A stretch of 26,374 nt of DNA from a virus (IMGVR_UViG_3300020045_000166:1-26374); one strand, 5' to 3'; positions 1-26,374 are shown, numbered from the stretch's first letter. A program made the numbers and translations. Notes: a model not told the origin generated them from the letters alone.

Positions 1-882
1 AGTTATCGCAAGTTCATCAATGAAAACAAGTATGAATTCAAAGGAGGAAAGCCTGTACTCCCCGAATCGTATGTAACTGCACTTGAACTACCTGCTGAAG
101 ATCATGCTGCAATGGTCGCTGCTGTTGCACCATTTATTGATAGTGCTATTTCAAAGACTGTTAATGTTCCTGCCGAGTACCCTTACAAGGAATTCAGTGA
201 TTTGTATATGCAAGCATGGAAGAGCGGGCTAAAGGGGATTACAACGTATCGTCCTAATGCTACTCTAGGTAGTGTTCTGTCAGTAAGTGAAGATCAGGAA
301 CTTGAAGAAGATGACCCTTATACAAAGAAGTTCGAGAATCGCCCTCTAGGTGCTTTGCATGGTACTACTACTAAACTTGAATACTTTACTTATGAAGGTA
401 AGAAGAGTATTTACTTGACTGTTAATTACATTGAAGTTGAAGGTGTAGTTAAAGGTAAGAAGGTTACAGTAAAGCGACCTATTGAATTTTTTGTACCAAG
501 TAGCCAGCAAACTACAGACCAGCAATGGGTTAGTGCAAATATGCGACTACTTAGTATGGTTGCTCGATCAGGAGGCTCTGTAGAGAAAGCACTATCTAGT
601 ATGCAGGAAGTGACTTGGGATAAAGGGCCGGTACGATGTGGAACCTTCACGGCAAGTGACGGTAAGGTTAAGCCCAAGTTCCATGATAGCGAAGTTGCTG
701 CAATTTCATACGCATTGCTCGATATTATCGAAGGTAACTCTGTCCAAGAGGTGGAATCTACTGAAGATACTCAGCCAATTGCGGTTGGTAAGAAGTGCAA
801 CGAATGCGGGGCTAATGCTGTACAGAAGGTTGATGGTTGTGAGCGTTGCCTTGAATGCGGAGCAATCGGCAGTTGTGGTTAA
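1..882 (+). CDS. nrdJ: Class II (adenosylcobalamin-dependent) ribonucleotide reductase, C-terminal part (5' truncated by window)
   Basis: Frame 1 is open from base 1. RNR motifs FIDSAISKTVN and AWKSGLKGITTYRPN, a TSCPD-like region (RPIEFF...SMVARSG...HDSEVA) and a C-terminal CNECG..DGCERCLECGAIGSCG Cys cluster typical of proteobacterial NrdJ. Confidence 0.9.
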   Translation, partial: SYRKFINENKYEFKGGKPVLPESYVTALELPAEDHAAMVAAVAPFIDSAISKTVNVPAEYPYKEFSDLYMQAWKSGLKGITTYRPNATLGSVLSVSEDQELEEDDPYTKKFENRPLGALHGTTTKLEYFTYEGKKSIYLTVNYIEVEGVVKGKKVTVKRPIEFFVPSSQQTTDQQWVSANMRLLSMVARSGGSVEKALSSMQEVTWDKGPVRCGTFTASDGKVKPKFHDSEVAAISYALLDIIEGNSVQEVESTEDTQPIAVGKKCNECGANAVQKVDGCERCLECGAIGSCG

Positions 883-897
883 ACTTTAGATAGACAA

Positions 898-919
898 AAC
901 CCTAGGAAATCCTAGGGTT
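898..919. terminator. Hairpin between nrdJ and the HNH gene (terminator or 5'-UTR stem)
   Basis: aaccctagga-aa-tcctagggtt, a 10-bp inverted repeat; followed by a short T run only on the - strand. Confidence 0.5.
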
Positions 920-927
920 AATAGAAA

Positions 928-1515
928 ATGAGGATTATGAAAACAGAAATTAAATTTGAATATTTAAACGATTATTTTATTTACGACGGAACCTCCCCAT
1001 CTTGTTTGCGTTGGAGGGTAGACAAAGGTAGAGGAAGATATAAACGGTTTGCAGGAGATATTGCTGGCTCTTTGAAAACATACAAGAATTACAGCAGATG
1101 GGTTGTTGAAGTTAATGATGTAAAATACAAGGCACACAGGGTGGTGTATAGTCTAAGCAAACGAGTAGACATCCCTCCAGAGATGGAAATTGACCATATT
1201 GACGGCAATCCTTGTAATAACAAAATTGAAAACTTACGATTAGTAAGTCACCTGCACAATTGCAGAAATAAAAGAGCAACTAAGTTGCCAAAAAGTAAAG
1301 TAATGGGCATTTGCAAAAGGGGAAATGAATTTTATTATATACAGTGGAAAGAGTACGATAAAGATTTAAACTTTAAAGTTAAGACAAAATACTTTAGTAT
1401 AAAAACAATGGGAGAGGATGCTGCGTTAAATGCTGCTATTAAATTTCGAGAAGAAAATGTCGCTAGACTTAATTCTTTAGGGTATGGTTTTACGGAAAGA
1501 CACAATAAGATGTAA
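928..1515 (+). CDS. HNH homing endonuclease (HNH_3 type) with AP2-like C-terminal DNA-binding domain
   Basis: KAHRVVY...EIDHIDGNPCNNKIENLRLVS..N motif; N-terminal YDGTSPSCLRW; C-terminal KYFSIKTMGEDAALNAAIKFRE. The start may be the ATG at 937. Confidence 0.9.
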   Translation: MRIMKTEIKFEYLNDYFIYDGTSPSCLRWRVDKGRGRYKRFAGDIAGSLKTYKNYSRWVVEVNDVKYKAHRVVYSLSKRVDIPPEMEIDHIDGNPCNNKIENLRLVSHLHNCRNKRATKLPKSKVMGICKRGNEFYYIQWKEYDKDLNFKVKTKYFSIKTMGEDAALNAAIKFREENVARLNSLGYGFTERHNKM

Positions 1516-1548
1516 AAATACCCCCAAGAAATTTCTTGGGGGTATTTT
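1515..1548. terminator. Bidirectional intrinsic terminator between convergent transcription units
   Basis: Perfect 34-bp palindrome aaaatacccccaagaaa|tttcttgggggtatttt with A and T tracts on either side, between the convergent HNH and endolysin genes. Confidence 0.9.
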
Positions 1549-1565
1549 ATTTCAAATTGTATTAT

Positions 1566-2057
1566 TCAAGGGTTCAATATTACTAAAGCCTCCACTGCTC
1601 TCCGTCTAGTTAATCCAGTCATCACTTTTCCGCCAGCACGATTCCACTTCATGCATTGCTCAGATGCAGCAATCCAATCCTTAGAATCAACCTTCTTTTT
1701 AAAGGTACTCGACTCGTAGTTACCGATACCAAGGTTATATACCCAAGAAAGCACAGCAGCTACCCTAGAAGGATGTTCTGTAACTAAGATTGGAGATACT
1801 CCAAGTAAGTTCTCTAAGAAGCCTTGTAGCACTGCTTGCTTAGTTTCTACAGCATATTGCCGAGTCCATACTTCACCTTCCTTTACGGGAGTACCATCAG
1901 CATGGAATGTACTCCCAAAACCAATTGTGAAAGGCTTCCCACCAGTGGCAGGATCAGGGTAGGCTTGGCAATCACCATTGGGCAACTTCTTTGCATACCC
2001 CTCAAAGGGTATGAGGAACTCCTTGGCACAAATATCAAGGATTTCTTGCGTATCCAT
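1566..2057 (-). CDS. Endolysin, GH24 (phage lysozyme) muramidase
   Basis: FEG...AYPDPATGGKPFTIGFGST (E/D/T triad), AVLSWVYNLGIGN, KWNRAGGKVMTGLTRRRAVE. Start trimmed to the ATG at 2057 to avoid overlap with the upstream gene. Confidence 0.92.
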   Translation of the reverse strand: MDTQEILDICAKEFLIPFEGYAKKLPNGDCQAYPDPATGGKPFTIGFGSTFHADGTPVKEGEVWTRQYAVETKQAVLQGFLENLLGVSPILVTEHPSRVAAVLSWVYNLGIGNYESSTFKKKVDSKDWIAASEQCMKWNRAGGKVMTGLTRRRAVEALVILNP

Positions 2058-2061
2058 AGAA

Positions 2062-2289
2062 TTACTTCTTGAATACACCAGAGGAATTAAAGACTTCAAC
2101 AAGCACCTTTACTACTTTTTCAATACTAGGCCAATATTGACTTACATTCTCAGAGGTTACTTCAAGGATACCTCGTACAGCAGCAAGTTTCTTTTCACCA
2201 CTACCTTGACCGGGAATAGCATCTTCAATTGCTTTCATAATCTCAATGATAACTGGAATTAGTTTAGCAATCATGATAATCTTATCCAT
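2062..2289 (-). CDS. Small lysis-region protein (possible holin/antiholin)
   Basis: 75 aa, amphipathic, G..G.EKK...V motif seen in small phage holin-like proteins; AGGAG RBS; directly upstream of the endolysin. Confidence 0.55.
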   Translation of the reverse strand: MDKIIMIAKLIPVIIEIMKAIEDAIPGQGSGEKKLAAVRGILEVTSENVSQYWPSIEKVVKVLVEVFNSSGVFKK

Positions 2290-2299
2290 TTGAATCTCC

Positions 2300-2539
2300 T
2301 TAAAAATTGCAGGTATCTTTGATAGATACCTTATCTAGTTTAATAAATCCTGCATTAGTAATACCTTGATTACTACAATCTACGATTAAATCATTTTCTG
2401 TACATGTACTAAAAGTAGGTTCAACTTTCACTACGCAAGTAATACCAGAAGAACCTACTTTTATTGTATGACTACAAGAAACTAAAATACTAACTATTGT
2501 AATTATTAGAATTAGTTTCAGAGTAGAAAGCATTATCAT
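2300..2539 (-). CDS. Lipoprotein, candidate o-spanin (Rz1-like)
   Basis: Hydrophobic signal LKLILIITIVSILVS|C with a lipobox-like Cys; Cys-rich mature part; overlaps the upstream gene out of frame. Start is uncertain (2539 or 2533). Confidence 0.55.
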   Translation of the reverse strand: MIMLSTLKLILIITIVSILVSCSHTIKVGSSGITCVVKVEPTFSTCTENDLIVDCSNQGITNAGFIKLDKVSIKDTCNF

Positions 2540-2822
2540 TCTTAGGTTTAGATTCCTCAATTTCCTTTACAGGAATACCTACCTTCTCTGAAGTAGTCAT
2601 CGTTAGTACAGTATTAACTACAGCAAGGATACCTCCAGCAATTGCATTAGCTGTTTCTAAATCAATAGGGATAGCATAGCCGAAGGCACTGACAAGGTTA
2701 ATAATAGCAAGGATTACACCAGCAAGAACTGTTACTGTAATCTGCCTATTCTTCCACATGGCTGGATCAACTACGCATTGACCTTGCTTAAATAAATTCC
2801 ATAGAGCTTTGATCTTATCCAT
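2490..2822 (-). CDS. Putative holin (two transmembrane segments, charged C-terminal tail)
   Basis: Hydrophobic stretches ITVTVLAGVILAIINLVSAFG and AIAGGILAVVNTVLTMTT; lysis-cassette position; GGAG RBS. Confidence 0.65.
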   Translation of the reverse strand: MDKIKALWNLFKQGQCVVDPAMWKNRQITVTVLAGVILAIINLVSAFGYAIPIDLETANAIAGGILAVVNTVLTMTTSEKVGIPVKEIEESKPKNDNAFYSETNSNNYNS

Positions 2823-2823
2823 A

Positions 2824-3321
2824 TTACTCCTCTACCTTTACAACAAAAGAAGGTGGAAGGTATTGACTCTTGAATTGACAACCGTCACAGAATCTCGATT
2901 CGTCTTGCTGAAGTCTAATTTCTAGGTTGTGCACTCTGTCTTTCATCTTAAGTAGTTCCTCAAGAAGATTAGCAATCCTAATATCTCTCTCAGCAATGAT
3001 TTGATCTTTCTGGTCTAGTTTAATCTTCAAAGCCATTACTGTACTCTCGTACCCTTCTAATTGTTCTACCTTATGCCTTAGTTCAAATATCTGTTCCTGT
3101 TGAGCATTCCTTGCAATATACATAGCATCAAGTTCTACTCTTTGTTTTTGTACAAGTTCAGACAATTGACTATAAAGCATACCTTGTGCTGATGTTTCTT
3201 TACTCCAGTTCCAGAATTTGACAATGAAGGGGATAATCACTAGAATGATTATTACTAAAATACTTCCTAATCCACCGAGGGGGGTCGTTGATGCAATAAC
3301 AGCAGCAGTGGTTGGTTCCAT
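2824..3321 (-). CDS. Membrane-anchored coiled-coil protein (candidate i-spanin or lysis regulator)
   Basis: One N-terminal TM helix (GSILVIIILVIIPFIV) followed by a long heptad coiled coil; AGGAG RBS; first gene of the lysis cluster. Confidence 0.55.
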   Translation of the reverse strand: MEPTTAAVIASTTPLGGLGSILVIIILVIIPFIVKFWNWSKETSAQGMLYSQLSELVQKQRVELDAMYIARNAQQEQIFELRHKVEQLEGYESTVMALKIKLDQKDQIIAERDIRIANLLEELLKMKDRVHNLEIRLQQDESRFCDGCQFKSQYLPPSFVVKVEE

Positions 3322-3334
3322 GCTATCTCCTTTA

Positions 3335-3760
3335 TTATTTTAGTTTTAAGGCTTCTTCTAGGAGTTTGTCAGCATCTAACTTGTGAGGATTAGTAATTCC
3401 AAGTGCTTCACCACATGCTTCATAACACACCCAATGATCTTTATTATGCCCAACAGGAACAATAAATCTTAATATATTCCTGTAATCATAACTCTTTCCT
3501 TCATGCCGGATAAACCATGAAAGTGCTTTATCTTTAATAATAGGGTTATCTGTAAGTTGGAATACATCCCATTTTCCAGAATCAAGATCAATTACTTTTT
3601 TTCTAACCCCTTTATCCCTCGCACTAGAACTCCAACACACTCCATCAATCAATAACTCCGAATGACTGTATTTACTCCAAGTCCAGAGTTTAGTAGCAAA
3701 ATGACCAATGGAATGCAGGAGGTCTGATGGCGGTCCTTTATATAAAGCCAAGGATAACAT
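3335..3760 (-). CDS. Permuted papain-like (NlpC/P60-superfamily, YiiX-like) peptidase/amidase
   Basis: YSHSEL (His first), GKSYD, then WVCYE (Cys last) gives the permuted catalytic order; GGAGG RBS before the ATG at 3760. Confidence 0.65.
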   Translation of the reverse strand: MLSLALYKGPPSDLLHSIGHFATKLWTWSKYSHSELLIDGVCWSSSARDKGVRKKVIDLDSGKWDVFQLTDNPIIKDKALSWFIRHEGKSYDYRNILRFIVPVGHNKDHWVCYEACGEALGITNPHKLDADKLLEEALKLK

Positions 3761-3775
3761 ACAAACCTCCATTAT

Positions 3776-4309
3776 TTAAAGATCAAGATAGCATAAAGGC
3801 CATCCAGTGTAAATGCTAATACTTTCAGGGTCAGTGGCGTTCAGAATCTGATTATTCAGGCTTTCAGCAAATGCAAAAATAGCACTATCGGATAAGGCTG
3901 CTGATTGGAAGATACCATTTGCTATAGACTGATTCATCTCAACAAATGATCCATCCATAGTTTTCCACATCAATCCTTGCGGAATACTTGCACCCATAAT
4001 AACTAAACCAAGTTGCTGAGAACGACTAAATGTATCTGAGTGATACCACTTACCAGAGAAGTTATAACCCCCTTGATGAGTACGTCTATCTCTCTCAGCT
4101 TTGATTAACTCCCAAGTATTTTCATAGTTGAAAGGTTCTTTTGGAGGGGTAAAATCCGATGAGTTATACTCTGAAACGACACCATCTGAACCATAGATTA
4201 CAAAAGGCATAATACAATCATCTGCGTTATAATGCTCTAGGTCAATTACAACATTAGAGAATGGTCCGTATTTACCTTTTGAAGTTACTAGTTGTTTCAT
4301 GTTTTGCAT
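3776..4309 (-). CDS. DUF4376-like tail-fibre-associated protein
   Basis: IKAERDRR..GG...GKWYHSDTFSRSQ...WKTMDGSFVEM pattern; immediately downstream of the receptor-binding protein. Confidence 0.75.
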   Translation of the reverse strand: MQNMKQLVTSKGKYGPFSNVVIDLEHYNADDCIMPFVIYGSDGVVSEYNSSDFTPPKEPFNYENTWELIKAERDRRTHQGGYNFSGKWYHSDTFSRSQQLGLVIMGASIPQGLMWKTMDGSFVEMNQSIANGIFQSAALSDSAIFAFAESLNNQILNATDPESISIYTGWPLCYLDL

Positions 4310-6082
4310 TTATGGTAATCCGATCCGTACAAGTTTATTGGCTGTGGTTACAGTGCTATCTGGTAAGTAAGTTGTCCAAGCAGCCTGACCGTTGTTACTA
4401 ACAGCAGTAAAACGATAAGCAAAGGTTGTTGGTGGAACGGTTACATAGTCTACACTACCGTTATTATAATAACTCAAAGACCTATTTGTTCCTGTAGGGA
4501 TATCTGTTGTGGTAGATGCAATTTTTGTACCGTTAACTAGACCATTACAGTTAGTATTAGCAGGCAGTCCAAATCTATCAACAAGTCCAACAATCGGTAC
4601 TTTAATTGTGTCAAGCGGTATTGTGTTGGCAACGTGTTCTATTTTAACAGACGTACCTGAAATCGTCACTAATGCTCTGCCAAGTCCTCCTGCACCTATG
4701 ATTGTAAAACCAGATGCAGAGGGAACTACGCCACCAGACGGCCCGGCACTCGTAGACGCAGAGGGTGTTCCTGCTGAATCAGTTAATACATAGAAAGATG
4801 TTGGCGAAGAACCTGTGCTATTATGCGCTACAAGGACTTGATCCCCTGATTTGAAGATTGCGCTATGACCACCAGAGGATGGGGCGCCCATACTCACCGT
4901 AGATGACCAAGATGCTACGGTTCCAGTTATCGTGCACATTGCAGCGAGACTTGCCCCGTTACTCCCTACGAAGTATCTACCTCCAGATAATTTACCACCA
5001 ATTCGATAGGCCATTGATCCTGAAGTTAAAACAACAGTAGCCTCAGTCCCAACTGAAAGAGAAGTACCAGATACAGTATAAGGCGTGGCGTACACTGTGG
5101 TGCCTGCATTATCCGAGAAAGTTACAAGTAAACTCGCAGAGTGTTCCTCAAGAATTGCCGGGTATGTACTAGCACCTGTGATAGCAGTCTCTGCTCCTAG
5201 AGTTACTGTACTTCCACTAATAGTCATTGCACGAAGACCCTTGACGTTTGTAGCTCTACCATAGGATATGATATAACTTGTACCCACTGGGATAAACGCG
5301 CCAAGAGCACCTGAAAGATTACCAGCAAGGGTGGCTGTAGCAGGCGTACCTACGGTACAAGTTTCACCTGAGATTGTGATGCCGACCGCTTCAAATGCTG
5401 TGGATGTACTTGTACAACTTGCAACTATTACAGTGTTTGCATCAACAACACACGCTAGTGTTTGGATTGCGGAGGTAGCCCTATAAGAAGCAATTGCACC
5501 AAGCACTTTAGTATTTCTGTTGTATACTGCACAATGCCCGTTGCGGAAATCAATAAACTCCCGATTAGCATCTAGGTTAAATACCCGCATCAGGATGCCG
5601 ATGACAGCCCCGTTTGCCATTGTTGCAGTTGTTTCAAATTCAACTTCAATAGGGGAGTCAATAATTGGACTAGCACCCAACACAGTCCAATTTACTATAT
5701 CTAGGGCGGGGTCAGTAGTCCCTGCACCTGCAATAATTCTGCGATGTGTTTGAAAATCAGTGGGTGAAATAGCATTCTCACCTAAAGCATAAGATTGCCC
5801 TGACACCCACATAGCAGCGCTAGCCGTAAGGGCAGCAGCATCAGCAGAGGCATCAGCAAGCACAGCACTTGCCGCAGCTTCGGCAGCTTTAGTTGTACTC
5901 GTACTTGCGCTACTTGCACTTTCCACTGCATTATCGTAAGAGTTGTCAGCAAGGGCAAGCATTTCAGTTGGATAAGTAGTATCCATGTGCACTGCCCAAT
6001 TGTATGCCTTAGTATTAAAGGTGGCATCACCCATTGCTGGGAAATCAGGTACTGCACTTGGAGGTGTTGGTGCAATTGGCAT
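4310..6082 (-). CDS. Tail fibre / receptor-binding protein (Ala-rich stalk, CBM-like module, beta-repeat head)
   Basis: Ala/Ser-rich helical N-terminal region, WVSGQSY...NW module, repeated TISG.T..G units; position after the tape measure and tail-tip genes. Confidence 0.75.
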   Translation of the reverse strand: MPIAPTPPSAVPDFPAMGDATFNTKAYNWAVHMDTTYPTEMLALADNSYDNAVESASSASTSTTKAAEAAASAVLADASADAAALTASAAMWVSGQSYALGENAISPTDFQTHRRIIAGAGTTDPALDIVNWTVLGASPIIDSPIEVEFETTATMANGAVIGILMRVFNLDANREFIDFRNGHCAVYNRNTKVLGAIASYRATSAIQTLACVVDANTVIVASCTSTSTAFEAVGITISGETCTVGTPATATLAGNLSGALGAFIPVGTSYIISYGRATNVKGLRAMTISGSTVTLGAETAITGASTYPAILEEHSASLLVTFSDNAGTTVYATPYTVSGTSLSVGTEATVVLTSGSMAYRIGGKLSGGRYFVGSNGASLAAMCTITGTVASWSSTVSMGAPSSGGHSAIFKSGDQVLVAHNSTGSSPTSFYVLTDSAGTPSASTSAGPSGGVVPSASGFTIIGAGGLGRALVTISGTSVKIEHVANTIPLDTIKVPIVGLVDRFGLPANTNCNGLVNGTKIASTTTDIPTGTNRSLSYYNNGSVDYVTVPPTTFAYRFTAVSNNGQAAWTTYLPDSTVTTANKLVRIGLP

Positions 6083-6113
6083 TAGTTACCTCTCTCTAAT
6101 TTAAATAATTTCA

Positions 6114-7028
6114 TCAAATCAATCCCTTTACATTAATGGATATCTTACAATGTGATGGTCCTTCATAAGAGACACTTGCAGAACCTAGACCAAAAACTTG
6201 TAGTCCTGAATACTGAGAATCATTGGTAGCTACCCAAGTTACAGGTATATCCAAAACATCTTGAACAATTTTAAGTGCATTATTAACTTCAGATAATGCA
6301 ACAACAACCTCTGCCCTCATACCTGTTGCTTTATGCCCTCGAATAATTCTAGTAGTACCAAACTCATCAGTAGTAATTCTACTGTAAGTTACAGGTTCAG
6401 CAGACGAGCCATATTGCGTACCACCAAATTCAATAGCTAATGAAGATTTATATCCAATACTCATCATTCCACAAGCGACTGGACTGCTTACTGCGTTTGA
6501 GATAACAACTGTTAATTCAGCAGTTGGTCTTAGAGGGATATCAGTGATTACTAACTTATCTCTCTGTTTGCTAGGTCTAAATAGATACTCATACAATCCA
6601 ACAGCTTGTTCATATAAGGAGTATGTCTGAGTAAATACAGTAGCACCTCCCGGAGCATCCTTGACTGTAACCTGCATGGAACTACCAACTAAACCAAAGA
6701 ATGCAATAGAGTCAAAGAACCCCGGAGATAATACATAGGTTACAGAGGTTACTGAAGTTGATGCTGTGTTTACATAAGTATCAAATGCAGCCCATTTATT
6801 AGTTGGTCCTGCATCCTCCCAGTACAATGGATCATTCTCAGGTAGTGCAGTTCTCCCTGTATGTGCTTGTATGCATTCATAAATGCGGTGAGTAGTAGTT
6901 CTTATCCTCTGGTCTAACAAGGCATAGGTGCCGCCTGACACCCAAGATGTTTCCCCGGTGTCAGGCTCTGCAATCGTACTACTATCAAGCATTGCATCTG
7001 TTATTACTATTGGTGTTATAATATGCAT
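6114..7028 (-). CDS. Minor tail (distal tail / tail-tip) protein with CBM5/12-like insert
   Basis: Directly follows the tape measure gene; WVSGGTY...YECIQAHTG...P.YW module; C-terminal YSRITTDEFGTT region. Confidence 0.7.
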   Translation of the reverse strand: MHIITPIVITDAMLDSSTIAEPDTGETSWVSGGTYALLDQRIRTTTHRIYECIQAHTGRTALPENDPLYWEDAGPTNKWAAFDTYVNTASTSVTSVTYVLSPGFFDSIAFFGLVGSSMQVTVKDAPGGATVFTQTYSLYEQAVGLYEYLFRPSKQRDKLVITDIPLRPTAELTVVISNAVSSPVACGMMSIGYKSSLAIEFGGTQYGSSAEPVTYSRITTDEFGTTRIIRGHKATGMRAEVVVALSEVNNALKIVQDVLDIPVTWVATNDSQYSGLQVFGLGSASVSYEGPSHCKISINVKGLI

Positions 7029-7045
7029 GCTTTTCCTTACTTTAA

Positions 7046-10000
7046 TTAACCAATTACAACAACCATAGGAGCCTCCCCTTGACCGTTAGTAGCATCAGCA
7101 GTTCTACGAGAACTAGATTGGATGTTAGAAAGAATTTGCTTGAGGATAACAACCTCAGTCTTCAGTTCCCCAACAGTTTCATTTAAACTACGATTCTCTT
7201 GTACTAACTCATCAATCGGAGTAAGCCCTGTCATATCAGGTAATGTTTCACCTAAGATGTAAGCCGTTTCCTCTAGAGCACCTGCTACTTGTGCTTGGTA
7301 TCTAATTAACTCTAGACTTGATCCAAACTCACCAGAGGCACCCGCAAGGAGAGAATTACTGTATCCAACTAAATCCTTTGCAGCTTCTTGACTTCCTGAT
7401 CTAGCACGTTCCACTGCATCATAGAATTGATACTCCAAAGCCTTGTAACCTACACTAGAATTCTCAGCAGTCACTGAACGAATCCTCTTAACTTCATTTA
7501 GGAGACTATCTGTAACTTCTTTCCATGCAGCAGCAAACTGACCACTTACTTTAGAGAAACCTTCGATAGCACCCTTCGAGTCCTCAATAGCCTTGATCTG
7601 GTCATATAGTTCTCTATTGCTTTCATGTAGGGCGTTACGTTCTAGTTCTCGGAGAGCAGTAGTATTCCCCTGAAGTTCAAGCAATTGCTTCTCTAATCCA
7701 GAACGTTCATTAGCAATATCCTTGACTAGTCTAAGAGCCTCAACTTGGTCATATAGAGCACGATTAGTTTCAAATAAAGCATTGCGCTCCATATCTCTAA
7801 GCGCTACAGTATCACCTTGAAGTTCTAGTAGTTGCTTCTCTAGGCCAAGTCTTTCATTGCTGATAGCAGTAGCATCTTCAATTGCCCAGATTTGTTGCTG
7901 TAATGCTCTATTACTTTCACTTAAGGTTAATAACTCAAGCCTGCGCAACTCAACAGTATTACCTTGCAACTCTAGTAGTTTTCGTTCAAGACTAGAACGT
8001 TCCTCAAGGGCCTTGTTTGCTGTGTTATCAACAGTTTCAGATTTACTTGATCCACCTGAAGTCTTAGTAGATGCTGGTGTAAATGGTTTAAACTTAATAC
8101 TACTAATACCACCAACAATACCACTGATCCCTGTAGAAATACCTTTCATTGCAAGTTGCACAGCAGGGTCAGCTAACACAGCCCCTAGAGCCTGCATTGT
8201 TGCTTGAGCCTGAAGTACCACAGAGTTGATTGAAGCTGAACTAACAGCGTTTGCAACGCTTTGACCGGCAAGCACTGCTGTTACCATTGGTTGGATAATA
8301 CCAGTAATAAATGTATCAGTTATCTGTGTTGCATAACTACTAACTAAAGCATTATATACTCCACCTACAATAACTTCTGATAACTTCTCACCGACTTCAG
8401 ATTCACTCATCCTTCCAAGCATACCATCAGTAATGATACTGACGATAGAGTTAAAGGAGATTCCAGCGATATCTTTAGATGCTTCACCAACAGCTACCCC
8501 CGCGTCCTCAAGAACTTTTATTTGATCCTTTAATGAAGCATTGTAATCAAATATAGCCACTTGAGCAGAATCCATACCTGCTGTGTCTATAGCACGTAAG
8601 TCTCCACCTTGTAATTCAACTAATCTACGTTCGAGAGATTTACTTTCACTTGTCAAAGAACTTGTTACACTCTTTGCATTCTGTAATACCTCTACCTGTT
8701 GACGCAAGGCTTCGTTGTAATCATAGGCAGCAATCTCTGCTGCGGAGTAACCTTGAATATCTAATGCACGAATGTCCCCGCCTTGTAATTCAAGAATTTG
8801 TCTTTGTAGACTTGTTCTATCGTTAAGTAAGTTATTCATTATTTCATTCAAGTCAGATACAGTCTCTCCAGTAGCATCAACAACTGCACCTAGTGCTGCT
8901 GTAACATTAGAGAATGCAGGAGCAATCTGCAACAGACCTGCAACAGTTTGACTATCCCCTGCTGCACTAGCAGCTTCAACTAAAGCCCTGAAGTTCTCTT
9001 TAGTGGTATTAGAAACCAACTTGGAGAATGCCTCTGATACATTAGTAAACGCGCCTGCTGAGTCCATCTTTGATAGCGCAGATTGAACAGACTTACTACT
9101 TGCTGTAAACTTTTCACCTTCTGTATAGAAAGTATCAAAATAACCAGCAAGAGCTTGTTTTGCATTATCAGCACCACCTAGGGAAGTAATCAGACTTGCA
9201 GATAGCGCATTGACCGACAGACCCATATTGTTAAATGTCTCAGCAAGACTAGCCATATTATTTAAGCCAGATAATGCAGAAGCAAGTTCTTCAGCAGAGG
9301 CAGTCAACGGATCAATTGATACGAGAATAGAATCAGCCCAATCAGCTAAATCAAGTTCCTTTAAAGCACCTATAGTAATACGATTAACTTCAGCAACTAA
9401 GCCTGCTTGCAACGCGGCATCATCTCTACCTAAGTCCCTATCTGTTGATAAGTATTTACCATTAACCATTGACTTGATTCGATTACTTGCTGTACCACTA
9501 GGATCAGTATCATACCCTAGAGCAATACTTTGAATACTTGAAGCGTTACCTCCTAGCATTGCTGCTAGTGAACCAATACCTTGCATAACAGGAGCAAGTA
9601 ACTGCTGTACTTGAGTATTAGCAGTATTTGGAGTGTATAATCCCGGATCAGATAAAGCACCTTGGAGATTGTATGCAGCATCACCACCTGATTTAGGACC
9701 ACCTTTTGAACCCGTAAATGAATCAATAAGTTGGTACGCAACCATTGCTGCACCAGCCCAAGGAGCAAACTTTGCTATTGTACTTCCAAGGGCTGCAATA
9801 GAAGACGATAAGCCGCCAACAGAAGAAGCCATCCCTACACCCATTTGCCCCCATTGCATGCCCATACCAAGGGAAGATAATGAAGACATACCAGTGGCTG
9901 CACCTAGACTAGATAAACCACTCCCAAGCATGTTAGTCAACCCTAGTCCAGAACCTGCTGTAGAGAATATATTACTGAGTGTGTTTGTTACCCCTGTAGG

Positions 10001-13000
10001 TAAAAGGTTAGACAATGCACCAAGTAGTCCACTAGACCCACCTGATAAAATACCCCCAATACCTCCTTGAGATGCACTGGTTAAGCCTAAACTACTACCT
10101 ACAAAATTAACAACAAGGTTAATAGGCTCCATTGCAAGTTTCTTCAACTGAGCTTTCAGTAACTCCTTGAGTTTAACTCCACCTTTTTTACCACCTTCAA
10201 AGAGAGCGGAGTAGATTGCTTCAGAAATACTTGTTTGGATTTCTTTCCAGATTTGATCGTAATGCTGTACAATCTTCAGGTTAGTTCTTTCGCCTGCTAC
10301 CTGCCTACCAGATTGGAAATTGTCTTCAGCTTTCTTTAACGATGATTCGTAAGCGTCTGCATTAGCTTTCACTGCTGCATTAAACTCTTCACTACCCGGA
10401 ACTAGATTGCTTGTAGTAATCTTCTGCATTTGTTGAATATAATTTTCAACAATAGTCAGGCGTTCTTTTTCAAAAGATAGGTTAGCTTTATTTATCTCAG
10501 CAGACTCTTCCTGCTGAATTTTAATTTTAATGTACTCTTCACCTGTTTTACCAAGTAATTCATACTGGAGTTTAATATCTTCACTTTGACTAGCAATATC
10601 CAGCCTTGAAGATTCCAATCCTTTATTGATACTCATCCAAGACTTGTAAACTTCACTCAGTGCTTCAATACCCTTAGCACGAATCTCAGCGGCCTTAGCT
10701 GCTTCATAGTCAGCTTTGATAATATCTTTAGTTTTCTGAGGGTACTTAGTATATAAGTCACTTTCAATAATGCTATTATACTTTTGTTCAGCTTCAGTGG
10801 TCTGCTCAATCTTACCTAGATATTTGTTCTTCAGGTCAATGAGAGATTGCTGATCCTTGAGGGCTTGTTTCCTCAGTCTCTCAGCATCCTTTTCTGCTTT
10901 TTCAGCATCTTTCTTTTCTTTCTTTAAGATATCTTTAAAGTGAGTAGCATTCTTAGAATTCTGTTGAAGTCTATTGGCTTCAGCTTTAGTCTGAGCAACA
11001 GTAGTAGAGTATATATCGGTAATAGTATCAGAATACTCTTTTGCATTAGCTGCTAGTTTATCATCGATATAAGAATTTAATGCAGAAGATGTAGCCTCTG
11101 AAAAATCAAACGATAGAATATTGTATATAACACGAACAAACCCTTCAGCAATGGTGAAAGCCTGTTGAATGACCAACTTAATCTTAGCAAACATATCTCT
11201 AAATCCTTTAAAGATTTGAGTGTTATTTGCCACTTGTTGGATTTGTCCCCATGATTGACTTACTGCTGATTTAATATCAATCCACAGTTTTTCAATATCG
11301 GATAAATCATTCCTACCGCGTTCGGCCATCTCAGCAGTAACCCGCGTATACTCTTCTTGGGCTAAAGTAATGGCTTCTACATATTTACCTTTTTCCTCTA
11401 AGGCGTGGATTTCTCTTAATGTTTCTACAGTCACTCTACCTGTATCTTCAGCAATCTTGATAAGTGCTTCAGTTGGCTTCTTTGAAATATCTGCATATTT
11501 CTTAGCTGTATCCTCAACAGAAATCCCAAGATACTTGTTAAGTTTAATCGCTTCTGTAATTGATTTTGATAATAACTCGGAGTTGGTAATCCCACTCTTC
11601 ATGAAATCACCAACGTAACCCATTGCTGTTGCTGATGAGATACCTATTTCAGTTAAACCATTAGCTAAACCAATAGCATCTTCTAAAGTAAGCCCTGTAC
11701 TTGCACCAAACTGAATGAGTTGGGAATTCATTTCATTCATTGCTTTGGCGAATTGGTAAGTTGCTATTAAGAGAGTACCCCCAATAATTGCAGCAAAACT
11801 TGCAAAGACAGGAATAGAACCCTTTAGTGTATTTGTGAAATCTCTCCAAGCAAGGGTACTTTGAGATACTTGCGGTCCTACATCTAAGTTTAAGTTCTCT
11901 TTAGAGAAAGCAGTCTTGAGTAATCTACCAGCTAATATTGCAGGAGCAAGTAAAGCATCTTTGATGGATTTACCAGCAGAGATAAATGCACCACTCACGA
12001 ATGTACCAACAGCAATACCTACATCTTTGAATGATCTTACAATTTGTGCTGCTGCATCATTCATTACATTTTTGAGGTCTAGGCCGTCACGGCCCGCTTG
12101 TTGGATCAAACTTCTGAGCTGATCACCTTGCTGGATCATGACCAGTAAAGGATTCATACCACCTGCAAGAGATACACCAACGTCGCCCATCTGGACACCA
12201 ACTCCTCGGGCGATATAATCAGATTGACGCTTCTGCTCCTGCTGTGCCATAAGGTCTTGAGCAAGTTTTACCTTATTCAACCTATCTGTATATTCCTTAC
12301 CTGCAATACCTGCACGCTGCATTGCTACTTCATATTTTGCAATTGCAACTGCTCCCCGCTCAGAATAATTTACACCTTGAGACTGTGCGGCATTAAGTGA
12401 ATTCAGGATTGACTCCACTCTCGCGTCTTCATCGTACAGATGTTTCTGTGCAGAGGCTAACTCTCTTGATTTCTTTGCTGATAATTCTTTTGCGTTTGCT
12501 TCTTTAACGAATGAATCAATAACATCTTGAGGAACACCTCTAGTCTGCATACCTGCTGCTACGTTAGCTGTACTGCGACTAGCACCTTGATTCATGTAAT
12601 TGGTTTGGTGTATTTCCTTATCAATTCTATTCTGAATTGCTCTTAGTTCACGTTCTGCTTCATTAGCAATTGCCTCCTGCTGAGAATAGTATGCCCGCAT
12701 GTCTTGCATGTCTTGTTGATACATGCGTTCATCTTGTTCTTGTTTCCATTTGTGGATTTGAACAAGATTAGTGAAGGATTCTTTTCTTGAGTTCTCTATT
12801 GCTTGATATTGTGTATCTTGCTGCAAGAAATATGATTTCAAATCTTGCATGTCTTTATTATAGTTGCTCTCTTCTTGCTGAGAGAACAATTGATGACTCT
12901 TGAACATTTGAGCAGAGGAATCAATACGTTGTTTAGATAGTCTCGATTCTTCTTCTGCTTGTTGCTTTAGACTATTTAGTAACTTAGATTGCTCAGATGT

Positions 13001-13639
13001 TAGTCTAATGGTATCATCAATCTTTGCTTTCAAGTCAGAGTCAGATGCACCTTTTTCCTTGGCAGACTGATTTAACTTTTCAATATCTCTAGTCAAGCCT
13101 TGGATTTGATCCCTATTAAGACCAAGACCTGAAAACAATTTAACATTCTGGAGATCAGCTATTTCACGATTAATCTTACTTAACCCATCAATGGCGTGGT
13201 CAAAAGGATTAACATTTGCAAATTTATTTAAACCAGTGAAGATTCTATTTAGTTCAGAGAATTCTGAAGATAGGCCACCAATAATCTTCAACTGAGCAGC
13301 CATTGCAGCTTGACCTGCTGTTAAGGCAGTTTCAAACTTGAATTCTTCTGCAGTAAGTTGAATAGTTCTACTACGAAGTAGTTCGGCTTTATCCGCTGCT
13401 TTTTGCAGCATCTTTTCCTTGGCAGAAAGGGCAACAACTTCCTCTTCATCTGCTTTAGCCTTCTTCTTTGCCGCTTGTTCTGCGTCTTGTTTAGTCTTGG
13501 TTGCTTTGCCGGCTGATTTAGCTTCTTCCTCTTCCGCCTTACCAAGTTTTAACATTGAAGCAGAGAGGGCATCAATCGCTTCTTTGGCCTTCAGTAACTG
13601 TTCGGTTGAGCAATTAAATATGAGTGATGTTAGCTCCAC
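7046..13639 (-). CDS. Tail tape measure protein (~2197 aa)
   Basis: Very long helical Ala/Gln/Glu-rich ORF downstream of the G/GT chaperones; lambda-H-like motif QMGDVGVSLAGGMNPLLVMIQQGDQL; Gly-rich hydrophobic segment. GTG at 13639 with an AGGAGA RBS is the likely start. Confidence 0.93.
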   Translation of the reverse strand: MELTSLIFNCSTEQLLKAKEAIDALSASMLKLGKAEEEEAKSAGKATKTKQDAEQAAKKKAKADEEEVVALSAKEKMLQKAADKAELLRSRTIQLTAEEFKFETALTAGQAAMAAQLKIIGGLSSEFSELNRIFTGLNKFANVNPFDHAIDGLSKINREIADLQNVKLFSGLGLNRDQIQGLTRDIEKLNQSAKEKGASDSDLKAKIDDTIRLTSEQSKLLNSLKQQAEEESRLSKQRIDSSAQMFKSHQLFSQQEESNYNKDMQDLKSYFLQQDTQYQAIENSRKESFTNLVQIHKWKQEQDERMYQQDMQDMRAYYSQQEAIANEAERELRAIQNRIDKEIHQTNYMNQGASRSTANVAAGMQTRGVPQDVIDSFVKEANAKELSAKKSRELASAQKHLYDEDARVESILNSLNAAQSQGVNYSERGAVAIAKYEVAMQRAGIAGKEYTDRLNKVKLAQDLMAQQEQKRQSDYIARGVGVQMGDVGVSLAGGMNPLLVMIQQGDQLRSLIQQAGRDGLDLKNVMNDAAAQIVRSFKDVGIAVGTFVSGAFISAGKSIKDALLAPAILAGRLLKTAFSKENLNLDVGPQVSQSTLAWRDFTNTLKGSIPVFASFAAIIGGTLLIATYQFAKAMNEMNSQLIQFGASTGLTLEDAIGLANGLTEIGISSATAMGYVGDFMKSGITNSELLSKSITEAIKLNKYLGISVEDTAKKYADISKKPTEALIKIAEDTGRVTVETLREIHALEEKGKYVEAITLAQEEYTRVTAEMAERGRNDLSDIEKLWIDIKSAVSQSWGQIQQVANNTQIFKGFRDMFAKIKLVIQQAFTIAEGFVRVIYNILSFDFSEATSSALNSYIDDKLAANAKEYSDTITDIYSTTVAQTKAEANRLQQNSKNATHFKDILKKEKKDAEKAEKDAERLRKQALKDQQSLIDLKNKYLGKIEQTTEAEQKYNSIIESDLYTKYPQKTKDIIKADYEAAKAAEIRAKGIEALSEVYKSWMSINKGLESSRLDIASQSEDIKLQYELLGKTGEEYIKIKIQQEESAEINKANLSFEKERLTIVENYIQQMQKITTSNLVPGSEEFNAAVKANADAYESSLKKAEDNFQSGRQVAGERTNLKIVQHYDQIWKEIQTSISEAIYSALFEGGKKGGVKLKELLKAQLKKLAMEPINLVVNFVGSSLGLTSASQGGIGGILSGGSSGLLGALSNLLPTGVTNTLSNIFSTAGSGLGLTNMLGSGLSSLGAATGMSSLSSLGMGMQWGQMGVGMASSVGGLSSSIAALGSTIAKFAPWAGAAMVAYQLIDSFTGSKGGPKSGGDAAYNLQGALSDPGLYTPNTANTQVQQLLAPVMQGIGSLAAMLGGNASSIQSIALGYDTDPSGTASNRIKSMVNGKYLSTDRDLGRDDAALQAGLVAEVNRITIGALKELDLADWADSILVSIDPLTASAEELASALSGLNNMASLAETFNNMGLSVNALSASLITSLGGADNAKQALAGYFDTFYTEGEKFTASSKSVQSALSKMDSAGAFTNVSEAFSKLVSNTTKENFRALVEAASAAGDSQTVAGLLQIAPAFSNVTAALGAVVDATGETVSDLNEIMNNLLNDRTSLQRQILELQGGDIRALDIQGYSAAEIAAYDYNEALRQQVEVLQNAKSVTSSLTSESKSLERRLVELQGGDLRAIDTAGMDSAQVAIFDYNASLKDQIKVLEDAGVAVGEASKDIAGISFNSIVSIITDGMLGRMSESEVGEKLSEVIVGGVYNALVSSYATQITDTFITGIIQPMVTAVLAGQSVANAVSSASINSVVLQAQATMQALGAVLADPAVQLAMKGISTGISGIVGGISSIKFKPFTPASTKTSGGSSKSETVDNTANKALEERSSLERKLLELQGNTVELRRLELLTLSESNRALQQQIWAIEDATAISNERLGLEKQLLELQGDTVALRDMERNALFETNRALYDQVEALRLVKDIANERSGLEKQLLELQGNTTALRELERNALHESNRELYDQIKAIEDSKGAIEGFSKVSGQFAAAWKEVTDSLLNEVKRIRSVTAENSSVGYKALEYQFYDAVERARSGSQEAAKDLVGYSNSLLAGASGEFGSSLELIRYQAQVAGALEETAYILGETLPDMTGLTPIDELVQENRSLNETVGELKTEVVILKQILSNIQSSSRRTADATNGQGEAPMVVVIG
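7590..8830 (-). repeat. Internal protein repeats in the tape measure C-terminus (LE+QLLELQG units)
   Basis: ELQG cores at about 7668, 7815 and 7962 (147-nt period) and about 8607 and 8781 (174-nt period). Confidence 0.85.
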
Positions 13640-14549
13640 AAATCTCTCCTTGACTTCTTTCAAAGTCTGTTATTATTTTAAGTAACTTATCCATACAAGA
13701 GTGATTGTACGTAAACTCTAGTGCGCCATGCTGGTTCATCAAATAGGAGTACCGCACTGTCGCAGCTAAATATATAGCCTTAGTTTCTCCATACTTGTTG
13801 ATAGAGAATGATTTATTTTTACGATTACCGTGTTCGTCTAATATTTCAGCGCGATAGTTATTGTGGTGCTTAGATAAACCCACTACACCTGTTTTCTCGT
13901 TAATCCTGCTAGACACTTTATTTCTACCATTTGTGTGCTGAGATACAAGCCTAAGATTCTTTATCTTGTTATTAAATGGGTCATTATCAATATGATCAAT
14001 CACTAACTTAGAATCAATACTTCCATTAATCAGGCACCAAACAATGCGGTGTACTTTAAAGGTAAAGGTCTTTCCATTAATGGTTACACTCACTCGCCAG
14101 AATAAGGCTTTACCATTCTTGTTAAAGTAATTTCTCCCTGCTATACTATCTTTTGCTTTGCACAAAGCACCCTTGTTCTTGTATGTACTCTTATTGTATC
14201 TAAGACTAGATGGGCTTGTTTCGTCATAGTAGAAGTATTCAGCAAGCACACTAGAGTCTAATTCATGCGCTCTAGTAGGTAACCTCTTATTAACAAGTTC
14301 CCAATTGTCTTGAGGATTCTTAATGTAGTATTCCTCTAGGTCAATTGCTTCACTCTTAGAAAGATTCTCATGTAACTTGACAATATCGTGACCACCTGCT
14401 AGAGTGACAACATCTTGCCGGTCTTTAGTTTTACCTTTACAGGTTTGATTAGCCCTTACAGTTCTTCCGTGTCCGATATAGAAGAAAACTCCATTGTCCT
14501 TACGCTTATGAGCATAACAATAGTAATCCCGCTTCTCTTCAGTATTCAT
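13614..14549 (-). CDS. Free-standing endonuclease: GIY-YIG-like + HNH + AP2-like domains
   Basis: YYCYAH...FYIGHG...RA...EAIDLE...LVN; KVHRIVW...VIDHIDNDPFNNKIKNLRLVS..N; TGVVG...KSFSINKYGETKA. ATG at 14549 with an AGGGA RBS. Confidence 0.88.
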   Translation of the reverse strand: MNTEEKRDYYCYAHKRKDNGVFFYIGHGRTVRANQTCKGKTKDRQDVVTLAGGHDIVKLHENLSKSEAIDLEEYYIKNPQDNWELVNKRLPTRAHELDSSVLAEYFYYDETSPSSLRYNKSTYKNKGALCKAKDSIAGRNYFNKNGKALFWRVSVTINGKTFTFKVHRIVWCLINGSIDSKLVIDHIDNDPFNNKIKNLRLVSQHTNGRNKVSSRINEKTGVVGLSKHHNNYRAEILDEHGNRKNKSFSINKYGETKAIYLAATVRYSYLMNQHGALEFTYNHSCMDKLLKIITDFERSQGEICGANITHI

Positions 14550-14571
14550 TATTATTATTCCCTGATATAAT

Positions 14572-14645
14572 TCCCTGTAATTTATAGGTTGCAATCAGCA
14601 GAGGTACAGGGATACCCTTTTCGTTCCGTCGAACTATCTGATTGC
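14572..14645 (-). ncRNA. Candidate structured cis-regulatory RNA, copy A (three-way junction + pseudoknot)
   Basis: GCAAUCAG-AUA-GUUC(GACG)GAAC-GAAAA-GGGUA(UCCCUG)UACCU-CUG-CUGAUUGC; the loop is complementary to downstream CAGGGA; matches copy B. Confidence 0.7.
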
Positions 14646-14654
14646 TTAAAACTG

Positions 14655-14682
14655 TTGACTTACCTCTACAAACTCTTATAAT
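14655..14682 (+). promoter_or_regulatory. Sigma70-like promoter, antisense to the late operon
   Basis: TTGACT-16 nt-TATAAT. Confidence 0.5.
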
Positions 14683-14691
14683 TCGTACAGG

Positions 14692-14735
14692 AAAGAAAAC
14701 AATAGGGAGTATCAATCCTAGAATCAATACTCCCT
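14692..14735 (-). terminator. Intrinsic terminator after the tail chaperone genes
   Basis: AGGGAGUAU...AUACUCCCU stem (extendable by G-U pairs) followed by AUUGUUUUCUUU. Confidence 0.65.
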
Positions 14736-14743
14736 TCAAGGTG

Positions 14744-15129
14744 TTACTTCGTCTTATTATTCTTCTGTTTATTATTCTTCTTAGCTTCCTCTGAGAAATG
14801 CTCTAACGCTACACTGTCAAGAGCATCAATCAAAGTTATTTCCATCTCATCAAAGTCAATCTTATGCAAAGTAAAATAAGCAAGAATCTCAGAGTATGTA
14901 ATAGGACCAACACCCATTCCATTACTCCTTTTACGATTAAGATCAAGAAAGTATTTCCAAACATATCGCATACTTTCAGGTAATTCAACTAACTCTTCTA
15001 ATTCTTTTGGAACTATTCCAGTTTGTCTAGCTACGGATTCTAGTCTAGCTCTAGTTGAATCACTACCTGATCCTAAAGAGAATTCTTGCTTTGCAAAAGA
15101 TATTAAGCCTTCGATGTCTTCGGTGTAAA
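14744..15129 (-). CDS. Tail assembly chaperone GT extension (expressed by -1 frameshift)
   Basis: The -1 frame is open from the slippery site (YTEDIEGLISFAKQEF...ELPESMRYVWKYFLDLNRKRSNGMGVGPITYSEILAY) to the stop at 14744. Confidence 0.85.
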
Positions 15130-15522
15130 ATTTTGTACATTACTCGATTCCTGCATAATAACTTCACGAATCCAAGAGTGTTGCTTTAGTACAGCTTCAG
15201 CTTTCTCTTTTGAGAATTCAATCTTCTTACCATTTTCAGTGAAACCATCCCAATTGATTAGACGGACAAGGGCTGCTTCGATTGATAGTTCCTCAGCCTC
15301 ATCAAGTGAAGGTTCCCACTCTTTACCCCTGCGCTTCGCAGCTTCATTTTGCTGCTTGAATTCCTTGAACTTCTTCTTACCGTAGTTCTTTACAGTTGGG
15401 GAGAGTTCCCCTAGAATGGTTAGCTTGGCGTCTGACTCAGTACCATCGGGTAGCATGAGATTGAACGTAAAACCTAGTTCTGCTGCTTGCGAAAAGTCTT
15501 GCTTCTGGATATCAAAACCCAT
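15103..15522 (-). CDS. Tail assembly chaperone (gpG-like)
   Basis: Lies between the tail tube and tape measure genes; RLINWDGF..NGKKIEFSKEKA..VL...WIRE; ends just after a slippery heptamer. Confidence 0.85.
   Translation of the reverse strand: MGFDIQKQDFSQAAELGFTFNLMLPDGTESDAKLTILGELSPTVKNYGKKKFKEFKQQNEAAKRRGKEWEPSLDEAEELSIEAALVRLINWDGFTENGKKIEFSKEKAEAVLKQHSWIREVIMQESSNVQNFTPKTSKA
15127..15133 (-). promoter_or_regulatory. -1 programmed ribosomal frameshift heptamer A-AAU-UUU
   Basis: X-XXY-YYZ pattern correctly phased in the G frame (CAA AAT TTT ACA); the -1 frame joins the downstream ORF. Confidence 0.85.
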
Positions 15523-15586
15523 ATAGTTTTCTCCTTTTAAGAGTTAATAAAATCTTAGGTAGAAGTTACCTAAGACGTATAACTAT

Positions 15587-15614
15587 ATTATATCACAGAT
15601 ATTGTAAAAGTCAA
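15587..15614 (-). promoter_or_regulatory. Sigma70-like promoter with extended -10, upstream of the tail chaperone
   Basis: TTGACT-16 nt-TATAAT with TGn; near-identical flanks to the promoter at 23139-23167. Confidence 0.7.
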
Positions 15615-15673
15615 GGTATTTCTGAATATAAATTCCCAATTTCAAAGAGTAAGCATAATATAAGATTAACCCT

Positions 15674-15703
15674 AAAATAAAAGCCCCACCTTTCGGCAGG
15701 GCT
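15674..15703 (-). terminator. Intrinsic terminator after the tail tube gene
   Basis: GCCCUGCC-GAAA-GGUGGGGC followed by UUUUAUUUU. Confidence 0.9.
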
Positions 15704-15727
15704 AATAATCTACAAGTTATAAACTAA

Positions 15728-16936
15728 TTAGGCTTGGCTATCTTGAACAGAAATAACTGAACCAATTAGGCCTGCGGCTGTTACATCGTTTAGTAGAGCA
15801 GTAAAATCAATACTAGATACAATTCCATTTTCACTATCCGCATTGCTGTGGGTTGAAAGTTTGCATTTTGGGAGTACAAAGCTGATAAAATCAGCAGCTT
15901 TATCTTCACCAGCAGTAACGGCTAGAACAATTGAAACTACAGTTTCATCATCGAAGTATCCACGTAGAGTAGCATCACTGAAGTAAGCGGATAGGCTACC
16001 AGTAACATTGATCTTACCTACGAAGATATCACTGTTACTGTTCTGGCCTAGACATTGAGCCGGTTCCATTGCGCGTTCGATAGTCAGGCTTGCATCGGTA
16101 ATACAAGCACCTTCTGAACCATTGATGATAATAGCGCCTTGAACAGCAGTTAGAAGTCCAACAGTATTAGCAGCAGTAGGTGTAGTGAAGTAAGCAGAGG
16201 TGCCAGTTAGACCAAGGTCTTTACCAGTAAATGCTACATCAGTTGTAACGATACCAGATGCGGGTAGTTGAACACCTACGCTAGAAACCTTCATACCTGT
16301 GAATACTTCAGACTGAGCAATATCAGCATACCATTGCTCAATTGTGTAGCTCTCGTCAGTATGACCTGTAGTAGGAACATAAGTAGTCTTACCAACTACT
16401 GTAGTAACAACTGTAGCAATCGGACCTTCAGCGACTAGAGCAGTGCTTGATAGGACCTTGACAGTAAGAACTGTAGCTGACATACTAATAACTAGGCAGT
16501 TGTTACCTACGTTAGCTGCGTTCAGACCTGCGCCAGTCATACGGACTACATTACCAACAAGGATACCATCTGCAAGCCAATCACCAGCACTGCGAGTAAT
16601 CGTAAAGTTAGTACCTGATGCAGCGATAGTAACTGAAGCGGAAGCGCCTGCAACTACAGCAGCGAAATCACGAGCTAGAACGCTACTGATAAAATCTGCG
16701 TACGAACCGGGGGATAGTTCTCCATTTATAGAGCCATCTGCACTGCGCACACCATGTCGCATATCAGCAGTCATGTAGTCAGTGCGGAGTTCATTACTGG
16801 AATATGTTTCTTTAGTGAGATTGAAATCTGCGGAAACTCGACGAACAACTTGTGCACCCGCTGCACCCGCTAGAGTACCAAATGTAGTCTCTTTCTTATA
16901 TGCTACTCGCTTGTTAATCCCTTGACTTTTTGCCAT
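15728..16936 (-). CDS. Major tail (tube) protein, Phage_tube_2-like, with an internal beta-rich insert
   Basis: AYKKETTFGT...SNELRTD...RHG..SADGSINGELS...SYTIEQWYADI...VTGSLSAYF; AGGAG RBS; synteny. Confidence 0.88.
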   Translation of the reverse strand: MAKSQGINKRVAYKKETTFGTLAGAAGAQVVRRVSADFNLTKETYSSNELRTDYMTADMRHGVRSADGSINGELSPGSYADFISSVLARDFAAVVAGASASVTIAASGTNFTITRSAGDWLADGILVGNVVRMTGAGLNAANVGNNCLVISMSATVLTVKVLSSTALVAEGPIATVVTTVVGKTTYVPTTGHTDESYTIEQWYADIAQSEVFTGMKVSSVGVQLPASGIVTTDVAFTGKDLGLTGTSAYFTTPTAANTVGLLTAVQGAIIINGSEGACITDASLTIERAMEPAQCLGQNSNSDIFVGKINVTGSLSAYFSDATLRGYFDDETVVSIVLAVTAGEDKAADFISFVLPKCKLSTHSNADSENGIVSSIDFTALLNDVTAAGLIGSVISVQDSQA

Positions 16937-17042
16937 CTTTTATTTCTCCTGTGCTGTGGATAAAATACCCACTATCAATTAATTGAAAATTTGTATTTGC
17001 AAATACAGATACTATGGTGTATCATTCCTTAACAATGAATCA

Positions 17043-17453
17043 TTACATTGATTCAATAGTTAAATTTATAGAGATTGGGACAACCAATCTGTCTGAAGTA
17101 ACAACTGCCCCTGCAATATGCGGAGATGAAAGGACATTCACTCTTGTAGTTCCCTCTTCAATACTGTACCCTTTGGGGAACAAAGCCTTGATTAATTCTG
17201 CGGTAGTTAATGCACCAGTAGTACCAATGTTTAACTTATCAAGGACATAGACATTGAACTTTGCATTCTCTCTGTAGTAATTGCCACCTACACAAGAGTC
17301 GTCCGGTTGCCCTATTGCAAGCGTACAGCGCAGGTATTTACTACCGTCTGATGGGGAAGTGAAGCTGACGTTCTCAAATGCGATAGGTAGCACAGGTAGT
17401 ATAGTTTTAAGTCTAGTTTCTACTAGCTTCTTAGCTGTGATTAATGCTGACAT
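17043..17453 (-). CDS. Tail terminator / completion protein
   Basis: IAFENVSFTSP...YLRCTL...F.KG pattern; immediately upstream of the tail tube gene. Confidence 0.75.
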   Translation of the reverse strand: MSALITAKKLVETRLKTILPVLPIAFENVSFTSPSDGSKYLRCTLAIGQPDDSCVGGNYYRENAKFNVYVLDKLNIGTTGALTTAELIKALFPKGYSIEEGTTRVNVLSSPHIAGAVVTSDRLVVPISINLTIESM

Positions 17454-17470
17454 AGGTTTCCTTGTTGTTA

Positions 17471-17974
17471 TCAGCCAGCATCATAATACCGCCTTAAATC
17501 AGCTTCATGTGCAGCTTTGATTTGAGTAATAGTCGGAGTACCAATACCATCAGGGGCTTGATCTGATTTCCCAGATTCCAAGTTGGCATAACCCGGACCA
17601 ATAGCTGCAATAGCAAAAGAATTGCCTAGTTGGTAGCTTGACTCAGCTTCATTGAACACATCATTAGCCATTTCACTAGAAGAGAATATCACTGGTGTAA
17701 ATGAAGCTGTACCTTCGGTGTATTGCCATGCACCTGAGTGATAGCCCGGCTCGATAGGAATACCATATTCATCTTGACGATCAAGGTAATAACCTCTGTA
17801 CCTTGAATTCTCTTGCATCATAGCAGCAGCATCACCTACGGGGGTATTTTCACTTGCTGCTAAAGCAACTTCTCTGGCGAATCCAGCAACCATGTTCTTC
17901 AAGCGTCTCTCGACTTCCTTGCTATATTCCTCAAGCTGTTTAGCAATCACATCTGAATTACTTCCTGTAATCAC
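17471..17974 (-). CDS. Neck protein, HK97 gp10-like
   Basis: NTPVGD...G....AW...YANLESGKSDQAPDG motif; GTG start; synteny. Confidence 0.7.
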   Translation of the reverse strand: MITGSNSDVIAKQLEEYSKEVERRLKNMVAGFAREVALAASENTPVGDAAAMMQENSRYRGYYLDRQDEYGIPIEPGYHSGAWQYTEGTASFTPVIFSSSEMANDVFNEAESSYQLGNSFAIAAIGPGYANLESGKSDQAPDGIGTPTITQIKAAHEADLRRYYDAG

Positions 17975-17980
17975 TTTGAG

Positions 17981-18340
17981 TTACCCCTTATAAACGATAA
18001 CCTTGAGGAGTACGACTTCACCCATTGCAGCATGTTCCTTTACAGAATCTACTGTATAGGTAGTACCACTTTGAGTTACTTTATCTTGAGGTTGCGGTTT
18101 GTTCGCAAGATCACTTGCCACGATTAGGTACTCTTTAACTTCTTTAGAGATCAGCGACGGGTAGTTATAAGCATTAACTTTCACATTTTTAGGAAAAGCT
18201 TTTAATACCGTGTTGATTTCTGTATTAACAACACCCCCAGTTTCAGTGCTATACTCGCCTTCAACTATTCTTGTGAAGGTTATTGAAACACCATTAGGGT
18301 AGATGAGGTCTTTTGCTACCTGCAAGAAAGGGTTACTCAT
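17981..18340 (-). CDS. Head-closure (head-tail joining) protein
   Basis: 119 aa, beta-rich, GEYSTETGG and PQPQDKV...YTVDSV; synteny. Confidence 0.7.
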   Translation of the reverse strand: MSNPFLQVAKDLIYPNGVSITFTRIVEGEYSTETGGVVNTEINTVLKAFPKNVKVNAYNYPSLISKEVKEYLIVASDLANKPQPQDKVTQSGTTYTVDSVKEHAAMGEVVLLKVIVYKG

Positions 18341-18350
18341 ATGGTTTGCC

Positions 18351-18779
18351 TCAGAAGGTAGTTGAACCTACAGTATCATCAACATCTCTAGGATATTTCT
18401 CATTTATAGCTAGGGAGTTGATGTTATTGTCAATGGTGTTATTGTTAACTCTCATTTCACTTAATGAAACCCCACCTGCCCAACCACTAAGATTGTTATA
18501 GAGGGGATTAAGTGAGGGGCTTGATATAAACAACTTCAACGCAGCAATCCAATTAGTAGCAGCTTTGCTGCCTTTTATGGAGATGATATCGACCGTCTGA
18601 TCTGTTCGCATTGAAAGTTTGAACATCAGACTACGGGCAACTTCCACACTTGCTCTACCTATTGAGCTTTCATTGCGATCAATAAAATAATTAATCTCAG
18701 TGTCTGACATTACAGGCAGTGAAGGGTCGGAATCACCGACCATGTATCTAACCTCTAAAATTTGGTCTGGTGTTGCCAT
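18351..18779 (-). CDS. Head-tail adaptor protein
   Basis: VRYMVGDSD....MSDTEINYFI motif typical of adaptors following a capsid gene. Confidence 0.75.
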   Translation of the reverse strand: MATPDQILEVRYMVGDSDPSLPVMSDTEINYFIDRNESSIGRASVEVARSLMFKLSMRTDQTVDIISIKGSKAATNWIAALKLFISSPSLNPLYNNLSGWAGGVSLSEMRVNNNTIDNNINSLAINEKYPRDVDDTVGSTTF

Positions 18780-18790
18780 AGGATTACCTC

Positions 18791-18819
18791 AAAAGAGAGC
18801 CTCCTAACCGGAGGCTCTT
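18791..18819 (-). terminator. Intrinsic terminator after the endonuclease gene
   Basis: AGAGCCUCC-GGUUA-GGAGGCUCU followed by CUUUU. Confidence 0.75.
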
Positions 18820-18824
18820 GTTGT

Positions 18825-19637
18825 TTATTCTGGTTTGTTGTAGTACAACTCTTCCATTTGTTTTCTGTAAGCTACAGCATCTTCAAAGGCTCTCTGTTTA
18901 GCCTCATCTTGTGGAAGGTCTGGATGTAGGGTACGAGGATTAAATACCTTCCTCTTGTGTTTTCCACAAATTAATCTATAATCGCAGATGTACCTGAGTT
19001 GGGAAGTGTCCCACTGAACGCCATTAACACCAGTTGTGCTATCTTTTCTAACAGAAACATTCCTTCTATTTTGGTACAGTGTAAATAGTTGCAGGTTCAC
19101 CGGGTTATTATTGAGTCTATTATTATCCATATGGTCTATAACCATGCCTCTTGGAATACTGGTCTTATTTGCCAACACATAAACAACTCTGTGACATGCA
19201 TACAAAACATTATTCACCCTTACATAATAATATCCTGTTGTATCGGAGTAGCAACCGGCATCTGAGTGCATTTCTTTCAAGAGCATTCCTGTATTATACC
19301 TATCAACTTTCCACTTCAATCCAGTTTTACTGTCGTTTGATAGGTATAAGTAATCCTCGAGTATTGTGTGGTCCAATTCCCTTGCATATGAGATGTTCTT
19401 AATTTTATTTAGCAAAACACCTGTAGGGTAATACTCTGTAATCAGCTTCTGTTCTAGTTCTTCAGCCTCTTGCTTAAGAAGAGAGTCCTTGTGGATTTCA
19501 ACAGTGAGGTCATCTATTAAATTTCTGTGTTCTTTATTTCTTGATGTTTTAGCATAAGCCCTATTTCCAGTGCCGTGTCCTATATACCTAATGCAACCTA
19601 GTGAATCTTTATGAAAATAGACATAATATTTATTCAT
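18825..19637 (-). CDS. Free-standing endonuclease: GIY-YIG-like + HNH + AP2-like domains
   Basis: YYVYFH...RYIGHGTGNRA...EAEELE...LLN; ACHRVVY...VIDHMDNNRLNNNPVNLQ; TGVNGVQW...EAKQRAFEDAVAYRK. Confidence 0.88.
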   Translation of the reverse strand: MNKYYVYFHKDSLGCIRYIGHGTGNRAYAKTSRNKEHRNLIDDLTVEIHKDSLLKQEAEELEQKLITEYYPTGVLLNKIKNISYARELDHTILEDYLYLSNDSKTGLKWKVDRYNTGMLLKEMHSDAGCYSDTTGYYYVRVNNVLYACHRVVYVLANKTSIPRGMVIDHMDNNRLNNNPVNLQLFTLYQNRRNVSVRKDSTTGVNGVQWDTSQLRYICDYRLICGKHKRKVFNPRTLHPDLPQDEAKQRAFEDAVAYRKQMEELYYNKPE

Positions 19638-19651
19638 CTGTACCTTCAGAT

Positions 19652-19722
19652 AACCTAATCAATAAGGTCTTATAGAAGAGTAGTAGGTTTCTACCTTTTC
19701 GGGGATCAGCCTATCTATAAGA
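19652..19722 (-). ncRNA. Candidate structured cis-regulatory RNA, copy B (three-way junction + pseudoknot)
   Basis: UCUUAUAG-AUA-GGCUGAUCCCC-GAAAA-GGUAG(AAACCUA)CUACU-CUU-CUAUAAGA; the loop is complementary to downstream UAGGUU; matches copy A. Confidence 0.7.
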
Positions 19723-19743
19723 TTTTAAAACAAAGAACAGTAT

Positions 19744-19768
19744 AAAAGGGGCTGTTACCAACCCCTTT
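19744..19768 (-). terminator. Intrinsic terminator after the major capsid gene
   Basis: GGGGUUG-GUAA-CAGCCCC followed by UUUU. Confidence 0.88.
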
Positions 19769-19788
19769 GAATTACTCTTTAATCAATC

Positions 19789-20814
19789 TCAATTACTCGA
19801 GAAACCACGTGCCACGAAGTTTGGCTTGCGTAGAACATTCAACATGTTCATCTCAGCTTCGATGGTAATCTCTGTTGCGCGCATGTCATCGAAAGTCCAG
19901 ACATAACCCTTTTCTGCAACAGTGTTGGTGTAGCCGAAACGATTAGCAGGCGAGTAATAGGTTACAAAGGAACCACCATCATCCTGAGCAACGAATACAC
20001 AATCGCCAGCGGTAACAAGGGCTTCACCTGCAAGGATGGTCGGGACCTCGATAAATTCAATATTTCCGAAGGACAGACGACGATACAAACCGGCACCACC
20101 AGCACGTTGTTGGGTAATGTTGTATTGACCAACTTGCTGATAAATATGGGTTTGCGTAACCTTTGCGTGAGCCACCAATTTTGCAAAGAAGGCTGGTGAA
20201 GCGTAACCAATAACGCGGGAGATGATCTGACCTTCAGAAGCGGATGCTTGGAAGCCAGCAACAACCACTTCGCACTTAGCGATAATATCGGTAGTACCTG
20301 TGCCAAGAACGAAGTCAACTTCGTTACGAACAAGACCAAAATCACTATAATAGTCAGCAACAATAGTACCGTTTGGTGCCCACGCTTGTCCTGTACCTAG
20401 AGTCTTGAATCGAGCAATTTCCATCGTGACATCATAAGATTTGCGAATGCCTTCTAGCTTCCGCATCAGAGCAGCGTCCTTGGTGTCTAGCTGAGTACCG
20501 TTACTGCCCGGACGAGTTACACCGGCAATATCTTGCGGATACAGAGCATCCATGATAGGGTGATGGGTAGTGCTGTAAGAGTGTAGCTTACGAACTTCAC
20601 CCGAGCGAGTCTGAGGCTTAGAGCCACGAATCTGGTCCTTAACAATAGACAGAGTACCGCTACGCTCTTCAAAGTTTACAACTTGAGTAGATAGATACTC
20701 TTCTTGGAACAGACCAGAATCACCTAGCAGGGTCCATGTCTGCGGCAGGAGCAAAAGCTCATTCGTCCGGTCGACAAGTTGAAAAGCATTTTGGGTAGAT
20801 TGAGCCAATGGCAT
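19789..20814 (-). CDS. Major capsid protein (lambda gpE-like family)
   Basis: 341 aa; LLGDSGLF...HHPIMDALYPQDIAG..R...DYYSDFG...IEAEMNMLNVLRKP; follows the decoration gene and is followed by a terminator. Confidence 0.9.
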   Translation of the reverse strand: MPLAQSTQNAFQLVDRTNELLLLPQTWTLLGDSGLFQEEYLSTQVVNFEERSGTLSIVKDQIRGSKPQTRSGEVRKLHSYSTTHHPIMDALYPQDIAGVTRPGSNGTQLDTKDAALMRKLEGIRKSYDVTMEIARFKTLGTGQAWAPNGTIVADYYSDFGLVRNEVDFVLGTGTTDIIAKCEVVVAGFQASASEGQIISRVIGYASPAFFAKLVAHAKVTQTHIYQQVGQYNITQQRAGGAGLYRRLSFGNIEFIEVPTILAGEALVTAGDCVFVAQDDGGSFVTYYSPANRFGYTNTVAEKGYVWTFDDMRATEITIEAEMNMLNVLRKPNFVARGFSSN

Positions 20815-20842
20815 ATTTATTCCTTATTCTAATTATTATGAA

Positions 20843-21241
20843 TTAAACTGCTTCAAGAATCTGGATGCCCTTGGCTTCCATTGCGGTGTAGATAACACCT
20901 TTCTTGGTTGCATCGTCGTAGGTAGCGTCAAGATAAACACCAGCCTTATTGACAGACATTGGGCCACGGATAGCAACAACAACCTTGGTGTCTGTAGTAG
21001 CAGGAACTGTTTTGTCTTCAAGGACAACACCGTAGAAAGCATCGCTGCCGTCAATAGCGGTTTCAACAGCAAGCTTGACCTTGCCACCAACAGTAACAAG
21101 ACCAACAACATCACCAATCTTATAGGTCTTTGCTGCGGCTTCATTAGCGACAGCAACGGTACGGCAGTATGCTAGGTCTTCCCAAAGTTCTTGCTTGACA
21201 GTATTAGAAAGCTTTTGCAGTTCAGTAGCGATAACGCTCAT
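20843..21241 (-). CDS. Head decoration / cement protein
   Basis: 132 aa; YKIGDVVG...DGSD..YGVVLED...VVAIRGP; directly upstream of the capsid gene. Confidence 0.85.
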   Translation of the reverse strand: MSVIATELQKLSNTVKQELWEDLAYCRTVAVANEAAAKTYKIGDVVGLVTVGGKVKLAVETAIDGSDAFYGVVLEDKTVPATTDTKVVVAIRGPMSVNKAGVYLDATYDDATKKGVIYTAMEAKGIQILEAV

Positions 21242-21266
21242 ATATTTCTCCTAGATTATTATTTAA

Positions 21267-22322
21267 TTACTTGTTATACTTGGACTTGATAAGAGCAGCA
21301 ACGCCTGACTCTTGAATCTGCTCACCCTCAACAGAAGCGCCTTGCTCTTTGAAGAGATCGCTCTTCTCGATAACTGCTTGCATGTCTGCTAGAGCTTTCA
21401 CTACATCAGCAAATACTTCATCGGTTGCTTCACCACAAGCCTTGAAGATAACTTCAGCTTTATCACCAACAACAGCAACGAGAGATTCTTTGCGAGATTT
21501 CGCAATAGCCTCTTTCTTCTCAACTTCAAATTGCTTCACGAGGTCTAGTGCCTTGGTAAGTTCAGCGGTTTGCGTATCGAAAGCCTTTTGGATTTCGTCA
21601 AACTGACTCTTAGCAATAACCTCAACCTCTTGCTCAATTACTTGAACTTCTTTGGTCATAGATTTATTTCCCTTTTTACTTTTATTAACAACTGAGGCAG
21701 ATACCTCATCCTTCTCAACGCTAGCGTTTGTTGAGTTACCAACTTCAGTTGCCTTAGCAACATCAGTAGATTCTTTTGGTGTAACTAACTTGACTTTCTT
21801 AGTTACTTTCTTTTCTTTAGATTGCTTTTCAATATCAGCAAAAGCCTTCTCAATAATTTCTTGATCTTTTAGCAAGGATAGGTATTCATCCTCGGATAGT
21901 TCTGATAGAATGCCTGCAATGCTTTCACCTTCATAAAGGGACTTCATTACTTCAATACTTTGAACTTTACTTGTGATATAATCAGTGTATGTTTCTGTTT
22001 CACCCTCCGAGGCATCTTCTGCTTCATCATCCATACGTGCTGTGGTGTAACCTAGGGCGCGTGCTAAAACCTCAGCATCTTCGTACCATAGGCCAAACAT
22101 ACGCGTAAGAAACTCAGTGATTTCCATCGTGACTTTTACTTGCGAGGATTTCTCTAAGAATTCATCTGAGAAATTTGCAGCTTTAACAAGCAGGGTTGCC
22201 ATGCCGTTTGCTGCACCACCTTGTTCTTTACTAACGAGTGCAACTGCTGCATTCTTACCAGTAAAGTCTAAGGCAGTTAGTTTCCGTTTAGCTTTGGTCT
22301 TGCCTTTTTGCAATTCATCCAT
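21267..22322 (-). CDS. Putative capsid scaffolding protein
   Basis: KAKRKL..LDF....AAVALV..EQGGAANG N-terminus and an acidic, helical C-terminus; lies between the protease and decoration genes. ATG at 22322. Confidence 0.7.
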   Translation of the reverse strand: MDELQKGKTKAKRKLTALDFTGKNAAVALVSKEQGGAANGMATLLVKAANFSDEFLEKSSQVKVTMEITEFLTRMFGLWYEDAEVLARALGYTTARMDDEAEDASEGETETYTDYITSKVQSIEVMKSLYEGESIAGILSELSEDEYLSLLKDQEIIEKAFADIEKQSKEKKVTKKVKLVTPKESTDVAKATEVGNSTNASVEKDEVSASVVNKSKKGNKSMTKEVQVIEQEVEVIAKSQFDEIQKAFDTQTAELTKALDLVKQFEVEKKEAIAKSRKESLVAVVGDKAEVIFKACGEATDEVFADVVKALADMQAVIEKSDLFKEQGASVEGEQIQESGVAALIKSKYNK

Positions 22323-22323
22323 A

Positions 22324-23085
22324 TTAGTCCTCAATTTTTTCTACAGTACCCATGCACTGAATACTTAGACCGTTAAAATATCCTGACTTAATTCCTTGCC
22401 AGATTTCTTCACCTAAAGCGGATTCATCTGCATAGATAGTTGCAAGCCAGCTTCCCTTTTTGATATACTGCCCGTTGAGCACCATATCTGACTTTGTGAT
22501 ATAGGATTCAACAAACTCATAGGCTGAAGTATCCATAAGGTGCAGTAAGTTGGCCTTACGACAATAACGATTGAAGTTGTGGCAACTTTGCTCTACAGTC
22601 TCAGCATCATACCAATCTGCATGTAGATCATTGGTTGTATAGTCATCATCTTGTGGCTCAAGTACCAAGAAAGTAGCTAGGCGCTTTTCCTCATCAACTG
22701 ACTTAACAATCTTTGCATTCAACTTAGGAACATCATCCTCAGAATTTAATTCTTGTTCTGTAATCTCTTGCGTATAAGATTTGAGGATATTTTCTTGCCG
22801 GAGAATCAGCCGAGTATTTGCTAATGCTGATGTACCTCCAAGAGATAGATATGCTAGAGTGTTCTCATCTGGCCCACTATCTTCTAACCTAGTCTTAGGT
22901 TTATAACTCTTTTCTAGCTTTGTTAGTTCTTTGTATAATTCTTTTACTTCGTCAAGTGATAATTCCTTGCTAAGTCCCTTAGCTTTCTTTATAATACTTT
23001 CAGGTAGTTCCCTACTGTATTTCTTTGCTAGTGCTAGACCTCTGCTTGAATTATTCTGACTGGCTTCTGTTAATTTATATTCCAT
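22324..23085 (-). CDS. XkdF-like putative prohead serine protease with N-terminal extension
   Basis: KSVDEEKRLATFLVLEP...DLHADW...NLLH...VESYI...KKGSWL...WQGIKSGYFNGLSIQ. Confidence 0.85.
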   Translation of the reverse strand: MEYKLTEASQNNSSRGLALAKKYSRELPESIIKKAKGLSKELSLDEVKELYKELTKLEKSYKPKTRLEDSGPDENTLAYLSLGGTSALANTRLILRQENILKSYTQEITEQELNSEDDVPKLNAKIVKSVDEEKRLATFLVLEPQDDDYTTNDLHADWYDAETVEQSCHNFNRYCRKANLLHLMDTSAYEFVESYITKSDMVLNGQYIKKGSWLATIYADESALGEEIWQGIKSGYFNGLSIQCMGTVEKIED

Positions 23086-23138
23086 ATAACTCCAGAGAAT
23101 AAAACTTGACTTAAAGAGAAACTTGTAGTATATGTAAT

Positions 23139-23167
23139 ATTATATCACGAAGAATTCTAAAAGTCAA
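23139..23167 (-). promoter_or_regulatory. Sigma70-like promoter with extended -10 for the head gene operon
   Basis: TTGACT-17 nt-TATAAT with TGn, in the intergenic gap upstream of the protease gene. Confidence 0.8.
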
Positions 23168-23185
23168 GTTTATAGCATTATTTAT

Positions 23186-24355
23186 TTAATATTCAAAGAG
23201 TATCATTGAACCAGAGACTACTTGGTTAGCTGTAGTAGGCTGATATACAAGGGCCAATTCCCCAAAAGTATCATCAAGGTTACTGGTCAATGTTCTTAAT
23301 GCTGCTTGAGGTGCGGAAGCGACGGATGCCGAGTCTACCAAGGGGAAGGCTTGGATAACCCTTCCTAGATTAGTGACAGTAATATCTGTAGTTGGGGTGG
23401 TCTGCTCCAATCTCCCATTAGTAACCCATGTGGGAGTTGCTGAGTACGTAGGATTAACGCATAATAGAATAATACCAGAATCGGCTGTTGTGCCAGTGAT
23501 ACCTAGGGATGTTCTATCTAGAGTAATGTGACGATATCTGTTAGCTGCTGTCTTCCGGGCGGCACATACGAGATAATTAGTCCCTACAACATTCGTAGAT
23601 TTGTTTATGCTATAGATGGCTACACCTTCGCCTTGTTCGGAGACGGACCCCTCTGAAGATACTTGGGAGCATACGGCGGTTAAACTACCAGTGCCAGTAG
23701 TCGAACGAATCTCATATCGAACAGGTTGTTGCGGGTATTTACAAATTAGCGTAGAAGCAAAGCCTGCATGATCTTTAATTGTATGGATGAGTTTAAACAC
23801 ACCATCAATTACCATGAACAATCTCACCCCAACCCCGCCAAGCCACAAGAAATCTATGCTGATTACTGTAAACTTACTCCAGTCATACCCTACAACCTCG
23901 TCATAATTATCCCATGAAGTCTCCGGTACGTTATGGGTAATTGTCCCTGAGTTACTGCAAACCAACCTGTGCGTGCTGCCATCTGACTCCAGATAAATAC
24001 CATCTAGTGTAGACGCGTAAGGTGCTACAGCATTACTTGAGAAGTAGCCAATGCGTTTTGTTACATTTGCTTCGTTATGAAAGTTAAAACAAGTGGCTTC
24101 AATCCGCTGCGGCTTCCCTGAGAAATACGGTGTGAATACCTTACCTTGTCTTACGGAGTATTGCCCAGAAGTGACTGCAAGTGCTATTGAATTGTTAGAA
24201 TAAGTCGCTGCACCTGTACCTACTGTACTCCATTTTAAAGTGTTCTCAGCATCAAGAATCTTACCATCAAATAATGTAAAACTCTGGGCTACCCGCCTAG
24301 TACCGTCAATAGTAATCATGCTCTCTGTATCAGATGGATACGGTGTATAACTCAT
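23186..24355 (-). CDS. Putative virion accessory protein with a lectin/ConA-like beta-sandwich
   Basis: YFSGKPQ...KRIGYF...DGIYLE...IDFLWLGGVGVRL...PVRYEI pattern recalled from aquatic phage structural proteins; GGAG RBS. Confidence 0.55.
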   Translation of the reverse strand: MSYTPYPSDTESMITIDGTRRVAQSFTLFDGKILDAENTLKWSTVGTGAATYSNNSIALAVTSGQYSVRQGKVFTPYFSGKPQRIEATCFNFHNEANVTKRIGYFSSNAVAPYASTLDGIYLESDGSTHRLVCSNSGTITHNVPETSWDNYDEVVGYDWSKFTVISIDFLWLGGVGVRLFMVIDGVFKLIHTIKDHAGFASTLICKYPQQPVRYEIRSTTGTGSLTAVCSQVSSEGSVSEQGEGVAIYSINKSTNVVGTNYLVCAARKTAANRYRHITLDRTSLGITGTTADSGIILLCVNPTYSATPTWVTNGRLEQTTPTTDITVTNLGRVIQAFPLVDSASVASAPQAALRTLTSNLDDTFGELALVYQPTTANQVVSGSMILFEY

Positions 24356-24365
24356 TTGCTACTCC

Positions 24366-25475
24366 TTAAATAATATCCCACGATGCCCCATTGGATTGGA
24401 TAGAGATTGTCTGATACTGAATACCTACTGAAGCCGAGTTACTACCATCAATAGTTTCTGCTCCGTTTGCTTGAATAATCATATCGTTTGAAGAACTATC
24501 TATCTTCTTTAGATTAAATACCAAACCGGATGCTGAGGCTGCTGTAGGTAATTGCAGGGTTACTGCTGCACTTGAGCAATCTGTACGTACAGTACAATCA
24601 GTATTTACAACACTGGAGTTAGTGCTCACTAACCTAGTAGCAAATGAATTCTTTGCCCCAGCGCCAACAATTGTTACATTCTTCCATAAACCTGTTGCCG
24701 CATTGTAGGAGATTACCTGCCCATCTGTAGGTGTACTAATCAGCACATCGTGCAGTTCGTCAAGTTCATATCCGTTGTTAATATCAACAAAGATACTACC
24801 TGCTGTGGGGTGTTTGCGGGCGACAACCCCAACATTAACTCTATGCTTTGGAGGTACAGGCTCTATATTGGTGAATTCACCTGCTGTTGAAGAGAGATAA
24901 AGGATATCACCTTCGTTGTAAGCATTGGTGTTTAAATCTCTTACGAAACCGAACCTTGTAATGTATCCTTCAGACAAGTTGGGGATACTCTCAGTGACCA
25001 TACCAATAGTGCGTGCAGATGTAAGTTCTGAATCTGCATCTGCAAGGGCTACAGTCGGTCTACCAACAGAGGCACCTGTGACGTAGACTATCTGCCCATC
25101 GTTTAAGGTAGTACCAGTGTTGTTGTAGATTCTACTTACAACCTCTTGACCTACTTGAAGGGTTACATTTCCACCTTTTAAACCAAGGTCAAGGGTGCCA
25201 TCAGTATCATTCCATTTGAGCCTACCAACAGCACTTGCCGCAACTGTAGCAGTATCAAAATCAAGACTCTGCAATGGTGCCCCATCCTTACCAATCGAGT
25301 TCCACAGTAAAGGGGAATCATCTTTTAGTACCCAATAAGTATCATTATCTGTTTGCCAAGCGACTTTACCAATATCTGCACTGGTTACAACTAGGGCAAG
25401 TCTTGCCGTTTGATTAGCAACCTCCCAGTTGTGTAACTTATGTATTTCACCTAAAGTTATATTCTTATGGAGCAT
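24366..25475 (-). CDS. Putative head fibre / appendage protein (modular)
   Basis: N-terminal ARLAL....DIGKVAWQTD..TYWVL; central GQIVYV..G...VALADAD...IGMV..I...EG.I..FG.V; LDELHDVLI..P.DGQV.SYN...WKN linker; C-terminal VTLQLP...KKID...ETIDG...W.II fibre domain. Confidence 0.6.
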   Translation of the reverse strand: MLHKNITLGEIHKLHNWEVANQTARLALVVTSADIGKVAWQTDNDTYWVLKDDSPLLWNSIGKDGAPLQSLDFDTATVAASAVGRLKWNDTDGTLDLGLKGGNVTLQVGQEVVSRIYNNTGTTLNDGQIVYVTGASVGRPTVALADADSELTSARTIGMVTESIPNLSEGYITRFGFVRDLNTNAYNEGDILYLSSTAGEFTNIEPVPPKHRVNVGVVARKHPTAGSIFVDINNGYELDELHDVLISTPTDGQVISYNAATGLWKNVTIVGAGAKNSFATRLVSTNSSVVNTDCTVRTDCSSAAVTLQLPTAASASGLVFNLKKIDSSSNDMIIQANGAETIDGSNSASVGIQYQTISIQSNGASWDII

Positions 25476-25476
25476 G

Positions 25477-26079
25477 TTATTCCTCTAAAATTACTTGTTG
25501 CATTACAATATCTCCATTAGATAGAAATACAATTTCAGGTGTAGAACCGTTCAAAGTAGTAATTGGTTCAAGGGACTTCTGTACAACAGGGTCAGCAGGG
25601 ATAGCAACTGAAATATATTTGTTTATTACTTCTTCAGGCACTGAGTTACTTGTACGAGAAATCTTCCCATTGTATTTAATAACTAACTTACCATTGTTAT
25701 CAAAGTACATATCTTCGATTTCAGGAACTTCTATTTCAGAGGATACAAACTTCAGAACCTTCTCTTTTAGTTTATTTTCTTCTACAAATTCAACATCAAG
25801 TTTCTGTTGTTTCTTTAACTCTATAGCCTCCTGAAGTAATCTAATATGTTCTGGGACATGACTGTCCTTAGCTTTCTGTTCATCTTGAGATTTCTTTAAC
25901 TCTTTGGATTTATTGCGTTCAAGCTGAGAAACTGCTGCAAGACCAGCAAAGATACTTTCCTCTTCAGTTCTACCATCTTCAAGAGATTTATTTGCTACAT
26001 CAGAGAATACCTTGCGAGATTCTATTGATTTATTTTTGAGTGAGGGTAAAGTACCCTCTTTGGTTGAATTCCAAGGCAT
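25477..26079 (-). CDS. Head-region protein with a ChaB-like N-terminal domain
   Basis: MPW....LPSLKNK....RKVFSDVAN..L..G..EE.SI.AGLAAV helical motif, followed by a charged coil. Confidence 0.55.
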   Translation of the reverse strand: MPWNSTKEGTLPSLKNKSIESRKVFSDVANKSLEDGRTEEESIFAGLAAVSQLERNKSKELKKSQDEQKAKDSHVPEHIRLLQEAIELKKQQKLDVEFVEENKLKEKVLKFVSSEIEVPEIEDMYFDNNGKLVIKYNGKISRTSNSVPEEVINKYISVAIPADPVVQKSLEPITTLNGSTPEIVFLSNGDIVMQQVILEE

Positions 26080-26100
26080 ACTTTACCCTTCAGTTGTTAG

Positions 26101-26268
26101 TTATGCAGCGTTTAACTCCAGTTCTTTATTCTTACGGAATTCTACAGCAAGTTCAAATGCCTTCTGTTTGGCTTCTTCAAAGGGCAGGTTTGGAAATAGT
26201 TTAATAGGATTAAAACATTTAGACTTCTGTTTCTTGTTCTCAGCCCATATTGCATACCATTTAGACAA
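26101..26268 (-). CDS. 3' fragment of another HNH/AP2-type endonuclease (truncated at the chimeric junction)
   Basis: KCFNPIKLFPNLPFEEAKQKAFELAVEFRK closely parallels KVFNPRTLHPDLPQDEAKQRAFEDAVAYRK of 18825-19637. Confidence 0.75.
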   Translation of the reverse strand: MSKWYAIWAENKKQKSKCFNPIKLFPNLPFEEAKQKAFELAVEFRKNKELELNAA

Positions 26269-26374
26269 CTGTTGTACAGAAGTCCCTTGAACCAATTACT
26301 ACTTTGAACGGTTCTACACCTGAAATTGTATTTCTATCTAATGGAGATATTGTAATGCAACAAGTAATTTTAGA
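26269..26374. repeat. Exact 106-bp inverted copy of 25484-25589
   Basis: ctgttgtacagaagtccc...caagtaattttaga is the reverse complement of 25484-25589 and runs to the last base of the window. Confidence 0.95.

Follow-up and report, generated by a model that had tools for sequence, protein, structure and literature searches.

The stretch of DNA analysed here (the window, 26,374 nucleotides from a virus, IMGVR_UViG_3300020045_000166) carries two nuclease genes among its virion genes, each preceded by a small RNA with a predicted three-armed fold; the RNAs, both genes and the hairpins described below lie on the minus strand. Nuclease gene 1 (13614..14549, 311 aa) sits between the tail chaperone and tape measure genes, its 3' end overlapping the latter, and domain search, residues and fold identify GIY-YIG-like, HNH and AP2 regions in its product. 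Nuclease gene 2 (18825..19637, 270 aa) sits between the major capsid and head-tail adaptor genes; domain search identifies an HNH region and suggests a GIY-YIG-like one, and the protein is 34% identical to that of gene 1 over 221 aa. The initial annotation had called both genes GIY-YIG/HNH nucleases. The HNH part stands, above the Pfam threshold in both proteins. The GIY-YIG part falls below the Pfam cut-off (8 of 35 members reach E 0.05 or lower, the lowest being 7e-4) and is a tentative assignment, backed by an invariant Tyr, Gly-x-Gly, Arg and Asn and a near-invariant Glu and by the resemblance of the predicted gene 1 model to I-TevI and UvrC domains (E 0.12-0.33; TM 0.5-0.6, depending on the target).

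Two RNA elements and their genes

A descriptor scan of both strands recovered exactly two RNA elements in the window, copy 1 at 14591..14645 and copy 2 at 19668..19722, in agreement with the coordinates first annotated. A model built from 94 homologs, with the window copies left out, scored them at 47.1 and 32.6 bits; the next-best match in the window reached 9.6 bits, and this search placed no such RNA beside the third HNH gene (928-1515). As originally described, both copies contain an 8-bp P1, a 5-bp P3 with a basal G-U pair, a CUCU-N-CU junction and the CGAAAAGG segment. The small P2 reported as common to them is indeed present in both, with different sizes: 4 bp and a GACG loop in copy 1, only 2 bp and a 7-nt loop in copy 2.

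In copy 1, the P3 loop (14607..14612) is complementary to two identical boxes downstream. Box 1 (14572..14577), the proximal pseudoknot partner, lies 13 nt beyond P1 and box 2 (14559..14564) at the putative ribosome-binding site, 9 nt before the ATG; each offers 6 bp. In copy 2, the P3 loop (19684..19690) can form 6 bp with box 1 (19652..19657), 10 nt beyond P1, and only 4 bp with box 2 (19642..19645), again at the putative ribosome-binding site and 4 nt before the ATG. The match to box 1 had been noted in both copies at these distances; the second box had been missed in both. The P2 loop of copy 1, GACG (14627..14630), is a predicted kissing loop of the 2-bp CG type, on family statistics and the precedent of retroviral GACG loops in the available text of PMC7357161. 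Family statistics likewise suggest the self-complementary GAUC in the P2 loop of copy 2 (19704..19707) as a kissing word.

The energy model folds copy 1 alone into the junction (z -2.72). It gives no junction fold for copy 2 alone (z -0.96), and with flanks a rival long hairpin beats the junction, computed without its pseudoknot, at -20.2 vs -17.7 kcal/mol. Terminator-like hairpins lie upstream of both copies, one 3' of the tail chaperone gene (14704..14735, from the hairpin listing) and one 3' of the major capsid gene (19745..19768, recognised by eye and absent from the computed site listing). No clear sense-strand promoter of its own was found at either window copy, and together with the upstream hairpins this makes the expression of both uncertain. 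In the one sequencing run compared, probably of DNA, most contigs (22 of 28) were under 90% alike, and among the pieces listed none covered either RNA.

RNA and gene are missing together at homologous sites in two cultured relatives. The copy 1 site (RNA and gene 1) is empty in Curvibacter phage P26059A and in DC31, the copy 2 site (RNA and gene 2) is empty in DC31, and the window is empty where P26059A carries gene 0020 with an RNA. This pattern of presence and absence in P26059A and DC31 is the one sought for free-standing homing endonucleases, and because of the empty sites the mobile RNA and nuclease cassette proposed earlier is supported at the level of sequence. P26059A has two RNA copies, each with a promoter-like site, and its RNA precedes a nuclease of an unrelated type.

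A catalogued family with two loop-complementary boxes

The initial annotation could assign the RNA to no named family, a statement that no longer holds. Copy 1 matches the Rfam int-alpA family, RF02996, with 40.0 bits (model 1-71), above the gathering cut-off of 35.8 bits. In a search restricted to 241 nt, copy 2 reaches 33.9 bits with E 1.2e-5 (model 1-71), narrowly below the cut-off, and it returns no RF02996 match in the whole-window Rfam scan. Both copies match all 71 positions of the model. Copy 2 is a sub-threshold P2 subtype of int-alpA, without formal membership; the subtype, with its 2-bp P2 and GAUC-containing loop, is common among phages, and decay was ruled out since the core recurs unchanged in many of them. 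Both elements are real, but their family is already catalogued and widespread in phages; its novelty is gone, and the mechanism is what remains of interest. Rfam types the family as 'Gene; sRNA', and we take the motif to derive from Weinberg et al. 2017. The body of that paper (PMC5737381) makes no mention of int-alpA; the first pseudoknot or the P2 palindrome may already be described in its supplement. No functional study of the RNA was found in the literature searched: the available text of PMC12370729 lists int-alpA in two E. coli genomes without a functional test, and that of PMC13612085 uses the words int and alpA as gene names.

The window copies share with int-alpA the three-way junction with its UAG, GAAAA and CU joints, the covarying P1-P3 and a tail that is rich in U and has box 1 at its end. 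They differ in context, preceding free-standing nucleases in a virion operon instead of lying between int and alpA. The family name presumably refers to a position between integrase and alpA genes, whereas the neighbours here are virion genes and nucleases. Homologs above the cut-off also precede varied genes, so that context does not define the family. A further difference is that box 2 lies past the end of the Rfam model. No pseudoknot appears in the structure line of cmscan, a notation unable to display one.

Across the family, the junction covaries: 85% of cells are paired, with a score of 0.70 vs 0.18 for shuffled alignments (0 of 500 shuffles) and 0.10-0.17 for slid-register controls, which bears out the earlier statement that pairing is conserved while sequence changes. 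Helix sequences vary, whereas the junction nucleotides hardly change, most of the latter being fixed by the search patterns used. Two features thought to be conserved did not extend to the family, since a pattern based on AGAUAG returned mostly noise and 91 of 94 homologs have G-C as the basal pair of P3. Searches for loci with a single protein yielded just 3 and 1.

The proposed pairing between loop and tail was upheld. In a de-duplicated set, the P3 loop matches box 1 with at least 5 pairs in 71 of 83 RNAs, against 10.4 ± 2.9 with swapped loops, and a match falls within 20 nt before the start codon in 56 of 78 (14.5 ± 3.3 with swapped loops). A second set of 89 RNAs, retrieved with a different search pattern, gave 78 matches to box 1 and 60 to box 2, against 9.9 and 12.3 with swapped loops. 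The match to box 1 is longer than that to box 2 in 53 of 81 RNAs, equal in 15 and shorter in 13. Of the two boxes, it is box 2 that matches the anti-SD better in 60 of 73; by sequence, box 2 sits over the predicted ribosome-binding site. A -10-like hexamer lies directly upstream of the RNA in 26 of 89 cases vs 2 of 89 further up. The linker after P1 has a mean U content of 0.43, and a terminator-like U tract at this position was rejected as a general feature of the RNAs tested (at least 4 U in 8 nt in 36 of 80).

The RNA had also been tied to these particular nucleases. It does stand at the same place in 6 of 7 distinct full-length GIY-HNH relatives, in one of them weakly. Elsewhere the downstream genes are mixed, with no shared pathway: among 74 proteins tested, 13 belong to nuclease families, 7 are antirepressor, Rha or Bro types and 36 fall in no family.

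A self-complementary P2 loop

A search pattern that left the P2 loop unfixed returned 33 distinct P2 loops, of which 23 contain a 4-nt palindrome (8.6 ± 2.3 expected); P3 loops are depleted in such palindromes (12 of 79 vs 25.9). At a length-defined register, chosen after the data had been seen and scored on related sequences that are not independent, both positions pair in 30 of 49 distinct P2 hairpins vs 6.0 ± 2.2 (0 of 20000 shuffles) and the centre pair forms in 41 of 49 vs 23.1, with 2 of 49 at slid registers. A stricter fixed inner region leaves a smaller excess (28 of 43 vs 16.8 ± 3.0, maximum shuffle 29), and when the 18 distinct 4-mers are taken as the sample, the outer pair by itself falls short of significance (8 vs 4.7, p 0.07). 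The palindrome is missing at the register in 19 of 49 hairpins, including copy 1, whose GACG allows only about 2 pairs. The AGCU loop class could pair with the 5' arm fixed by the pattern; with the AGC class removed, the excess persists (23 of 36 vs 4.8). The loop word varies and stays palindromic, with at least 8 different versions. Among 63 RNAs, a second copy of the P2 word in cis shows no excess, either upstream (13 vs 13.1) or downstream (8 vs 9.6).

Possible modes of regulation

Sequence comparison establishes the predicted junction, the two loop-complementary boxes, the placement of box 2 on the ribosome-binding site and the self-complementarity of the P2 loop, and supports the translational switch among the four functions first offered; overall, the initial reading of the RNA is partly supported. 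We put at about even the chance that a leader of the int-alpA type represses translation of its own gene when two copies pair. In a single molecule, the P3 loop would rest on box 1, which is nearer and usually the longer match, leaving the ribosome-binding site free. As transcript accumulates, two molecules would kiss through their P2 loops, and the partner's P3 loop would then pair with box 2 and block initiation. For this, the partner's P3 loop would have to leave the box 1 of its own molecule, or the partner could be a short form without the tail. The outcome would be protein-free negative feedback, an RNA-only concentration sensor portable to any dosage-sensitive phage gene. The model requires a freed P3 loop, and we infer the direction of ON and OFF. 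Copy 2 speaks against it, with only 4 pairs at box 2 and a rival hairpin that beats the junction when the pseudoknot is left out of the calculation.

Self-complementary loops of 2 to 6 pairs, GACG among them, are known from retroviral GACG loops, the HIV-1 DIS and guanidine-II ACGR loops (available parts of PMC7357161 and PMC516450). These serve genome packaging or join two hairpins of one molecule, whereas int-alpA has one such loop per leader. The tandem pair of ACGR hairpins of guanidine-II does not occur here, where copy 1 has one GACG loop and copy 2 none, and the guanidine-II Rfam model gave no match. Natural riboswitches known as intermolecular dimers are not listed in the available part of the review (PMC7357161).

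A purely cis-acting switch, in which a metabolite, an ion or a host or phage protein binds the conserved UAG/GAAAA/CU core and makes the P3 loop change from one box to the other within one molecule, is in our view unlikely. It would make good sense of the nearly invariant junction nucleotides amid variable helices (with the caveat on search patterns given above) and of two alternative pairings that look like an expression platform, and preQ1-III docks a ribosome-binding site on a loop in cis (PMC7357161, in part). The P2 palindrome would then be structural or incidental, which leaves its covariation across so many words unexplained, and the downstream genes have no pathway in common.

Less probable still is that nothing switches, and that an equilibrium of the two pairings sets low, constant translation of toxic genes, any dimer only stabilising the RNA. 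RNA hairpins over the ribosome-binding sites of the T-even homing endonucleases I-TevI, segB and mobE limit translation (PMC2988022, in part), and many genes downstream of int-alpA RNAs encode nucleases or antirepressors. The T-even structures, however, are simple hairpins that transcription from a late promoter leaves out, whereas an int-alpA RNA is a junction whose loop has two alternative partners, and it usually opens its own transcript. A plain hairpin would be enough for constant repression, and the conserved competing box 1, with its longer match, would relieve rather than impose it.

We consider improbable, by a shade more, an antisense role like that of C4/CI, in which a processed short RNA builds up and acts in trans to repress transcripts with the same loops, whether incoming or resident; its specificity would be of the immunity type, instead of self-counting. 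C4 of phages P1/P7, likewise a phage RNA of three stems, is excised from a precursor of its own, and its variable loop pairs with the ribosome-binding region of a gene in the same operon and occludes it (PMC5320573, in part); the antirepressor, Rha and Bro genes downstream and the sRNA typing by Rfam would suit such a role. Both C4 loops pair with the target, whereas in int-alpA the P3 loop does so and the second loop matches itself and not the tail, its word having no excess partner in cis. The Rfam C4 model gave no match at E up to 5 or 10, and U enrichment in the linker after P1 is only moderate. This reading overlaps with the dimer model, the main difference being the source of the second copy.

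A ribozyme, a nuclease cofactor or guide RNA, or a DNA-level dyad operator is very improbable. HEARO-like cofactor RNAs keep a fixed partnership with one nuclease family, and 4-nt palindromes are also DNA methylation sites. The cofactor and operator readings could draw on the GIY-HNH relatives that carry the RNA, but the same RNA precedes unrelated proteins, including non-nucleases, with no fixed partner; its loop covaries with its own 5' leader and not with an insertion target; the G-U pairs and asymmetric loops suit RNA; and scans of the window and of copy 2 matched no self-cleaving ribozyme family in Rfam (hammerhead, pistol, twister, HDV-like).

Extending the dimer model to the whole family, we tentatively suggest, at somewhat below even odds, that int-alpA RNAs are a widespread protein-free copy counter that dimerises through a self-complementary loop while the partner's second loop shuts its own ribosome-binding site. 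Two freely variable address loops would allow several circuits side by side in one phage, and through the counter, nucleases, antirepressors and replication genes could be informed of co-infection or of the number of genome copies. If true, this would be a natural RNA switch that works between molecules and needs neither a protein nor an antisense gene on the opposite strand; it would explain the self-limited dose of mobile nucleases and antirepressors in many phages and supply synthetic biology with an orthogonal feedback part. Should the cis pairing alone hold, the gain in annotation is modest. The comparison yields a specific prediction, namely that a 90-nt RNA dimerises and represses translation in trans with sequence-programmable specificity. 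Neither loop is the same in the two window copies, so each RNA would count its own message alone. Two matches occur in 7 of 50 records searched; among two-copy records (the window and P26059A included, two being related) the loop words differ in 9 of 9, which is not significant at a shared-word chance of 0.175, and two of the pairs share a GC centre.

Two RNAs of the int-alpA type

The initial annotation described a 55-nt pseudoknotted RNA, which it could not place in a named family, before both GIY-YIG/HNH genes, and two such elements are present in the window: copy 1 at 14591-14645 (-), before nuclease gene 1, and copy 2 at 19668-19722 (-), before nuclease gene 2. Both elements are real and are new members of the catalogued int-alpA family (Rfam RF02996). 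Copy 1 scores 40.0 bits and so clears the 35.8-bit cut-off, which 18 of 20 hand-picked homolog loci also passed; copy 2, at 33.9 bits in a local search, falls short of it. No third int-alpA-type copy was found in the window by a descriptor scan or a homolog-built model. The fold originally described, a three-way junction of helices P1, P2 and P3, stands for copy 1 (z -2.72) but not, by energy alone, for copy 2 (z -0.96), whose P2 has only two pairs. Decay of copy 2 is rejected, since its core recurs in many of 92 distinct sequences found with a pattern built for that core; copy 2 is therefore a subtype.

At the level of aligned sequences, the anatomy and covariation of int-alpA are established. 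Among 94 aligned homologs, the window copies left out, 15 of 17 pairs change on both sides, and the covariation score is 0.70, compared with 0.18 for shuffled and 0.10-0.17 for slid controls. Because the search patterns prescribed the joint nucleotides, their invariance in this alignment is no evidence. In three homolog loci (L797:11844-11899, L327:1130-1187 and L244:196-251) the basal P2 pair is C-G instead of G-C, a compensatory change at pattern-fixed positions. Three patterns put the number of stored stretches in the viral collection at about 700, 350 and 2200, chance matches included. From 120 loci of the genome collection the parser kept 27 distinct RNAs; titles there name Pseudomonadota, Planctomycetota, Acidobacteriota, Nitrospirota, Chloroflexota and deltaproteobacteria. 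Several phage loci (L128, L146, L161, L193, L194, L215) have the RNA directly after an apparent tRNA 3' end, with tRNAs confirmed only in L128; an RNA so placed would get a processed 5' end. A match to phage vB_AbaS_TRS1 (81%) was obtained for an Acinetobacter copy (L436:1270-1400); it falls at a Rha-type gene, and the phage record annotates a terminator beneath it.

We take the int-alpA motif to originate from Weinberg 2017. The main text of that paper does not name it, and the supplement may already describe the pseudoknot or the palindrome. A literature search, with subscription papers mostly outside its reach, found no functional study of int-alpA.

Loop pairing and a proposed mechanism

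Two boxes are complementary to the P3 loop: a proximal one beyond P1 (box 1) and another about 12-16 nt further on, at the ribosome-binding site (box 2). In a first set of 83 RNAs, de-duplicated from 113, box 1 makes at least 5 pairs with the P3 loop in 71 (10.4±2.9 when loops are swapped), and a P3-loop match falls within 20 nt upstream of the start codon in 56/78 (14.5±3.3 swapped). A second set, drawn with a different pattern and sharing a few contigs with the first, gave box 1 in 78/89 and box 2 in 60/89, vs 9.9 and 12.3 with swapped loops. Of 73 RNAs, 60 show the better pairing with an anti-SD motif in the box 2 region and 12 show it in the box 1 region; box 1 is the longer P3-loop match in 53 of 81. 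Copy 1 carries two identical 6-nt boxes; the P3 loop of copy 2 makes 6 pairs with box 1 and 4 with box 2.

The P2 loops of the window, GACG in copy 1 and GAUC inside a 7-nt loop in copy 2, suggested a kissing interaction, and the search was therefore run with P2 left free; filters blind to loop sequence kept 104 of 109 distinct matches and dropped 5. A 4-nt palindrome is found in 23 of 33 distinct P2 loops (vs 8.6±2.3) and, within a fixed inner region, in 28/43 (vs 16.8±3.0); in the P3 loops of these RNAs palindromes are under-represented (12/79 vs 25.9). With the register set by hairpin length, a choice made after the data were seen, 30 of the 49 hairpins pair at both positions (vs 6.0±2.2) and 41 have the centre pair (vs 23.1), as against 2 of 49 when the register is slid by one. 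Eight different words occur (AGCU, GGCC, UGCA, GAUC, CGCG, GCGC, CCGG and UCGA), and the 8 centre-pair exceptions are GACG and UAGC, where CG or GC sits one position later. When the 18 distinct 4-mers are counted, significance persists for the centre pair (16 vs 6.9); the outer pair by itself does not reach it (8 vs 4.7). The surrounding sequence shows no enrichment of a further P2 word; the partner, if any, is therefore another molecule. Retroviral RNAs form two-pair kissing dimers via GACG loops (PMC7357161, PMC516450). Long-armed P2 variants (L248:1096-1163, L332:1095-1155) lie before related nucleases, and their loop holds a 6-nt A/U palindrome.

We propose that in a single molecule the P3 loop would pair with box 1 and the message would be translated, and that two molecules could kiss via their P2 loops, so that the P3 loop of the partner would cover box 2. 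The outcome would be feedback on transcript level, suited to dose-sensitive genes. Translational control via the P3 loop is likely; the chances that the predicted pairing between RNA copies is functional appear evenly balanced, and the full reading of int-alpA as a self-counting RNA is tentative and somewhat doubtful. The value of these results lies in giving an orphan RNA family a quantified, testable mechanism. Analogies are the T-even endonuclease hairpins for control at the ribosome-binding site region (PMC2988022), phage C4 RNA (PMC5320573), and RNA dimers for kissing between copies (PMC7357161, including section 5).

Downstream genes and mobility

A lysis and virion gene block lies on the minus strand of the window, a virus record of 26 kb. 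Judged by capsid protein, the closest cultured relatives are Limnohabitans phage DC31 (40%), followed by Curvibacter phage P26059A (37%). In P26059A the copy 1 site is empty of RNA and gene alike; the copy 2 site holds the RNA together with a related nuclease. A second RNA of P26059A precedes an unrelated nuclease, and RNA and gene are both absent from the window at that place. In DC31 the copy 1 and copy 2 sites each lack RNA and gene. The proposal of a mobile RNA+nuclease cassette thus holds, RNA and gene being absent together at P26059A and DC31 sites.

Specificity of the RNA for these nucleases was not borne out: nuclease families account for only 13 of the 74 downstream proteins scanned. 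They were taken from 83 automatically picked proteins, many of them truncated by the locus end; the nine omitted were both window genes, four picks that were primase-like or doubtful, and three proteins of very short length. Seven belong to antirepressor, Rha or Bro families, others to helix-turn-helix, primase, integrase, methylase, tail and sugar-enzyme families, and 36 of the 74 had no family match. Among 161 nuclease-relative loci, the N-terminal domain is present in 7 distinct loci, five with a clear RNA, one with a weak match in the expected position and one with none; an RNA match occurs in 1 of the other 153. Two of the five clear-RNA loci were in the model training set and were found independently by Rfam.

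Nuclease genes and expression

Nuclease genes 1 and 2 share 34% identity across 221 residues. HNH_3 is above the Pfam cut-off in both proteins; the N-terminal domain is GIY-YIG-like: its Pfam score is below cut-off, and across an alignment of 35 relatives its Tyr, Gly-x-Gly, Arg and Asn do not vary. The predicted model of nuclease gene 1 (mean pLDDT 87) resembles I-HmuI (E 6e-5) and, at E 0.12-0.33, the GIY-YIG domains of I-TevI and UvrC. The 3' end of gene 1 overlaps the tape measure gene start (13614-13663), and similar tails end several homologs, which suggests that many phages carry a member of this clade immediately ahead of the tape measure gene. Behind the ribonucleotide reductase gene comes a third HNH-AP2 gene (928-1515, +), which lacks the GIY-YIG-like domain; a hairpin lies just upstream of it, and neither Rfam nor our own model found an int-alpA RNA there. 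At the window's end lies the C-terminal portion of an apparent fourth HNH-type gene (26101-26374, -), its upstream region outside the record, with a tail similar to those of homolog proteins P0004-P0007.

A -10-like hexamer lies just upstream of 26/89 RNAs, vs 2/89 further up, and precedes both P26059A copies. No clear sense promoter was found for either window copy and both come after terminator-like hairpins, so their expression may depend on read-through. Just upstream of copy 1 there is a near-consensus sigma-70 promoter (14655-14682, +; 11/12 matches), which is directed away from the RNA and runs antisense to the tail chaperone genes. The minus strand has further promoter-like sites of this kind, one at 15587-15614 and, as judged by eye, another near 23120-23150. 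In some phages the two tail chaperone frames are joined by frameshift, and frames 15103-15522 and 14744-14971 (-) are arranged like such frames around region 14972-15103.
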